DNA from: an uncultured Gammaproteobacteria bacterium
GTDB lineage: Bacteria; Patescibacteriota; Microgenomatia; Levybacterales; UBA12049
Length of the DNA stretch: 64,000 nt
Assembly: GCA_964520695.1 (NCBI GenBank)
Contig: CAZFNO010000001.1
Coordinates: 8,211-72,210 of the forward strand
Direction: 5' to 3'
Of the stretch, positions 1 to 64,000 are shown piece by piece. Every line of letters starts with the position of its first letter. Position 1 is the first letter of the stretch. A program made the position numbers and the translations under genes. Below the pieces are notes generated by a model, which saw nothing but the letters and a program-made list of their open reading frames with translations, was not told where the DNA came from and did not search any database.

Positions 1-210
1 TTTTATTGTTCTTATTCCAAAAGGAACGCTGCACGGATTTATGGTAGTTTCAAATGAGCCGGCAGTTCTTCTTAATTTCCCAACAGCACTTTATAACCCG
101 CAGGACGAACTAAGAGTTCCATACAAAGAGGCGAATATTAAGGACTCGCAAGGAGTGCTTTTTAGTTGGGATACAATTAGGGCTCAATTCTCTCATCTTA
201 AAAGATAGTT

Positions 211-954
211 ATGGCAGTAAAGTCTTTATCTCTTATTATTCCTGCCTATAAGCAAGAAAAAACAATTACAAAAGATCTTAGGCAGCTTGATAAAGTACTA
301 TCAGCCCAAAGAATAGATTATGAATTAATTGTTGTAGTTGACGGATTTTTGGATAAAACTTTTGAGAATGCAAAGAAATTAAAGTTTAGCAGTTTAATTG
401 TTGAGGGATACAGGGAAAATAAAGGAAAGGGGTTTGCGATAAAACACGGAGTAAAAATAGCAAAAGGAGATATTATTGGATTTATTGATTCAGGAATGGA
501 CTTAGATCCCCAAGTGATCTCTATAATGCTTGATACTATGGAATGGAAAAAGGCAGATATTGTTATTGGTTCAAAGCTCCATCCTGATTCAAAAGTTAAT
601 TATCCCCCAATAAGAAAAGTTCTTTCCTGGGGATACAGGACAATTGTTAGAATTCTTTTTGATTTCAACATAAAAGATACACAGGTAGGCCTTAAGATAT
701 TCAGAAAAAAAGTTGCAAAAGACGTATTTCCAAGAATTATTATTAAGAATTTTGCATTTGATGTTGAGGTTTTGGCAGTTGCTAGGCTCTTGGGATACAA
801 AAAAATATATGAGTCACCGGTAAAATTAAGATTCAGAGCAGGGAGCATTACAAGTACGACTTTTCTTAAAACATCTTTCTGGATGCTTTGGGAAACTTTG
901 GCAGTTTTTTATAGAATGAATATTCTTAATTACTATAATAAAAAAAAGAAATAA
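211..954 (+). CDS. Family-2 glycosyltransferase (DPM1/GtrB-like catalytic domain, soluble)
   Basis: N-terminal 'LSLIIPAYKQE' strand, 'VVDGFLD' and 'DSGMDLDP' acidic motifs typical of the GT-A fold / GT2. Confidence 0.75.
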   Translation: MAVKSLSLIIPAYKQEKTITKDLRQLDKVLSAQRIDYELIVVVDGFLDKTFENAKKLKFSSLIVEGYRENKGKGFAIKHGVKIAKGDIIGFIDSGMDLDPQVISIMLDTMEWKKADIVIGSKLHPDSKVNYPPIRKVLSWGYRTIVRILFDFNIKDTQVGLKIFRKKVAKDVFPRIIIKNFAFDVEVLAVARLLGYKKIYESPVKLRFRAGSITSTTFLKTSFWMLWETLAVFYRMNILNYYNKKKK

Positions 955-992
955 GATGTAAGAGATAAGATATAAGAAAAAATACGTTAAAA

Positions 993-1019
993 AATTCATA
1001 TGTCATAAATCTTAAATCT
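993..1019 (+). promoter_or_regulatory. Conserved 27-nt upstream element, copy 1 (AATTCATATGTCATAAATCTTAAATCT)
   Basis: 25/27 identical to 24450..24476; ends 13 nt before the ATG of the ArnT-like gene. Confidence 0.5.
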
Positions 1020-1032
1020 AGTAAAATAAACA

Positions 1033-2352
1033 ATGAACAGAAAAAATGTAGTTATTATTTTTATTTCAATTCTCCTGCTTGGTTTTGTTTTGAGATTTCA
1101 TAATTTTACTGTTTGGCCCAGGCTTGGAGCAACTTTTGATGAATATGCCTGGACATGGCTAGGATTAAGTCTTATAAACAATCAGGTTCCGACTTCATGG
1201 TCGCCTCATATCGCATACGAAAATAATAGGAAATATAAAAAATATCAAGGAGCTGATTTTTGGATTGTTACGCCATATCTTGAGCATCCGCCTTTTTTTG
1301 GATTGGTTGCAGGAGGATTTGCAAAATTAAACGGGGCCGGTGATCTTTTTGACATATCAATTGACAAAATAAGGCCTCTTGCAATAATTCTTGGTGTATT
1401 GTCGATTGGCGCCCTTTTTTTATTAGTGAAAGAACTTTATGATAAAAAAACTGCGCTTTTAGCAAGTTTGATTTATGCTACAGTCCCAACAGTTGCAGTA
1501 GGGTCAAGAATAGTTCAAAACGAAAATTTTTTTATACCATTTTTCCTTTTATCACTCTTTCTCATTGTTAAGTTTATTCATACCAAAAAATCTCTTTTTA
1601 GAAATCTTGCCGCGATTATTTGCGGTTTACTGATTATTTCTAAAATCCCCTGGGTTGCAGCACCAATTGCAATTGTTGCAATTTTGTTTTTTGTTAAAAA
1701 ATATAAAGACGCAGGAAAGTTCTTAGCAATTGTTGGCCTCTTTTTCCTTTTTTATCTTTTTTATGGTTTTTACTTCAACTCGGAAATATTCATAGATTTA
1801 TGGAGACTTCAGCTAGCCCGGTATGATCTGACTTTTAATAGTATCTTTGCTCTTTTTACCGAGCCTTATCTTATTGACAGATATATGATTGACGGGTGGA
1901 TATATTTTGGCTGGTTTGCATTTGTCTTGCTTCTAACAAAAAATATCAAGGAAAATTTCGTTATTGTTTTTGGACTTCTGGCATATTTTGGAGTTTTTAT
2001 ATTTGCAATTCCAAATGAGCCGGGTCACGGCTGGTACAGATACCCATTTTATCCCTTTCTTGTTGTTTCATTGGCCTTATTCATCAAAGAGTATTTTAAT
2101 AAGAATCTATTGTTAACATTTCTCTTTGTTGTTTTAATAGGCTCCTCTCTTTTGGAACTGTCTTTCGGCAGACAATTTGGATTTTCCTTTGGTATATTTC
2201 GTTTATTTTTATTATCCACAGCGATAGTTTTACTTCCTCTATTCTTTAAAAACAAAAAAATCCAAAGATCATCATTTGTCTACAGCAATTTAATGCTTCT
2301 ATTTTTGTTTGTTCTTAATGTCTGGGCAGTATTTGAATACAACGAACAATGA
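1033..2352 (+). CDS. Polytopic membrane glycosyltransferase, GT-C fold (ArnT/PMT/GT39-like)
   Basis: ~11-12 hydrophobic helices; first external loop carries the 'FDEY' acidic motif characteristic of ArnT/PMT enzymes; stop overlaps next start (ATGA). Confidence 0.55.
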   Translation: MNRKNVVIIFISILLLGFVLRFHNFTVWPRLGATFDEYAWTWLGLSLINNQVPTSWSPHIAYENNRKYKKYQGADFWIVTPYLEHPPFFGLVAGGFAKLNGAGDLFDISIDKIRPLAIILGVLSIGALFLLVKELYDKKTALLASLIYATVPTVAVGSRIVQNENFFIPFFLLSLFLIVKFIHTKKSLFRNLAAIICGLLIISKIPWVAAPIAIVAILFFVKKYKDAGKFLAIVGLFFLFYLFYGFYFNSEIFIDLWRLQLARYDLTFNSIFALFTEPYLIDRYMIDGWIYFGWFAFVLLLTKNIKENFVIVFGLLAYFGVFIFAIPNEPGHGWYRYPFYPFLVVSLALFIKEYFNKNLLLTFLFVVLIGSSLLELSFGRQFGFSFGIFRLFLLSTAIVLLPLFFKNKKIQRSSFVYSNLMLLFLFVLNVWAVFEYNEQ

Positions 2353-3437
2353 GGATACTTATTTTAAACTGGAGAGATATAAAAAACCCAAAATCAGGCG
2401 GGGCGGAAATTGTAACTTTGGAGCACGCCAAAGCCTGGGTAAAAAAAGGTCACAGCGTTACCTGGTTTACTTCATCATTTAAAAAAGCAAAAAGAAAAGA
2501 GTTTTTAAACGGAGTAAAAATTGTAAGATTTGGAAATTTTATATCCGTTTATTTATTTGCTCCTTTTTATTATTTTTTTTCTGGGAATAAATTTGATGTT
2601 GTAATAGACCAAATCCACGGCCTCCCCTTTTTTACTCCTCTTTATGTTAGGGTGAAAAAAATTGTACTTATCCATGAAGTGGCTGGCCCAATTTGGGATT
2701 ATATGTATCCGTTTCCGATTAATTATATTGGAAGATTAATTGAACCAATTTATTTTAAGATTTATAAGAATGTGAAATTCTGGACTCCCAGCAACTCAAC
2801 CATAAATGATCTAGTAAGATACGGAATTAATCGCAAAAACTGCATAAAAATACACTGCGGAATAAATAATAAGGTTTTGGAAAAGTTACCAGTGAAAGAA
2901 AAAGACCCAACTTTTATATTTGTTAGCAGGATCGTGAGGATGAAAGGAATTGAAGACGTTATTAAATCTTTTTTTATAATTAATGACTCTATTAAAACTT
3001 CCTCGCTTTGGATCGTGGGAGAAGGAGAAAAAAAATATATTGATTATTTAAAAAAACGATTTAATCTTGATTCTCGAAAAAATGTGAAATTTTTTGGATT
3101 TGTTTCTGATCAAGAAAAGCTAAACCTAATGAGAAAAGCGCATTTACTTTTGCATGCATCTATTAAGGAAGGATGGGGGCTCGTTATAATTGAGGCAGCA
3201 AGCCAGGCAACACCCTCAGTCGTATATAATGTTTCCGGATTAAATGAATCAGTTGTGAGTAATAAAACTGGAATAGTTCTAAAAAAAGATACACCTGAAG
3301 AAATGGCCCTGTCCTCGATGCAGTTACTTAAAAATCCCAAGATTTATCAAAAATATCAAAAATACTCCCTAGATTTAGCAAAAAGTTTGACCTGGAATAA
3401 AGCTACTAAACAAAGTCTTAAATTAATAGAAACATAA
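2349..3437 (+). CDS. Family-4 (GT-B) glycosyltransferase
   Basis: C-terminal 'EGWGLVIIEAASQATP' E-x7-E motif region; N-terminal 'ILILNWRD..GGAE' typical of GT4. Confidence 0.75.
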   Translation: MRILILNWRDIKNPKSGGAEIVTLEHAKAWVKKGHSVTWFTSSFKKAKRKEFLNGVKIVRFGNFISVYLFAPFYYFFSGNKFDVVIDQIHGLPFFTPLYVRVKKIVLIHEVAGPIWDYMYPFPINYIGRLIEPIYFKIYKNVKFWTPSNSTINDLVRYGINRKNCIKIHCGINNKVLEKLPVKEKDPTFIFVSRIVRMKGIEDVIKSFFIINDSIKTSSLWIVGEGEKKYIDYLKKRFNLDSRKNVKFFGFVSDQEKLNLMRKAHLLLHASIKEGWGLVIIEAASQATPSVVYNVSGLNESVVSNKTGIVLKKDTPEEMALSSMQLLKNPKIYQKYQKYSLDLAKSLTWNKATKQSLKLIET

Positions 3438-3438
3438 G

Positions 3439-4278
3439 ATGAAAATATTTATAACTGGTGCGAATGGTCAATTAGGAAAAACTTTCTCTGAAATATATCC
3501 TAAAAAAAATTTATATCTTGGGACTAAAGAAAAATTGGATGTGACACGCAAAAGTCAGGTTTTAACGCAAATAAAAAAAAATAAACCTGAAATAATCTTG
3601 CATTTTGCTTCAATGACCAGGGGAGACGAATGTGCCAGAAATCCCCAAAAAGCATATGAGATAAACGTTAATGGCACAAAAAATATAGTTGAAGCCGCAA
3701 AAAAAAACAATTCAGTTTTATTATTTATAAGCACTAATGAGGTGTTTGATGGTAAGAAAAAAACCCCGTATACAGAAAGAGACAAACCTAATCCTATGAC
3801 GGTTATAGGTATGACAAAATACAATGCGGAAAAAATTATCCAGGAAAAACTAAGCGAGTACTTTATTATAAGAACGTCCTGGCTATATAGTAAATGGAGT
3901 CAGAACTTTCTTCAAACAGTTATTGCTAGGGCTAGGAAAAATAAAAAAATAAAGCTGGTCACGGATGAAATTAGTTCACCCACATATTCTTTGGATCTTT
4001 CATTAGCAATTAAAAAAATAATTTTAACGAAAAAATACGGAGTTTATCATCTTGTTAATACAGGGAAGGCTTCTAGGCTGGAGTTTGCACAAAAAGCATT
4101 CGAATTATCGGGCATTAATGGTACAGAAATAATTCCGATTAAACTCAGGAATTTTAATAGGCGATCAAAACCACCACTTTATACCCCTTTGGATAACAAG
4201 AAAGCAGGACAGTTGGGTATATCATTTCCTAGGTGGGAAAATGCATTAGAAGGATTTATTTCATCAGTTAGTATTTAA
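3439..4278 (+). CDS. dTDP-4-dehydrorhamnose reductase-like SDR (RmlD family)
   Basis: 'MKIFITGANGQLG' Rossmann motif, 'YxxxK' at 'TKYNAEK', length and layout match RmlD/RfbD. Confidence 0.6.
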   Translation: MKIFITGANGQLGKTFSEIYPKKNLYLGTKEKLDVTRKSQVLTQIKKNKPEIILHFASMTRGDECARNPQKAYEINVNGTKNIVEAAKKNNSVLLFISTNEVFDGKKKTPYTERDKPNPMTVIGMTKYNAEKIIQEKLSEYFIIRTSWLYSKWSQNFLQTVIARARKNKKIKLVTDEISSPTYSLDLSLAIKKIILTKKYGVYHLVNTGKASRLEFAQKAFELSGINGTEIIPIKLRNFNRRSKPPLYTPLDNKKAGQLGISFPRWENALEGFISSVSI

Positions 4279-4281
4279 CCT

Positions 4282-5124
4282 ATGAAAAAAACAAAACTCG
4301 TATCAATAGTTATTCCAACCAGAAATTCGGCAGATGTTTTAGAAAAGTGCTTAAAAAGTATTAAATCTCAGGTATATTCTAATGTTGAGATAATTATTGC
4401 GGATGGAAGGTCCAAGGACAATGTTGCTGATCTAGCAAAAAAATACAATTGCCGCTTTTATTTGTTTAATCCTAAAATAAAAGAGGTTTTTTTTGACGCG
4501 CCGCATAAAATAAACTTTGGTGTTTCAAAGGCAAAAGGAAAATATATTTATTGGTTAGATGCCGATATGGAAGTAACAAAAAACTTAATAAAAGAGGCGG
4601 TAGAAGTTTGTGAAAGGAAGGGTGCTGGATCAATAATTATTCCGGAAGAGTCATTTGGTGAGGGTATTTGGGCCAAAGCTAAGCAACTTGAGCGGCGATG
4701 TTACTGGGGAGATAATACGATTGAATCTCCGCGCTTCTTTATTAAAGAGGTTTGGGATGAGGTGGGAGGATTTGATTTAAGTCTTGGTGCTGGAGCAAAT
4801 GATTGGGATCTTCATTTGAAAGTGAAAGAGCATGGATATAAAGTTATGCGGACTAAGGGTTTGGTACTCCATAATGAAGGCAAACTGACATTAACCAAAC
4901 TATTTAAAAAAAGATATATGTATGGAAGGGAGGTCGTTAAGTATATTGAAAAAAGGCCAAAAGCAAGTTTTACCAGTTTTTTTCCAATAAGACGAGCGTA
5001 TATTAAAAACTGGAGAATGTTTGTTAAGTCTCCGATTGTTTCGATTGCATTTATTATCATGAGAACAGCAGAATACACTGGAGGTTTTTTAGGAATTGTT
5101 GCAAGTTATTTTCAAAAAAAGTAG
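4282..5124 (+). CDS. Family-2 glycosyltransferase
   Basis: 'VSIVIPTRNSADVLEKCLKSIKSQ' GT2 N-terminal signature, 'LDADM' DxD-like motif. Confidence 0.8.
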   Translation: MKKTKLVSIVIPTRNSADVLEKCLKSIKSQVYSNVEIIIADGRSKDNVADLAKKYNCRFYLFNPKIKEVFFDAPHKINFGVSKAKGKYIYWLDADMEVTKNLIKEAVEVCERKGAGSIIIPEESFGEGIWAKAKQLERRCYWGDNTIESPRFFIKEVWDEVGGFDLSLGAGANDWDLHLKVKEHGYKVMRTKGLVLHNEGKLTLTKLFKKRYMYGREVVKYIEKRPKASFTSFFPIRRAYIKNWRMFVKSPIVSIAFIIMRTAEYTGGFLGIVASYFQKK

Positions 5125-5134
5125 TTATTTAAAA

Positions 5135-6151
5135 ATGAAATCCAAAAATAAAAAACAATCGTCAATTTCTGTAATTATTCCAACTTATAATTCATCCCGC
5201 ACGATTGGTAAATGTCTTAAAAGTATAATAAATCAGGACTATCCAAAAAGTCTGATTGAAATAATTGTGGTTGATGGTGGATCGTCTGATAGCACTATTG
5301 ATATTGTAAAGAAGTTTGGAGCCAAAATAATAAAAGTTTCAAGTAGTCTTCAGAATGCCGAATATAACAAAGGAATAGGGATAAATTCGGCAAGAAATGA
5401 ACTATTACTGATGCTTGATCATGATAATATTCTGCCTCATAAAATGTGGTTACAAAAAATGGTTGAGCCATTGCAGGAAAACAAAAATGTTGTAGGTGTT
5501 GAGCCACTTCGTTTTCATTACGACAAAAACATGAAATTTATGGATAGATATTTTGCACTTCTTGGAGGTACTGATCCTGTTGCTTATTATCTTGGAAAAA
5601 ACTCTCACCTTTCATATATCTTTGACAAATATAATTTGTTGGGAAATGCAATTGATAAAGGAGAATATTATCTTGTTAGATTTTTTCCGAATAAGCTTCC
5701 TGCGATTGGTGGTAATGGAGCTTTAGTTAAAAGAAACATGATACTGCAATTCGCCAAATCGGATCCTGATAATTTTTTTCATATCGATGTTCACATGGAC
5801 CTTGTAAATAGGGGATTTAATACATACGCAATTGTTAAAGACACTATTATACATATGACGCATAGTCAATTTTTCTCTTTTTTGCGAAGAAGGATGTATT
5901 TTGTTGAGAAATATTATTATGAGGAATCCAAAAAGCGTCGTTATAGTATATATAATCCCAAAGAGGATAATTTAAAACTTCTGTATTATATTTTAATTTC
6001 TCTTACCATAATTAAGCCTCTTTTTGATTCTTTGAGAGGGTATCTTAAGTTAAGAGATAGTGCGTGGTTTGTACATCCTTTTATGTGTTTTTGTATGGTT
6101 TTTGCTTATGGAATACCTGTTATAAAATCAAGCATTTTTAAAAAAAGATGA
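5135..6151 (+). CDS. Family-2 glycosyltransferase
   Basis: 'ISVIIPTYNSSRTIGKCLKSIINQ', 'VVDGGSSD', 'MLDHDN'; start moved to the ATG at 5135 (ORF-track start 5096 overlaps the upstream gene). Confidence 0.8.
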   Translation: MKSKNKKQSSISVIIPTYNSSRTIGKCLKSIINQDYPKSLIEIIVVDGGSSDSTIDIVKKFGAKIIKVSSSLQNAEYNKGIGINSARNELLLMLDHDNILPHKMWLQKMVEPLQENKNVVGVEPLRFHYDKNMKFMDRYFALLGGTDPVAYYLGKNSHLSYIFDKYNLLGNAIDKGEYYLVRFFPNKLPAIGGNGALVKRNMILQFAKSDPDNFFHIDVHMDLVNRGFNTYAIVKDTIIHMTHSQFFSFLRRRMYFVEKYYYEESKKRRYSIYNPKEDNLKLLYYILISLTIIKPLFDSLRGYLKLRDSAWFVHPFMCFCMVFAYGIPVIKSSIFKKR

Positions 6152-7077
6152 ATATAAAAAATAAAAAAGTTTTAGTTACGGGCATAGATGGATTTGTAGG
6201 CAGTCATTTAAGCAATGCGTTAAATAGATTGGGGGCAGATGTTATTGGAATTTCAAAAATCAGAAAAGGAAAAGGCATATATAATATAGATATTGTTAAT
6301 TTTAAAAAGCTCAGTTATGTTTTTAAAAAAGAGAAAATAGAAATATGTTTTCATCTTGCCGGAGTCTCTCTTGTAGAGGAAGGACAAAAAAATCCTTACG
6401 ACACATTTAAAATTAATATTCTTGGAGCCCTTAATATTTTAGAGCTAACAAAAATCTATAATTTAGATCGAGTTATAGTAGCTTCTACAGCTCACGTATA
6501 TGGCGATAATATCCCTCCTTTTAAGGAAACTTACTATCCCCGTCCCTCAAGGCCATATGAAACATCAAAGGCAACAGTAGATTTAATCTCGCAAAGCTAT
6601 GCAGACACCTTCGATCTACCGGTACTGATTCCAAGATTTGTAAATATTTATGGACCAGGAGACGTTCATCAAACGCGACTTATACCAAAAACAATAAAAT
6701 CCGTACTTAAAGGAGAAAATCCTAAAATATGGGGAGGAGAAATAGTTAGGGACTATCTTTTTGTTGATGACGCAATTGATGGATATATAAAACTAGCAAC
6801 TGTTGATTTGAATAAAATTGGCAGGAACAGAATATTTAATTTTGGAAGCGGAAATAAGATATCAGTAATATCAATAGTGGAAAAAACAATTAAATTAAGC
6901 GGTAAACGATTAAAAATACGAAAGGAAAAGAATCAGCGGGAGCTTGAGATTGACCAACAATATGTATCTTTTGAGAAAGCAGATAAATTATTAGGATGGA
7001 GGCCTAAAGTAGGAATTGGTGAGGGTTTAAAGAAGACATTTAAATGGGCAAAAGAAATAGATACGGAAATAATTTAA
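6148..7077 (+). CDS. NAD-dependent sugar epimerase/dehydratase (extended SDR)
   Basis: 'VLVTGIDGFVGSHL' glycine-rich NAD motif, catalytic 'YETSK' (YxxxK). Confidence 0.7.
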   Translation: MNIKNKKVLVTGIDGFVGSHLSNALNRLGADVIGISKIRKGKGIYNIDIVNFKKLSYVFKKEKIEICFHLAGVSLVEEGQKNPYDTFKINILGALNILELTKIYNLDRVIVASTAHVYGDNIPPFKETYYPRPSRPYETSKATVDLISQSYADTFDLPVLIPRFVNIYGPGDVHQTRLIPKTIKSVLKGENPKIWGGEIVRDYLFVDDAIDGYIKLATVDLNKIGRNRIFNFGSGNKISVISIVEKTIKLSGKRLKIRKEKNQRELEIDQQYVSFEKADKLLGWRPKVGIGEGLKKTFKWAKEIDTEII

Positions 7078-7129
7078 AATCTAATTCTTCTTGTCAATAA
7101 TATTTCAATTTGCTATTCTCTTTAAGCAA

Positions 7130-8107
7130 ATGAGAAGAAATAAGACAGCCTTGGTTTTCGGCGCGGGTGGATTTATAGGTGGCCACTTAGTTAAAAAATT
7201 AAAAAAAGATGGATATTATGTTTTCGGAGTTGATCTTAAAAAACCTGAATACAGTGAAACTTTGGCAGACAAATTTATCCTTGGAGATCTGACAGAACAG
7301 AAATTTGTTAAAAAAGTTTTTAATAAAAAATATGACGAAGTTTACCAATTAGCAGCAGACATGGGAGGGGCAGGGTATATATTTACAGGCGACAATGATG
7401 CAAAAATTATGTATAGCTCCGCACTCATTAACTTAAATGTGCTTAATGAAATGGTAAATTCAAAATCAAAGAAAATTTTTTACTCCTCCTCTGCGTGTAT
7501 TTATCCTGAATACAATCAGCTAAATCCTGAAAATCCTAAGACGTCTGAGGACTCGGCCTATCCTGCCGAGCCTGATAGCGAATACGGCTGGGAAAAACTG
7601 TTTTCTGAGCGAATGTTTCTTGCTTATCACAGAAACTTTGGTTTAGAGGTAAGAATAGCCAGATTCCATAACATATTTGGACCTGAAGGAGTATGGAAAG
7701 GTGGACGGGAAAAATCGCCCGCAGCAATTTGCAGAAAAATTGCAGAAGCAAAAGAAGGAGGACAAATTGAGATATGGGGTGACGGTAAACAGACAAGATC
7801 ATATCTTTATATAGATGAGTGTCTTGAGGGAGTTAGAAGGTTTATGGACAGTAACTTTGCAGGCCCTGTGAATATAGGATCTGAAGAAATGGTAGCAATA
7901 AATGATTTAGCAAAAATGGTAATGAAAATAGCAAATAAGAAAGTGAAGCTAAAGCATGTAAAAGGTCCCCTTGGAGTACGAGGGCGTAAATCCGATAACG
8001 CTTTGATAAGAAAAAAGTTGGGTTGGGAGCCTAAAATTCCTCTTATTGACGGAATGACCAAGACCTATATTTGGATTGAGGCTCAAGTTAATAAGTCAGC
8101 AAGATAA
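7130..8107 (+). CDS. NAD-dependent sugar epimerase/dehydratase (extended SDR)
   Basis: 'ALVFGAGGFIGGHLV', catalytic 'YGWEK'; ATG at 7130 preferred over the ORF-track TTG at 7091. Confidence 0.7.
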   Translation: MRRNKTALVFGAGGFIGGHLVKKLKKDGYYVFGVDLKKPEYSETLADKFILGDLTEQKFVKKVFNKKYDEVYQLAADMGGAGYIFTGDNDAKIMYSSALINLNVLNEMVNSKSKKIFYSSSACIYPEYNQLNPENPKTSEDSAYPAEPDSEYGWEKLFSERMFLAYHRNFGLEVRIARFHNIFGPEGVWKGGREKSPAAICRKIAEAKEGGQIEIWGDGKQTRSYLYIDECLEGVRRFMDSNFAGPVNIGSEEMVAINDLAKMVMKIANKKVKLKHVKGPLGVRGRKSDNALIRKKLGWEPKIPLIDGMTKTYIWIEAQVNKSAR

Positions 8108-8116
8108 TTTAAACAG

Positions 8117-8932
8117 ATGATAAAAAATTTAGTTATAGGATCAGAGGGGTTTATTGGCAAACCGTTCTGTAACTTTTTGGAACAAAAAGGAGAAGAAGTA
8201 ATCCGATTTGATATTAAGAAAAATAAAAAAGAAGACGCTAGATTCTTTGAATTTAATTTTAAGAATATTGACAGAATTTATTTTCTTGCTTGGGACGTTG
8301 GCGGATCAAAGTATTTGTACGATTCGAAGCTCCAGATGAGGCAACTAAAATGGAACTTGGAGCTTATGACTAATGTTTTTGCGCATATTGAACGCCAAAA
8401 AAAACCATTTCTTTTTGTTTCAAGTCAGCTGGTTGAAGAATCCGATACTGTTTATGGAGTAACAAAAGCGTTGGGTGAGGTTTGGACAAAAGAATTAGGA
8501 GGGATCTCAGTGAGGGTCTGGAACGCATATGGAGTTATGGAGGAAAAAAATATAAAAAGTCATGTTATTTCCGATTTTATATATCAAGCGCTTGAGAAAA
8601 GAGTGATTAAAACGATGACCGATGGGACTGAATGGCGTCAGTTCACCCACATTAATGATTTATCACGAGCCTTTTATATGGCGCTAAATTCTAAGGAACT
8701 AAGAAGAAGCGTTTATGATGCAAGCAGTTATGAATGGGTAAGAATAATTGATATTGCAGAAATAATTTGCGAGCTAACAGGTGCAAAACTGATTCTAGGC
8801 AAAGTAAAAGGACATGATCCGTCTCCAGCGGTTAATGTTGGGAGAATTCCCGGATGGCTTCCCCAAGTCTCTTTGCATGAGGGAATAAAAGCAATGGTTG
8901 AGAAGGCACGCAAAAAACTTATTAATGACTAA
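8117..8932 (+). CDS. SDR-family sugar epimerase/reductase-like protein
   Basis: 'LVIGSEGFIGKPF' nucleotide-binding motif, 'YGVTKALGE' YxxxK. Confidence 0.6.
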   Translation: MIKNLVIGSEGFIGKPFCNFLEQKGEEVIRFDIKKNKKEDARFFEFNFKNIDRIYFLAWDVGGSKYLYDSKLQMRQLKWNLELMTNVFAHIERQKKPFLFVSSQLVEESDTVYGVTKALGEVWTKELGGISVRVWNAYGVMEEKNIKSHVISDFIYQALEKRVIKTMTDGTEWRQFTHINDLSRAFYMALNSKELRRSVYDASSYEWVRIIDIAEIICELTGAKLILGKVKGHDPSPAVNVGRIPGWLPQVSLHEGIKAMVEKARKKLIND

Positions 8933-10163
8933 AAACATACTCCCAAAGGAGACCTCAGTACTGTTTGTAAGTTTTTCAAAATGGAGCAATGGGAGAAGAC
9001 TGCCGACCAATGGAAGTATTGAACCTCTGAGAGATTTTTTGGTACCTAAGATAAAAAAATTAGTAATTATTGATCAGCTCCATCCAGGAAGTGAAGGTGT
9101 AATGCCAAAAATAGAAGAATACAAAAACCACAGCAAAAAGTTTAAGTCGTATAGATCTTCATGGTATTTACATTTTTTAAAACCCCTTCTTAACTTTTTT
9201 AATCAAAGCAAAACTCAACCAATTTTCAAAGTAAGAGATTTTTTATCGGTTATCGACTGGTCTTTAAGAGATAAAACAAAATTTGACTACTGTATCTGCC
9301 TTGAAAGTATAAATACAATTGCCGCAATAATTCTTAGAAAAATGGGCCGTGTTAAAAAAGTAGTATATTACGTTTCTGATTATTCACCAAATAGGTATAA
9401 AAGCAATTTGTTTAATAAAATCTACCTTTGGCTTGACAGATTTAGCGCAACAAATGCGGATTTTATTTGGGATGTTTCCCCTGCAATGCAAAAGGCAAGA
9501 ATTAGCGCAGGACTGGATTCTAAAAAGTCAGCCCCTGTAATTCATGTTCCTAATGGTTTATACCCCGATCAGATAAAAGCAAATCCTGCGGATAAAATTG
9601 AGCCTTATTCCCTTGTTTACATGGGAACTTTAACGGTAGACAACGGGCCGGATATTGCTATAAAAGCACTGGGAATAGTTCTTAGGAAATTTAAGGATGC
9701 AAAATTGCATATAATAGGAGGTACAAAGAAGGATATTATTTGGCTTGACAAAATTGCTAAAAAAATGAAGATTTCCAATTCAGTCATTTTTTACGGCTTT
9801 ATAGAAGATGGTGTAAAAATGTCAGAGATTCTAAGGAAATGTTCAGTCGGACTGGCGCCATATAGAGATATACCGGGATCGATAAGGCATTACGCCGATG
9901 CAGGCAAAATACGGGCTTACTGTGCTTCTGGACTTGCTGTTGTCAGTTCTTCGGTCCCACCTTTAGGCTTGGAAGTTGAAAAAAAAGGAGGAGCTGTAAT
10001 AACAGGTGACAACTCAAGGAGTTTTGCTAAGGCAATTGATAAAATATTCTCAGACCCAAAACTTTTTTCTTCACTTCGCAAAAATGCAGCAAATTATGCA
10101 AAAGACAGTACCTGGGAAAACACATTCATAAAAGCATTTAGTAAGATGAAAGAAGTTGAATGA
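8925..10163 (+). CDS. GT-B type glycosyltransferase (GT4-like)
   Basis: Two-Rossmann-domain layout, 'LVYMGTL..GPD' start of the C-terminal domain, 'HIIGG'; ATG at 8925 overlaps the upstream stop (ATGACTAA). Confidence 0.5.
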   Translation: MTKNILPKETSVLFVSFSKWSNGRRLPTNGSIEPLRDFLVPKIKKLVIIDQLHPGSEGVMPKIEEYKNHSKKFKSYRSSWYLHFLKPLLNFFNQSKTQPIFKVRDFLSVIDWSLRDKTKFDYCICLESINTIAAIILRKMGRVKKVVYYVSDYSPNRYKSNLFNKIYLWLDRFSATNADFIWDVSPAMQKARISAGLDSKKSAPVIHVPNGLYPDQIKANPADKIEPYSLVYMGTLTVDNGPDIAIKALGIVLRKFKDAKLHIIGGTKKDIIWLDKIAKKMKISNSVIFYGFIEDGVKMSEILRKCSVGLAPYRDIPGSIRHYADAGKIRAYCASGLAVVSSSVPPLGLEVEKKGGAVITGDNSRSFAKAIDKIFSDPKLFSSLRKNAANYAKDSTWENTFIKAFSKMKEVE

Positions 10164-10792
10164 GAGATTTTTTCCTAAAATTTCAAAACCTATTTTTTTA
10201 TTGGGTTTTACAAAGAGATTTGTCAAATTGCAATTCAGTTCTGGACGTTGGCTGCGGTTATCTTTCTCCTATTGCTAAAATTCCCAAAAATTTTAAAAGT
10301 GAGGGGATTGATATCCATAAAAAAACACTTAGTGAAAGCAAAAGGCATAATAATTATGACAAGTATACTTTGGGAGACATTAAAAAATTATCTAAAATTT
10401 ATAAAAAGAGAAGTTTTGATGTTTGCGTTTCAATTGATGTTATAGAGCATCTTTCGAAAAAAGATGCACGTAAACTTATTAAAGCTATGGAAAGTATATC
10501 TAAAAAGAAAGTTGTTTTGTTGACGCCCAATGGCTACTTAGAGCAGCATGATTACGATGGTAATCCATATCAAGTTCACAAATCTGGCTGGGCAAAATCG
10601 GATTTAGAAAAATTAGGATATTCAGTATATGGTTTAAGAGGATTAAAATATCTAAGAGGTGAAAATGCTTCAATAAAATTTAAACCCTGGATTTTTTGGG
10701 GAATCTTATCTTTTATATCAGAAATTTTGTTATTTATGAGTCCCTCATTATCCTTTGATCTTTACGCAACAAAAACACTAAAAGAAAAGTAG
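10160..10792 (+). CDS. Class I SAM-dependent methyltransferase
   Basis: 'VLDVGCGYLSP' motif I, 'FDVCVSIDVIEHL' motif II/III. Confidence 0.7.
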   Translation: MRDFFLKFQNLFFYWVLQRDLSNCNSVLDVGCGYLSPIAKIPKNFKSEGIDIHKKTLSESKRHNNYDKYTLGDIKKLSKIYKKRSFDVCVSIDVIEHLSKKDARKLIKAMESISKKKVVLLTPNGYLEQHDYDGNPYQVHKSGWAKSDLEKLGYSVYGLRGLKYLRGENASIKFKPWIFWGILSFISEILLFMSPSLSFDLYATKTLKEK

Positions 10793-10806
10793 AAAAAAAT
10801 AATCCA

Positions 10807-11514
10807 ATGAATGTGATATATAAATTAAAGTATTTTTATCAGAGAAAAATATTCCCTGGCTTTAAAACAGATAGTGACTCTCTAGTCATAGATATTGGGT
10901 CGGGGGATAGGCCGTTTTGGCGCGCAGATGTTTATTTAGATAAGCTAACACTTGGAAATAATCAGCGCACATCACAAACTTCCACAATTCATAGTATTGG
11001 AAAATTTATTAATAGCGATGCAGAAAAAATGCCATTTAAAAACAAAGTTTTCGATTTCTCATTCTGTAGTCATCTATTGGAACACGTTGAAGATCCTGGG
11101 AAAGTTATTAATGAGATTATAAGGGTTTCAAAGGCAGGTTACCTTGAAGTACCGAATGGGATTTTGGAAGCAATAGAGCCTTTTGATACTCATTTATGGT
11201 TTGTTTTTTATGACGGCAAAAAGCTAATTTTTTACAGAAAAAGTAAAAAATTTCATGATAACCTTTATAAAAACGGGGTAAACTATATTGGACTTATTAA
11301 TAAGATAGATGAACCGTTCATCAGATTTTATTGGAAAAAATATATTAGGTACGAAATAATTAATGATCATCCCAAAAAGGAAAGATATATGAGTCCAATG
11401 CAAAAAGATGAAAATAAAAGTAAGCAATCTTTCAATTACTATATTATACTGGTTAAACTTCTAAGATTTATTTTTTATAAAAATAAGTCAACTGAAGGTA
11501 TTGAAAAAATATAG
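10807..11514 (+). CDS. Class I SAM-dependent methyltransferase
   Basis: '[10 protein letters not shown]', '[16 protein letters not shown]'. Confidence 0.65.
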
Positions 11515-11515
11515 A

Positions 11516-12121
11516 ATGAAGACTTCAATAAAAAATATTTTCTCTGTATTGAAAAGAAAGGGGATAGTAGAATCCTTTGTTTATTCCCTTGAACTAATTT
11601 TAATCAAGCTTTTCTCGATTACTAAAATATTTTTTCTAAAAATTAGAGGCTACAATATCGACTACACGGTTATCTTAAAAGGAAATAATTTTTTCTTTCA
11701 ATCTGTAAGAGCCGCAATTAATATTTCTAAAAATTCAATAATCGGAAAAAGCACTAGAATTAGTGCAGGCGATAATGGAAAAATATCTATTGGGAGAGAT
11801 GTTTTGATAGATGATTTCACCTATATCATGTCTCATGGAAAAATTGAAATCGGTGACAATTCAAAAATTGCGTCATTTTGTTTTATTATAGATTTTAACC
11901 ATAAATATAAAGATAAGATTAAAAATCTAGTAGAACAAGGATATGAAACAAACCCAATTAAAATCGGTAAAAATGTCTGGATAGGCACTCACGTAATAAT
12001 TCTCCCGGGAGTGACAATAGGCGACAGGGCGATCATTGGAGCAGGATCTGTTGTCACTAAAGATATTTCTTCTGCTTCTATTGCGGTTGGTAATCCTGCC
12101 AAAGTAATAAAGAAATATTAA
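11516..12121 (+). CDS. Hexapeptide-repeat (LbH) sugar O-acyltransferase
   Basis: Tandem [LIV]-G-x4 hexapeptides '[34 protein letters not shown]'; ATG at 11516 preferred to the TTG at 11501. Confidence 0.75.
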
Positions 12122-12127
12122 TTTATT

Positions 12128-14353
12128 ATGAGCATAATTCAATCCCGATGGTTAAAAATTAGTCTTAATATTGTAATCATTGGATTTTTGTTCTTACTCC
12201 CATATTACCTATTTGATGGGAGACTCTTTTTGGGGGGAGATGATACTCGACTTCATTACATTTATCCAGCAGAGTTTTTAAAAAACCTGTCATTTTATTC
12301 ATGGGTAAATATCTCCTCACTACCGTCCTATCTTCCCAACCATCACTCAATACCATTTCTTTTTGTTTTTTCAATTTTAGATAGCATTTTAAACAATAAG
12401 ACTCAGCTTTTTTATTTCGCGTTTTCATTACCATTTGTTCTTGGATTCATTTACTCCCAAAAATTTATTAGAGAACTTGTGGATGAGGATTTTGGGATAT
12501 CTTTTACCGCTTCCTTGATATACATTTTTTCTCCAATAACAGTAGTAAGCCAGATGTATAATTTTTTATTTTCAATGTATCTTGTAGCCGCAGTTCCTAT
12601 TGTTGCATATTACTATATTTGTTATTTAAAAAAAGGGAAAAAAACCGAAGTCTATAAAGTAGTCTTTTGGTCAATTTTCTTTTCAATTGCATTTCTGGCT
12701 ATTCAGTGGATATTAGGGATTTTGCTTCCATTAGTATTAGGGCTTATCTTAATGGTATTTATAGACAATCCGATTAGAAAAATAGCAAGAAGAACAGTTA
12801 TTTTCTTTTACTTTGTTATATCTAGTCAGTTATTTTGGCTTACTCCTTTTATAGTTTCCATTTTATATAAAGGTGACAGTAACCTAGGTGAGAAAATATC
12901 ATCACAGAATTTTCTTGATAGTTTTTCTCAGACAGTAACAGGAACAGCTACTAGCAACATTATCTACCCATTATTAACTTTTTATCACAGACAGATAGCT
13001 TTTGATTATGAATGGCATCTTAAAAATGTCTTTAGTAATTACTTCGATTATGTTATGCCACTTAGCATTATTTTTATTTTAGTTCTATTTTTAGGACTTG
13101 TTAAGTATAATCAGGTGTTAAATAATGATAAAAAACAAATATTTATTTTTTTCTTTGCCTCATTTATTTTTATACTATATTTTTCTACAGTTAATATAAG
13201 CTTTCTCAAAGATATTTTTTTGCTTTTGGGTCACGTTCCTGGATTTGCCATATTCAGAAATTTTACAGATAAGTTTGCCCTTTCTTATATTTTTATTTAT
13301 TCTTCTTTATTTGCTTTATGTATCTACGTCATTAAAAAAAGGTACGGGAAATTTCATAAACTGATTATCTTTGCAACAATAATTGTAGTTGTTATTAACT
13401 TTTTCCCAGTAAGACAAATATTAAATAGTCCATTATGGAAAACAAGAAATGTTTATACAACTGTAAATTTTCCCAAGGAATATGTACATTTTGCGGAAAA
13501 CACAAAACGCACTATCCCAGATACAACCAATATTATCGTATTTCCTCAAAACATAACCTCCTATTCAATAATAACTGAGGATAATGGTAAAAATGCTTAC
13601 ATAGGAACTTCTCCTTTTAAATATTTAACTGGAGTAAATGATCTAACCGGATTGACTTCTTATCCGTTATATATATCAATTGAGGTAAAAAAATTAATTA
13701 TAGGGAGAAACTATGAGGGCCTACTCAAGCTCCTTTCACAAATAAATACAGGTTATGCTATGGTGATCAATAATATTCCGGAAGAGGTTTATGACTCCTA
13801 TTTGTTTGAGGAGAAGTATCTTGAGTTTCAAGATCAAAAATTAATTGACGCTATCTCTGAAAAAGAAATAGTAAAAAGCAATAATGGAAATTATGTGGTT
13901 TTTAAACTGAGAAATTCTCCATCCGTTATTTCTTCAACTGCTGACTTTTCATTCAAGAAACATAACCAAATAAAATACGAAATAACACTTAAGGGTTTAA
14001 AAGGTGAACATGAGCTTATTTTCCGAGAAACTTATCATCCCGGCTGGAAACTTTTTGTTACAAAAAAAGATCAACAAAAATGGTTTTACCTTTTTAGAAA
14101 TCCAGTATTTGAAACTTCTCATAAACAAGCAAAGGTATATGGCAATAAATGGACAATTAGCGAAAAAGAGATAAAAATTAATTTAGATAAGGATGATTAT
14201 AAACTGAACTCCGACGGCTCAATTGAAGTGGAATTTGATTTGTATTTTTTCCCTCAAAGCTATTTTTATATAGGGATAATTATGAGTGCCTTTTTTCTTT
14301 TTACCGGTGGTTTTTATTTTTTCAGAAAAACTAAGAATAAAAAAAATAACTAA
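12128..14353 (+). CDS. Large polytopic membrane glycosyltransferase, GT-C fold with YfhO-like C-terminal domain (paralog A)
   Basis: 'GGDDTRLHY' acidic loop after TM1, >12 TM helices, soluble C-terminal domain with 'YHPGWKLFV'; paralogous to 16386..18803. Confidence 0.5.
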   Translation: MSIIQSRWLKISLNIVIIGFLFLLPYYLFDGRLFLGGDDTRLHYIYPAEFLKNLSFYSWVNISSLPSYLPNHHSIPFLFVFSILDSILNNKTQLFYFAFSLPFVLGFIYSQKFIRELVDEDFGISFTASLIYIFSPITVVSQMYNFLFSMYLVAAVPIVAYYYICYLKKGKKTEVYKVVFWSIFFSIAFLAIQWILGILLPLVLGLILMVFIDNPIRKIARRTVIFFYFVISSQLFWLTPFIVSILYKGDSNLGEKISSQNFLDSFSQTVTGTATSNIIYPLLTFYHRQIAFDYEWHLKNVFSNYFDYVMPLSIIFILVLFLGLVKYNQVLNNDKKQIFIFFFASFIFILYFSTVNISFLKDIFLLLGHVPGFAIFRNFTDKFALSYIFIYSSLFALCIYVIKKRYGKFHKLIIFATIIVVVINFFPVRQILNSPLWKTRNVYTTVNFPKEYVHFAENTKRTIPDTTNIIVFPQNITSYSIITEDNGKNAYIGTSPFKYLTGVNDLTGLTSYPLYISIEVKKLIIGRNYEGLLKLLSQINTGYAMVINNIPEEVYDSYLFEEKYLEFQDQKLIDAISEKEIVKSNNGNYVVFKLRNSPSVISSTADFSFKKHNQIKYEITLKGLKGEHELIFRETYHPGWKLFVTKKDQQKWFYLFRNPVFETSHKQAKVYGNKWTISEKEIKINLDKDDYKLNSDGSIEVEFDLYFFPQSYFYIGIIMSAFFLFTGGFYFFRKTKNKKNN

Positions 14354-14366
14354 TTTAGCATTAAGT

Positions 14367-15392
14367 ATGTATTCTAATAAATTTGTAAAATGGATACTGA
14401 TTCCTGGTTTGCTACTGCTTTTATGGATCTCGCTATCTCTGTTTTATAGTTCATATAGAAGTTTTACAGTTTTACAATACGGCCACAAGACAGATGTTTC
14501 TAACAACTTTGGTGAAAGACAATTACTAAAGAATCAGAAGATTCAGGGAAAATTTGTGGCAAAGGAGAATTATTTAGGCATAATCTCTATAAGATTCGGA
14601 GATATTCCGAAGGTAGATTATGATGAAGAAGATTTAATATTGTTTAGAATTAGAGAAAAAGGCCAACAAGATTGGATATATGAAAATAAATATAGGTCTG
14701 GCTCTTTTTTACAAAATCAATATTTCCCATTCGGATTTAAGCAAATAGAAAACTCCAAAGGAAAAGTATATGAATTTGAATTAATTTCCTTAAATGGAGA
14801 AGAATTCAATTCTGTTGAAATAAAAAACACAAATCCTATCTATTTTTCAAAGTATAAATTTCCAAAAAATGAGATTTTTAAAGACAGTAATTCTATTATA
14901 AAATTTATGACTAAAAAATTAATAACTTTTGCAAATAGTTATGATGCATTGCTTTCTTCTTTTGCATTCTTAATTCCTTTTATTTTCTACATGTTGTGGA
15001 TAATATTTTTTGAAATATGGGTCAAAAGTAAAGGAATAATAAACAGAAGAAATTTATTCATAACCTTTGTTTCAGCATTGATAATATCAGAAATTATTTT
15101 CTATGAATTTATAATTGCCGGATTTATGTTAGGCCTTCTTGCCTTATGGGTTTTTACAGTTTATGTCTGTAAACTTAAAAGTACAACAACATTTACATTA
15201 GCTTTTATTCTATTAGCAATTTCCATCATAAGTCTCTATTTTGATTTGGGGGTATCAGCTGACAAGGCTTCAACTTATGCTTATTTTTTGATTATAGTTG
15301 GATTTGCGCAAAGTATAGGGGAGCATAAGAATTACAAACTAAATGATTTGAAAAAGAAATTTCATTTTAAGATTGAGGATAAAACGTCTTGA
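14367..15392 (+). CDS. Membrane protein, partner of the GT-C paralog (TM - ~150 aa soluble domain - 4 TM)
   Basis: N-terminal TM, central hydrophilic domain ('FRIREKGQQDWIYENKYRSG'), C-terminal helices; paralog of 18800..19798; ATG at 14367. Confidence 0.45.
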   Translation: MYSNKFVKWILIPGLLLLLWISLSLFYSSYRSFTVLQYGHKTDVSNNFGERQLLKNQKIQGKFVAKENYLGIISIRFGDIPKVDYDEEDLILFRIREKGQQDWIYENKYRSGSFLQNQYFPFGFKQIENSKGKVYEFELISLNGEEFNSVEIKNTNPIYFSKYKFPKNEIFKDSNSIIKFMTKKLITFANSYDALLSSFAFLIPFIFYMLWIIFFEIWVKSKGIINRRNLFITFVSALIISEIIFYEFIIAGFMLGLLALWVFTVYVCKLKSTTTFTLAFILLAISIISLYFDLGVSADKASTYAYFLIIVGFAQSIGEHKNYKLNDLKKKFHFKIEDKTS

Positions 15393-16348
15393 AAATGCTG
15401 AGCTAATTTTTTTTGACTCTCTAAAGAGGGATGAACGTCATCAGAAAAATCATTTTCTTCAAGCCAGGAGAATGGATCAATAAAATATAAGTTGTTTTTT
15501 TCTGCTAAAATCTTAATTACATTATTATAATTTTGCAATACGTTCTTATTAATATCATTCCTTTGCAATATCCCCACAAGAAATATTTTCCCATCAGGAT
15601 TAAATTTTTTTACATCAGAAACTATTTTAGAATAGTCTTTTTCAAAAGTATCAAGCTCTACATTTCTTGTCGTATCATTAGTGCCCAGAAAAATAATTAT
15701 TACATTCGATTTAAAGCTCATTAAGTCTTTTTTATAACGTTTGATTGCGTTATCGGCACCTGATACTTCCGAAACGGTTGATTCGATAATGCTCGCATTG
15801 TGAAGTTCATAACCTAAATCTTCAGCCAAGAGATGAGTGTAGTTATTTTTTCCATATATCGTAGAAATTGAATCCCCAAGGATTGAGAGAGTTTTGTCGT
15901 GTTTTCTGTAGGAAGTTATGTCTGCACTCCTTTCAACGTAGATTCCTTTTATAGTTATCTGGCATGGATTATAGAAAAAACTGCAGAAGTGGCGAACTGT
16001 AACGGTGTGCGGCTTTTTTTTATCAACAGCAATCGATAGCCTTTGAGTTTCTAAGTTCGGGGAAGAGATTGAATAAACCTTTTCGTCCACAAGTATTTCC
16101 GCTCCCTGATCTGCTTTTGAGTTAGTATCGAATTCAAAGGCTATTTCCTGACTATTATTTATTATAAAACTAAACTCACTTCCTGAATAATTGCTTTGAT
16201 TATTTATCCATCCAACGCCCCTATTTATAGATCCACTGTTTGCAACATTTTTACTTTTGTCGTTGAATAATAAAATATAGGACAAGATTAGTGCTAAAAT
16301 AGATAAAAATATAATTCCTCGTCTAAAATATAAATGTTTTAATTTCAT
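15362..16348 (-). CDS. SGNH/GDSL-family hydrolase with N-terminal membrane anchor
   Basis: Block I 'LGDSIS', block III 'GTNDT', block V 'DDVHPS'; N-terminal hydrophobic helix. Confidence 0.7.
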   Translation of the reverse strand: MKLKHLYFRRGIIFLSILALILSYILLFNDKSKNVANSGSINRGVGWINNQSNYSGSEFSFIINNSQEIAFEFDTNSKADQGAEILVDEKVYSISSPNLETQRLSIAVDKKKPHTVTVRHFCSFFYNPCQITIKGIYVERSADITSYRKHDKTLSILGDSISTIYGKNNYTHLLAEDLGYELHNASIIESTVSEVSGADNAIKRYKKDLMSFKSNVIIIFLGTNDTTRNVELDTFEKDYSKIVSDVKKFNPDGKIFLVGILQRNDINKNVLQNYNNVIKILAEKNNLYFIDPFSWLEENDFSDDVHPSLESQKKLAQHFQDVLSSILK

Positions 16349-16385
16349 TTAGTTTATTCCATGATTATATATTTTTCATAAAAAC

Positions 16386-18803
16386 ATGACAAATAATAAT
16401 ATTTATCTATTGCAGTTTACAAAAAAATATCTTGCTGTTATATTTATAAAATTAATGCACAGGATTTATCCTTCTTCATCAAAAGTTATTAAGTTTTTTA
16501 CAAAAAACTATTTCACCATATTAAACTTTCTGATAATTATTTTCTTACTTCTTCTTCCATACTTTTTATTTGAAGGAAAGTTATTTATCGGCGGTGATGA
16601 TACGAGGCTCTTTTATGCATATCCGAAAGATTATTTAATAAATACTCAATTTTTTGCATGGACTAATTTATCCTCTGTCGGCTGGAATTTTTCTTATCAC
16701 TCTTTTCTTCCTTTTGTATCTTTATGGACAATATTGAGCGAGATTATTGAATCAAAATTAATCTTGAGCTATTTAGCGTTTTCATTTTCTTTTATATTAG
16801 GGTTGGTTTTCTTTCAATTACTTGCAAAAGAATTGATTGTAGAAAAAAAGGAAAGATACAAAGCTGAGATTTTATTAGGATCTCTTTTTTATATTTTCTC
16901 ACCAATAATTATAAATAATCATTTCCTAAACCCTTTAATACCTATATGGCTAATCGGATTAATACCTGCAGTTTGCTACCTTTTTTTGAGGTATTTAAAA
17001 ACAGCAAATCTCATGAATGTTCTTATTGCCTCGATACTCACAACCATTTTTTCTTTTGGATCTCATAATACTCCCTGGGCAGGAGGTTTTTTAATTCCTA
17101 TTTTTCTTTCTATTACGATAGGTTCATTCTTGTTTAAAAAAGGTCAAATATGGTTCTTTATAAGAAGGTTTATAATTTTTTTTGGGATTTTAATCCTAAC
17201 TCAATCGTTCTGGCTTTTCGGCTTCTTGATGGCATTTCTGGATTCTTACTCAAGTAGTTTTACCGCAAAAATAGTATCTGATACCCTGACTAATGAATTT
17301 GCTCGATCAGTCTTGGCGACTTCCAGAGGAACTATTATTTATCCACTTTTAAATTTATTTCCAAGACAAATCGCTTTTGACTATAACTGGACTTTAAAAG
17401 AAGTTTACCTGATGTTTTATGACAGAATTTTTTTTATAAATATAATCTTTATACTGATACTTTTTCTCGGTATTTTAAACTTCAAAACTGTAAAAAATTT
17501 ATGGGAGAGAAAGATATTTGTAATTCTTTTATTGGCTTTTTTACTTTCTCTTTACTTTTTTACGGTAAACATAGGACCCCTTCTTGATTTATACATTTTA
17601 CTTGGTAATATTCCCGGATTTATTCTATTTAGAAATCCTTTTGACAAGTTTGCTATGGGTTTTGCACTAATATATTCTCTTCTAATAACGTATTGCCTTG
17701 TTATACTTAGGCGAAAATTTAAACCCGGCAGTAAAAAATATTTAGTGCTCCTATTTTTATTTTCTTTAGCTATTTTTGCCAACTCAATTATTCCCTTAAG
17801 AAGCATAATAGTTTCTCCTCTTTGGACAACAAGTAAAATTTATAAGAATATCAAAATTCCAGATGAGTACTTAGATTTTATGGATAAGATTAAGAACACG
17901 GTTTCTTCTACTAATAACATTTTTAGCGTACCGTATGGAATTTCACTGTATACAGTTATAAAAGATATAGATTCAAATAACGTTTACGTAGGAGTTTCTC
18001 CGGTAATAATTTTTAGCGGTGTAAACGATATCTCAGGCAACCTCTCATTTAATTATGCCTCGGAAGCTAACACTGCTGAGAAAGCAATTGTAAACAGAAA
18101 TTATGAAGTTTTAAATAATATTTTATTTACACATAATATAAACTATGTATTTGTAACAAAAAATATTCCTGAAGAAGTAAAAAAATCTTTTATATTTAAT
18201 CAGGACGTTTTAAAAGCTCAGGATGAAGAATTTATATCCAACATCACAAAAGAAAGAATTGTCAAAAGTTCGGAAGGAAATTACGAGTTATATTCAGCAA
18301 AGAAGAGAAACTTTCTAATCTCATCTGATAATTTGTCATTTAAAAAAATCAGCAGAGTTAAGTATAAAATTTTGATAAAAAACATAAAAGGAAGACAGGA
18401 ACTTCTTTTTAATGACTCATTTCATCCGGGATGGAAATTATATCCAATGCCTGCAGGGACAAGTTTTGAATGCAAAAATCCAAAAGAAATAACTGAAACT
18501 AAAACCTTTGAATGCGATCATGAAATTAATTTTTTTGAGATAAGTGATCTTGAATACATCTGGAAGGATCCTGTTTTTGAAAATACACACGGAATTAAAA
18601 ACGAATTTTCCAATAAATGGGTGATAGATCCTGTTTTTATTAAAAACAATTTTAACAAAGATAATTACAAAATAAATGAAGATGGTTCCGTGGATTTAAA
18701 TCTTGTTTTATATTTCAAACCACAAGTGTATTTTTATATAGGTATGGCGATAAGTATTTTAAGTTTTGTAATTCTCTCAATTATTGTTTTGAAGCGTAAA
18801 TGA
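16386..18803 (+). CDS. Large polytopic membrane glycosyltransferase, GT-C fold with YfhO-like C-terminal domain (paralog B)
   Basis: 'LFIGGDDTRLFYAYP', many TM helices, C-terminal 'FHPGWKLYP'; colinear with 12128..14353. Confidence 0.5.
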   Translation: MTNNNIYLLQFTKKYLAVIFIKLMHRIYPSSSKVIKFFTKNYFTILNFLIIIFLLLLPYFLFEGKLFIGGDDTRLFYAYPKDYLINTQFFAWTNLSSVGWNFSYHSFLPFVSLWTILSEIIESKLILSYLAFSFSFILGLVFFQLLAKELIVEKKERYKAEILLGSLFYIFSPIIINNHFLNPLIPIWLIGLIPAVCYLFLRYLKTANLMNVLIASILTTIFSFGSHNTPWAGGFLIPIFLSITIGSFLFKKGQIWFFIRRFIIFFGILILTQSFWLFGFLMAFLDSYSSSFTAKIVSDTLTNEFARSVLATSRGTIIYPLLNLFPRQIAFDYNWTLKEVYLMFYDRIFFINIIFILILFLGILNFKTVKNLWERKIFVILLLAFLLSLYFFTVNIGPLLDLYILLGNIPGFILFRNPFDKFAMGFALIYSLLITYCLVILRRKFKPGSKKYLVLLFLFSLAIFANSIIPLRSIIVSPLWTTSKIYKNIKIPDEYLDFMDKIKNTVSSTNNIFSVPYGISLYTVIKDIDSNNVYVGVSPVIIFSGVNDISGNLSFNYASEANTAEKAIVNRNYEVLNNILFTHNINYVFVTKNIPEEVKKSFIFNQDVLKAQDEEFISNITKERIVKSSEGNYELYSAKKRNFLISSDNLSFKKISRVKYKILIKNIKGRQELLFNDSFHPGWKLYPMPAGTSFECKNPKEITETKTFECDHEINFFEISDLEYIWKDPVFENTHGIKNEFSNKWVIDPVFIKNNFNKDNYKINEDGSVDLNLVLYFKPQVYFYIGMAISILSFVILSIIVLKRK

Positions 18804-19798
18804 AGATTTATTTTAATAAAAATTATCTAAAAATAGCCTCTTTTATAATTATCCCTACTTTAATTTTATTTTGGGTGGTTACTTCCCTTCTTTTTATAAA
18901 TCGTATAAGTTTTTCTGTAGTAACCTACCAAACGAGAAATTTAGTTGATTCTGATAATTATTCTGAAATCTATAGAGAAAGATCCTATAAGGGGGAATTT
19001 GAAGCAATTGATAATAATTTAGGATTGGTAATTGTTGATTTAGGCAATTACAGAAGACCGGAATCGGCAAATGAGTACGTAATAGTTTTTAGATTTAAGG
19101 AAAAGGGAGATAGTGGGTGGGCAATTCAAAGAGAATATGACTCAGGACTTTTTGATAGTCAAAGTCAATTTTCTTTTGGAATACCTGTGTTGGTGGATTC
19201 TAAAAATAAATATTTTCAATTTGAGATTGCATCAGAAAAAGGAAGCTTGGAAAATCACATTAAAATCAAGAAAAAATCATCATTTATAACAGGATATCAA
19301 TATTCAAAGTCAGAAATTTTAGGAGTAGATTTGAAAGCTTTTAACTTTTTCTATAGTAAATTTTTAGGATTTATTACGGATTTAGAACTATTGACGAAAT
19401 CTTTAATTTATTTAATCCCATTAGCAATATATATATTGGTTTTATTCTTCTTGAATCGCATTTTTCTAAGAGTAAAATACGTTAATATTCCATTTACTGG
19501 TAAATATCTTAAGGTTCTGTTATTGCTAGTGCTTATAAAATTATTGCTGCCACAAGATTTTAAGGTTAGTATGTTTTTTATCTTAGTGGGAGTTTGGACG
19601 GCCATCGTGTATTTTCTAAAACTAAAAAGCAGTGTGTCGTTTTTGTTAAGCTTCACTCTTTTAATTTTATGGATTCTAATTATTCCATTTGATCTTTCAA
19701 ATATTCAAAAGTTGTTGAATGTATCGGTTTACATATTTTTAGCATTCGGAGTCTTTCAGCTGTTATATGAAGAGGTAGGAAGGGTGAGTAAAAAATGA
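18800..19798 (+). CDS. Membrane protein, partner of GT-C paralog B
   Basis: Same architecture as 14367..15392 ('FRFKEKGDSGWAIQREYDSG'); ATGA overlap with the upstream gene. Confidence 0.45.
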   Translation: MKIYFNKNYLKIASFIIIPTLILFWVVTSLLFINRISFSVVTYQTRNLVDSDNYSEIYRERSYKGEFEAIDNNLGLVIVDLGNYRRPESANEYVIVFRFKEKGDSGWAIQREYDSGLFDSQSQFSFGIPVLVDSKNKYFQFEIASEKGSLENHIKIKKKSSFITGYQYSKSEILGVDLKAFNFFYSKFLGFITDLELLTKSLIYLIPLAIYILVLFFLNRIFLRVKYVNIPFTGKYLKVLLLLVLIKLLLPQDFKVSMFFILVGVWTAIVYFLKLKSSVSFLLSFTLLILWILIIPFDLSNIQKLLNVSVYIFLAFGVFQLLYEEVGRVSKK

Positions 19799-20460
19799 GA
19801 GAAAGAGTATTTGTTAAAAAATATAAATATGGATATATTCTTGAGGAAGAAAGTCAGGTGTTTTTTAGAGATTTGTATGAAAGGCTTGGCTTGAGTCGTC
19901 TTTTTTTGAATAAAAAAATTTTGGATGTAGGATGCGGTTTTGGTACAGGAACAATAATTTTTTCAGAATTCGCTAAACTGGTAATAGGAGTCGATATAAT
20001 TGAATACAATGAATGGGAACTTTTTAAAAGTAATAAGATAAAATTTCGGAAAGCAAGCTCTACAATGCTTCCTTTTGATGATAATTCCTTTGACGGAGTT
20101 TATCTAAAGGATTTACTGCATCACATTAAAGGAGCGGATAAGACTCTTAGAGAAATAAAGAGAGTTACTAAGAATAACGGAATTATAGTAATAGTTGAAG
20201 CAAATAGGTATAACCCTGTTTTTTACCCATATGTAACTAAAATAAAAGGACATGATCATTTTACTCAAAAAGAATTCAAGAATTTGATTGAGGAGAATTT
20301 CTCGGATCGAAAATTTATTTATTTGGAAGCTTATCCGCCATTTAGATTTCCCCTAAAATTTTATAAATACATTTTAAAGATTGAAAAATTAGTAAATAAG
20401 ATAGAGTTTCTTAAGCCAATATTTTGCTACAATGTGGCCATTATAAAAAATTCTAAATAG
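19795..20460 (+). CDS. Class I SAM-dependent methyltransferase
   Basis: 'ILDVGCGFGTGT' motif I, 'FDGVYLKDLLHHI'. Confidence 0.7.
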   Translation: MRERVFVKKYKYGYILEEESQVFFRDLYERLGLSRLFLNKKILDVGCGFGTGTIIFSEFAKLVIGVDIIEYNEWELFKSNKIKFRKASSTMLPFDDNSFDGVYLKDLLHHIKGADKTLREIKRVTKNNGIIVIVEANRYNPVFYPYVTKIKGHDHFTQKEFKNLIEENFSDRKFIYLEAYPPFRFPLKFYKYILKIEKLVNKIEFLKPIFCYNVAIIKNSK

Positions 20461-20462
20461 AA

Positions 20463-22322
20463 TCATTTTTTATGAAAGAGTTTCCTTTTTTTAAATATGA
20501 TAATAATCCAACTTCCAAGAGAAACACCGGACATTAATAATCCATAATGGAAAGGCGCTGAAGAGTAAATAAACTCGTATTTATGCTCTCCCGGCAATGA
20601 TTCAACTTCCAAAAATCTTCCCTTTAAAATTTCAATTCTTTCATCATCAACAAACGCCTTCCAGCCTGGATAATTAGTTTCCAATAAAATTAGATGACTC
20701 TTTTTGTTTGAATTTGCAATAACTGTTATTTTATTTGGCGTGAAATTAACTTTCTGCGAGTTTTTGTTTATTCTTGCAAACGGAAGCGCTCTTAAATCTC
20801 TATAAAGAAAAATATCATCTCTGAATTTTCTTAGCATTATAAGATTAGAACTTTTAGTACTAATATTTGAAATCAAAAAACCAGGTTTTATATCGTTATA
20901 TGGATTAAGTCCTTTGAAGTTGTATTTTTCTCCCAAACTTTCTTTAAGAAAAAGTCCATAGTTTGATTGAAGCAGAAGAATTTTGTTCGAATAAGCTTTA
21001 TCTTGAGGAATTTCGCCTTGGGACTGTTTATGAACAGTATAATAATTATCTTCATTATTATCTCGTATCCAATCTAAGACAGCACGGTATTCTTTATTAA
21101 TTTCTTCAAATTTTCTTGTAGAAAGAACATTTTGCGAAAATGTATAAACAATAAGGAGGTTTATCAACAGAAGTCCTATTGCAAATTTTTTATTTTTCCA
21201 TTTATCAATAAATACTCCCAAGGATACTAAAATAATTATTCCCCAATACATTAATATTCTACTTGGAACATGAAAGTATTGTAGGGGTTCAATAATTGAG
21301 ATTAGGTAATGGATTGGATTTAGAGGAGAGTCTGGAGTAGAGAGCAATATAAATAACACTGTAAGTATAATAAGAATTGAGGTTTTTTTGTTGTGTTTGT
21401 CAAAAAATGCTACTTTAAAAATAAAGAATAATCCAAGAATTGACAAAGGGCCGATGAAAGCCAAACTTTCCCACCATCCAAAACTTTCTTTAATTAAAGT
21501 ATCGGGAAACAAAAACTCAAATGGTAAGAATAAATTGAAAATTATGCTATAAATATCGAGTCCCCCTACAAACGGTTCCTTTATCTTTGAAATATGATCT
21601 TGGAGCTGTATCATGGGTAGAATTTTGATTGAGGAAAACGCAAGAAATAAGACAACCGCAAGTGCTAAATGAAAAGAAACTTTTCTATCTTTAAATAAAT
21701 AATATAGAAAAACTGCTCCTGCTAAATATAAAGAAAATAAAGCATTATAAATATCTCCTGAAAAAAAGATTAGAGATAGAGTTATTGCTGTTACTCCAGA
21801 CCATAAAATATTTTTAGTCTGTGCTGTTTTTACTAAGCAAAAAATAAATAATGGAAGAAATGCAAAAGATACCACCTTTTCTAAATGACCCGCAATAATT
21901 CTTGAAGCTAAATAAGCTCCACTTGCATAAGTTATTGAGATTATTACAGAGACCGTATTTGAAATTTTATAAAGCCTTGCAAGTAAAAACATAGAAATGC
22001 AGGCTATAAATACTGAAATAAAATACATTGCTTTTATTGCCAATTGATAAGGAAGAAGTAGTATAGGGATACTGATAATCGGGTTATATATGCCGTAAAG
22101 CGGATCTGCAACGCTTGGAATTCCTTGATTTATAAAAGGATTCCACTGCGGAAAAATACCATACTTGAGTATGGATTCTTTAAAGTGCAGAAGTGGTACA
22201 ATATTTCCATTGAGATCATTGTTAACAATAATATTGGGATCAAGAATAAATTGGATTAAAATAATAACACTTGAAATAAAAAAAAGGATATAAATGCTCG
22301 GCTTCATGAGTGAAACTACCAT
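20463..22322 (-). CDS. YfhO-like GT-C membrane glycosyltransferase
   Basis: ~13 TM helices, C-terminal 'LETNYPGWKAFVDDERIE' resembling the YfhO-family tail. Confidence 0.5.
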   Translation of the reverse strand: MVVSLMKPSIYILFFISSVIILIQFILDPNIIVNNDLNGNIVPLLHFKESILKYGIFPQWNPFINQGIPSVADPLYGIYNPIISIPILLLPYQLAIKAMYFISVFIACISMFLLARLYKISNTVSVIISITYASGAYLASRIIAGHLEKVVSFAFLPLFIFCLVKTAQTKNILWSGVTAITLSLIFFSGDIYNALFSLYLAGAVFLYYLFKDRKVSFHLALAVVLFLAFSSIKILPMIQLQDHISKIKEPFVGGLDIYSIIFNLFLPFEFLFPDTLIKESFGWWESLAFIGPLSILGLFFIFKVAFFDKHNKKTSILIILTVLFILLSTPDSPLNPIHYLISIIEPLQYFHVPSRILMYWGIIILVSLGVFIDKWKNKKFAIGLLLINLLIVYTFSQNVLSTRKFEEINKEYRAVLDWIRDNNEDNYYTVHKQSQGEIPQDKAYSNKILLLQSNYGLFLKESLGEKYNFKGLNPYNDIKPGFLISNISTKSSNLIMLRKFRDDIFLYRDLRALPFARINKNSQKVNFTPNKITVIANSNKKSHLILLETNYPGWKAFVDDERIEILKGRFLEVESLPGEHKYEFIYSSAPFHYGLLMSGVSLGSWIIIIFKKRKLFHKK

Positions 22323-22344
22323 TGTATTATAGCATTCGATAATT

Positions 22345-24405
22345 ATGAAATTATTTATTCGAAATCTCCCCTTGATAATGTTCTTACTTCTTGTGCTTTG
22401 GGTTTTTAAATCCTGGTTTTTGTCTCCAACTATTTCAGCAGGGGATTTTTGGTATTACTTTAGGTCAATGTTTGATAACTATCACCTTTATCCTTATGCA
22501 TGGTATACAGCTGGTATTTCAAATGGCATGGGATGGCAAGGTTTTGCCTATCAGAATGGCATGATTATATCTGCTGCCGCTGTTGGTTTTGCAAAACTTT
22601 TTAATTTAAGCTGGGAAAATTCATCAAGATTTATTTTTTATATACCATTTATATTTTTATCCTTCACATCATCTGCGTTTTTTATTAAAAAAGTCTTTCC
22701 CAAGAATAAGTTTTGGATTCTTTCTCCAATTATTTTTTCACTAAACACCTATGTTCTTATGACTATAGGAGGAGGCCAATTGCCAACCGCACTTTCCTAC
22801 GCCTTTATGCCGTTTACAATATTCTCTTTTATGAAACTTGCTGAAAAGGTAAGCTCAAAAAAAGCGGAAATTATTCAATATATAATTCTTTGCTCATTAC
22901 TCCTTGCTGTGCAAACGTTACTCGACTTGCGAATTGCATTTATAACTTCTATTGCAGTTTTAATTTATTTAGTATTTGAATTTTGGGATAAAGGTTTGAA
23001 AATCGGATTGAAAACTTTAATTTTCTACTCATTCTCTTTTATAATTCTGGCTCTCATTAATTCCTATTGGATTATTCCGGTTATCTTTTTTGGAATAAAT
23101 CCTATCGAACAGCTTGGAATCGCGTATAGCTCTTCAGGAATTGTTGAGTTCTTAGGTTTTGCAAGGTTTGAGAATTCTATCTCACTTCTTCATCCATACT
23201 GGCCTGAAAATATTTTTGGAAAAGTTGGGTTTATGAGGTGGGAGTTTTTGTTACTTCCAATAATAGCTTTCTCATCACTTTTATTTATCGGAAAAGACAG
23301 AAAAGAAACCAAATATATTTTATTTTTTGCGGTAATTGGGCTTTTAGGCATTTTTCTTGGAAAAGGAGCTAGTGAGCCTTTGGGAAATCTATATATTTGG
23401 GTGTTTGATAATATCCCCGGTTTTCAGCTTTTTCGCGATTCATTCAAATGGTACACGCTGATTATTATTTCTTACAGCATCCTAATTCCTTTTACTGCTT
23501 GGAATGTTTATAAATGGATAGAAAAATATAAACAATTTTCAATTCTTAATTTTAAATTTTCAATCAAATCTAAATATTTTAATTTTCAAAACGTATTTGC
23601 GGTTTTAGTTTTTGTTTACTTATTGTTTTTGATTCGGCCGGCAATACTGGGACAGATTGGGGGGACTTTTCAAGTTAGAGATGTACCCAAGTCATACATT
23701 CAATTAGACAATTTTTTATCTCAGGATGAAAGTTTTTTTAGGACTTTATGGATACCCAATACTATGCTTTTTGGGCACTACACAAATAATCATCCTCAAA
23801 TTTCCGCAAGAGATTATTTTAAGGATTATAATTTAGACTCTCTTTCGGCAACTGTTGCATCAGCCTCATCGCAGGACATACTCGATCTAGCCTCGGTAAA
23901 GTACGTAATTATTCCGGAAGACACTGAGTCTCAAATTTATTTAACGGACAGAAAATATGATGAGAGTAAATATCAATTTATTGTTGGTTCACTAGAGAAA
24001 GCTCAGTGGCTAGAGAAGATTGACCAGTTCGGGAAAGTTGTTGTTTACAAAGCTCCAAACTACAAAGATCATTTCTGGTGTGAATGTGATGCAAAAATAA
24101 GTTATGAATTTATAAATCCAACAAAATATATCGTAAAAATTAATAATGCAGAAAAAGGAGACAGATTGATTTTTTCAGAGAGCTTTGATGAAAAATGGGT
24201 TGCAAAAAAAGAAAATTTTGAGGTAAATTCTGAAGTATACGAAGGCAAATTTAACAGTTTCAGGTTGCCTGAGGGTGATTATGGGCTGGAAATTTATTAT
24301 TCTCCTCAAGATTTGGTTGATTTAGGAGTAAAAATAAGCGTTTTAACCCTGTTTACTACAATCATAATTCTTGCTTCCAGTTTGTTAATGAGGCGTAAAA
24401 AATGA
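22345..24405 (+). CDS. YfhO-like GT-C membrane glycosyltransferase
   Basis: Polytopic; 'GDFWYY' loop after TM1; C-terminal 'DEKWVAKKENFEV..GDYGLEIYY' plus a final TM as in YfhO proteins. Confidence 0.5.
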   Translation: MKLFIRNLPLIMFLLLVLWVFKSWFLSPTISAGDFWYYFRSMFDNYHLYPYAWYTAGISNGMGWQGFAYQNGMIISAAAVGFAKLFNLSWENSSRFIFYIPFIFLSFTSSAFFIKKVFPKNKFWILSPIIFSLNTYVLMTIGGGQLPTALSYAFMPFTIFSFMKLAEKVSSKKAEIIQYIILCSLLLAVQTLLDLRIAFITSIAVLIYLVFEFWDKGLKIGLKTLIFYSFSFIILALINSYWIIPVIFFGINPIEQLGIAYSSSGIVEFLGFARFENSISLLHPYWPENIFGKVGFMRWEFLLLPIIAFSSLLFIGKDRKETKYILFFAVIGLLGIFLGKGASEPLGNLYIWVFDNIPGFQLFRDSFKWYTLIIISYSILIPFTAWNVYKWIEKYKQFSILNFKFSIKSKYFNFQNVFAVLVFVYLLFLIRPAILGQIGGTFQVRDVPKSYIQLDNFLSQDESFFRTLWIPNTMLFGHYTNNHPQISARDYFKDYNLDSLSATVASASSQDILDLASVKYVIIPEDTESQIYLTDRKYDESKYQFIVGSLEKAQWLEKIDQFGKVVVYKAPNYKDHFWCECDAKISYEFINPTKYIVKINNAEKGDRLIFSESFDEKWVAKKENFEVNSEVYEGKFNSFRLPEGDYGLEIYYSPQDLVDLGVKISVLTLFTTIIILASSLLMRRKK

Positions 24406-24449
24406 TAAAATCACGTTGGATTTAAGTATTAAGACATAAGAGTTATCTT

Positions 24450-24476
24450 AATTCATAAATCATAAATCTTAAATCT
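24450..24476 (+). promoter_or_regulatory. Conserved 27-nt upstream element, copy 2 (AATTCATAAATCATAAATCTTAAATCT)
   Basis: Ends 7 nt before the ATG of the GtrB-like gene. Confidence 0.5.
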
Positions 24477-24483
24477 CTTAGCT

Positions 24484-25410
24484 ATGCTGAGTTTTGTTGT
24501 TCCGGTATTTGATGAAGAAGAGAGCCTTGGAGCTTTTTACAAAGAGCTAAAGAAACATGCAGAGGAGCTGGACTCTTCTCATGAAATAATTTTCATTGAT
24601 GATGGTTCCAGAGACAAAACTCTCGATTTGCTTAAAAATTTAGAAAAAAAAGACCCAAAAGTTAGAGTTTACTCTTTTAGAAGAAATCATGGTAAAGCAG
24701 AAGCGCTCACTTTTGGATTTCAAAAAACAAAAGGCGATTTGATAGTGACTTTGGATGCAGATCTTCAGGATAAGCCGTCGGAGATTAAAAAACTAATTGA
24801 AAAGCAAAAAGAGTATTTTGATGTGGTTTCCGGATGGAGAAAAAAACGAAAAGATTCTTTTGCTAAGGTTATTTTCTCTAAATCTTTTAATTTTGTAGCC
24901 CGAATTCTTTGGGGAATAAAGCTTCATGATTATAACTGCGGGCTAAAGATTTATACAAAAGATGTTGCAAAGGAGCTTAATCTTTATGGCGGAATGCATA
25001 GATTTATACCCCTTTTGGCATCAGATGCAGGGTTTAGGGTAACAGAAGTCGCCGTAGAGCACGATGTAAGACGCTATGGTGTGTCAAAGTACAGTGCATG
25101 GAAAGTTTTGACTCAAATGCCTGATATGATGTCTATGTTTTTTCTTTCCAAATTCGGGAAAAGACCACTTCATCTATTTGGTTTTGTAGGATTATTTTTA
25201 TTTCTCGTTGGAGTTCTAATTTCTTTATATCTCTCAATTGACTGGTTTTTGGGAGCGCCTATAGGGGGAAGGCCCTTATTTTTCCTGGGAATACTTTTAA
25301 TACTTGTTGGCGTTCAGATCTCACTAACAGGACTTATCGCAGATCTTATTCTTAATGTTGCTAATAGAAATCAATCGAATTCTATAAGCCTTAGATATTC
25401 ATCGAATTAG
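24484..25410 (+). CDS. Polyprenol-phosphate sugar synthase (GtrB/CsbB/DPM1-like GT2 with C-terminal TM pair)
   Basis: 'SFVVPVFDEEESL', 'IFIDDGSRD', 'LDADLQD'; two C-terminal TM helices. Confidence 0.8.
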   Translation: MLSFVVPVFDEEESLGAFYKELKKHAEELDSSHEIIFIDDGSRDKTLDLLKNLEKKDPKVRVYSFRRNHGKAEALTFGFQKTKGDLIVTLDADLQDKPSEIKKLIEKQKEYFDVVSGWRKKRKDSFAKVIFSKSFNFVARILWGIKLHDYNCGLKIYTKDVAKELNLYGGMHRFIPLLASDAGFRVTEVAVEHDVRRYGVSKYSAWKVLTQMPDMMSMFFLSKFGKRPLHLFGFVGLFLFLVGVLISLYLSIDWFLGAPIGGRPLFFLGILLILVGVQISLTGLIADLILNVANRNQSNSISLRYSSN

Positions 25411-25453
25411 TTATAAAGTATATTGCTATGTAGCACTGTACTTTAAGTCGAAA

Positions 25454-25672
25454 ATGAAGTTTCAAGATATTTTATTTATTATAGTTTTAATTCCTCTTTT
25501 GTACAAAAGAAATCCAAAACTTTTTGTCTGGGCAGGTTTAATTTCTCTTATTCTTTCAATGCCACTGTTTTACTTTTGGATATTCTTTACCGCCCAGCGT
25601 TTAGTTATTTATGCCTTTATATTATTCGCCACGGCAGTGGTTTTAAATTTAATAGTGCTCAGAAGGGGATAG
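25454..25672 (+). CDS. Small hydrophobic membrane protein (2-3 TM)
   Basis: 72-aa ORF, almost entirely hydrophobic; sits downstream of the GtrB-like gene. Confidence 0.3.
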   Translation: MKFQDILFIIVLIPLLYKRNPKLFVWAGLISLILSMPLFYFWIFFTAQRLVIYAFILFATAVVLNLIVLRRG

Positions 25673-25796
25673 GCTATCAAATAGATTTCCCTTATCACAC
25701 CTTGACCAATTTTTATTTTAAAACTATAACACTACGTCGTATCAAAGTTTTTTGAAAATACCGTGAGGGTTATACTTTTAGTTAAATTAGTAGAAG

Positions 25797-26396
25797 TTGA
25801 ATGCTGGAGGTCAAAAATTATACAATTGTAGGGTGAGGATTGGGATTGATATTAGTCAGCTTGCATTTGGGAGTGAAGGTGTGGCAAATTACCTTAGAAA
25901 TCTGGTTGAAAGCCTGGCGCTTGCTGATAAAAAAAACGATTACATCCTGTTTTACTCATCGCTTAGAAGACCTGTGCCTAGTCTTAAAATTAATAATCCA
26001 AAATTTAAAATCAAAGCTTATAAATTTCCTCCTACTTTTCTTGAAAGGCTTTGGAATAAATTCCACATTTTTCCTATTGAGAACTTTGTGGGTAGCGTTG
26101 ACTGGTTTATTACGTCTGACTGGACAGAACCTCCGGTCAAAAAGGCAAAGAAGGCAACAATTATTTACGATCTAATTGTCTATAAATATCCCGAAGAGAC
26201 CCATAATCTAGTGGAAATCAATTATTCTGGACTAAAAATTTCTCCAAATATTGTCGCGTCCCAGCAGGGAAAACTTAAATGGGTAAAAAAAGAGTCCGAT
26301 ATGATTTTTACAATATCCGAAGCTAGCAAGAAAGATATTGTTGATATTCTAGGTATAGATAGCTCAAAAATTAGGGTGATATATCCGGGAGTTTGA
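25797..26396 (+). pseudogene. Truncated GT4 glycosyltransferase (N-terminal Rossmann domain only)
   Basis: 'RIGIDISQLAFGSEG..KKNDYILF' matches N-termini of 26435 and 35825. Stops at 'KIRVIYPGV', exactly where the C-terminal domain begins in the paralogs. No ATG start, only TTG 25797 or GTG 25833. Confidence 0.5.
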
Positions 26397-26434
26397 AACT
26401 AAAACTATTATCTATTTATTAATTACTTTTTAAA

Positions 26435-27634
26435 ATGAATATTGGAATTAATGGGTTTGAGGCGGTGGTGCCACGTTTTGGATTTGATAAAAAAACTAAT
26501 CTTCCAATTCGAGTAGGAAGCGCAGAGTATGCATATCAGCTTTTGGCAGCTTTAAATAAAATTGATAAAAAAAATAATTATTTTGTTTATTTACCTGTAG
26601 ATCCAACTCCCGATATGCCTAAAGAGACAGAAAGCTGGGGATATATTGTTTTTTCCTCAAAAAAACTATGGACGCTTGCAGGCCTTTCAAAAAAGCTTGC
26701 AGAGGATAAAAATCGTCTTGATGTTTTTTTCTCTCCAACCCATTATCTTCCTATAACTAACAAAAAATCTGTAATCTCAATTCTGGACGTTTCTTACCTT
26801 AAGTTTCCGAAACTATTCAAAACAAAAGACCTTTATAAGCTCAAGATTTGGGGAAAGTTGTCGATTAAGAAAGCAAAAAAGATATTAACAATAAGCGAGG
26901 CTTCCAAGAGTGATATAATTAAATATTACGGATTAAAATCGGATAAGATAGAAGTTGTATATCCGGGAATTAAAAAAGCGTCAAGCGTTAAGGGGAAAGG
27001 GTTAAGTATGGAAGAATTAAAAAAGAAATTTGGAATAAAAGGAGACTATATACTTTTCGTCGGGACGCTTCAGCCGAGAAAAAATATTGTTCGTCTGATC
27101 GAGGCGTTTAGCATGGTCGTTCAGAAGTATTCTCCGAGCGATCCGCCAGCTGGCGGAGAATCGGGAAATCAGTTCTCGACAAGCTCGAACAATAATGAAT
27201 TACAGCTGGTTATAGTAGGGAAAAAAGGGTGGCAATATGAGCAGATTTTAGACGCTCCTTCAAAATTTAATGTTTCAGACCGCGTTTTGTTTCTTGAAAG
27301 TGTTTCGGACGGGGATCTGCCTGTGCTTTACAAACATGCAAAAATGTTTATCTTACCAAGTCTTTATGAAGGATTCGGTCTCCCGGTACTTGAGGCAATG
27401 CAATACGGATGTCCTGTTATAACAAGCAATGTTTCATCACTTCCTGAGGCAGGCGGAGATGCGGCTTTGTATGTAGATCCTGAAAATGTGAATGACATAA
27501 AAGAAAAAATGGGAAGACTTTTAAATGATGAAAAATTGAGAAAAGACTTGATTGAGAAAGGAAAACATCAAATTAAGAAGTTTTCTTGGGAAAAGTCAGC
27601 AAGACAAACTTTGAGAAATCTTGAAGAAATTTAG
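26435..27634 (+). CDS. Family-4 glycosyltransferase carrying an ~25-aa low-complexity insertion
   Basis: '[18 protein letters not shown]' EX7E motif; insertion '[25 protein letters not shown]' encoded by a GC-rich patch. Confidence 0.8.
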
Positions 27635-27661
27635 CTTTCCACCCTTGGGGTGGACTAGTGT

Positions 27662-28216
27662 ATGATAAAAAAAATAATAAGACGAATAAACACAATTATA
27701 ATTGAACTTGAAAACTGGATAATGCACGTGTCAGGATATGTTCCATCACACCACTTCAGACGGTTAATTTATAGACTGGGTGGCATGAAGATTGGAAGAG
27801 GTTCAACTATTCATACAGGATTAAGACTTTACAATGCAAAGAATATAAAAATCGGTCAGGACACAATTGTTGGTGAAGGAGCGGTTTTGGACGGGAGGGA
27901 TAGTTTGGTAATCGGTGATCATGTGGATATTGCAACGGATGTTATGATTTATAACTCAGAACATGATGTTTATGATTCGAGTTTCAAAGCAATATCAGCA
28001 CCAGTTGAGATTTCTGATTATGTTTTTATTGGGCCTAGGGCGATAATTCTTCCCGGAGTCAAGATAGGACGCGGCGCTGTTATCGGGGCAGGCGCAGTTG
28101 TAACAAAAGATGTTGAGGCATTCAAAATTGTCGGAGGAGTTCCTGCTAAAGAAATAGGGGAGCGACAAAACAAAAATCCCAACTATAAATTAGGACGTGC
28201 CGCTTGGTTTAGGTAA
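27662..28216 (+). CDS. Hexapeptide-repeat (LbH) acetyltransferase
   Basis: 'IGPRAIILPGVKIGRGAVIGAGAVVTKDV' hexapeptide repeats. Confidence 0.75.
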   Translation: MIKKIIRRINTIIIELENWIMHVSGYVPSHHFRRLIYRLGGMKIGRGSTIHTGLRLYNAKNIKIGQDTIVGEGAVLDGRDSLVIGDHVDIATDVMIYNSEHDVYDSSFKAISAPVEISDYVFIGPRAIILPGVKIGRGAVIGAGAVVTKDVEAFKIVGGVPAKEIGERQNKNPNYKLGRAAWFR

Positions 28217-28221
28217 ATTTT

Positions 28222-29088
28222 ATGCCAAAGGTTACAATTATTATTCTCACCTATAATTCAGCAGGTTTTATAAAAAAATTATTAGAAAGTATAAAAAGAC
28301 AGCATAAAGACCTTTCTGGTTTGGAGATAATTATCGTCGACAACGATTCTAACGACAAAACAATTGAAGAAGTCTTAAATGCAAAACTTCAAACTTCAGA
28401 CTTTAAATTAATAAGGAATAAAGAAAATGTTGGGTTTGCGAAGGGGATAAATATTGGAGCGGAAAAAGCAACAGGTGATTTTTTACTTTTTATAAATCCT
28501 GACACAGAATTTGAGAAAGGAGATATATGGAAAATGACTGAAGTTTTTGCAATTCATAAGGAGGTGGGAATAGTCGGCGGAAAACTTTTAAAGAATAACG
28601 GAAAAGTAGAGAAATCAGCCGGGAATTTTTTTGGTTTTTTTGAGACCATTATTATGGCATTTGGATTGGACGAGGTATTTGGTGTTCGAACAAGTCCTGA
28701 GAAACTAACAAAAGTAGGTTTTGTCAGCGGCGGTTTTCTGATGATTAAAAAAGACTTATTCGAAAAGCTTGGGGGTTTTGATGAAAACTTTTTTATGTAT
28801 ATTGAGGACATGGATCTTTGCAAAAGAGCAAAAGAGGAAGGTTTTAGCACTTACTTTACGCCTGATGTAGTTTTGGTACACGCATCACATGGTTCATCGA
28901 ATAGATCGTTTGCTATTGAAAATATTTATAAAAGCATAATTTATTATCACGAAAAACATTCAAACTCTATTGTTTATTTTTTGGTAAAAATGATTCTTAA
29001 GCTTAAAGCGTTTGTTCTTGTAATAATTGGCAGAATTATCAATAATAAATATCTAGTCAATTCGTATAGTAAGGCACTTAGTGTATGA
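28222..29088 (+). CDS. Family-2 glycosyltransferase
   Basis: 'KVTIIILTYNSAGFIKKLLESIKRQ', 'IIVDNDSND', 'NPDTE', 'EDMDLC'. Confidence 0.8.
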   Translation: MPKVTIIILTYNSAGFIKKLLESIKRQHKDLSGLEIIIVDNDSNDKTIEEVLNAKLQTSDFKLIRNKENVGFAKGINIGAEKATGDFLLFINPDTEFEKGDIWKMTEVFAIHKEVGIVGGKLLKNNGKVEKSAGNFFGFFETIIMAFGLDEVFGVRTSPEKLTKVGFVSGGFLMIKKDLFEKLGGFDENFFMYIEDMDLCKRAKEEGFSTYFTPDVVLVHASHGSSNRSFAIENIYKSIIYYHEKHSNSIVYFLVKMILKLKAFVLVIIGRIINNKYLVNSYSKALSV

Positions 29089-32000
29089 AAAAAATTTTCT
29101 CATGGGTTTGGGACAATATATTATTTCTTGAGTCACTTTTTCTTTTGGCTTTCATACCCCTTTATCCAAAAATCCCGGTTTTAGATATTCAGAACACCTG
29201 GGTTTATGTGAGAATAGAGGATTTTATTGTTTCTTTTATTCTTCTTTCATGGCTTACTCTTTTGGTAAAAAAGAAAATTACTCTAAAAACTCCTCTAACT
29301 TTTCCGGTTCTCATTTTTTGGATTGTTGGATCAGTTGCTACTCTTCATGGAGTACTTATTGTCTTTCCAAACTTACCCAATGTTTTTCCAAATGTAGCAT
29401 TTTTAAGTCTTCTTCGTCATATTGAATATGTAAGCCTCTTTTTTATCGGCTACCACGGACTGCGCAATAAGAAACTCCTTCCATACGTGGTGGGGGCGCT
29501 TACAGTAATTCTTCTTGCTGTAATAGCATACGGATTTGGACAAAAATATTTAGGCTTTCCGGCATTCCTGACTGGAAATGAAGAATTTGCAAAAGGAATT
29601 CCCATAAGACTTTCCGAGTTATCAAGAGTCCCTTCAACATTTGCAGGTCATTATGATTTGGCTGCTTATCTTGTTTTGATAGTTCCCATAATGCTAAGCC
29701 TTTTTTTTGGTCTAAAAAACATTTTGTTTAGATTATTTTTTCTTGGTGTAACTCTTCTTGGAACTGCCCTTATGTTTATGACAGTATCGCGCGTTTCTTT
29801 TGTTGCCCTATTTGTCTCGTTTTTTGCAGTTTTATTTTTTATGAGACGAAAAATATTTTTTGTGGCGCTTCCTCTCGCTTTTATTTTTGGAACAATTCTT
29901 CTTTCCTATCAGCCCTCGCTTCTTGATAGATTTAAAAGCACAGTTTCTGAAGTGGATGTAATAGTTGATTCGAGAACAGGGGAATCAGTGGGTCATGTCA
30001 AATTTGTTGAGAAGGAGTATCTTTCGGATAAGCTTATTCTTCAAAGGAGAGTAAAGGACAGCGTTGAACTTGCAAATGTCATGGCCACAATTGATCAGGA
30101 TGAGCAGTATTCGCTTAATTCCCCTGTATTTCCTTTTAGACTGGTTCCTGAGGAAGTGCCTTTGGTTACGGCTGTTAATATCTCAACAGGGGAGAGTTTG
30201 CCTTCGGGAACAGGATATATTAACCTGTCACTCTCTCCAGTCACGAAAAGACTTAACAATTTCTTTTATGAACTTCCCAAAGAAGAAGGATCAACCCTGT
30301 CAGCGCAAGTCATTGTGTTTCATGGACCGTTTATTGTTAAGCGGGCAGCAGCGTATGATCTATCTTTTACCACCAGATTTCAGGGAGAATGGCCCAATGC
30401 TATAAATGCTTTCAAAAAAAATATCTTTCTTGGAAGCGGATACGGGGGAGTTGGCCTTGCAATAGATAATAATTATTTGCGAATTTTAGGTGAAACAGGA
30501 ATCCTGGGGTTTAGTGCATTTTTCTCGCTATTCTTAATTCTTGCAATATATATTAGAAAAATTTATCCAAGTGTTGATTCGTCTCTTGCCAAAAGCTTCA
30601 TTATTGGGTTTACCGCGGGTCTTTTTGGTCTTTTTCTTAATGCGACTTTGATTGATATATTTGAAGCATCCAAAATCGCATTTGTTTTGTGGCTTCTTGT
30701 GGGAATTGTCTTTGCGCTTCTGATCCAGTATCAGAAAAAGACAATAGATATTCTTTCAGAACTGAGAAGTTCAATCTCGTCTCCATTTGTAATAATCGCA
30801 ATTTTGGCAGTCTTAACAGGTGTTATATTTTCTCCGGCTATAAATAACTTTTTTGTAGGAGACGATTTCACCTGGTTTCGCTGGGCGGCTGAATGTGGTG
30901 CAAATTGTCAGCCGGCAAGAGAGATTCTTAATTATTTTACAAGTTCAGACGGCTTTTTCTACAGGCCCGGAGCAAAAACCTATTTCCTCCTTATGTATAA
31001 AACTTTCTGGCTTAATCAAAGCGTTTATCACATGGTTTCTATCCTTCTCCATTTTGTTGTGGCAAGTCTTATGTTCTTACTTTCCTGGAAGATTTTTAAA
31101 AATGTTTTCTTAGCGGCTGCTGCTTCTTTTGTTTTCCTAATCTTAAGCGGTGCAACAGAGGCTGTGTTTTGGATATCAACAACAGGATATTTATTTAATA
31201 CTGTCTTTGGTCTTTTGGGAATATTGCTGTTTATACTTTGGGATGATAGAAGAAAGCTCTATTTTCTTGGGGGGTCAATATTTTCAATATCTTTGTCTTT
31301 TCTTTTCCACGAGCTTGGGATTGTTTATCCTTTTCTTGTGCTTGTTTACGCCCTATTATACGGAAAAGATACAAATACTGGGAATTTTTTCAGAAGATGG
31401 GATCTTGCAATCGTTTTTTCTACAATTCCTATTTATCTTGTAATCAGATTTTTGTCCGGGAGCCATTGGTTCTCAGGAGACTATTCCTATAATCTATTAA
31501 AGCTTCCGCTTAATGTTATTGGAAACAGTTTGGGATATTTGGTTTTGACTCTTTTGGGACCTATTACTCTTCCCGTTTACACACTACTCCGAGAAACACT
31601 TAGAGAAAATTTGATAGTTGCAGTAACAATTATTCCTGTTGCCGCGTTTGTTTTGTTTATTGTTTACAAATACAGTATTAAAATATTTGATCTTAGAGAG
31701 AAAAAAATAGTTTTATTTGGAATTTTATTTTTTGCAGTTTCTCTTATTCCTTTTCTTGGTCTTGGGAACATTTCATCAAGATATAGTTATTTGGCATCGT
31801 TTGGAATTGTTATTATTTTAATAGTTTTTGCCAAAAAGTTTTTTGCGTATCTTGCGCAGATGGATAGAAAAATTGCTTCACTGGTTATAAGTCTTTTTGT
31901 AATAATTTTTGTGCTTTTTCATGTCATATCGCTCCAGCAGTCCTATTTTAATTGGAATGAGGCGGGAACCAAAACTAAAAAATTCTTTTTATCAATAGAT

Positions 32001-32291
32001 GCTCAATATTCAAACCTTTGGGTTTCACCCAATACTCAATTTCATTTTGTCAATGTTCCCATAAAAGTCGGAGAAGCTTGGGTATTTCCAGTAGGACTCA
32101 CTGACGCCCTTTGGTTTGCGATACAAAATGAAAATGCCAAAATCTTTGTCCACTCAGATGTCGGTGAAGCAATAAGTGCCTCAGAAGGACGGCTGGACCT
32201 GGATAGACCTGTTTTAATATTCCAGCCTGACGGAAGCCTTATTACCCCCTACGCCGCAACAGTTTCTTCTGATTTGATAAACCAGCCCTGA
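29085..32291 (+). CDS. 1068-aa fusion membrane protein: O-antigen ligase/polymerase-like (Wzy_C) domain + GT-C-like domain
   Basis: N half: ~12 TM plus large external loop ending 'GSGYGGVGLAIDNNYLRILGETGILG' (ligase-like signature, His position is Asp). C half: second polytopic domain starting 'FFVGDDFTWFRW'. Confidence 0.5.
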   Translation: MKKIFSWVWDNILFLESLFLLAFIPLYPKIPVLDIQNTWVYVRIEDFIVSFILLSWLTLLVKKKITLKTPLTFPVLIFWIVGSVATLHGVLIVFPNLPNVFPNVAFLSLLRHIEYVSLFFIGYHGLRNKKLLPYVVGALTVILLAVIAYGFGQKYLGFPAFLTGNEEFAKGIPIRLSELSRVPSTFAGHYDLAAYLVLIVPIMLSLFFGLKNILFRLFFLGVTLLGTALMFMTVSRVSFVALFVSFFAVLFFMRRKIFFVALPLAFIFGTILLSYQPSLLDRFKSTVSEVDVIVDSRTGESVGHVKFVEKEYLSDKLILQRRVKDSVELANVMATIDQDEQYSLNSPVFPFRLVPEEVPLVTAVNISTGESLPSGTGYINLSLSPVTKRLNNFFYELPKEEGSTLSAQVIVFHGPFIVKRAAAYDLSFTTRFQGEWPNAINAFKKNIFLGSGYGGVGLAIDNNYLRILGETGILGFSAFFSLFLILAIYIRKIYPSVDSSLAKSFIIGFTAGLFGLFLNATLIDIFEASKIAFVLWLLVGIVFALLIQYQKKTIDILSELRSSISSPFVIIAILAVLTGVIFSPAINNFFVGDDFTWFRWAAECGANCQPAREILNYFTSSDGFFYRPGAKTYFLLMYKTFWLNQSVYHMVSILLHFVVASLMFLLSWKIFKNVFLAAAASFVFLILSGATEAVFWISTTGYLFNTVFGLLGILLFILWDDRRKLYFLGGSIFSISLSFLFHELGIVYPFLVLVYALLYGKDTNTGNFFRRWDLAIVFSTIPIYLVIRFLSGSHWFSGDYSYNLLKLPLNVIGNSLGYLVLTLLGPITLPVYTLLRETLRENLIVAVTIIPVAAFVLFIVYKYSIKIFDLREKKIVLFGILFFAVSLIPFLGLGNISSRYSYLASFGIVIILIVFAKKFFAYLAQMDRKIASLVISLFVIIFVLFHVISLQQSYFNWNEAGTKTKKFFLSIDAQYSNLWVSPNTQFHFVNVPIKVGEAWVFPVGLTDALWFAIQNENAKIFVHSDVGEAISASEGRLDLDRPVLIFQPDGSLITPYAATVSSDLINQP

Positions 32292-32309
32292 CTAGACTAA
32301 AATAAAATA

Positions 32310-33782
32310 GTGAAAAAAACTACTCTCCTCCTTCTTTTGGGAATTCTTGTTCTCGGATTTGCGCTTCGTTTGTATAAGTTTGATGCTCCCGTTGCCGACT
32401 GGCATTCATGGCGTCAAGCAGACACTTCGGCTGTTTCAAGAAACTTTGTGGAGCAAGGTTTTGATCTTTTGCATCCAAAATTTGATGATCTTTCAAACGT
32501 CGCATCAGGACAGAATAATCCCAAGGGTTATCGATTTGTAGAATTTCCTATATATAACGGCCTTCAGGCTGGTTTGTTTAAGACCTTAGGAGTATTTACT
32601 CTTGAAGGATGGGGAAGGATGATATCTATTTTTTCATCTCTTTTTGTTTCGGTTTTTGTTTTTCTCATTCTCAAAAAGCATCACTCAGAAACAGCGGGTT
32701 TAATAGGAGCATTTTTTGCGGCAGGCCTTCCTTTTAGTGTTTATTTCGGAAGAACAATTCTTCCCGACATGTCCATGGCAGCAGCAATGCTCGGAGGAAT
32801 TTATTTCTTCGATCTGTGGACTTCGGAAAACTTAAAACTTAAAACTAAAAGCGCAAAACTACAGCTAAAAAATAAAAGTTTAATATATTTTGTTTTGAGT
32901 TTAATACTTACAACAGTGGCACTACTTTTAAAACCATTTGCCTTATTTTTTACACTTCCCATGGTTTATCTAGCGTTTAAAACGTTTGGGAAAAAGGCAT
33001 TTGTAAACCCTTATCTTTGGGTATTTGCAGTTATGTCTATCCTGCCATTGGGTTTATGGAGGATTTGGATGATGCAGTTTCCGGAAGGAATTCCCGCTAA
33101 CTCTTGGTTATTTAATGAAGGAAACATTAGATTTAAAGGTGCTTATTTTTATTGGATATTTGGAGAAAGATTGGGAAAACTAATTCTGGGCTACTGGGGA
33201 ATATCACTTCTGGTTTTGGGTATTATTTCAAAAATAAAAAAAGACGGGTGGTTTTTATATTCATTTATTTTTTCATCGCTTTTATATCTGGTGATTATAG
33301 CGCGTGGTAATGTTCAGCATGACTATTACCAAGTACTAATTATTCCAACGCTCGCTATCTTTTTAGGACTAGGCGGGGAATTCCTCCTTAATTTTGTAAA
33401 AACCTACACAAATAAATATGTGGGACCCGCAGTGTTTATTGTTATAACTTTTTTTACGCTGAGTCTTAGCTGGTATTATGTTCGTGATCTCTACAATATA
33501 AATAATCCCTCAATAATAACCGCAGGCGAAGCGGCGGACAGACTCCTGCCTAAAGATGCAAAAGTTATAGCAATACAGGGTGGTGATACATCTTTTCTTT
33601 ACCAGACCAAAAGACGCGGCTGGGCCAGTTTCGCCTACGATATAGAAGAGTTGGTAGGCCTTGGCGCGGATTATCTTATCTTCGCAAACCCAACCCCGTC
33701 CGATCTTACTTTTTCAAAAAAGTATGAGGTATTTGATCAAGCACCTGAATATATAATATATGATCTCAACAAACCGTTATGA
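32310..33782 (+). CDS. GT-C fold membrane glycosyltransferase (ArnT/PMT/GT39-like)
   Basis: GTG start; 'WHSWRQADTSAVSRNF' first loop, ~11 TM helices, soluble C-terminal tail. Confidence 0.55.
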   Translation: MKKTTLLLLLGILVLGFALRLYKFDAPVADWHSWRQADTSAVSRNFVEQGFDLLHPKFDDLSNVASGQNNPKGYRFVEFPIYNGLQAGLFKTLGVFTLEGWGRMISIFSSLFVSVFVFLILKKHHSETAGLIGAFFAAGLPFSVYFGRTILPDMSMAAAMLGGIYFFDLWTSENLKLKTKSAKLQLKNKSLIYFVLSLILTTVALLLKPFALFFTLPMVYLAFKTFGKKAFVNPYLWVFAVMSILPLGLWRIWMMQFPEGIPANSWLFNEGNIRFKGAYFYWIFGERLGKLILGYWGISLLVLGIISKIKKDGWFLYSFIFSSLLYLVIIARGNVQHDYYQVLIIPTLAIFLGLGGEFLLNFVKTYTNKYVGPAVFIVITFFTLSLSWYYVRDLYNINNPSIITAGEAADRLLPKDAKVIAIQGGDTSFLYQTKRRGWASFAYDIEELVGLGADYLIFANPTPSDLTFSKKYEVFDQAPEYIIYDLNKPL

Positions 33783-34954
33783 AAATTTTAATGCTCTCAT
33801 CTTATCTTCCTTATCCTCTTTGGGATGGAGGGAGAATAAGACTTTTTAATATTTTAAAGTTTCTCTCAAAAAGTCATGACGTTACCTTAATCTGCGAAAA
33901 AAGACCGAGTCAATCAAAAAACGATGAAGAGGAAGTTAGGAAAATATGCAAAAAGCTAATTGTTGTAGATAGGCCTCCTGTTTGGTCAATTCAAAATATT
34001 TCTAAATCTTTTTTTTCGCTGGATTCTCTTCTTGTAACTTCCCATACAAATAAAATAATAAAAGAAGCGATACGAAAAGAACTTTCGGAAAGCGATTTTG
34101 ATCTAATACACGTTGAGACATTTTATGTTATGCAAAACCTGCCAAAGGTCAACATTCCAATAGTTTTGATTGAACATAATATAGAGTATGAAATATACGG
34201 CCGTTATTTAAAAAAATCAAAAGCATTTATTAAACCTTTTCTTCTTCCGGATATTTTAAAGCTTAAAAGAAGAGAGAGGCAGTCCTGGAAAAGGGCAGAT
34301 AAAGTAGTGGCAGTTTCTCTCCATGATCGGAAAGTAATAGGCGATTCAGAACTTGTACCAAACGGAGTTGACGTAGATAAATTTAGTTTTACAAAACCGC
34401 AGATTAGAAAAAATAAAAAAGTTCTATTCATCGGCGATTTTAAGTGGGTGCAAAATAGAGACAGTACAGTTTTTATAATAAAAAATATCTGGCCCAGAAT
34501 TATCTATGAAAATAAAAATAAGTTGGATTTAAAACTTTGGGTGGTGGGAAAAAATATTCCCGAAAAAATCAAAAAACTCTTGGATTCTTCAATAATCTTT
34601 GATGAGGATGCACCTAACGCTACGGAGAAAATATTTGAGGCATCTGATGTACTTCTTGCACCGATCAGAATTGGAGGAGGGAGCAGTTTTAAGATTTTGG
34701 AAGCGATGTCAGCGGGCGTTCCGGTTGTAACTTCAAAGCTTGGAAATGAGGGAATAGGAGCTTTGGATAATGCCCAAATTATGGTTTGTGACCTACCGGA
34801 AGAATATGTGGGAGCTGTAACTAAGCTTCTTAACGATAATTATCTTTATGAGAAAATAGCAAGAAATGCAAGGGAATTTGTAGAGAAAAACTTTGATTGG
34901 AGGATAATTGTTAAAAAGCTGGATGAAGTATATAAATCGGCTGTATCAAGATGA
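33779..34954 (+). CDS. Family-4 glycosyltransferase
   Basis: 'GGGSSFKILEAMSAGVPVV' EX7E motif. Confidence 0.75.
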   Translation: MKILMLSSYLPYPLWDGGRIRLFNILKFLSKSHDVTLICEKRPSQSKNDEEEVRKICKKLIVVDRPPVWSIQNISKSFFSLDSLLVTSHTNKIIKEAIRKELSESDFDLIHVETFYVMQNLPKVNIPIVLIEHNIEYEIYGRYLKKSKAFIKPFLLPDILKLKRRERQSWKRADKVVAVSLHDRKVIGDSELVPNGVDVDKFSFTKPQIRKNKKVLFIGDFKWVQNRDSTVFIIKNIWPRIIYENKNKLDLKLWVVGKNIPEKIKKLLDSSIIFDEDAPNATEKIFEASDVLLAPIRIGGGSSFKILEAMSAGVPVVTSKLGNEGIGALDNAQIMVCDLPEEYVGAVTKLLNDNYLYEKIARNAREFVEKNFDWRIIVKKLDEVYKSAVSR

Positions 34955-35823
34955 AAAAACTTACAATTTCAATAGTTAATTTTAACAGCGGAGATCATCT
35001 TTTGAAATGCTTAGAGTCTTTGGATAATGCTAAAAAAGAACTTGATTTTGACGTTTATGTTGTTGATAACGCATCAACGGACGGGAGTTTAGAAGACGCC
35101 CAAAAAAAATATCCAGAGTTTAACTTTATTAAAAATACAAAAAATTTGGGCTTTGGCTCGGCGCATAATCTTGTATTGAAAAAAGCAAAAACCCCCTATC
35201 TCCTAACACTCAACCCTGATACCAGCATAAAGGAAGGAACGTTATCTTATATGGTAGATTTTATGGATAATAATTTAGATGTTGGGGCTGCGACTTGTAG
35301 AATAGAAAAAGAAGACGGAACGCTTGACTTGGCTTCTCATAGAGGATTTCCTACCCTTAAATCATCCTTCTATTATTTCTTTTTAAAAAATAACAAATAT
35401 TACCACATGACTGATAAAAATATGAAAGAGATACACGGTGTGGATTCAATAGTGGGTGCTTTTATGATGCTTCGACGTTCTGTCCTTGAGAAGGTTGGTT
35501 ATTTTGATGAAGACTACTTTTTGTATGGGGAGGACATAGATTTATGTTTCAGAATAAAAGAGGAAGGATATAAGGTGATGTATACACCCGAAGTTAAAAT
35601 TATTCATATCAAAGGAGCATCATCCGGCATAAAAAGTCACAGCAGGGGAAAATCTGTAGCTGATTCAATTACAAAAAAATTGGCTATGGACAGTTTTTAC
35701 GATTCAATGAAGATTTTTTACAAAAAACACTACGCCCAAAAATATCCATCACTTGTTAATTTATTGGTTTTTTTGGCAATTGATCTAAAAAAAATAATGT
35801 CAAAAGGGAAAAAAATAGTTTAA
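34951..35823 (+). CDS. Family-2 glycosyltransferase
   Basis: 'LTISIVNFNSGDHLLKCLESL', 'VVDNASTD', 'LNPDT', 'EDIDLC'. Confidence 0.8.
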   Translation: MKKLTISIVNFNSGDHLLKCLESLDNAKKELDFDVYVVDNASTDGSLEDAQKKYPEFNFIKNTKNLGFGSAHNLVLKKAKTPYLLTLNPDTSIKEGTLSYMVDFMDNNLDVGAATCRIEKEDGTLDLASHRGFPTLKSSFYYFFLKNNKYYHMTDKNMKEIHGVDSIVGAFMMLRRSVLEKVGYFDEDYFLYGEDIDLCFRIKEEGYKVMYTPEVKIIHIKGASSGIKSHSRGKSVADSITKKLAMDSFYDSMKIFYKKHYAQKYPSLVNLLVFLAIDLKKIMSKGKKIV

Positions 35824-35824
35824 T

Positions 35825-36967
35825 ATGATTATTGGAATTGACGCTCGGCTTTGGAGGGAGACCGGGGTTGGAAGATACATAAGAAATTTGGTTATTAATC
35901 TTGAAAAAATCGATAAGAAAAACGACTACGTTTTATTTGTTTTGGATTCTGATAAAGAACAAATCTCAGAAAAAATTAAAAATGAAAAGTGGAGGATTGT
36001 TCCAACAAAAATTAAATGGCACTCGATTTCAGAACAGTTAAGATTTCCAAAAATAATTAAAAAAGAAAATGTTGATCTAATGCATTTTCCTTATCAAATA
36101 AACGTTCCGATTCTTTACAATAAACCATACATAATAACAATCCACGATTTAGTAAGACACTATTTTATAACAGGAAAAGCTTCAACTAACGCTTTATGGC
36201 TATATGGATTTAAAATGATTGGCTACAAAACCATGATAAATTTAGCTGCAAAAAGAGCTAATAAGATAATTGCAGTTTCCAATTCTACAAAAAGAGACGT
36301 TATGAGCAGGTTGGGAATTAATGATAAAAAAATAGAAATAATATATGAAGCGGCCGATGATTTTTTCGCCAAAAACGGATCGACTGGCCGAAACTCAGAT
36401 AAAGAATTAGATATTAAAAACTATTTTTTATACATAGGAAATATTTATCCTCATAAAAATACAGAAAGACTTGTTGAAGCGTTTAAAATATTTTCCAAAG
36501 AAAACGATACAAAGCTGATTTTTGTAGGGAAAAAAGACTATTTTTATAAAAATCTTGAAAAAAAATTAGAGAAATTAATTCGTGAAGGGAGAATTATTAT
36601 TTATTATGATATATCAGATGATAAGCTTTACTCACTTTACAAAAATGCAATTTGCCTTGTTCGGCCGTCTCTCATGGAGGGATTTAGCCTTCCGCCTCTT
36701 GAAGCGCTGTCTTGCAAGTGTTTAGTTTTGGCATCAAATATCAGCACTCACAAAGAAATTTTTGGTGATTCAATCATTTATTTTGATCCTTACAATACCC
36801 GTGACATTATTGATAAAATGGGCTACGTTTATTCTCTTGATAAAAAAACAAGAGAGAGATATATAGAAAAAGGTTTAAAACTTGCTCAAAGTTTCTCTTG
36901 GGAGCAAACTGCAAGGCAAACATTAAAAGTTTATGAAGACTGCATTGGTATACGACAGAATAAATAA
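35825..36967 (+). CDS. Family-4 glycosyltransferase
   Basis: 'MIIGIDARLWRETGVGRY', 'MEGFSLPPLEALSCKCLVL'. Confidence 0.8.
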   Translation: MIIGIDARLWRETGVGRYIRNLVINLEKIDKKNDYVLFVLDSDKEQISEKIKNEKWRIVPTKIKWHSISEQLRFPKIIKKENVDLMHFPYQINVPILYNKPYIITIHDLVRHYFITGKASTNALWLYGFKMIGYKTMINLAAKRANKIIAVSNSTKRDVMSRLGINDKKIEIIYEAADDFFAKNGSTGRNSDKELDIKNYFLYIGNIYPHKNTERLVEAFKIFSKENDTKLIFVGKKDYFYKNLEKKLEKLIREGRIIIYYDISDDKLYSLYKNAICLVRPSLMEGFSLPPLEALSCKCLVLASNISTHKEIFGDSIIYFDPYNTRDIIDKMGYVYSLDKKTRERYIEKGLKLAQSFSWEQTARQTLKVYEDCIGIRQNK

Positions 36968-38021
36968 ATGGGGAGGAGCAGAAAGAGTTCTTCTAGCGCT
37001 ACATAAAATTTTTCCCGAAGCACCAGTATTCACATCTGTGCACAGCAGGCAAAATACACCCTGGTCAAAAGTCTTTAATGTAAGAACTTCAAGTCTTCAA
37101 AAAATCAAATTTTTCCAAGACAACAATCATTTTATCCCGCTTCTTATGCCCAGTGCTTTTGAAACATTTTCTTTTGATAAGTATGATTTGGTTATTTCAA
37201 TAAGCAGCGAGGCGGCAAAAGGAATAATTACCAAGCCCGGCACTCTTCACATTTGTTATTGTCTTACCCCAACTCGTTATTTGTGGAGCGGGCACAAAGA
37301 TTATTTTTCAAATAAATACCTAAGAACGATTGCTCATCCGGCAATAAATTATTTGAGGCATTGGGACAAAATTTCATCCAGAAGGCCAGATCATTTTATT
37401 TCAATTTCAAAAGAAGTTCAGAAAAGAGTAAAAAAATATTATGGAATTGACTCAGATGTAATTTTTCCTCCGGTTATGTTGGAGAAAAAGTCAAAAAGGA
37501 GAGAAAACTTAGGCAATCACTTTCTTATGGTTTCTAGGATGTCCCGGTTTTCATATTATAAAAAAGTAGACTTAGTTATTGACGCGTTTAATAAAAGTAA
37601 ATTACCTTTAAAAATTGTAGGTCATGGCCCTATGATACGAAGGTTTAAAAATAAAGCAAGCGGAAACATTGATTTTTTGGGAGAATTGAGAGATAAAGAA
37701 TTAATTACTCAATATGAAAAATGCAGGGCGCTGGTTTTTCCTGGAGTTGAAGATTTTGGACTGGTGATGGCCGAAGCCCAGACTTTTGGGAAACCCGTTA
37801 TAGCATATAGAGCGGGTGGCGCTTTAGAAATTATAGTTGAGGGTAAAACCGGAGAGTTTTTTGACAGGCAGAGTGCTGATTCACTAGCATCAGCATTGAA
37901 AAGGTTTGATGAAAAAAGATATAATATGACTGAAATAGAAAGAAATGCGAAGAGATTTACTTTTGAGAATTTCAAAACAAATTTTGAGAAATTCTTGAAA
38001 GATAAAATAAATCAAATATGA
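36933..38021 (+). CDS. Family-4 glycosyltransferase
   Basis: 'KWGGAERV', 'EDFGLVMAEAQTFGKPVIA'. Confidence 0.75.
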   Translation: MKTALVYDRINKWGGAERVLLALHKIFPEAPVFTSVHSRQNTPWSKVFNVRTSSLQKIKFFQDNNHFIPLLMPSAFETFSFDKYDLVISISSEAAKGIITKPGTLHICYCLTPTRYLWSGHKDYFSNKYLRTIAHPAINYLRHWDKISSRRPDHFISISKEVQKRVKKYYGIDSDVIFPPVMLEKKSKRRENLGNHFLMVSRMSRFSYYKKVDLVIDAFNKSKLPLKIVGHGPMIRRFKNKASGNIDFLGELRDKELITQYEKCRALVFPGVEDFGLVMAEAQTFGKPVIAYRAGGALEIIVEGKTGEFFDRQSADSLASALKRFDEKRYNMTEIERNAKRFTFENFKTNFEKFLKDKINQI

Positions 38022-39100
38022 AGGTTGTAATTTTTGCAGGAGGTGTTGGAACAAGGCTCTGGCCGCTGTCAAGAAAACACACTCCAAAGCAGTTTGAAAA
38101 AATAGTAGGAGATCGGTCAACTCTTCAGCTAGCAGTAGAAAGACTTTACCCTGCATTTAAACCGTCGGATATCTACGTTTCAACAGGAGAAAATTATAAA
38201 AAAATAATTCAAAAACAACTTCCCGAGATACCTAGGGAAAATTTTATTTTCGAACCGGAACAAAGAGATGTTGGTCCAGCAGTTGCAACAGCTTTGGCAA
38301 TTGTTGGAAAAAATTCACCCCAGGAGCCGGTTGCAATTGTTTGGAGCGATCATTTTGTAAAAAAAGAAAGAAGATTTAGGGAAGTACTTTCCTTTTCTGA
38401 AAAACTTGTTTCCAAAAATCCAGACCGCTTAGTATTCATAGGCCAGCGGGCTCGATTTGCGAATCAAAATCTAGGTTGGCTTGAATTCGGTGATCAAGTA
38501 GACTCAATCAGGGGAACAAAGGTCTTTTCCTTTAAGCGTTTGATTTATAGACCAACTTTAGGGGAGGCACAAAAATATTTAGAGAGCGATAGATATGCCT
38601 GGAATCCCGGATATTTCGTAACAACTCCGAAATTTATCCTTGACTCCTATAAAAAACTTGCTCCTTCCATATGGAGGGGAGTGATTAAAATACAGGCTTC
38701 CTTTGGAAAAGACAATTTCAACAGTGTTATGAGGCAAGAGTATCCAAAGCTTGAAAAAATAAGCTTTGACAACGCAATTCTTGAGAAACTTCCAACAGAT
38801 AATGTTTTAGTAATTGCGGCAGATCTTGGATGGAGTGATGTGGGGGCCTGGGAAGCTCTTAAGGAGGCGCTTCAGATTAAAAGCACTGAGAATGTTGAAA
38901 GAGGAAAAGTTCTTCTAACTGATTCAAAAGACAATCTTGTGTTTAACTTTACGGACCAGCTTGCGGTGGGAATTGATCTTGAAGGGATGATTGTAATTAA
39001 CACAGACGACGTGGTTCTTATCTGTCATAAGAATTCAATACCAAAGGTTAAAAAGTTGGTAGAAAGTCTGGCTGGCACTCCCCACGAACATCTTACCTAA
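38018..39100 (+). CDS. Mannose-1-phosphate guanylyltransferase-like sugar nucleotidyltransferase
   Basis: 'VIFAGGVGTRLWPLSRKHTPKQF' signature of GMP/ManC-type NTP-transferases. Confidence 0.75.
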   Translation: MKVVIFAGGVGTRLWPLSRKHTPKQFEKIVGDRSTLQLAVERLYPAFKPSDIYVSTGENYKKIIQKQLPEIPRENFIFEPEQRDVGPAVATALAIVGKNSPQEPVAIVWSDHFVKKERRFREVLSFSEKLVSKNPDRLVFIGQRARFANQNLGWLEFGDQVDSIRGTKVFSFKRLIYRPTLGEAQKYLESDRYAWNPGYFVTTPKFILDSYKKLAPSIWRGVIKIQASFGKDNFNSVMRQEYPKLEKISFDNAILEKLPTDNVLVIAADLGWSDVGAWEALKEALQIKSTENVERGKVLLTDSKDNLVFNFTDQLAVGIDLEGMIVINTDDVVLICHKNSIPKVKKLVESLAGTPHEHLT

Positions 39101-39151
39101 ATGATTTTATTTTAAAAATACTTTAGGATTCGTGGGGTTAATTTTAAAATT

Positions 39152-39817
39152 ATGCCGTATAAAGAAGTTAAAAAGGAAATATATTACGAGATCATGAAAA
39201 GAGTGTTTGATATTATCTGCTCCTCTATTCTTTTGATACTTTTCATGCCGGTAATAATTTTGGTTTCGATTGCAATAAAGTTTGACTCTAAAGGACCGAT
39301 TTTGGCGGATACTCCAGAGCGTGTTGGGAAAAACGGTAAGCTTTTTAAGATGTATAAATTCCGCTCAATGATTGAAAATGCCCATGAGCTCCTCCGGGAA
39401 AATCCAAAGTTTGCCAAACTTTATCAGGACTATAAAAAGGGAAGCTATAAGTTAAGGGATGATCCAAGAATAACTAAAGTGGGACGTTTTATAAGGAAGC
39501 ACTCTTTGGATGAAGTACCTCAGTTTTTTAACGTACTAAAGGGAGAGATGAGCCTTGTAGGACCTAGGGCTTACTACCCTGATGAACTTAGAGAACAGCA
39601 GAAAAGATACCCTAGGACTAAAGACGATGTAGAGATTGTATTATCGGTAAAACCGGGTGTTACGGGATACTGGCAGGTTTCCGGAAGATCAGAAATAAAT
39701 TTTGATAAGAGGATAAAAATGGATGCAGAATATGTGAGAAAAAGATCACTAATTTATGATTTGATTATTGTTCTAAAAAGTCCCTGGGCAATGATCTCCG
39801 GAAAAGGCGCTTTGTAA
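39152..39817 (+). CDS. Polyprenyl-phosphate sugar phosphotransferase (bacterial sugar transferase, WbaP/PglC-like)
   Basis: N-terminal TM 'ICSSILLILFMPVIILVSIAI', 'KFRSM', 'DEVPQFFNVLKGEMSLVGPR'. Confidence 0.85.
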   Translation: MPYKEVKKEIYYEIMKRVFDIICSSILLILFMPVIILVSIAIKFDSKGPILADTPERVGKNGKLFKMYKFRSMIENAHELLRENPKFAKLYQDYKKGSYKLRDDPRITKVGRFIRKHSLDEVPQFFNVLKGEMSLVGPRAYYPDELREQQKRYPRTKDDVEIVLSVKPGVTGYWQVSGRSEINFDKRIKMDAEYVRKRSLIYDLIIVLKSPWAMISGKGAL

Positions 39818-39853
39818 TTGACACGCCCATTAGCTTACTTGTATCATATAGCA

Positions 39854-41866
39854 ATGGAAGGATTTAAGAAGATTGAGCTTGGCTCATCTTCTCCCGCAAC
39901 CAACACTACTTCTGATACTTCGCAGCCAGTAATCCAAACAGTCCTCCCGCAAAGATCAAGGCGAGGAAGTGAGATGGGTGGAGTTTCAAGGTTTGACAAA
40001 CTCGCTTCATTAGTCAGACTCCGAAACAAAAAAGTCGGAGTCGGACTTTTGATATTTGCCATTATTTTCTTGGTATTAATTTTAATTCCCTCATTTCTTG
40101 TTTTCTCCTCAGCAAAAAAAACATATGCACAAGTTAATTTAACTCTTGCTGCCCTTAAAAATCAGGATATAGAGCGGGCAGGCAAAGAGCTTAAAAATAC
40201 AAGAGAATCTCTTGAAGATACCAAAAATAAGCTGAATTTGCTGTTTATACTAAGATTCATCCCAGGTCCAAACATTTATTACAATGATGCAAGACACCTT
40301 GTCAATGCCGGATTCCACGGTCTTGACGCAGCTGATATCTTTGTGGAGTCTGTTGAGCCCTATGCAGATGTTTTAGGCCTTAAAGGTCAGGGAAGTTTTA
40401 CCGGAGGAACAGCCGAGCAAAGGATTCAAACAGCCGTTGCTACCATGGGCAAAGTTACGCCTAAGATAGATGAAATAGCAAAATCGCTTACTTTTGCCAA
40501 AGAAGAAATAGAAGAACTAAATTCAAATCACTATCCCGGATTTATCATGGGGGGTAAAATAAAAAATACGGTAATTAGGACAAGAACCCTGGCAAATGAC
40601 GGAGTTACATTTATTGAAGAAGCAAAACCTCTTATTAAGGTCCTTCCGGAACTTTTGGGGGAGAAAGAACCTAAAAAATATCTGGTAATTTTTCAAAATG
40701 ATAAAGAACTTAGGCCAACTGGAGGATTTATTACAGCGTATGCAATATTTAACGTTGACAAGGGAGTAATAACAGCTGAGAAGTCTGAAGATATATATTC
40801 ACTTGATGACACGATTTCAGGAAAGGAAAAAGCCCCTGAGCCAATAAGAAAATATCTTGCCAATGTCCCGCTTTATAATCTAAGAGACAGCAATCTATCG
40901 CCGGATTTCCAAAAATCTATGGAAGACTTTCGGGAGATTTATGATAAGGCAAGAGGGGGAGAGGATGTTGACGGAATTGTAGCTCTAGACACCCACGCTT
41001 TAGTTTCGGTCATGAATGTATTAGGAGATATTGAAGTTAACGGCCAGACGTTTAGCAGTACTAAAACAGATGAGCGGTGCGACTGTCCTCAAGTTATATA
41101 TGAGCTTTTAGAGTTTGCCGGAATTAGGGTGCAGTATATAAGGCCTGACAGGAAAAGCATTATTGGGGATCTCATGCTCTCGATTATGAAAAAGGCGCTT
41201 TCTTCCTCTCCTGGAAAGTATTGGGGTCCGCTGATCCAGACTGGATTTTCGGAAATTTCAAAAAAACACGTACTTTTTAGCCTTGAAAATAAAGATGCCC
41301 AAAAAGGACTTTCCGCAGTTAACGCGGCAGGAGAAATAAGAGATTTTAAGGGAGATTATTTTCACCTTAATGAAGCAAATTTTGGAGGAAGTAAATCGAA
41401 TTTATTTGTAGACCAGAACGTTACTCATGAGTACAGTATGTCAAAAGACGGAATTATAACCAAAACTGTTACAGTTAATTATAAAAATACTCATAAACCC
41501 TCAAATTGTAATTTAGAAGCTGAGAATGCCCTGTGTCTTAACGCACCATGGAGGAATTGGTTCCGAGTTTATGTTCCAAAGGGAAGTAAGTTAATAGACT
41601 CATCAGGATCTGAGGTTAAGATGTCAACATATGAAGAGTTTGGTAAAACAGTATATGAAGGGTTTTTAACAGTAAGGCCTCTGGGAATAGCAAGGCTCAC
41701 CATCAGTTATTCTCTTCCTTTCAAGCTCGAAAAAGGTTCTGACCTGCCGCTGATGATTCAAAAACAGCCGGGAACAGAAGGAGATGAATATACCATTAGA
41801 GTAGGTGACGTGGAGGTAGAAAAGTTTGTACTTGACAGGGATGTGACTTTATACTTAGACTTATAA
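39854..41866 (+). CDS. DUF4012-like extracytoplasmic protein with N-terminal TM anchor
   Basis: 'IFQNDKELRPTGGFITAYA' matches the DUF4012 core; ATG at 39854 preferred over the TTG at 39818. Confidence 0.55.
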   Translation: MEGFKKIELGSSSPATNTTSDTSQPVIQTVLPQRSRRGSEMGGVSRFDKLASLVRLRNKKVGVGLLIFAIIFLVLILIPSFLVFSSAKKTYAQVNLTLAALKNQDIERAGKELKNTRESLEDTKNKLNLLFILRFIPGPNIYYNDARHLVNAGFHGLDAADIFVESVEPYADVLGLKGQGSFTGGTAEQRIQTAVATMGKVTPKIDEIAKSLTFAKEEIEELNSNHYPGFIMGGKIKNTVIRTRTLANDGVTFIEEAKPLIKVLPELLGEKEPKKYLVIFQNDKELRPTGGFITAYAIFNVDKGVITAEKSEDIYSLDDTISGKEKAPEPIRKYLANVPLYNLRDSNLSPDFQKSMEDFREIYDKARGGEDVDGIVALDTHALVSVMNVLGDIEVNGQTFSSTKTDERCDCPQVIYELLEFAGIRVQYIRPDRKSIIGDLMLSIMKKALSSSPGKYWGPLIQTGFSEISKKHVLFSLENKDAQKGLSAVNAAGEIRDFKGDYFHLNEANFGGSKSNLFVDQNVTHEYSMSKDGIITKTVTVNYKNTHKPSNCNLEAENALCLNAPWRNWFRVYVPKGSKLIDSSGSEVKMSTYEEFGKTVYEGFLTVRPLGIARLTISYSLPFKLEKGSDLPLMIQKQPGTEGDEYTIRVGDVEVEKFVLDRDVTLYLDL

Positions 41867-41867
41867 T

Positions 41868-42404
41868 ATGAGGTCGTATAGGCTAGAGGGAATTGTTATA
41901 AAGAGAAAAGATTTTGGAGAGGCAGACCGGATTCTAACAGTTTTTACAAAGCAAAAAGGGAAAATCCAGATTGTTGCTAAGGGTGTACGCAGGATCACGA
42001 GCAGGAGGTCTTCCCACGTTGAGCTTCTTAATCAATCGATAATAGGCGTGTACGATGGAAAACTCCCGATTCTCACGGAAGCACAGTGTCTAAGCCACTT
42101 TTCAGGCCTTAAAAATGACCTTAAAAAAGCAGGATGGGCATTTTATGTTTGTGAGCTGGTAGACGGTTTGCTTGCCGAGAATCAAGAGCACAGGCAGGTT
42201 TATAGCCTGATTCAGCGAACCTTGTTTGAACTTGAAATAACTTACGATCCTCGACCTCTAATAAAGCGGTTTGAGCAGGAAATACTTATTCTTCTTGGAT
42301 TCTGGCCAAAGGAGAGATTGTTTCTTGAGGAGCCGGAGGTTTATATTGAAGATATAATGGAAAAAAAGATCAAAACAAAAAAAATCTTCTCCAAAATCTC
42401 CTAG
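41868..42404 (+). CDS. recO: DNA repair protein RecO (short form)
   Basis: 'LEGIVIKRKDFGEADRILTVFTKQKGKIQIVAKGVRR' OB-fold N-terminus typical of RecO. Confidence 0.65.
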   Translation: MRSYRLEGIVIKRKDFGEADRILTVFTKQKGKIQIVAKGVRRITSRRSSHVELLNQSIIGVYDGKLPILTEAQCLSHFSGLKNDLKKAGWAFYVCELVDGLLAENQEHRQVYSLIQRTLFELEITYDPRPLIKRFEQEILILLGFWPKERLFLEEPEVYIEDIMEKKIKTKKIFSKIS

Positions 42405-42563
42405 AGTCGCTTTGTCATTCTGAACGGATTCAATTCTCTCACCGTAAACTCCGTGAAGAATCTTTTATTTGTCTGTTATGCTGAATTTATTTCAGCATCT
42501 AGATCCTGAAACAAGTTCAGGATGACATTGGTATAGAGATTCTATTTTTGTTATCATTGCAGT

Positions 42564-43871
42564 ATGGAAGAAAACCTGATGGAAAAGATTGTCGCGCTAG
42601 CAAAACGGCGGGGTTTTATTTATCCCGGATCGGAAATCTACGGAGGGCTCGCAGGCACGTGGGATTATGGCCCGCTGGGAGTTGAGTTGAAGAATAATAT
42701 TAAAAAAGAGTGGTGGAAGTCCATGGTCCAGCTTCGAGACGACGTTGTAGGACTGGACGCAGCCATAATGATGAATCCTACTGTTTGGGAAGCCTCAGGC
42801 CACGTTAGCGCCTTCACAGACCCATTGGTTGAATGTAAGGTTTGTCACGTTCGTTTGCGAGCAGACAAAAAAGAAGAAATCGAACAGCACGAAAAAACTC
42901 ACAAAGAAGCTTCCTGGACACAGCCACGTAAGTTTAATTTATTGGTAAAAACATATTTGGGGGTTTTGGAGGAAGACAAACAAGAACTCTTTCTCCGCGG
43001 AGAAATAACACAAGGCGCTTTTGTTAATTTTGAAAATGTAGTTAGTTCGACTCGTGTCAAAATACCCTTTGGAATTGCTCAGATTGGAAAAGCATTTAGA
43101 AATGAAATAACTCCCGGAAATTTTACTTACCGCTCGCGTGAATTTGAACAGATGGAGCTTGAGTTTTTTGTCGGCCCGACCGATGCGGAAGCCAATAAAT
43201 GGTTTGAGTATTGGAAAGGGGAGCGGATGGAGTGGTATAAAAGTTTAGGTTTAAACAAAGACAAACTTCGTTTCCGAAAGCATGAAGATACAGAGCGTGC
43301 ACATTACGCCAAATCCGCGGAAGATATAGAATATGAAGCGCCCTTTGGATGGAGTGAATTTGAAGGAATTCATCACAGGGGAGATTGGGACCTCTCGCGA
43401 CATAAATTAGGATATGTTGACGAAGACGGGAAGAAATTTACACCCTGGGTCATTGAAACATCAGGAGGGGTGGACAGGTCTGCTTTATTTTTCTTACTCG
43501 ATTCTTATAAAGAAGTTGACCCTTCGGCAGGCTCAGGGCAAGGAAAAAGAGTTTGGCTAAGTTTGAATCCTAAACTCGCGCCATACAAAGTTGCAGTTTT
43601 TCCACTGTTAGGAAACAAACCTAAACTTATAGATAAAGCAAAAGGCATTTATGACAGTTTGAGGCCTCATTTTATGACCGCTTGGGATGACCGTGGTAAC
43701 ATCGGCAAGCGCTATCTTTCCCAGGATGAAGCAGGAACGCCGTGGTGTGTAACAGTTGATTTTCAAACTATTGAAGATGACACTGTCACTATCCGCGACC
43801 GCGATACAACAAAACAGGAAAGAGTAAAAATCTCAGATCTTGAATCTTACTTTAAAACTAAGTTGGAGTAA
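42564..43871 (+). CDS. glyQS: Glycine--tRNA ligase (dimeric class II)
   Basis: 'RRGFIYPGSEIYGGLAGTWDYGPLG' motif 1 region, class II motifs downstream. Confidence 0.85.
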   Translation: MEENLMEKIVALAKRRGFIYPGSEIYGGLAGTWDYGPLGVELKNNIKKEWWKSMVQLRDDVVGLDAAIMMNPTVWEASGHVSAFTDPLVECKVCHVRLRADKKEEIEQHEKTHKEASWTQPRKFNLLVKTYLGVLEEDKQELFLRGEITQGAFVNFENVVSSTRVKIPFGIAQIGKAFRNEITPGNFTYRSREFEQMELEFFVGPTDAEANKWFEYWKGERMEWYKSLGLNKDKLRFRKHEDTERAHYAKSAEDIEYEAPFGWSEFEGIHHRGDWDLSRHKLGYVDEDGKKFTPWVIETSGGVDRSALFFLLDSYKEVDPSAGSGQGKRVWLSLNPKLAPYKVAVFPLLGNKPKLIDKAKGIYDSLRPHFMTAWDDRGNIGKRYLSQDEAGTPWCVTVDFQTIEDDTVTIRDRDTTKQERVKISDLESYFKTKLE

Positions 43872-43872
43872 T

Positions 43873-43920
43873 ACTTCAATGATTTAAATCATTGAAGTAA
43901 CCATAACGGTTATTATTTTA
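43873..43920 (+). terminator. Rho-independent terminator after glyQS
   Basis: Perfect 28-nt palindrome TACTTCAATGATTT|AAATCATTGAAGTA, then a second short hairpin ATAACGGTTAT and a TATTTT run. Confidence 0.6.
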
Positions 43921-43967
43921 AATCGGAATCTTGACAATTGGTAATTTTTTAATCTATTCTAATTTAA

Positions 43968-44477
43968 GTGGAACAGCAAACAAATACAAACAAGCTTGAA
44001 AAACTAAAAGACAAAAAAATTTTAGCGGCAATTGCTGTTTTTTTAATTTTGACGGTACTTGGGGGCATATTTGTGTTTGCCAGAAATCAAAAAAATGATC
44101 AGTTCTCAAATAGTCCTTTGATTGGGGACACTTCAAATCTTCCCGAGCTTTCACCTTCGGACATAGGCATGGTTGTAACGGTTAGGAAAGATAAAAAAGC
44201 GCTGATGTTTGAGCTTACAAAAACAGACGATATAAAAACTGTTGAGTATACAATAGAATACGAAAAAGAAATTGACGGAGAAAGAGTGCCTGAGGGAATT
44301 TTTGGACTTATGAATATATCAGAAGACGGGATTACAAAGACAGATTTCAGGGAATTCGGCACTTGTTCGGCTGGTAGATGCCGCTATGATGAAGTAGTAT
44401 CTGATATAACTATTATTCTTAAGGTAACAAAGAACGACGGCAAAGAATATCAGGTTAAAGAAATTGTTAAGCTTTAA
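43968..44477 (+). CDS. Hypothetical membrane-anchored protein
   Basis: GTG start, N-terminal TM 'ILAAIAVFLILTVLGGIFVFA', no recognisable domain. Confidence 0.4.
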   Translation: MEQQTNTNKLEKLKDKKILAAIAVFLILTVLGGIFVFARNQKNDQFSNSPLIGDTSNLPELSPSDIGMVVTVRKDKKALMFELTKTDDIKTVEYTIEYEKEIDGERVPEGIFGLMNISEDGITKTDFREFGTCSAGRCRYDEVVSDITIILKVTKNDGKEYQVKEIVKL

Positions 44478-44612
44478 AAACTCCACTGGACAATTAGCCT
44501 CCAGTTAGATCGGAAGAAAACTTCTTATTTAGTGTTTCTTCGGCGTTTAAGACACTATTTTATCCATATTGGCACTTGACAGATTTTTCACAGGGATTCA
44601 AAATGATAATAA

Positions 44613-44642
44613 GTGGTACAAAGTAGGAAAAGGTAGGAAATT
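44613..44642 (+). promoter_or_regulatory. Putative MraZ operator: three 10-bp-phased direct repeats
   Basis: GTGGTACAAA / GTAGGAAAAG / GTAGGAAATT, ~45 nt upstream of mraZ and just downstream of a TTGACA -35 box (44576..44581). Confidence 0.45.
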
Positions 44643-44689
44643 TAAACTTTGTACAGACATAAGGCAGGCCGCGCCATAGGCGGGTAAAT

Positions 44690-45121
44690 ATGTTAATAGG
44701 CAGGCACGATAGTAAACTTGATGAAAAAAATAGGATTTCATTTCCCTTTAAGTTTAAAAAAGAACTTGGAGTAAATCTAATCATCACGCAAGGATTTGAA
44801 GGCTCTTTGATAGTAATTTCCAGGAAGCAGATGGGGTTTTTGACCAAGGGGTTAGAGGGTAAGCCTATAACCAACAAAGAAGCTCGTGATGTCGAAGCAT
44901 TCCTGCTTGGTTCAGCCGAAGAAGTAACCCTTGATAATAAGGGAAGATTTATTTTGCCTGACCATTTAAAAAGATATGCCGGTATAACGACAGAAGTTGC
45001 GTGTCTTGGAATTATGAATTACGTTCGGATTTGGGACAAAAAACGCTGGGAGGAGTACAACAGGGAGCACTTGATAAAAAACATTTCAGAAATTACCCAA
45101 AAACTGTCCGATGAAAAATGA
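44690..45121 (+). CDS. mraZ: Transcriptional regulator MraZ
   Basis: 'GRHDSKLDEKNRISFP' and duplicated domain 'LDNKGRFILP'. Confidence 0.85.
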   Translation: MLIGRHDSKLDEKNRISFPFKFKKELGVNLIITQGFEGSLIVISRKQMGFLTKGLEGKPITNKEARDVEAFLLGSAEEVTLDNKGRFILPDHLKRYAGITTEVACLGIMNYVRIWDKKRWEEYNREHLIKNISEITQKLSDEK

Positions 45122-46020
45122 CAAATTATCACAAGTCAGTACTTTTACAGGAAGCAATTGAAGGCCTGCGGATTCGGCCGGGAAGAAGATACATTGACGC
45201 AACGCTTGGTGGTGGAGGACACAGCCTGGCGATAATTAAGCGCGGAGGAATCGTTTTAGGTTTGGATGCAGATCAAGACGCCATAGATTTTGTTTCACAA
45301 AATCTAGAATCAAGAATTAAGAATCACGAATTAATAATTGTAAGGGGAAATTTTGCGGACATTGACAAAATTGCAAAAGATGAGGGATTTGAAAAAGTTT
45401 GGGGAATTTTGTTTGATCTGGGTGTTTCTTCCCACCAGCTCGAAACTCCGCAAAGAGGATTTTCATACCTTAAGTCAGGGCCTTTGGACATGAGAATGGA
45501 CCAAGGACTTGGAGTTAAGGCAGCCGATTTACTAAATGCGCTTGGAAAAGATGAACTTTATGAAATATTTAAAAAATTTGGTGAGGAGGGGCGTTCTCGC
45601 GCCATATCTTCGGCTATTGTGCTCGCCCGTAGAGTGAAGCCGTTTGATAAAACAGATGAATTAGTGGGTCTTTTGACAAAAGTATACGGATTTTTAGATA
45701 AAAGAGATTTTGCAAAAGCCAAAAGCAGCAGTAAAGTTTTTCAGGCGCTACGTATTGCTGTTAATGATGAATTAGGGAACTTGGAGACTGCTCTTCCTAA
45801 AGCGCTAAACCTTTTGGAAGAGGGGGGTAGAATCGCAGTGATTTCTTTTCATTCTTTGGAGGACAGAATTGTTAAAAACTTTTTTACAAAGTTTGAAAAA
45901 GAAAATAAGGGAGTTGCTGTTACAAGAAAACCTATTATTCCAAGCGAAGCTGAAATTGAGGCAAATAATAAGAGCAGGGGGTCAAAGCTCAGAATATTTG
46001 AAGCCCGTTTTCAGAGTTAG
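45118..46020 (+). CDS. rsmH: 16S rRNA (cytosine1402-N4)-methyltransferase RsmH
   Basis: 'HKSVLLQEAIEGL..YIDATLGGGGHS', 'FDLGVSSHQL'. Confidence 0.9.
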   Translation: MTNYHKSVLLQEAIEGLRIRPGRRYIDATLGGGGHSLAIIKRGGIVLGLDADQDAIDFVSQNLESRIKNHELIIVRGNFADIDKIAKDEGFEKVWGILFDLGVSSHQLETPQRGFSYLKSGPLDMRMDQGLGVKAADLLNALGKDELYEIFKKFGEEGRSRAISSAIVLARRVKPFDKTDELVGLLTKVYGFLDKRDFAKAKSSSKVFQALRIAVNDELGNLETALPKALNLLEEGGRIAVISFHSLEDRIVKNFFTKFEKENKGVAVTRKPIIPSEAEIEANNKSRGSKLRIFEARFQS

Positions 46021-46029
46021 GATTAGAAT

Positions 46030-46314
46030 ATGAAGAAACCAATTCTTATCGTATCAATGCTGATTATCACAATAGTAGCGTTATTCATAGTAAGATCTGT
46101 AGTTGCTAACGAAATTTCAACATCAGGAGTTGCTTTAGGGGTTATTGAGGATGAGACAAAAAGATATAAAACCGAAAACACACTTCTTAAAGAGCAAATA
46201 AATGATCTATCATCTCTTGCTCATATAGCTTCATCTGCAGGAAAGCTCGGATTCTCACAAAGCAAATCAAATATTGCTCTAAAGAGAGCACTTCCTATAG
46301 CTCTTGGACAATGA
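46030..46314 (+). CDS. FtsL-like small bitopic division protein
   Basis: 94 aa, single TM then coiled-coil region; sits at the ftsL position between rsmH and ftsI. Confidence 0.4.
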   Translation: MKKPILIVSMLIITIVALFIVRSVVANEISTSGVALGVIEDETKRYKTENTLLKEQINDLSSLAHIASSAGKLGFSQSKSNIALKRALPIALGQ

Positions 46315-47996
46315 TTACAAGGCTTCGAATAGTAATAGTTATATTTACAATAACATTTATCGTAATAATCTTAAGACTTTTTTATTGGCAGGTAATAAGA
46401 GCTGAGGAACTGTCAGCTCTTGGAAATGCCCAATATGGTAAATCGGTAAAAATAGAACCGGTAAGAGGAGAAATTAGAACGTCTGACGATTTTCCTATTG
46501 CTTCAAATAAAATTTCATACCTTCTTTATGCAAATCCTAAGCAAATTAGAGATAAAAACAGCGTATCAGCGTTTCTTTCAAATACGCTTTTCATTGATCA
46601 GGCATCGGTAAGCGCACAGCTTGATCAGGATTTATTTTGGGTTCCTATTCAGCGAGGGATAAATGAGAAAATAAAAAAAGAAATTGAGGAAAGAAAAATT
46701 ACAGGCCTTGGATTTGAACAGGAATTTCAGCGCCATTATCCCGAAGCATCTATGGCTGCACATCTTTTGGGCTTTGTGGGGAGGGATGAGCAGGGAAGCT
46801 CCAAGGGTTATTTTGGAATTGAGGGATTTTACGACAGAATTCTCAGGGGAAGAGAAGGCAAAGCGATTCAAATAAGAGATGCACTGGGTCGGCCGATTTT
46901 AGCACGTGTCAATAGCGAGAAGTCATTTGGTACAGACGGAGGCAGTCTTGTCCTAAACATAGACAGGTCAATTCAATATTTAGCGGAGAAAAAGCTGAAA
47001 GATGGTATAGAAAGGTACGGTGCATCAGGCGGAATGGTAGGAATTATTAACCCCAAAACCGGAGCTGTTATTGTAATGGCGGCTTTTCCCAGCTTTGAGC
47101 CCAAGAATTATGAGGTTTTTTCGGATGAAGAGTATAAGAATCCGTTTGTATCAAACCTATATGAGCCTGGATCTACATTTAAGCCGCTTGTGATGTCCGG
47201 TGCTTTTAATGAAAAACTTTTAAAACCTGCAAGCAAATGTCCAATTTGCTCGGGCCCAGTTAGTATTGGAGGGTATGAGATAAAAACATGGAATGATAAA
47301 TATTTTCCTAGCTCATCCATGCTTGAGGTTATACAGCATTCAGATAACATAGGAATGGTGTATACTGCAAAGACTTTAGGGCTTGATAAAATGATTTCTT
47401 ATCTTGATAAATTCGGCATTGGCAAGCTTACGGGAATTGACCTTGAAGGGGAAACTGCATCTTCGCTTAAGCCGAAGGATCAGTGGTACGAAGTGGATTT
47501 GGCGACAACAGGTTTTGGTCAGGGAATCTCCATAACTCCAATTCAGCTTTTAGTCGCATTCTCAGCTATTGCAAATGACGGAGTTATAATGGAGCCCCAA
47601 GTAGTTTCATCAATAATTGATAACAGCGGAAAAACTACAAAGATCAATCCAAAGAAAGTAGCCAGCCCTGTTTCTTCCTCAACCGCAAAAGTTATGAAGG
47701 AAGTGCTCGTAAATGCGGTAGAAAATGGAGAAGCAAAGTGGACAAAACTTGAAGGATATAGAATTGCCGGAAAAACCGGAACGGCGTCAATTCCTATTGA
47801 AGGAAAATATGACCCTGAGAAAACAATAGCCTCATTTATTGGTTTTGCGCCGGCCAACGATCCTAAATTTGTGATGATTGTTATTCTGGACAAACCAACC
47901 TCGGCAATATTTGGTTCAGAAACAGCAGCTCCAATTTTTTTCAGCATTGCCAAAGACCTGCTTTCTTATTTTGGTGTTGCACCAGATAATTTATGA
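46311..47996 (+). CDS. ftsI: Penicillin-binding protein (FtsI/PBP2-type transpeptidase)
   Basis: Active-site 'STFKP', 'HSDN', 'KTGTA' motifs; N-terminal TM. Confidence 0.85.
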   Translation: MITRLRIVIVIFTITFIVIILRLFYWQVIRAEELSALGNAQYGKSVKIEPVRGEIRTSDDFPIASNKISYLLYANPKQIRDKNSVSAFLSNTLFIDQASVSAQLDQDLFWVPIQRGINEKIKKEIEERKITGLGFEQEFQRHYPEASMAAHLLGFVGRDEQGSSKGYFGIEGFYDRILRGREGKAIQIRDALGRPILARVNSEKSFGTDGGSLVLNIDRSIQYLAEKKLKDGIERYGASGGMVGIINPKTGAVIVMAAFPSFEPKNYEVFSDEEYKNPFVSNLYEPGSTFKPLVMSGAFNEKLLKPASKCPICSGPVSIGGYEIKTWNDKYFPSSSMLEVIQHSDNIGMVYTAKTLGLDKMISYLDKFGIGKLTGIDLEGETASSLKPKDQWYEVDLATTGFGQGISITPIQLLVAFSAIANDGVIMEPQVVSSIIDNSGKTTKINPKKVASPVSSSTAKVMKEVLVNAVENGEAKWTKLEGYRIAGKTGTASIPIEGKYDPEKTIASFIGFAPANDPKFVMIVILDKPTSAIFGSETAAPIFFSIAKDLLSYFGVAPDNL

Positions 47997-49333
47997 AGAT
48001 ACTAATAAATTTATACCTTTCCTATATTAGATTTTTCGCAAAACTTAAAATTAAGAAAACAAAACCTACAGTTGTGGGAATTGGCGGATCAAACGGAAAA
48101 AGTTCTCTGGCATCATTTGTATATTTAGTTCTGAAAAACAAGTATAAAGTAAAGACAAGCAAGGGTAAGAACAGTGAAACGGGAATCCCTTTTAATATTT
48201 TGGATATTGATATAAAAGAATACACGCTTTTAAATTGGATCAAAGCCGCTTTTATAATACCTTTTAAGCTATTGACTGATTCACAAAAAATAGATGTTTA
48301 TGTCGCAGAGATGGGAATAGACAGTCCTGATCCCCCAAAAAATATGGAGTATCTTCTTAGAATTTTAAGGCCCAGTATTGCAGTTCTTACCAACATTTCT
48401 ATTGAGCACAGTCTTTATTTTGACTACCTTGTGAAAGAAGATGAGGATTCTCAAAGGAAAAAAAACATCTTAAAATTAATATCAAGAGAAGAAGGACTTC
48501 TTCTCAAATCTCTTGGGGGCAGCGACAGAGCTGTGGTAAATTTAGATGATGAAAATATAAAAAATCTTCTTCCCCTTAAATCAAAAATAGTAACCGTATC
48601 AAAGACGGATAAATCATCAGATTTTTATATAAAAAACGTAAAGAGCAGCTTAGAAAATTTTAATATTGAATTTATATTCCTTAATGAAATATATGAGATA
48701 AAAACTGCCCAACCCCTCCCGAATTACTATGCAACAACTCTTGTTCTTTGTATTGCGGTGTGTTTTTCCCTTGGGATAAGTATTAAAGAATCAATAATTC
48801 AACTTGAAAAAAATTTCATCCTTCCGCCCGGAAGGTTTTCAATTTTTTCCGGCGTTAAGGGAAGCATTGTAATTGATTCTTCTTATAATTCATCCCTGGA
48901 TTCGGCATCAGGAGCAATTGAAGGATTAAAGGGAATTAGTGGAAACAGAAGAAGAGTAGGGATACTGGGCGATATGAGGGAGCTAGGATCACTAAGCCGA
49001 ATTCAGCACGAACTTTTAGCGCAGATAATTTTGAAAAATTTAGATTTTGCAAGTATAATTGGACCTTTGATGGTGAAATATGTTGAACCAATTCTTAAAA
49101 AACACAATTTTAATTACACCGCATTCGGTAGCTATAAATCGGCAAAGGAAGAAATTTTAAAAAGCATAAAAGAGGATGACATAATTCTTGTTAAAGGATC
49201 ACAAAATACATTGTTTTTGGAGCGGGCAGTAGAGCTTTTGTTAAAAGATAAATCGGATATTAAGAAGCTTTGCAGAAGAGGCAGGTATTGGGATAAAGAA
49301 AGAAACAAAAGCGTAAACAAATTGTATAATTAA
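47993..49333 (+). CDS. murF: Mur ligase family protein, MurF-like (N-terminal domain absent)
   Basis: P-loop 'GIGGSNGKSS', 'KGKNSETGIP' resembling the MurF GN-NN-IGxP motif; begins directly at the P-loop. Confidence 0.5.
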   Translation: MKILINLYLSYIRFFAKLKIKKTKPTVVGIGGSNGKSSLASFVYLVLKNKYKVKTSKGKNSETGIPFNILDIDIKEYTLLNWIKAAFIIPFKLLTDSQKIDVYVAEMGIDSPDPPKNMEYLLRILRPSIAVLTNISIEHSLYFDYLVKEDEDSQRKKNILKLISREEGLLLKSLGGSDRAVVNLDDENIKNLLPLKSKIVTVSKTDKSSDFYIKNVKSSLENFNIEFIFLNEIYEIKTAQPLPNYYATTLVLCIAVCFSLGISIKESIIQLEKNFILPPGRFSIFSGVKGSIVIDSSYNSSLDSASGAIEGLKGISGNRRRVGILGDMRELGSLSRIQHELLAQIILKNLDFASIIGPLMVKYVEPILKKHNFNYTAFGSYKSAKEEILKSIKEDDIILVKGSQNTLFLERAVELLLKDKSDIKKLCRRGRYWDKERNKSVNKLYN

Positions 49334-49337
49334 ATTT

Positions 49338-50528
49338 ATGATTCAGAAAATTAAGAATATTTACCATTTAATTGTAGTAATACTGGCAAATGTGCTGTTC
49401 CTTTTCCCGGGAAGACGACTTACTGTAATAGGAATTACAGGAACTGACGGTAAGACTACGGCAGCCAATATTATTTATCATATACTGACAAGCTCGGGGG
49501 AGAAGGCCGCAATTATCTCAAGCCTGGGGGCAGTAATTGACAAAAAAAAATACGATATAGGATTTCACGTCACAACCCCGTCACCCTTTAGTCTTCAAAA
49601 ATATTTATGGCGTGCAAAAAGAAAAGGAGCAAGGTATTTTATAATTGAGGTTACTTCTCATGCGATTGATCAGAAAAGAATATTTGGAATACCGTTTAAA
49701 ATAGGCGTTTTGACAAATGTAACATATGAACACCTGGATTATCATAGGACTTTTGATGCGTACTTTAAAACCAAAACAAAATTATTAAGAGATGCCCAAG
49801 TTGCAGTAGTAAATAGAGATGACGGAACTTATACCTTTCTTGTTGATGCCCAAAGGTTAAAAGATCCAAAGAATTGGATTACATACGGGCTATCTGATAA
49901 TTCTGACATAAATCCTAATACTTTCAGTTTTAAAACAAAATTATTGGGAGATTTTAATAAGTACAATGTGCTGGCTGCAGTTTCCGTATGTAAATATCTT
50001 GGAGTTCAGGATGAAAAGATAAGACATGCGGTTTCGGAATATATCAATCCCATTGGACGTGCAGACATAGTTTATAACAAGGAATTTAGCGTAATAATTG
50101 ATTTTGCTCATACTCCTAATGCTTTTGATCAAATATTAAAAGCAGTAAGACCGCTTTTTAAGGGACGGCTAATTCATGTTTTTGGATCAGCGGGAAAAAG
50201 AGATACTCATAAAAGGCCAATGATGGGAGAAATTTCATCACAATATGCGGATATTATGATATTAACTGCGGAGGATCCAAGAGGAGAAGACGTAGGAAAA
50301 ATCAACGATGAGATTGCCTCGGGAGTAAAAGAGAGAAAAAGCCAGATAATAAAAATTCCTGATAGGGAAGAAGCAATTATAGCAGCAATAAAGATGTCGA
50401 AAAAAGGTGACGTAGTTCTAATTACCGGAAAAGCTCATGAAAAATCGATTAATTATTTCGGAAAGGAAGAACCGTGGGATGAATACCAAACCGTTGAAAA
50501 AGCACTGTCTACCAGGCCTAAAAAATGA
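49338..50528 (+). CDS. murE: Mur ligase family protein, MurE-like (short form)
   Basis: 'IGITGTDGKTT' P-loop, 'TAEDPRGE' resembling the MurE DNPR motif; only 396 aa. Confidence 0.5.
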   Translation: MIQKIKNIYHLIVVILANVLFLFPGRRLTVIGITGTDGKTTAANIIYHILTSSGEKAAIISSLGAVIDKKKYDIGFHVTTPSPFSLQKYLWRAKRKGARYFIIEVTSHAIDQKRIFGIPFKIGVLTNVTYEHLDYHRTFDAYFKTKTKLLRDAQVAVVNRDDGTYTFLVDAQRLKDPKNWITYGLSDNSDINPNTFSFKTKLLGDFNKYNVLAAVSVCKYLGVQDEKIRHAVSEYINPIGRADIVYNKEFSVIIDFAHTPNAFDQILKAVRPLFKGRLIHVFGSAGKRDTHKRPMMGEISSQYADIMILTAEDPRGEDVGKINDEIASGVKERKSQIIKIPDREEAIIAAIKMSKKGDVVLITGKAHEKSINYFGKEEPWDEYQTVEKALSTRPKK

Positions 50529-51961
50529 GCCGACAGGGTAAAAAAATCAAAAATATTCATTTTGTTGGAATAAAAGGAGTCGGCATGACCCCGCTTGCAA
50601 TTATTGCAAAAGAGGCGGGAATAAATGTGTCGGGCTCAGATGTTTCAGAAACCTTTATAACAGATAGTCAGCTTGAAATTGCCGGGATTAAAGCAGATAT
50701 AGGTTTTTCAAAAGAGAATGTTTGGCACTCAGATCTGGTTGTAGTTACGGCTGCTCATAACGGACTCGAAAATGAAGAAGCAAAGGAAGCAATCGAAAAA
50801 AATATTCCTGTTTTGACCCAAGCGGAGGCTTTAGGAGAATTTCAAAAAGGAAAAATTCTTGGGAAAGAATACTTTGGAATATCTGTTGCCGGTTCTCATG
50901 GAAAAACTACAACAACAGCAATTCTTGCAACTATCCTACTTGAAAACGGGATGGATCCTTCCTACGCAGTTGGGACGGGAAATATTCCGTCTCTTGGTCT
51001 TCCGGGACATTTTGGCAAAGGCAAATATTTCATAGCAGAGGCTGATGAATACTTTACGGACGTAGTGCACAAGAAATTCCCTAAGTTTGTCTACCAGAAT
51101 CCAAATCTTATTATTGTGACAAATATTGACTATGATCATCCCGACGTTTATCTATCAGTAGACGAAATAAGAGAAGAATTCATAAAGTTTGCCAACAAAC
51201 TTCCAGAGGATGGAATTTTAATAGCCAACGGAGATGGTGAAGAAAACAGAAAGTTTATTAGCGAGGTTTCGGATAAAAGAATAATAAAATACGGATTCTC
51301 TCCGGATAATGATTTTATAATCGAGAGAGTCAGTTTTTCAAAAGATTTGATGGTTTTTTGGATAAAAACTAAAGATACGGATCTGGGACAGTTCTTTGTA
51401 AAAATCTTCGGAGAGCACAATAGCCTTAACTGCCTTTCAGCTATTATAGCATCGCTTGAAATTGGTTTATCCCCAGATCAGATTAAGAGAGGACTTTTGG
51501 CCTTTTCGGGAACAAAAAGACGCCAGGAATATATAGGGAGAGTAGGAGAAAAAGTTATAATGTATGATGATTATGCACACCATCCTGAAGAAATTATAAA
51601 TACCTTATCTGCATTTAGAGCAAATTTTCCAAAACACCGGATAATATCTGTTTTTCAGCCTCACATGTACTCAAGAACAATTAAACTTTTTGATAGATTT
51701 GCCAAATCATTTGGAGACGCTGACGAAGTACTAATATTGGAGATTTTTGCATCATTCAGGGAAAAAAAACATCCTAATTTTTCATCAAAGCTTTTATCGG
51801 ATGAAATTATAAAGAATGGCATAAAGTCCAAGTATTTCCCAAATGCTGACGATGTGGTAAAATACCTTTCTTCTCAAAGCTTTACCCAAGACAGCCTAAT
51901 AATTACCATGGGTGCTGGGGATATATATAAAGCTGGAGAAAAATTAATAAATAATGGATAA
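50525..51961 (+). CDS. murC: UDP-N-acetylmuramate--L-alanine ligase
   Basis: 'IHFVGIKGVGMTPLAIIAKEAGINVSGSD' MurC N-terminal signature, 'GSHGKTTTTA'. Confidence 0.8.
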   Translation: MSRQGKKIKNIHFVGIKGVGMTPLAIIAKEAGINVSGSDVSETFITDSQLEIAGIKADIGFSKENVWHSDLVVVTAAHNGLENEEAKEAIEKNIPVLTQAEALGEFQKGKILGKEYFGISVAGSHGKTTTTAILATILLENGMDPSYAVGTGNIPSLGLPGHFGKGKYFIAEADEYFTDVVHKKFPKFVYQNPNLIIVTNIDYDHPDVYLSVDEIREEFIKFANKLPEDGILIANGDGEENRKFISEVSDKRIIKYGFSPDNDFIIERVSFSKDLMVFWIKTKDTDLGQFFVKIFGEHNSLNCLSAIIASLEIGLSPDQIKRGLLAFSGTKRRQEYIGRVGEKVIMYDDYAHHPEEIINTLSAFRANFPKHRIISVFQPHMYSRTIKLFDRFAKSFGDADEVLILEIFASFREKKHPNFSSKLLSDEIIKNGIKSKYFPNADDVVKYLSSQSFTQDSLIITMGAGDIYKAGEKLINNG

Positions 51962-53285
51962 GTTAATTATAAACGGAGGAAAAAAACTAAGCGGCGAAAC
52001 ATATGTATCCGGTTCCAAAAATGTGGCGTTAAAAGCTTTGGTTGCAGCCTGTCTAACCCGGGAGGAAGTTATAATTGAAAATGTTCCCCTGATATCAGAT
52101 GTGGTGGTTATGACAGATATAATTACCGAGCTTGGCGGGAAAATTAAAACTCAGGACCATACTATTAGTATAAAAGCGGAAAGTCTTCCCAAATCTAAAG
52201 TTGATCTTTCTAAAGCTGCTGAAATAAGAACTTCTGCAATGTTTATGGCACCGCTTCTTGCCAGAAATAAAGAGGCGATAATTCCAAATCCCGGCGGATG
52301 TAGAATAGGAGCGCGCCCAATTGACAGAACAATTGATGGATTTGAGAAAATGGGCGTTGAGGTTAAATATCAAAGCAGGGACGGATATTTTTATATGAAG
52401 GCCCCGGATGGGCTTTACGGCATTGATTATACATTTGCGAAAAGCACACATACGGGTACGGAAACACTAATTATCGCAGCCGTCCTCGCAAAAGGGAAGA
52501 CGACTCTTAAGAATGCTGCGGAAGAGCCGGAAATTGATGAACTTATAGGACTCCTGAATAGAATGGGTGCAAAAATAAAAAGAACAAAAAAAAGAGAAAT
52601 CGAGATTATTGGCGTTGGAAAGTTGAACGGTACCAGATTCAAAATTCATTCAGATAGAAATGAAGTAGTTACCCTTGCAATCGCAGCCGTCATTACAAAA
52701 GGAGACATTTTTATAAAAGGTCTAAAAGATCAGGATATTAAAGAATTTATAGAAAAAATGGTAGAGGTTGGGGCGGGAGTGGAAGTTGAGATCAGCGGAA
52801 TTAGATTTTTTTACAAAGGGGAACTAAAGCCTTGCAGGATAGAAACCTCACCCTATCCGGGTTTTATGACAGACTGGCAAGGTCCTTGGGCTGTTCTTAT
52901 GACGCAAGCGCAGGGAACATCTGAGCTTATAGAGCGTGTATATGAAGATAGATTCGGGTATGTAACTGAGCTTCAAAAAATGGGGGCAAAAATAAAATAT
53001 TTTAATCCCGATGTTAAAAATCCCGAAGAATATTATAACTTTAATACGGATGATGACTCCCCCGATAATAAGCACGCAATACGGATTAAAGGTCCTACAA
53101 AATTGCACAACGGTGTAGTAACAATCTCAGACCTAAGAGCCGGTGCAACTCTCGCATTGGCATCACTGGCAGCTGATGGCGAAAGTGTTATTCTTGAGGC
53201 ACACTATTTAGACAGAGGATATGAGAAATTCGAATATAGATTAAAAAGTCTGGGTGCTGATATAATTAGACAAAGCTATGAGTAA
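51954..53285 (+). CDS. murA: UDP-N-acetylglucosamine 1-carboxyvinyltransferase
   Basis: 'INGGKKLSGETYVSGSKNVALKAL', active-site 'CRIGARPIDR'. Confidence 0.9.
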   Translation: MDKLIINGGKKLSGETYVSGSKNVALKALVAACLTREEVIIENVPLISDVVVMTDIITELGGKIKTQDHTISIKAESLPKSKVDLSKAAEIRTSAMFMAPLLARNKEAIIPNPGGCRIGARPIDRTIDGFEKMGVEVKYQSRDGYFYMKAPDGLYGIDYTFAKSTHTGTETLIIAAVLAKGKTTLKNAAEEPEIDELIGLLNRMGAKIKRTKKREIEIIGVGKLNGTRFKIHSDRNEVVTLAIAAVITKGDIFIKGLKDQDIKEFIEKMVEVGAGVEVEISGIRFFYKGELKPCRIETSPYPGFMTDWQGPWAVLMTQAQGTSELIERVYEDRFGYVTELQKMGAKIKYFNPDVKNPEEYYNFNTDDDSPDNKHAIRIKGPTKLHNGVVTISDLRAGATLALASLAADGESVILEAHYLDRGYEKFEYRLKSLGADIIRQSYE

Positions 53286-54027
53286 AACAGGAGCCGTGAT
53301 TCTTGCGGCCGGAAAAGGAAAGCGGATTAATGCAAAGAAGTCAAATAAGGTGACTTTTCTTCTTGGGGATAAGCCCATGATTCTTCACTCCGCACAGCTC
53401 CTTAAAAAATTAAAAATCAATCCCATCATTATAGTTATAGGATTTGCTAAGAAATCTGTTAAAAATTTATTCAATGGGGATGTAATTTTTGCAGAACAGA
53501 AAAAAAGACTAGGAACAGCTCATGCTGCAAGTACTGCGATTAAAAAATTACCAAAGAACATAAAAGATGTGCTTATTATTAACGGTGATGATTCTGCATT
53601 TTATACAAAAGATATAATTAAAAAACTACTATCAAATCATAATAAAAACAGAAATTCAATAACCCTTTTAACGATTGAGGTTTCTAACCCAACAGGTCTT
53701 GGGCGAATAATAAGAGGTAAAAGGGGCGAGGTTTTATATATTGCAGAGGAAAAAGACGCATCCGAAAAACAAAAGCAAATTAAAGAAATTAATCCAGGAT
53801 GTTATGTATTTAGTGTTTCTTTTTTAAAGGAATATCTGCCAAAAGTTAAAAAAAGCCACGTCACAGGAGAATATTACCTGGTAGGTCTTATTGATTTGGC
53901 GGTTCGAGGAGGAGAAAAAATTCAGGCAATTGCCGGAGGAAAACTTCCTTGGCGAGGTGTAAATACAGAAGATGAACTTAAAGAGGCTGAAAAGCTTTTT
54001 CAAAAAAGAAAACAAAATTTTTTATAA
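53278..54027 (+). CDS. Sugar-1-phosphate nucleotidyltransferase (GlmU N-terminal uridyltransferase domain only)
   Basis: 'AVILAAGKGKR' nucleotidyltransferase motif; no LbH acetyltransferase domain. Confidence 0.6.
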   Translation: MSKTGAVILAAGKGKRINAKKSNKVTFLLGDKPMILHSAQLLKKLKINPIIIVIGFAKKSVKNLFNGDVIFAEQKKRLGTAHAASTAIKKLPKNIKDVLIINGDDSAFYTKDIIKKLLSNHNKNRNSITLLTIEVSNPTGLGRIIRGKRGEVLYIAEEKDASEKQKQIKEINPGCYVFSVSFLKEYLPKVKKSHVTGEYYLVGLIDLAVRGGEKIQAIAGGKLPWRGVNTEDELKEAEKLFQKRKQNFL

Positions 54028-54052
54028 ACTTTTCATAATTTCAATTACTTAA

Positions 54053-55066
54053 ATGGATCAATTATTAGGACTTACGCTTCTTTCACTTTTTATAACAGGA
54101 ATTCTTATTGTTCCTTTTATTGACTTTCTTTACAAGCTCAAATTCAGAAGACAAAAACAGCGCACAAAAGATATTTTTAATAAACCGACACCGGTTTTCG
54201 ATAGATTCAGCCAAGGGAAAATAGGGACTCCTTTTGGAGGAGGAATATTGATAATTGGTGTTGTTACAATTCTTTCTTTGTGGAGTTACGGAGTATTTAG
54301 CATAACCGTGTCATTATGGGAAATATTTGTTCTTCTTTTTTCATTTCTAGGATTTGGACTTTTGGGGTTTTATGATGATTTTAAAAAGCTGGTTGATAAA
54401 AATCACCATAGCGAAATTTTTGGACTAAGATTTAGATATAAATTTTTACTACAGTGGATACTTGCTCTTATCATATCTCTGATTTTATATTTTAAACTGG
54501 GATACTCCTTTATTTTTATTACAGGACTTGGTCTTATAGATCTGGGATATTTATATATAATTATTTCAACAGTTGCAATTGTTTCGTTTGTTAATGCGTT
54601 TAATATTGCAGACGGTCTTGACGGACTTGCCCCGGGACTTCTTATAATTTGCCTGGGTGCATTTTTGGCAATTTCTTCAAGTCAGCTGGATGAAACACTT
54701 GCTATATTTATTTCAATCGTGATCGGTTCAGTCGCGGCATTTTTATATTTCAATATTTACAAAGCAAGGATTTGGCTTGGAGATACAGGGTCTATGTCTT
54801 TGGGCGCAATTCTTGCCGTAACAGGACTTCTCACAGGCAAAATACTTGCTTTAGCAGTAATCGGAGGAGTTTTTGTAATTGAAGTAGGGTCATCTCTTAT
54901 TCAGCTTTTGGCAAAAAAATATTTGAAAAGAAAAATATTTCCCGTTGCTCCGTTTCACTTGCTTTTGCAAAGAAGGGGATGGGAAGAGCCCAAGATTGTA
55001 ATGCGGGCATGGCTTTTCGGCTTTTTCTTTGCAGTTCTTGGTCTATATATAGCTCTTATTAATTGA
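54053..55066 (+). CDS. mraY: Phospho-N-acetylmuramoyl-pentapeptide transferase
   Basis: 'NAFNIADGLDGLA', 10 TM. Confidence 0.9.
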   Translation: MDQLLGLTLLSLFITGILIVPFIDFLYKLKFRRQKQRTKDIFNKPTPVFDRFSQGKIGTPFGGGILIIGVVTILSLWSYGVFSITVSLWEIFVLLFSFLGFGLLGFYDDFKKLVDKNHHSEIFGLRFRYKFLLQWILALIISLILYFKLGYSFIFITGLGLIDLGYLYIIISTVAIVSFVNAFNIADGLDGLAPGLLIICLGAFLAISSSQLDETLAIFISIVIGSVAAFLYFNIYKARIWLGDTGSMSLGAILAVTGLLTGKILALAVIGGVFVIEVGSSLIQLLAKKYLKRKIFPVAPFHLLLQRRGWEEPKIVMRAWLFGFFFAVLGLYIALIN

Positions 55067-55178
55067 TAATAAAAACCCAAATTGCTTCCAATAATACAAG
55101 TTAATATCTATACTATAATTATATAGAGTGAAATTAATAAGTCTTAACAAATCTATAATTTTTATAAGAAAATCAGAC

Positions 55179-56237
55179 ATGGTTTTTCTCCTAAGCGTTT
55201 CAGCCCTAACGCTTTTTGGGCTTATTATGATCTATGATGCCTCAAGTTATATTGCATTTAGAGATTTTGGAGACAAATACAGCTATATAAAAGACCAGAT
55301 TTTTTGGGTAATATTGGGCTTTGGCGTTCTTTTTCTAGCGTCGGTTTTTGATTATCATAAATTTTATAATCTTGCCCTCCCCATTCTTATTGTTTCAATT
55401 ATTCTTCTTAGTGTTCTTTTTATCCCTGGGATTGGGATTACCGCTCTTGGGGCAACGCGCTGGATTGATTTTGGTTTTTTTGTTCTTCAGCCATCAGAAT
55501 TTGCAAAAATTGCGCTTACCATATATTTATCTGCGTGGTTTTCTACCAAAGAAAAAGGAAGACTTTTGGCGTTCCTACTTTTAGTAGGGTTTGTTATCTT
55601 TTTAATTATGCTTCAGCCGGATATGGGTACTGCATCAATTGTTTTAGGCGTTGCAATGATGATTTATTTTTTGTCAGGTGCAAATTTATTTCATTTTTTG
55701 GCGCTTATTCCTGCTGTTGGAGTAGCCGGCGCAATTTTTATAATAATTGAGCCGTACAGACTGTCTCGCCTTATGACTTTTATAACCCCCCAGCAAGACC
55801 TTGGTGCATCTTCTTACCATATACGCCAGATTTTAATAGCGCTTGGATCGGGAGGAATTTTTGGCGTTGGTCTTGGTAATTCTTTGCAGAAATATGCTTA
55901 TCTTCCTGAAGCAACCACGGATTCAATATTTGCAATTATGGCCGAAGAAATAGGGTTTGTAGGCATTTTTGTTGTTCTTACCATAATGCTTTTTATTATA
56001 CTTAGGGGTTTTAAGATTTCAATGAACGCAAAAGATAATTTTGGAAAGCTTCTTGCCGGCGGTATAACATCTATGATTGCTATTCAGACAGTAGTTAATT
56101 TGGGAGCCCAAAGCGCACTCATCCCTTTGACCGGAGTTCCGCTGCCATTTCTGTCTTATGGAGGATCAGCTTTGATTGTTAGTCTTTTTTCAATAGGGAT
56201 ACTTCTTAACATTTCTAAGCAGAGCGTAAAAACTTAA
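55179..56237 (+). CDS. ftsW: FtsW/RodA/SpoVE-family peptidoglycan polymerase
   Basis: SEDS topology; ATG at 55179 preferred to the GTG at 55128. Confidence 0.8.
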   Translation: MVFLLSVSALTLFGLIMIYDASSYIAFRDFGDKYSYIKDQIFWVILGFGVLFLASVFDYHKFYNLALPILIVSIILLSVLFIPGIGITALGATRWIDFGFFVLQPSEFAKIALTIYLSAWFSTKEKGRLLAFLLLVGFVIFLIMLQPDMGTASIVLGVAMMIYFLSGANLFHFLALIPAVGVAGAIFIIIEPYRLSRLMTFITPQQDLGASSYHIRQILIALGSGGIFGVGLGNSLQKYAYLPEATTDSIFAIMAEEIGFVGIFVVLTIMLFIILRGFKISMNAKDNFGKLLAGGITSMIAIQTVVNLGAQSALIPLTGVPLPFLSYGGSALIVSLFSIGILLNISKQSVKT

Positions 56238-56244
56238 CAAAAAA

Positions 56245-57351
56245 ATGAAAGCATTAATAATAGGGGGACATCCTTCCCCAGCCTTGGGCGTAATTGAGGA
56301 ACTGTCAAAAAATATGGAAGTAATATACGTTGGCAGAAAATTTGCAATGGAAGGGGATAGCGCTGTATCCTTTGAATACCGGGAAGTATCAAAGCTTAAA
56401 ATTCCGTTTGAAAACTTAAGCACCGGAAGACTTCAGCGGTCTTTTACACGGCATACGCTGCCGTCTCTTGCAAAAATTCCCGCAGGACTTTTTAAATCAA
56501 TTATTATTCTTAAAAAATTCAAACCTGATGTTGTGGTGGGGTTTGGCGGCTACGTTAGTGTTCCCATAATTATTGCCTCGAATTTACTTAAAATACCAAT
56601 AGTTATACATGAGCAAACTTTAGATGCAGGAGCCGCGAATAAATTTAGCGCCAGATTTGCCGAAAAAATATGCATTTCCACCTCCTCCTCGGAGAAATAT
56701 TTTCCTAAAGAAAAAATAGTTTTAACGGGAAATCCTATAAGAAAATCAATTCTAAATCCCAAGAAAAAGACTATCTTTAATCTGGAAAAACCCACTCTTT
56801 ATATTACCGGCGGAAGTCAGGGATCGCATTTTATTAATTCTCTTGTCATGGATTGTCTTCCAAAACTTTTAGAGAAATACAGCATAATTCATCAGACAGG
56901 AGACGCCAGAAAATTTTCAGATTTTCAGAAGCTATCAATTCTTAAAGAAGGGCTTAACAAAGACAAAAAAGGAAAGTATTTTATTTCAAAGTTTTTTTCA
57001 GATGATGAAGTGGCGGGAGTATATTCAATATCAAGCCTTGTAATTGGAAGGGCAGGAATAAACACTGTTACAGAACTGATTGCTTTAAACAAGCCGGGAC
57101 TTCTCATCCCTTTTGCGTACACTCAGAAAAATGAGCAGGAAAAGAATGCGGCTTTTTTAGAAGAAGCGGGACTAGCGGAGGTTTTAAGTCAGAAAAATCT
57201 GGAAACCGAAGAATTTATTAAAAAGACGGATTTAATGATGAAAAATATTGATAAATACAAAGCCTCAGATATTAAAAATTTTTATTTTAAAAATGCAGCA
57301 AAAAAAGTTGCTCAGGTTGTCTATGAAACTGCTCAAAACCACGGTAACTAA
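56245..57351 (+). CDS. murG: UDP-GlcNAc:lipid I GlcNAc transferase
   Basis: 'ALIIGGHPSPALGV', 'TGGSQGS'. Confidence 0.85.
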   Translation: MKALIIGGHPSPALGVIEELSKNMEVIYVGRKFAMEGDSAVSFEYREVSKLKIPFENLSTGRLQRSFTRHTLPSLAKIPAGLFKSIIILKKFKPDVVVGFGGYVSVPIIIASNLLKIPIVIHEQTLDAGAANKFSARFAEKICISTSSSEKYFPKEKIVLTGNPIRKSILNPKKKTIFNLEKPTLYITGGSQGSHFINSLVMDCLPKLLEKYSIIHQTGDARKFSDFQKLSILKEGLNKDKKGKYFISKFFSDDEVAGVYSISSLVIGRAGINTVTELIALNKPGLLIPFAYTQKNEQEKNAAFLEEAGLAEVLSQKNLETEEFIKKTDLMMKNIDKYKASDIKNFYFKNAAKKVAQVVYETAQNHGN

Positions 57352-57742
57352 AAAACAAAGAAAGAAATTAAAACAAAAAAATTTTTCGGTTTTTCTAATT
57401 CTACTGGGACTTTTACTGATTACCGCCTCGCTTTTTTATTTTGCTTTTCTTGAAGAAAAACAGCTTTATATTAATCCTCTGTCCTATGATCAAACGTCAA
57501 AAAACTCTGAAATTGAAAAAAATTTGAAAGAAAAAAATATTTCCTTCAAAACAATTGTAACAACAAAAGACCTTAATTATATTATAAGACTTGATGATCA
57601 AAGAGAGGTTATTTTAGATTCAAAAAAAGATATTGTAGGGCAACTGTCCTCTTTACAACTAATTATCTCTCAGCTTACAATAGAAGGAAAGATGTTTAAG
57701 AGTCTTGACTTTAGATATCAAAAACCTATTATTAAATTTTAG
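57323..57742 (+). CDS. FtsQ/DivIB-like short bitopic protein
   Basis: Basic N-terminus, one TM 'FSVFLILLGLLLITASLFYFAF', ~90-aa periplasmic part; at the ftsQ position; overlaps murG by 29 nt. Confidence 0.4.
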   Translation: MKLLKTTVTKKQRKKLKQKNFSVFLILLGLLLITASLFYFAFLEEKQLYINPLSYDQTSKNSEIEKNLKEKNISFKTIVTTKDLNYIIRLDDQREVILDSKKDIVGQLSSLQLIISQLTIEGKMFKSLDFRYQKPIIKF

Positions 57743-57744
57743 CC

Positions 57745-59043
57745 ATGAGTGAAGGTAGAATAATTACAGGAGTAGACATTGGAACTTCAAAAATCGTTAC
57801 AATAATTGCAAAGGTAGATGAGACGGTAAATGTTTTGGGCGTGTCAGAAGCCCCCTCAACGGGAATTAAAAAAGGACAGATTGTAAATATAGAAGAGGCA
57901 GTAGTTTCTGTTAACAATTCGATTGAAGCAGCAGAGAGAATGGCCGGGGTCTCGGTTTCCAGGATTGTCGCATCAATTGGAGGAGCAAGTATAGAATCAC
58001 AAAATTCAAGAGGAGTTGTTGCGGTAGCTCAGCCGGAAGGGGACGTTAATACGTCGGACGTTAATAGGGTAATTGATGCTGCTAAAGCGGTTTCACTTCC
58101 CTCAACCAGGGAAATAATCCACGTACTGCCTCGAAGCTTCACAGTTGACGGACAGGAAGGAATCAAAGACCCGGTAGGAATGACCGGGACAAGACTTGAG
58201 GTAGAAACCCATATTGTAACAGCAGGAAGTCCTGCCGTCAGAAATCTTGAAAAAGCATTTTCTCAAGTGGGAGTTGATGTTGAGGCACTAGTTTTTTCGG
58301 GGTATGCAAGCTCACTTTCTGCATTATCAGACACTGAAAAAGAATTAGGAGTTGTTCTTGTAGACATTGGGGCTGGAACTACCGATATTTCAATCTATAT
58401 TGACGGATCTGTAGCCTTCTCATCAGTACTTCCAATTGGAGCCCGCCATATTACAAATGATTTGGCAATTGGACTTCGAATTTCTCTTGAGTCATCTGAG
58501 AAAGTTAAGCTTTTTCTCTCCCGTCCAAAAAAGACGATCTTAAAACCCCAAGACAGGGAAGATGAGCCAAAAGAAAGAAGACTCTCAGATGAGCTGGATT
58601 TATCAAGTCTTGTACTTCCCGAGCAACTTTCTAAAGTTTCACAAAAAACATTAATTGACGGGATTATTAGACCCCGCTTAAACGAAATATTTACAATGGT
58701 AGGGCTTGAAATTAAAAAATCAGGATTCGGCGGACAAACTCCATCAGGCCTTGTAATAACAGGGGGAGGTGCCAAAACGGTTGGTGCTGTTGATTGCGCA
58801 AAAAGAATGCTTGCTATGCCCGTAAGAATTGGTGAGCCGCAAAATCTAAAAGGAATAATCGATGAAATTCAGGGAGCTTCATATTCAACTGTTGTAGGAC
58901 TCGCAATTTACGGAGCGTTAACCGGGGTCCAGTCAAGCTCTACATTTAAGTTTAACGTGAACCTTGGCGGACTTTCCGGTATTAAAATTCCCTCAAAACT
59001 TCCTAAAAAAATCATCGAATTTATAAAATCATTTATCCCTTAG
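57745..59043 (+). CDS. ftsA: Cell division protein FtsA
   Basis: 'ITGVDIGTSKI', 'VLVDIGAGTTD' actin-fold phosphate motifs. Confidence 0.9.
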   Translation: MSEGRIITGVDIGTSKIVTIIAKVDETVNVLGVSEAPSTGIKKGQIVNIEEAVVSVNNSIEAAERMAGVSVSRIVASIGGASIESQNSRGVVAVAQPEGDVNTSDVNRVIDAAKAVSLPSTREIIHVLPRSFTVDGQEGIKDPVGMTGTRLEVETHIVTAGSPAVRNLEKAFSQVGVDVEALVFSGYASSLSALSDTEKELGVVLVDIGAGTTDISIYIDGSVAFSSVLPIGARHITNDLAIGLRISLESSEKVKLFLSRPKKTILKPQDREDEPKERRLSDELDLSSLVLPEQLSKVSQKTLIDGIIRPRLNEIFTMVGLEIKKSGFGGQTPSGLVITGGGAKTVGAVDCAKRMLAMPVRIGEPQNLKGIIDEIQGASYSTVVGLAIYGALTGVQSSSTFKFNVNLGGLSGIKIPSKLPKKIIEFIKSFIP

Positions 59044-59105
59044 TTTTAGTAACTAGTAATTAGAAAATAGTTTTTAGTTTAAAATGTTATCGAAATGATC
59101 GGGGC

Positions 59106-59134
59106 TTGCAAAAACGTTTTTCATTTGCTACGAT
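59106..59134 (+). promoter_or_regulatory. Candidate ftsZ promoter (TTGCAA-17-TACGAT)
   Basis: -10 ends 9 nt before the ATG at 59144, implying a very short or no leader. Confidence 0.4.
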
Positions 59135-59143
59135 TTGTCAACT

Positions 59144-60286
59144 ATGCTCATAAAACCTCAGACGACTAATTTTGCAAAAATAAGAGTAATGGGTATAGGG
59201 GGCGGAGGAACAAATGCCCTAAACTCTATGATTGCGCAGTCATCCATTCAGGGCGTGGATTTCATAGCAGTTAATACAGATGCACAATCTCTTCTTCTTA
59301 ATCAGGCGGCAACAAAAGTTCAGATTGGAGAAGAACTGACAAAAGGACTGGGCTCTGGCGGAAATCCGGAAATTGGAGTACAAGCTGCTGAAGAGTCATA
59401 TGAAAAATTAAAAGATATTTTAGGAGGTACAGACATGGTTTTTCTGGCAGCCGGAATGGGAGGAGGGACAGGATCGGGTTCAACCCCTGTTATAGCAAGG
59501 GCAGCAAAAGAAGTTGGAGCATTAACAGTTGCTGTTGCAACAAAACCATTTACATTTGAGGGAACAAGAAGAATGGTAGTTGCCGAGGAAGCAATTGAAA
59601 ATTTAAAAGACAAAGTAGATACGCTGATTGTAATTCCAAATCAGAGAATTTTAGATGTAGTTGATAAAAAACTTTCACTTCTTGAAGCATTTAAAGTTGC
59701 GGATTCGGTGCTCACCCAGGGAGTTCAGGGAATCTCCGATCTTATAACAATGCCCGGACTTATCAATGTAGACTTTGCGGATGTCAGAACAATTATGCAA
59801 AACGCAGGCACCTCTCTTATGGGAATTGGAACAGGAGTGGGTGAGAATAGAGCCCAAGCAGCAGCGCGGGCTGCAATTGCCTCTCCTCTTCTTGAAATTA
59901 CAATAGAAGGGGCAAGGGGAGTTCTATTTAATGTAATAGGAGGACCGGATCTTACAATGAGCGAGGTGGATGATGCGGCAAAAATTATTGCACAAGCCGC
60001 AGACTCTGATGCAAATATAATTTTTGGTGCAACGATTGATGAGAGTATGAAAGATCAAATGAAAATAACGGTTATTGCAACAGGATTTGACAGCACCCGC
60101 CAGACATTACGCGAGTTTGTTGCTCCTCAGAGGTTTGATTCATCGCAGGCTTTTGGTGCTCAGCAGGAACAAAATACGGATTCACAGCAGGGTCAGGAAG
60201 AACCTCCTCCGCCCTCATCTCCACCTAGTGCTGAAGATGAGGAAGACGTCTGGGACATCCCCGCATTCCTAAGACAGAAGAATTAA
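59144..60286 (+). CDS. ftsZ: Cell division GTPase FtsZ
   Basis: 'GIGGGGTNA', 'GGTGSG' tubulin signature, conserved C-terminal peptide 'DIPAFLRQKN'; ATG at 59144. Confidence 0.95.
   Translation: MLIKPQTTNFAKIRVMGIGGGGTNALNSMIAQSSIQGVDFIAVNTDAQSLLLNQAATKVQIGEELTKGLGSGGNPEIGVQAAEESYEKLKDILGGTDMVFLAAGMGGGTGSGSTPVIARAAKEVGALTVAVATKPFTFEGTRRMVVAEEAIENLKDKVDTLIVIPNQRILDVVDKKLSLLEAFKVADSVLTQGVQGISDLITMPGLINVDFADVRTIMQNAGTSLMGIGTGVGENRAQAAARAAIASPLLEITIEGARGVLFNVIGGPDLTMSEVDDAAKIIAQAADSDANIIFGATIDESMKDQMKITVIATGFDSTRQTLREFVAPQRFDSSQAFGAQQEQNTDSQQGQEEPPPPSSPPSAEDEEDVWDIPAFLRQKN
60259..60286 (+). repeat. Copy A of ftsZ 3'-end repeat (native gene end, PAFLRQKN + TAA)
   Basis: CCCCGCATTCCTAAGACAGAAGAATTAA. 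Confidence 0.7.
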
Positions 60287-60293
60287 CCCCAGG

Positions 60294-60321
60294 TTGACAA
60301 TTCAGGACAAAGTGATATTAT
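60294..60321 (+). promoter_or_regulatory. Sigma70-like promoter TTGACA-16-TATTAT
   Basis: -10 ends 7 nt before the ATG at 60329, so a leaderless transcript is predicted. Confidence 0.55.
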
Positions 60322-60328
60322 TTGAGAT

Positions 60329-60886
60329 ATGGCAATAAGAGTTGAGAACATTGTCGCAAGACCTCCGTATCCAGAAAAACATCCACTTGCCCCAGTTGAA
60401 ATCAGCCCAGAATCAGCAAAGTTAGTTATGAGAGAAAGGGTTAAGAGGTATGCAGAGGGAATTCCTCAAGGATTTGTATCCAGAGCAAGAGGTCCAAGGA
60501 GATCATTGACCCTGATTAGTATAGATAGGGAGGGAGGATGGATGAATTCTACTGAAGCGGGTCATCCTGGATATGTTTTAGACGGAGTCCAGCTTCAAGA
60601 TTTGACAATTGAAGCCATGCAAGAGTTCGGATTAAACACAAATATTACTTATGAATCAGAACACAGTCTCAATCCGCATCCCAACGGAACAATAAGGGAG
60701 CGTACGGTATATCCAAGTCAGACAGTAAAAGGACTATCTTTTGAAAGATGGTTTGATTCTGTAGAGGCTACCGGAGAACCAGTATCCGTGGACTGGAGAT
60801 TGTTAGACACTCATGTAAATCCTGGTGAAGTGCTTATAGGAATGACACCTCCTAAGGAGGTTGTCGCAGTTCAACCTTCTAACTAA
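60329..60886 (+). CDS. Hypothetical protein (185 aa, no TM, unrecognised)
   Basis: Clean ORF with dedicated promoter; no known motif. Confidence 0.5.
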   Translation: MAIRVENIVARPPYPEKHPLAPVEISPESAKLVMRERVKRYAEGIPQGFVSRARGPRRSLTLISIDREGGWMNSTEAGHPGYVLDGVQLQDLTIEAMQEFGLNTNITYESEHSLNPHPNGTIRERTVYPSQTVKGLSFERWFDSVEATGEPVSVDWRLLDTHVNPGEVLIGMTPPKEVVAVQPSN

Positions 60887-60942
60887 AATAATTCCCTCTT
60901 GATATCAATTCTCAAAAAGTTTATATTTTGCCTAGGTGTTTT

Positions 60943-60992
60943 TAGTCCTTCGGCCTTACTCCCTCCAGAGGCGGGCAAGCAGGATAAAACAG
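60943..60992 (+). repeat. GC-rich conserved element, copy 1 (TAGTCCTTCGGCCTTACTCCCTCCAGAGGCGGGCAAGCAGGATAAAACAGG)
   Basis: Shares ~40 nt with 63276..63320, differing mainly by small indels. Confidence 0.6.
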
Positions 60993-60993
60993 G

Positions 60994-61019
60994 CCGCATT
61001 TCTCAGGCAGAAGAATTAG
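60994..61019 (+). repeat. Copy B of ftsZ 3'-end repeat (AAFLRQKN + TAG)
   Basis: CCGCATTTCTCAGGCAGAAGAATTAG; keeps reading frame and stop. Confidence 0.65.
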
Positions 61020-61020
61020 A

Positions 61021-61048
61021 TTGACAATTCAGGAACTACTTGTATAAT
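61021..61048 (+). promoter_or_regulatory. Sigma70-like promoter TTGACA-16-TATAAT
   Basis: TTGACAATTCAGGA is identical over 14 nt to the promoter at 60294; -10 ends 7 nt before the ATG at 61056. Confidence 0.55.
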
Positions 61049-61055
61049 TCTTACC

Positions 61056-61727
61056 ATGACTTTGGAACATGAACTAAGAACTGATTTTGGTGATCCACTC
61101 TCGGAACAACTAAGTCCTTTAGCCGCAGCAGAAGAATTTACGAGAATTTGTGAGATGCTTGATGAAAGACATATCTCATCGTTTCAGGCAGAGGAGGATT
61201 ATTGGGAATCCGGTAAAAGAATATTTGCAGGAGATCCTACAAAAAGACTTGGTGAATTATTATCTCAGTATTATGCCGGTACTCCAACCGCAAGAAAACG
61301 TTTATTGACGGAAGGATTCATAAAACACGGATATAATATGGGGGACGTGGTAAGTGATATTCCCTTTGGAAATTGGCCCGGAGACCTTGGAATGGATATT
61401 GAAAACGGAAGTGCGGGAGTATTTGAGAGGGAGGGAGCGCGGAAAATAGAAAGAACAGAGCTTCTGTTCTGGCTTCCTATTGAGATTGATTTTGATCTAG
61501 CAGGTATGATGGGAAGTTTGTCCGGTGATCCCAAAAAATCAATAGAGGCGTTTTTACAACAAATAGAAGAGTATGAAAAGGTATTCGGAGAGCCTTATGA
61601 CAGCCCCAGAGAAGAAGATACCGAGCATGAAAGGGTAGAAGCTGAGAAAGCAAAAGCAACAATACAGAGGCTTAAAAAAATTTTAGAAAGATTGGGACCT
61701 TCGAGTAATACAAGACTTGATAATTAA
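61056..61727 (+). CDS. Hypothetical acidic protein (223 aa)
   Basis: Clean ORF, own promoter, no recognisable domain. Confidence 0.5.
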   Translation: MTLEHELRTDFGDPLSEQLSPLAAAEEFTRICEMLDERHISSFQAEEDYWESGKRIFAGDPTKRLGELLSQYYAGTPTARKRLLTEGFIKHGYNMGDVVSDIPFGNWPGDLGMDIENGSAGVFEREGARKIERTELLFWLPIEIDFDLAGMMGSLSGDPKKSIEAFLQQIEEYEKVFGEPYDSPREEDTEHERVEAEKAKATIQRLKKILERLGPSSNTRLDN

Positions 61728-61760
61728 TTCCCCTGGCTCTATTCAAAGAGTGATCAATAG

Positions 61761-61787
61761 CCCGCATTCCTAAGGCAGAAGAATTAA
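61761..61787 (+). repeat. Copy C of ftsZ 3'-end repeat (stop-PAFLRQKN-TAA)
   Basis: CCCGCATTCCTAAGGCAGAAGAATTAA, 26/27 identical to copy A; its TTAA also provides the stop of the antisense gene 61784..62014. Confidence 0.65.
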
Positions 61788-62014
61788 ATTGTACTATAAC
61801 CCCTAACGTGGAGAATGTCGTTCTTGCTGACCCTGCGGACATCAGAAAATTTAAGAGTTATTAATGCAACAGTTTTACCTGTTGCTGTAACAAATTCTAC
61901 CTCAATTGTCTTACCATCTTCATATGCATTTACAACTGCTCCCATATCTCCAGCTCTGAGGCCGTGTTCAGGAATGTCGCGCTTAAGTATGACTGTTTCT
62001 AATTCTTCAAACAT
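61784..62014 (-). CDS. DUF4926-like small protein (antitoxin-like partner)
   Basis: 'VILKRDIPEHGLRAGDMGAVVNAYEDGKTIEVEF' resembles the DUF4926 core; start taken at the internal ATG (62014). Confidence 0.45.
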   Translation of the reverse strand: MFEELETVILKRDIPEHGLRAGDMGAVVNAYEDGKTIEVEFVTATGKTVALITLKFSDVRRVSKNDILHVRGYSTI

Positions 62015-62021
62015 ACGCTTA

Positions 62022-62297
62022 TTATAGAGGATAAGCCGTGATAAATCTAGGGCTACCCTCATCTTTCTTTACAAACCAAACAGTGTTTATTTTAACTTTC
62101 TTACCGCTTGGTGATTTTATTATTCCGTCTAACACGTAATTTGTACCATAAGGCAATTTTCTAGATTCTTTTATTTCATTTGATTGGGCGATTGTTATGA
62201 ATGATTTAATCAAAATATCTATGTTGTTATTATTAAAACCAAGTTTTCGAAAAAACTTCGCTTTAGATCTACCGACTATGTGTGTTTCTGAAAGCAA
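62022..62297 (-). CDS. DUF6883-like small protein (toxin-like partner)
   Basis: 'GRSKAKFFRKLGF' and C-terminal 'VWFVKKDEGSPRFITAYPL' resemble the DUF6883 family; TTG start, possibly N-terminally truncated. Confidence 0.45.
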   Translation of the reverse strand: MLSETHIVGRSKAKFFRKLGFNNNNIDILIKSFITIAQSNEIKESRKLPYGTNYVLDGIIKSPSGKKVKINTVWFVKKDEGSPRFITAYPL

Positions 62298-62356
62298 ATA
62301 ATTAGTTTAGCCCGCCAAATCAATCTAAATTATCCTTTTATTTTAATCCTTTAAGG

Positions 62357-62384
62357 TTGACAATATTTAATCCTGTAGTATAAT
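62357..62384 (+). promoter_or_regulatory. Sigma70-like promoter TTGACA-16-TATAAT
   Basis: -10 ends 6 nt before the ATG at 62391 (leaderless). Confidence 0.55.
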
Positions 62385-62390
62385 TCGTGC

Positions 62391-63194
62391 ATGGCTGGCT
62401 GGCTTGAAAGAAATATTAATAGAATAAAAGATCGAGAGAGGGAACTCGAAGAAGAAAGAATCAGAAAACAAAAAGAAGAATTAAGACTACATCAGGAGCA
62501 AGAACAAATTAGGATCGATGAAACATCGAAGGGAAATAGAAGACTTTTAGAGACGTTAGAGAGACTAAATGCAAGGGGATGTTTGGAAGATATAAATACT
62601 TTAACATGGGATGGTGTTGGTACTATTACCATCGATGATCTATTGGCGAATAGAGGGCGAATGGGCATTGAACTTTCTTTTGAATATCCGAGGTATTCTA
62701 CTTATTATTCTCCTGCCTCTGGAATCTTTGATAGCTATAGATCAGCGTCAACTTCTCATTCCGTTAAGTGGGTTTCAACCATGATTAGAGTAGGCCTTGT
62801 TTTAACATTATTAGAAGTACCAGCATTAGAATTGGAAGCCACTTACGGATTTGATACCGACTCTTATGGACAAGCAAAACCGCAATTTAGAGAGCATGTA
62901 TCTGATGTTTTAGTTGATTCGCCAGAATCAGCAAAAGTTGTTATAGAAGATTTCTTAGGAAAAGATATATTAAGACGACAAAGATCCGAATCGTTTCCAC
63001 TTCAACTTGCCAAAAAGGGTTTTGTAGGAATTAATAAAGGTTTACTAACTGGTAGTCCTGGGTGGGAGGAGCGCGTACAACGCGTACAAAGCTTTATAGA
63101 TTCTTCCCCAATTGGGACTTACACTGCGCCTGAGCCAGAATGGATGAGAACACACACTGCAGCACCATATCGTGAGTCTCCTGACAATTGGTAA
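62391..63194 (+). CDS. Hypothetical protein with N-terminal coiled coil (267 aa)
   Basis: 'RIKDRERELEEERIRKQKEELRLHQEQEQIR' heptad-like charged segment, then a globular domain; unrecognised. Confidence 0.5.
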   Translation: MAGWLERNINRIKDRERELEEERIRKQKEELRLHQEQEQIRIDETSKGNRRLLETLERLNARGCLEDINTLTWDGVGTITIDDLLANRGRMGIELSFEYPRYSTYYSPASGIFDSYRSASTSHSVKWVSTMIRVGLVLTLLEVPALELEATYGFDTDSYGQAKPQFREHVSDVLVDSPESAKVVIEDFLGKDILRRQRSESFPLQLAKKGFVGINKGLLTGSPGWEERVQRVQSFIDSSPIGTYTAPEPEWMRTHTAAPYRESPDNW

Positions 63195-63275
63195 TCCAGT
63201 ATTTCTAGTCATAAATATGATATATTCTAATCAGATGTTTTTAGTATGAATTGAAGCTAGAAATAATCTCTGACT

Positions 63276-63320
63276 TAGTCCGTTCGGCAAGCTCTCTCCA
63301 GAGGCGGGCAGGATAAAACA
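63276..63320 (+). repeat. GC-rich conserved element, copy 2 (TAGTCCGTTCGGCAAGCTCTCTCCAGAGGCGGGCAGGATAAAACA)
   Basis: Matches 60943..60992; here fused directly to a promoter with no ftsZ-tail copy. Confidence 0.6.
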
Positions 63321-63329
63321 TTCCCCATA

Positions 63330-63357
63330 TTGACAAATTGATATAGTTTGATATAAT
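63330..63357 (+). promoter_or_regulatory. Sigma70-like promoter TTGACA-16-TATAAT
   Basis: 20-nt leader containing AGGAA before the ATG at 63378. Confidence 0.5.
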
Positions 63358-63377
63358 CCACGCTTAGGAATAAACAT

Positions 63378-64000
63378 ATGAATGAAATACCAGGTCAGCC
63401 ACCAAAAGACGAACCAAAGGCAGTTCAAATGCCTACTGGAGACGAAATGCTACGAAGGCTTCAAGCTACTGGTCTTTATGGATTAACTCCACAGACAGAT
63501 GCTTTTTATGATCAGTTTATGAAATATTCTGCAGGCCATCAACTTAATGGAATGGGTCTCACTAATACTTGGGAACTTGCAAGTTATGATACTTTAAGAC
63601 AGTATCCCCCAGCTCTGAGAGCAGTAATCGGTGCTGGATTTGACAGAGTAATTGATGCAATAACTCCTGATGAAAAGGTGGCAGATGATGCAAAACAATT
63701 TAGAAAAAAAGTACTTGAGGAATTAGCAAGAAAAGCTAAAGAAAGTGAACCCACACCAGAGGAGCTTGGTCCAGCAGATTCGCTAACTGATTTAGCAAGA
63801 TATTCACAAGCCCGTAGAATAGCAGATATCGTGTTTGAGTATGCCAGTGGCGACGTTGGTGTTTCATTTGATTATATATGGATGCAGGATAGAAGAGGAG
63901 AAAGTCCAAATCCATACTACAAACAAACCCATAGAGGTTTTTTCTTAGAAGGATATTATGGACAAATAAGTACACTATGGACTCCATGGGGAGAATATGG
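63378..64000 (+). CDS. Hypothetical protein, 5' part only (runs off the window; not in the ORF track)
   Basis: Manual translation from the ATG at 63378 ('MNEIPGQPPKDEPKAVQMPTGDEML...') gives 207 sense codons with no stop to position 64000. Confidence 0.45.
   Translation, partial: MNEIPGQPPKDEPKAVQMPTGDEMLRRLQATGLYGLTPQTDAFYDQFMKYSAGHQLNGMGLTNTWELASYDTLRQYPPALRAVIGAGFDRVIDAITPDEKVADDAKQFRKKVLEELARKAKESEPTPEELGPADSLTDLARYSQARRIADIVFEYASGDVGVSFDYIWMQDRRGESPNPYYKQTHRGFFLEGYYGQISTLWTPWGEY

Follow-up and report, generated by a model that had tools for sequence, protein, structure and literature searches.

The window, by which we mean the whole 64,000-nucleotide stretch analysed here, represents ordinary chromosomal DNA of a CPR/Microgenomates-like bacterium with a low GC content (0.35). 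It carries glycosyltransferase genes, a tRNA synthetase gene and the dcw cluster from mraZ/mraW via ftsA to ftsZ, all on the plus strand. Downstream of ftsZ stands an array of single plus-strand genes, and between the second and the third of these lies a pair of small genes of the families DUF6883 and DUF4926, in the opposite orientation to ftsA, ftsZ and the array genes, just where a preliminary description of this DNA had placed it. Related loci used for comparison are called L001 and L012 (both in Levybacteria/Woesebacteria-labelled MAGs), L087 and L101. The features of the locus are as follows, with DUF6883 referred to as the toxin.

57745-59043, plus strand: ftsA.
59135-60286, plus strand: ftsZ.
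60329-60886, 61056-61727, 62391-63194 and one from 63378, plus strand: single genes 3' of ftsZ (the array genes).
61756-61791, plus strand: ftsZ-tail copy C (repeat family D1), with PAFLRQKN* encoded at 61761-61787.
61757-62307, minus strand: block common to the window and L001, consisting of the tail copy, DUF4926 and DUF6883 from about codon 14.
61784-62014, minus strand: DUF4926 gene, intact, with ATG at 62014 and a product of 76 aa (MFEELE...).
62015-62021, minus strand: 7-nt spacer TAAGCGT, from the toxin stop to the DUF4926 ATG.
62021-62026, minus strand: perfect TATAAT hexamer, 6 nt 5' of the DUF4926 ATG, with a poor -35 match.
62022-62297, minus strand: truncated DUF6883 ORF with a TTG start and a product of 91 aa, corresponding to residues 20-110 of the 110-aa family.
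62298-62309, minus strand: truncation junction, with three leftover in-frame codons (T-N-Y) after an in-frame TAA at 62307-62309.
62308-62356, no strand assigned: filler from the truncated toxin to the promoter of array gene 3, with no BLAST counterpart in L001 or L087.

The two minus-strand ORFs, 7 nt apart, that the preliminary description had reported were borne out by the ORF listing and by the sequence. The toxin ends with a TAA at 62024-62022 (minus strand), and the DUF4926 stop (61786-61784, minus strand) overlaps the TTAA at 61784-61787 that closes ftsZ-tail copy C. This sharing of a stop with the repeat, which had been pointed out before, is real and is also kept in two other genomes, so that the overlap is found in all three genomes with the cassette. 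We considered a longer ORF of 92 aa (61784-62062, with ATG at 62062) as the DUF4926 gene and rejected it, as the homologs are 76-78 aa long and the Pfam match starts at its residue 20. No further copy of DUF6883 or DUF4926 was found in the window.

HMM searches with the Pfam models confirmed the two family names that had been suggested from the sequence, both above the family cut-offs. The upstream ORF matched DUF6883 (PF21814) with 88.8 bits against a cut-off of 27 (E = 3.6e-25) over profile positions 16-108 of 110, and the downstream ORF matched DUF4926 (PF16277) with 67.9 bits against 29.1 (E = 5.1e-19) over positions 1-55 of 57. Both matches are far beyond chance, and both genes are 85-92% identical to annotated proteins of related genomes. 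The DUF4926 product has, at 76 aa, the normal length of its family. The upstream ORF had been taken for a DUF6883 gene; its membership of the family stands, but it is not a full gene, since the match begins only at profile position 16 and an in-frame TAA lies at 62307-62309.

We scanned one genome per GTDB species and obtained 75 loci with a DUF6883 relative, distributed over CPR, Chloroflexota, Cyanobacteria, Gammaproteobacteria, Acidobacteriota, Desulfobacterota, Gemmatimonadota and other phyla. In 68 of the 75, DUF4926 was the next gene downstream and had the same orientation, typically with 10-43 nt between the matched domains. The toxin was frameshifted or truncated at 17 of these loci, and DUF4926 was still detected at 14 of the 17. 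Thus, decay of the toxin beside a lasting immunity gene is recurrent. DUF6883 is a large family, with 5,581 cluster representatives at E <= 1e-3. In an in silico study released as a preprint in August 2026, it was renamed 'BECR-Tox3', its common succession by DUF4926 was read as a toxin-immunity organisation, fusions to Phage_Mu_F were reported, and the active sites of colicin-like BECR toxins were assigned to a pre-alpha element and beta4 (bioRxiv 10.64898/2026.08.28.747851). The toxin-like and antitoxin-like roles suggested in the preliminary description fit this call, the linkage in 68 of 75 loci and the BECR ribonuclease fold described below. We conclude that the two genes form a genuine toxin/immunity pair, from a family known already from in silico work, and that the window holds a degenerate copy of it.

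Other searches added little to this assignment. A literature search found no experimentally tested DUF6883 or DUF4926 protein, and NCBIfam gave no matches for the pair. PADLOC returned nothing for the toxin and, for DUF4926, a non-significant best match to HEC-02B (E = 0.035); PHROGs likewise returned nothing for the toxin and a non-significant match of DUF4926 (E = 0.0034) to a family of unknown function. A pattern scan of IMG/VR confirmed no DUF6883 relatives. Rfam gave no match at gathering thresholds in the window, L001 or L087, nor in permissive mode over 60200-64000.

An AlphaFold (AF2) model was built from a 30-sequence alignment for P0002, a full-length homolog with 85% identity, rather than for the truncated protein. 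The model (pLDDT 93.6) has three helices (residues 13-20, 29-37 and 45-58) and, after them, a sheet of four strands. These N-terminal helices and the four-stranded antiparallel sheet are arranged as in solved BECR toxins, and the close homolog therefore has a BECR fold. The model also matched phage minor capsid (MuF-like) proteins at their C-termini (TM 0.8-0.9, 28% identity). Across 55 intact genomic copies, K15, Y19, H25, R103 and T106 were conserved at 100, 98, 100, 85 and 98%, respectively, and K15, G39 and W93 were the only invariant residues among 117 representatives with no more than 50% mutual identity. In CdiA-CT of Klebsiella pneumoniae 342 (Kp342), a tRNase that cuts the acceptor stem of tRNA-Ile, the active site consists of a Lys-Tyr-Thr triad (K157, Y160, T255) together with H170 and R252 (PMC9086364). 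The five conserved residues of DUF6883 follow one another in the same order and with similar spacing, which suggests that they are equivalent to the catalytic set of Kp342. We infer this correspondence only by analogy, because PDB sequence and profile searches with the 30- and 117-sequence alignments reached neither 6cp9 nor any other BECR toxin. The DUF4926 model (pLDDT 87) is a five-stranded SH3/KOW/Tudor-like barrel, unlike CdiI-Kp342, and its C-terminal 15 residues (DVRR.S.NDILHVRG) are strongly conserved and have low model confidence in this single-chain model.

The toxin of the window differs from its family at the N-terminus. Its homologs are almost all 110 aa long, against 91 aa for the window ORF, and only three of the 150 best family representatives are as short. 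The ORF keeps His25, Lys31, Lys33, Arg103 and Thr106 and is missing helix 1 and the ordered N-terminal segment, with Lys15 and Tyr19; the conserved putative catalytic set is therefore incomplete, reduced to His25, Arg103 and Thr106. At the DNA level, the window aligns with the full-length cassettes of L001 and L087 only up to approximately 62303-62307, or about codon 14 of the toxin. In L001/L012 and L087, an extended -10 promoter (TGnTATAAT; TGATATAAT or TGCTATAAT) is located 7-10 nt before a GTG start. In the window, the native toxin promoter and 5' end have given way to 49 nt of unrelated sequence, which continues into the promoter of array gene 3. The TGnTATAAT promoter of the pair is thus deleted, and what remains is the TATAAT before DUF4926. 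The sole usable toxin start is the TTG at 62297, which has no Shine-Dalgarno sequence before it, and no sigma-70-like promoter (at least 9/12) was found 5' of the truncated toxin on the minus strand; in particular, the interval 62300-62340, where a minus-strand promoter had been anticipated, contains no site of that score.

Four independent assemblies (L007, L008, L009 and L011) share the identical junction, and therefore the truncation is not an assembly artefact. Judging from the sequence, the window toxin is most likely catalytically dead or unexpressed. We consider that the locus, in its present state, is probably a relic toxin with an orphan immunity gene. For this genome, the earlier suggestion that the pair may stabilise the island is doubtful and is not upheld here: the promoter, the start codon and about 19 N-terminal residues of the toxin are gone, and with these residues the invariant putative catalytic Lys15.

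We compared the window with L001 to examine selection on the two genes. The dN/dS ratio was 0.30 for the toxin and 0.09 for DUF4926, and DUF4926 is intact and under purifying selection. In a branch-wise count on the toxin with L087 as the outgroup, the window branch had 7 synonymous and 10 nonsynonymous changes and the L001 branch 4 and 5; at these small numbers, no clear relaxation of selection on the window branch was seen. The TATAAT before the DUF4926 ATG is conserved in L001 and L087. The array genes share a layout of TATAAT, 6-8 nt and ATG, and are apparently leaderless. The hexamer at 62021-62026 is therefore a candidate internal promoter, from which a leaderless transcript of DUF4926 alone might be produced.

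The block shared with L001 (61757-62307) is much more similar between the two genomes than the core genes next to it. By BLAST it has 88.7% DNA identity, against 80% for ftsZ and about 70% for ftsA, murG and ftsW. Synonymous divergence (dS) from L001 was 0.31 for the toxin and 0.39 for DUF4926, compared with 1.12 for ftsZ, 1.81 for ftsA and 1.46 for murG, that is, 3-5 times lower in the pair. These contrasts show that the block was exchanged after the hosts had diverged. The pair and its tail copy form a block of about 0.55-0.75 kb that recurs in three genomes with different neighbours.

Window: the pair follows the second array gene and precedes the 267-aa array gene 3.
L001/L012/L101: the pair is antisense after the first array gene (NYN) 3' of ftsZ and precedes a 166-aa gene.
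L087: the pair stands among glycosyltransferase genes, beside a homolog of the first array gene of the window.

In L087, the 8 kb or so upstream of the pair contain no ftsZ, and the contig ends 1.8 kb away on the other side. On either side of the L087 pair lies a direct repeat of about 120 nt, each closing in a tail copy ending ...GAAGAATTAA. The junction, in which ...GAAGAATTAA is followed directly by ATT..., is common to the window, L001/L012 and L087, while the flanking genes differ. Tail copies were not found near more distant relatives of the pair, either in other CPR genomes or in non-CPR genomes. A metagenome scan with an 18-mer from the 3' end of DUF4926 gave no new contexts, only the L001-type genome once more and 10 unrelated chance matches. 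On this sequence evidence, the block is a horizontally exchanged cassette. The description of the pair as mobile cargo thus proved apt, with the block in three neighbourhoods and its dS (0.31-0.39) far below that of the flanking core genes (1.1-1.8).

The array itself has a regular organisation. Each plus-strand array gene is preceded by a consensus TTGACA-N16-TATAAT promoter, copies of the ftsZ 3' tail stand before the first three of these promoters, and the array extends past the end of the window. The L101 array has roughly 10 cassettes. The DUF6883/DUF4926 pair is the only cassette common to all three arrays examined; it is inverted and has its own promoter in the relatives. A full-length toxin is present in an array of the same kind in L001/L101, and NYN, a MazE-like/Fic pair and a methyltransferase are further conflict genes in the array of a relative. 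We looked for marks of an integron. Tail copies B and C with their flanks formed no attC-like hairpin beyond that of shuffled sequences (z -1.0 to +1.1). None of the nine window ORFs scanned against Pfam was a recombinase, and inspection of the listed ORFs, without a Pfam scan, revealed no recombinase-like ORF in or next to the L101 array. Because neither a tail-copy hairpin nor, among the ORFs covered, an integrase- or recombinase-like one was seen, we do not call the array an integron. No relevant account of arrays downstream of ftsZ turned up in a literature search.

We tentatively propose, as a reading with somewhat less than even prospects, that the pair is one unit of an undescribed integron-like, attC-less array at the 3' end of ftsZ in Microgenomates (CPR). 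Each unit may end in an ftsZ-tail copy in which PAFLRQKN* is kept via synonymous codons. The tail copies are coding-competent, and therefore each would once have been the working end of ftsZ after site-specific insertion at or near the TTAA. The window would then represent a later stage, in which the toxin was disarmed by a rearrangement at the cassette boundary. In TA cassettes of Vibrio superintegrons (sedentary chromosomal integrons), TA pairs with their own promoter stand among single-gene cassettes, with a repeated junction between them. By analogy, a full-length pair could stabilise the array as those cassettes do, and such stabilisation is plausible for the full-length copy of the relative.

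Several other explanations of the locus were weighed against that of a relic toxin beside an orphan immunity gene. The pair might still be a fully working addiction module, in which the 91-aa protein starting at TTG remains an active toxin and the pair stabilises the array downstream of ftsZ. The ORF is indeed open for 91 codons with no frameshift and a possible TTG start, most of the conserved core residues are retained, the dN/dS of the toxin is below 1, and the branch-wise count, small as it is, gives no significant relaxation on the window branch; moreover, the full-length toxin in the similar array of L001/L101 makes stabilisation plausible there. The window copy is nevertheless deprived of Tyr19, helix 1 and Lys15, the last invariant in 117 diverse members, as well as of the native promoter and start codon; nothing resembling a sigma-70 promoter or a Shine-Dalgarno sequence precedes the TTG, and a similarly short form was seen in only three of the 150 best family representatives. 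We therefore regard a working module as unlikely in this genome.

We give still less weight to the pair being mainly an anti-phage or anti-competitor device rather than a self-addiction module, acting either by abortive infection through an RNase or by DUF4926 serving as stand-alone immunity to phage-delivered, MuF-fused toxins. The window would in that case be the immunity-only stage, and to this extent the explanation overlaps with the relic toxin and orphan immunity gene. It is consistent with the DUF6883 fold at the C-termini of phage MuF-like proteins and the Phage_Mu_F fusions of the preprint, with the strong purifying selection on DUF4926 beside a truncated toxin, and with the other conflict genes in the array of the relative. 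Against it stand the searches of PADLOC and PHROGs, which gave no significant match, and the pattern scan of IMG/VR, which yielded no relative; on balance we consider it improbable. Finally, two short ORFs, the first with a TTG start, in an AT-rich genome (GC 0.35) could be chance or non-functional frames, or the truncation could be an artefact of assembly. HMM E-values of 1e-19 to 1e-25, 85-92% identity to annotated proteins, the evident purifying selection and the recurrence of the junction in four independent assemblies make this extremely unlikely, and we rejected it.

Under the preferred explanation of a relic toxin and an orphan immunity gene, the locus would be a small mobile cassette with a two-gene toxin-immunity module. 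The full-length DUF6883 protein would be a BECR-fold ribonuclease of the colicin D / CdiA-CT(Kp342) type, which most likely cuts tRNA or another RNA by means of Lys15, Tyr19 and Thr106 together with His25 and Arg103. The SH3-like barrel of DUF4926 would bind and block the toxin, perhaps by means of its strongly conserved, intrinsically unstructured C-terminal segment. The cassette, which abuts exactly on the TTAA closing the ftsZ-tail copy, has moved horizontally between Microgenomates (CPR) genomes. The rearrangement in the window removed the extended -10 promoter of the toxin, its GTG start and its first 13-19 codons. DUF4926 may now be transcribed alone and may survive as an orphan immunity gene, directed for instance against DUF6883 toxins that arrive from outside or on phages.

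The pair was compared with known systems. It resembles the BECR-Tox3/DUF4926 pairs of the preprint (bioRxiv 10.64898/2026.08.28.747851) in its Pfam families, gene order and strand. Two features of the window go unmentioned in that account: the toxin is 5'-truncated and promoter-less, and the pair lies antisense in an ftsZ-tail array, with a stop inside the TTAA of a repeat. With CdiA-CT/CdiI of K. pneumoniae 342 (PDB 6CP9), a system of contact-dependent inhibition, no sequence-level relationship to DUF6883 was detected. DUF6883 is a free-standing 110-aa protein, whereas the Kp342 toxin is the tip of the secreted CdiA, and CdiI-Kp342 is larger, with about nine strands, than the five-stranded SH3-like barrel of DUF4926. 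Structural similarity to colicin D, BrnT (of BrnTA) and RelE is much weaker, and their partners are unrelated to DUF4926. Classical type II antitoxins possess a DNA-binding domain, and DUF4926 has no recognisable one. MuF-fused polymorphic toxins of temperate phages carry a DUF6883-like domain at the C-terminus of minor capsid proteins; in contrast, DUF6883 of the window has neither a MuF domain nor a phage context. Like the TA cassettes of Vibrio superintegrons, the pair is one unit among unrelated cassettes, with neighbours that vary by genome. Unlike the integron attC, the repeat here is a coding-competent copy of the 3' end of ftsZ, and unlike in the superintegron, the other cassettes carry consensus promoters of their own.

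The pair taken alone adds little, being another degenerate example of a widespread and already recognised toxin-immunity family. This natural 'disarmed' allele nevertheless singles out the N-terminal helix, with Lys15 and Tyr19, as a candidate for the part needed in catalysis, and its DUF4926 is an immunity gene that has outlived its toxin. The unusual part of the neighbourhood is the ftsZ-tail array, in which this otherwise ordinary pair is the best marker of how the array is built up and gives direct evidence that its units move as cassettes.

The short repeats that separate the cassettes of the array are copies of the ftsZ 3' end (the ftsZ tail), located as follows in the window and in L001 and L101, the loci of a relative with a similar array:

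Window 60255-60290, 60988-61023 and 61756-61791: ftsZ-tail copies
Window, about 63275-63330: partial fourth copy
L001 7467-7493, 7419-7445, 6568-6594, 5223-5249, 3699-3725, 2537-2563, 1658-1684 and 742-768: tail copies
L101 967-8622: relative's array, its tail copies extending to about 8622

Translation of the copies still yields the FtsZ C-terminal peptide (D)IPAFLRQKN*, with synonymous codon changes. In L001, seven of the nine codons of the real tail are changed in the copy next to it, all synonymously; window copy B carries five changes relative to the real tail, four of them synonymous and one nonsynonymous. The relative's array spans about 7.9 kb, with at least nine tail copies and some 10 cassettes. 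Every copy appears to have served at one time as a functional ftsZ end. The coding competence of these apparent former ends suggests that the ftsZ stop region is a target of repeated insertion, which would be analogous to the elements that insert at the 3' ends of tRNA genes.

In both genomes, the sequences that lie between cassettes have in common a conserved block, ctcaaaaagtctatatttt..taggtgtttttagtccttcggcc...aggataaa.., as well as short motifs such as tccttcgNNNNNNgctcaggac:

Window 60887-60990 and 63221-63288: spacers with the conserved block
L001, about 5350-5215, 3900-3700, 1860-1660 and 860-745: spacers with the conserved block

These motifs look like decayed, piled-up pieces of the ftsZ tail (gccttccttcgcc); they matched nothing in Rfam and showed no significant folding.

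The cargo of the relative's array (L001 and L101) is rich in conflict-type genes: genes for two NYN-domain proteins, a MazE-like and Fic/Doc pair, a second Fic gene in antisense orientation and a gene for a TylF-type methyltransferase. The array also encodes proteins of unknown function; beyond L001, functions were assigned by eye from the translations. The distal flank carries genes for an amidase-like protein and for a PMT-like membrane glycosyltransferase. No recombinase-like ORF was found in the array or its distal flank when the ORFs were listed and their translations judged by eye.

In the window, the GC content of the DUF6883/DUF4926 toxin-immunity block is 0.348 (61784-62297), compared with 0.39-0.43 in the neighbouring array genes (60329-63194) and 0.435 in ftsZ, and this lower value fits a separate origin of the block. 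Every array gene in the window is preceded by a perfect or near-perfect promoter:

Window 60294-60321, 61021-61048, 62357-62384 and 63330-63357: TTGACA-N16-TATAAT promoters

For array genes 1-3, just 6-8 nt separate the end of the -10 hexamer from the ATG, a spacing that implies leaderless mRNAs. In the fourth gene the leader is longer and contains an AGGA motif. Genes 1 and 3 matched no family and are otherwise unrelated outside a common stretch of 23 nt (60407-60429 and 62922-62944; 87% identity) encoding SPESAK(L/V)V, which could reflect either a motif common to both or recombination between cassette genes.

Among the 75 genomes with DUF6883 loci (L012-L086), 17 of the DUF6883 genes (about 23%) were frameshifted or truncated, although some frameshifts may be MAG assembly errors, and the adjacent DUF4926 was still detected at 14 of these 17 loci. 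These counts fit frequent loss of the toxin with retention of the immunity gene. The immunity protein ends in a distinctive segment:

Window 61784-61830, minus strand: DUF4926 C-terminus, the last 15 or so residues (DVRR.S.NDILHVRG...)

Several positions in this segment are invariant (R60, L68, R71), but its AlphaFold confidence is low (pLDDT 45-75), a combination typical of segments that fold only upon partner binding.

A third genome carries the cassette in a different setting:

L087 1590-3260: toxin-immunity cassette and homolog of window array gene 1, among glycosyltransferase genes

The homolog is 75% identical, promoter included. Upstream of the pair, the 8 kb of available sequence contains no ftsZ. 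Direct repeats of about 120 nt flank the cassette, and a tail copy (...GAAGAATTAA) forms the end of each repeat. This tail-flanked location away from ftsZ would mean that the tail sequence is carried with cassettes to other sites, or that arrays can be relocated.
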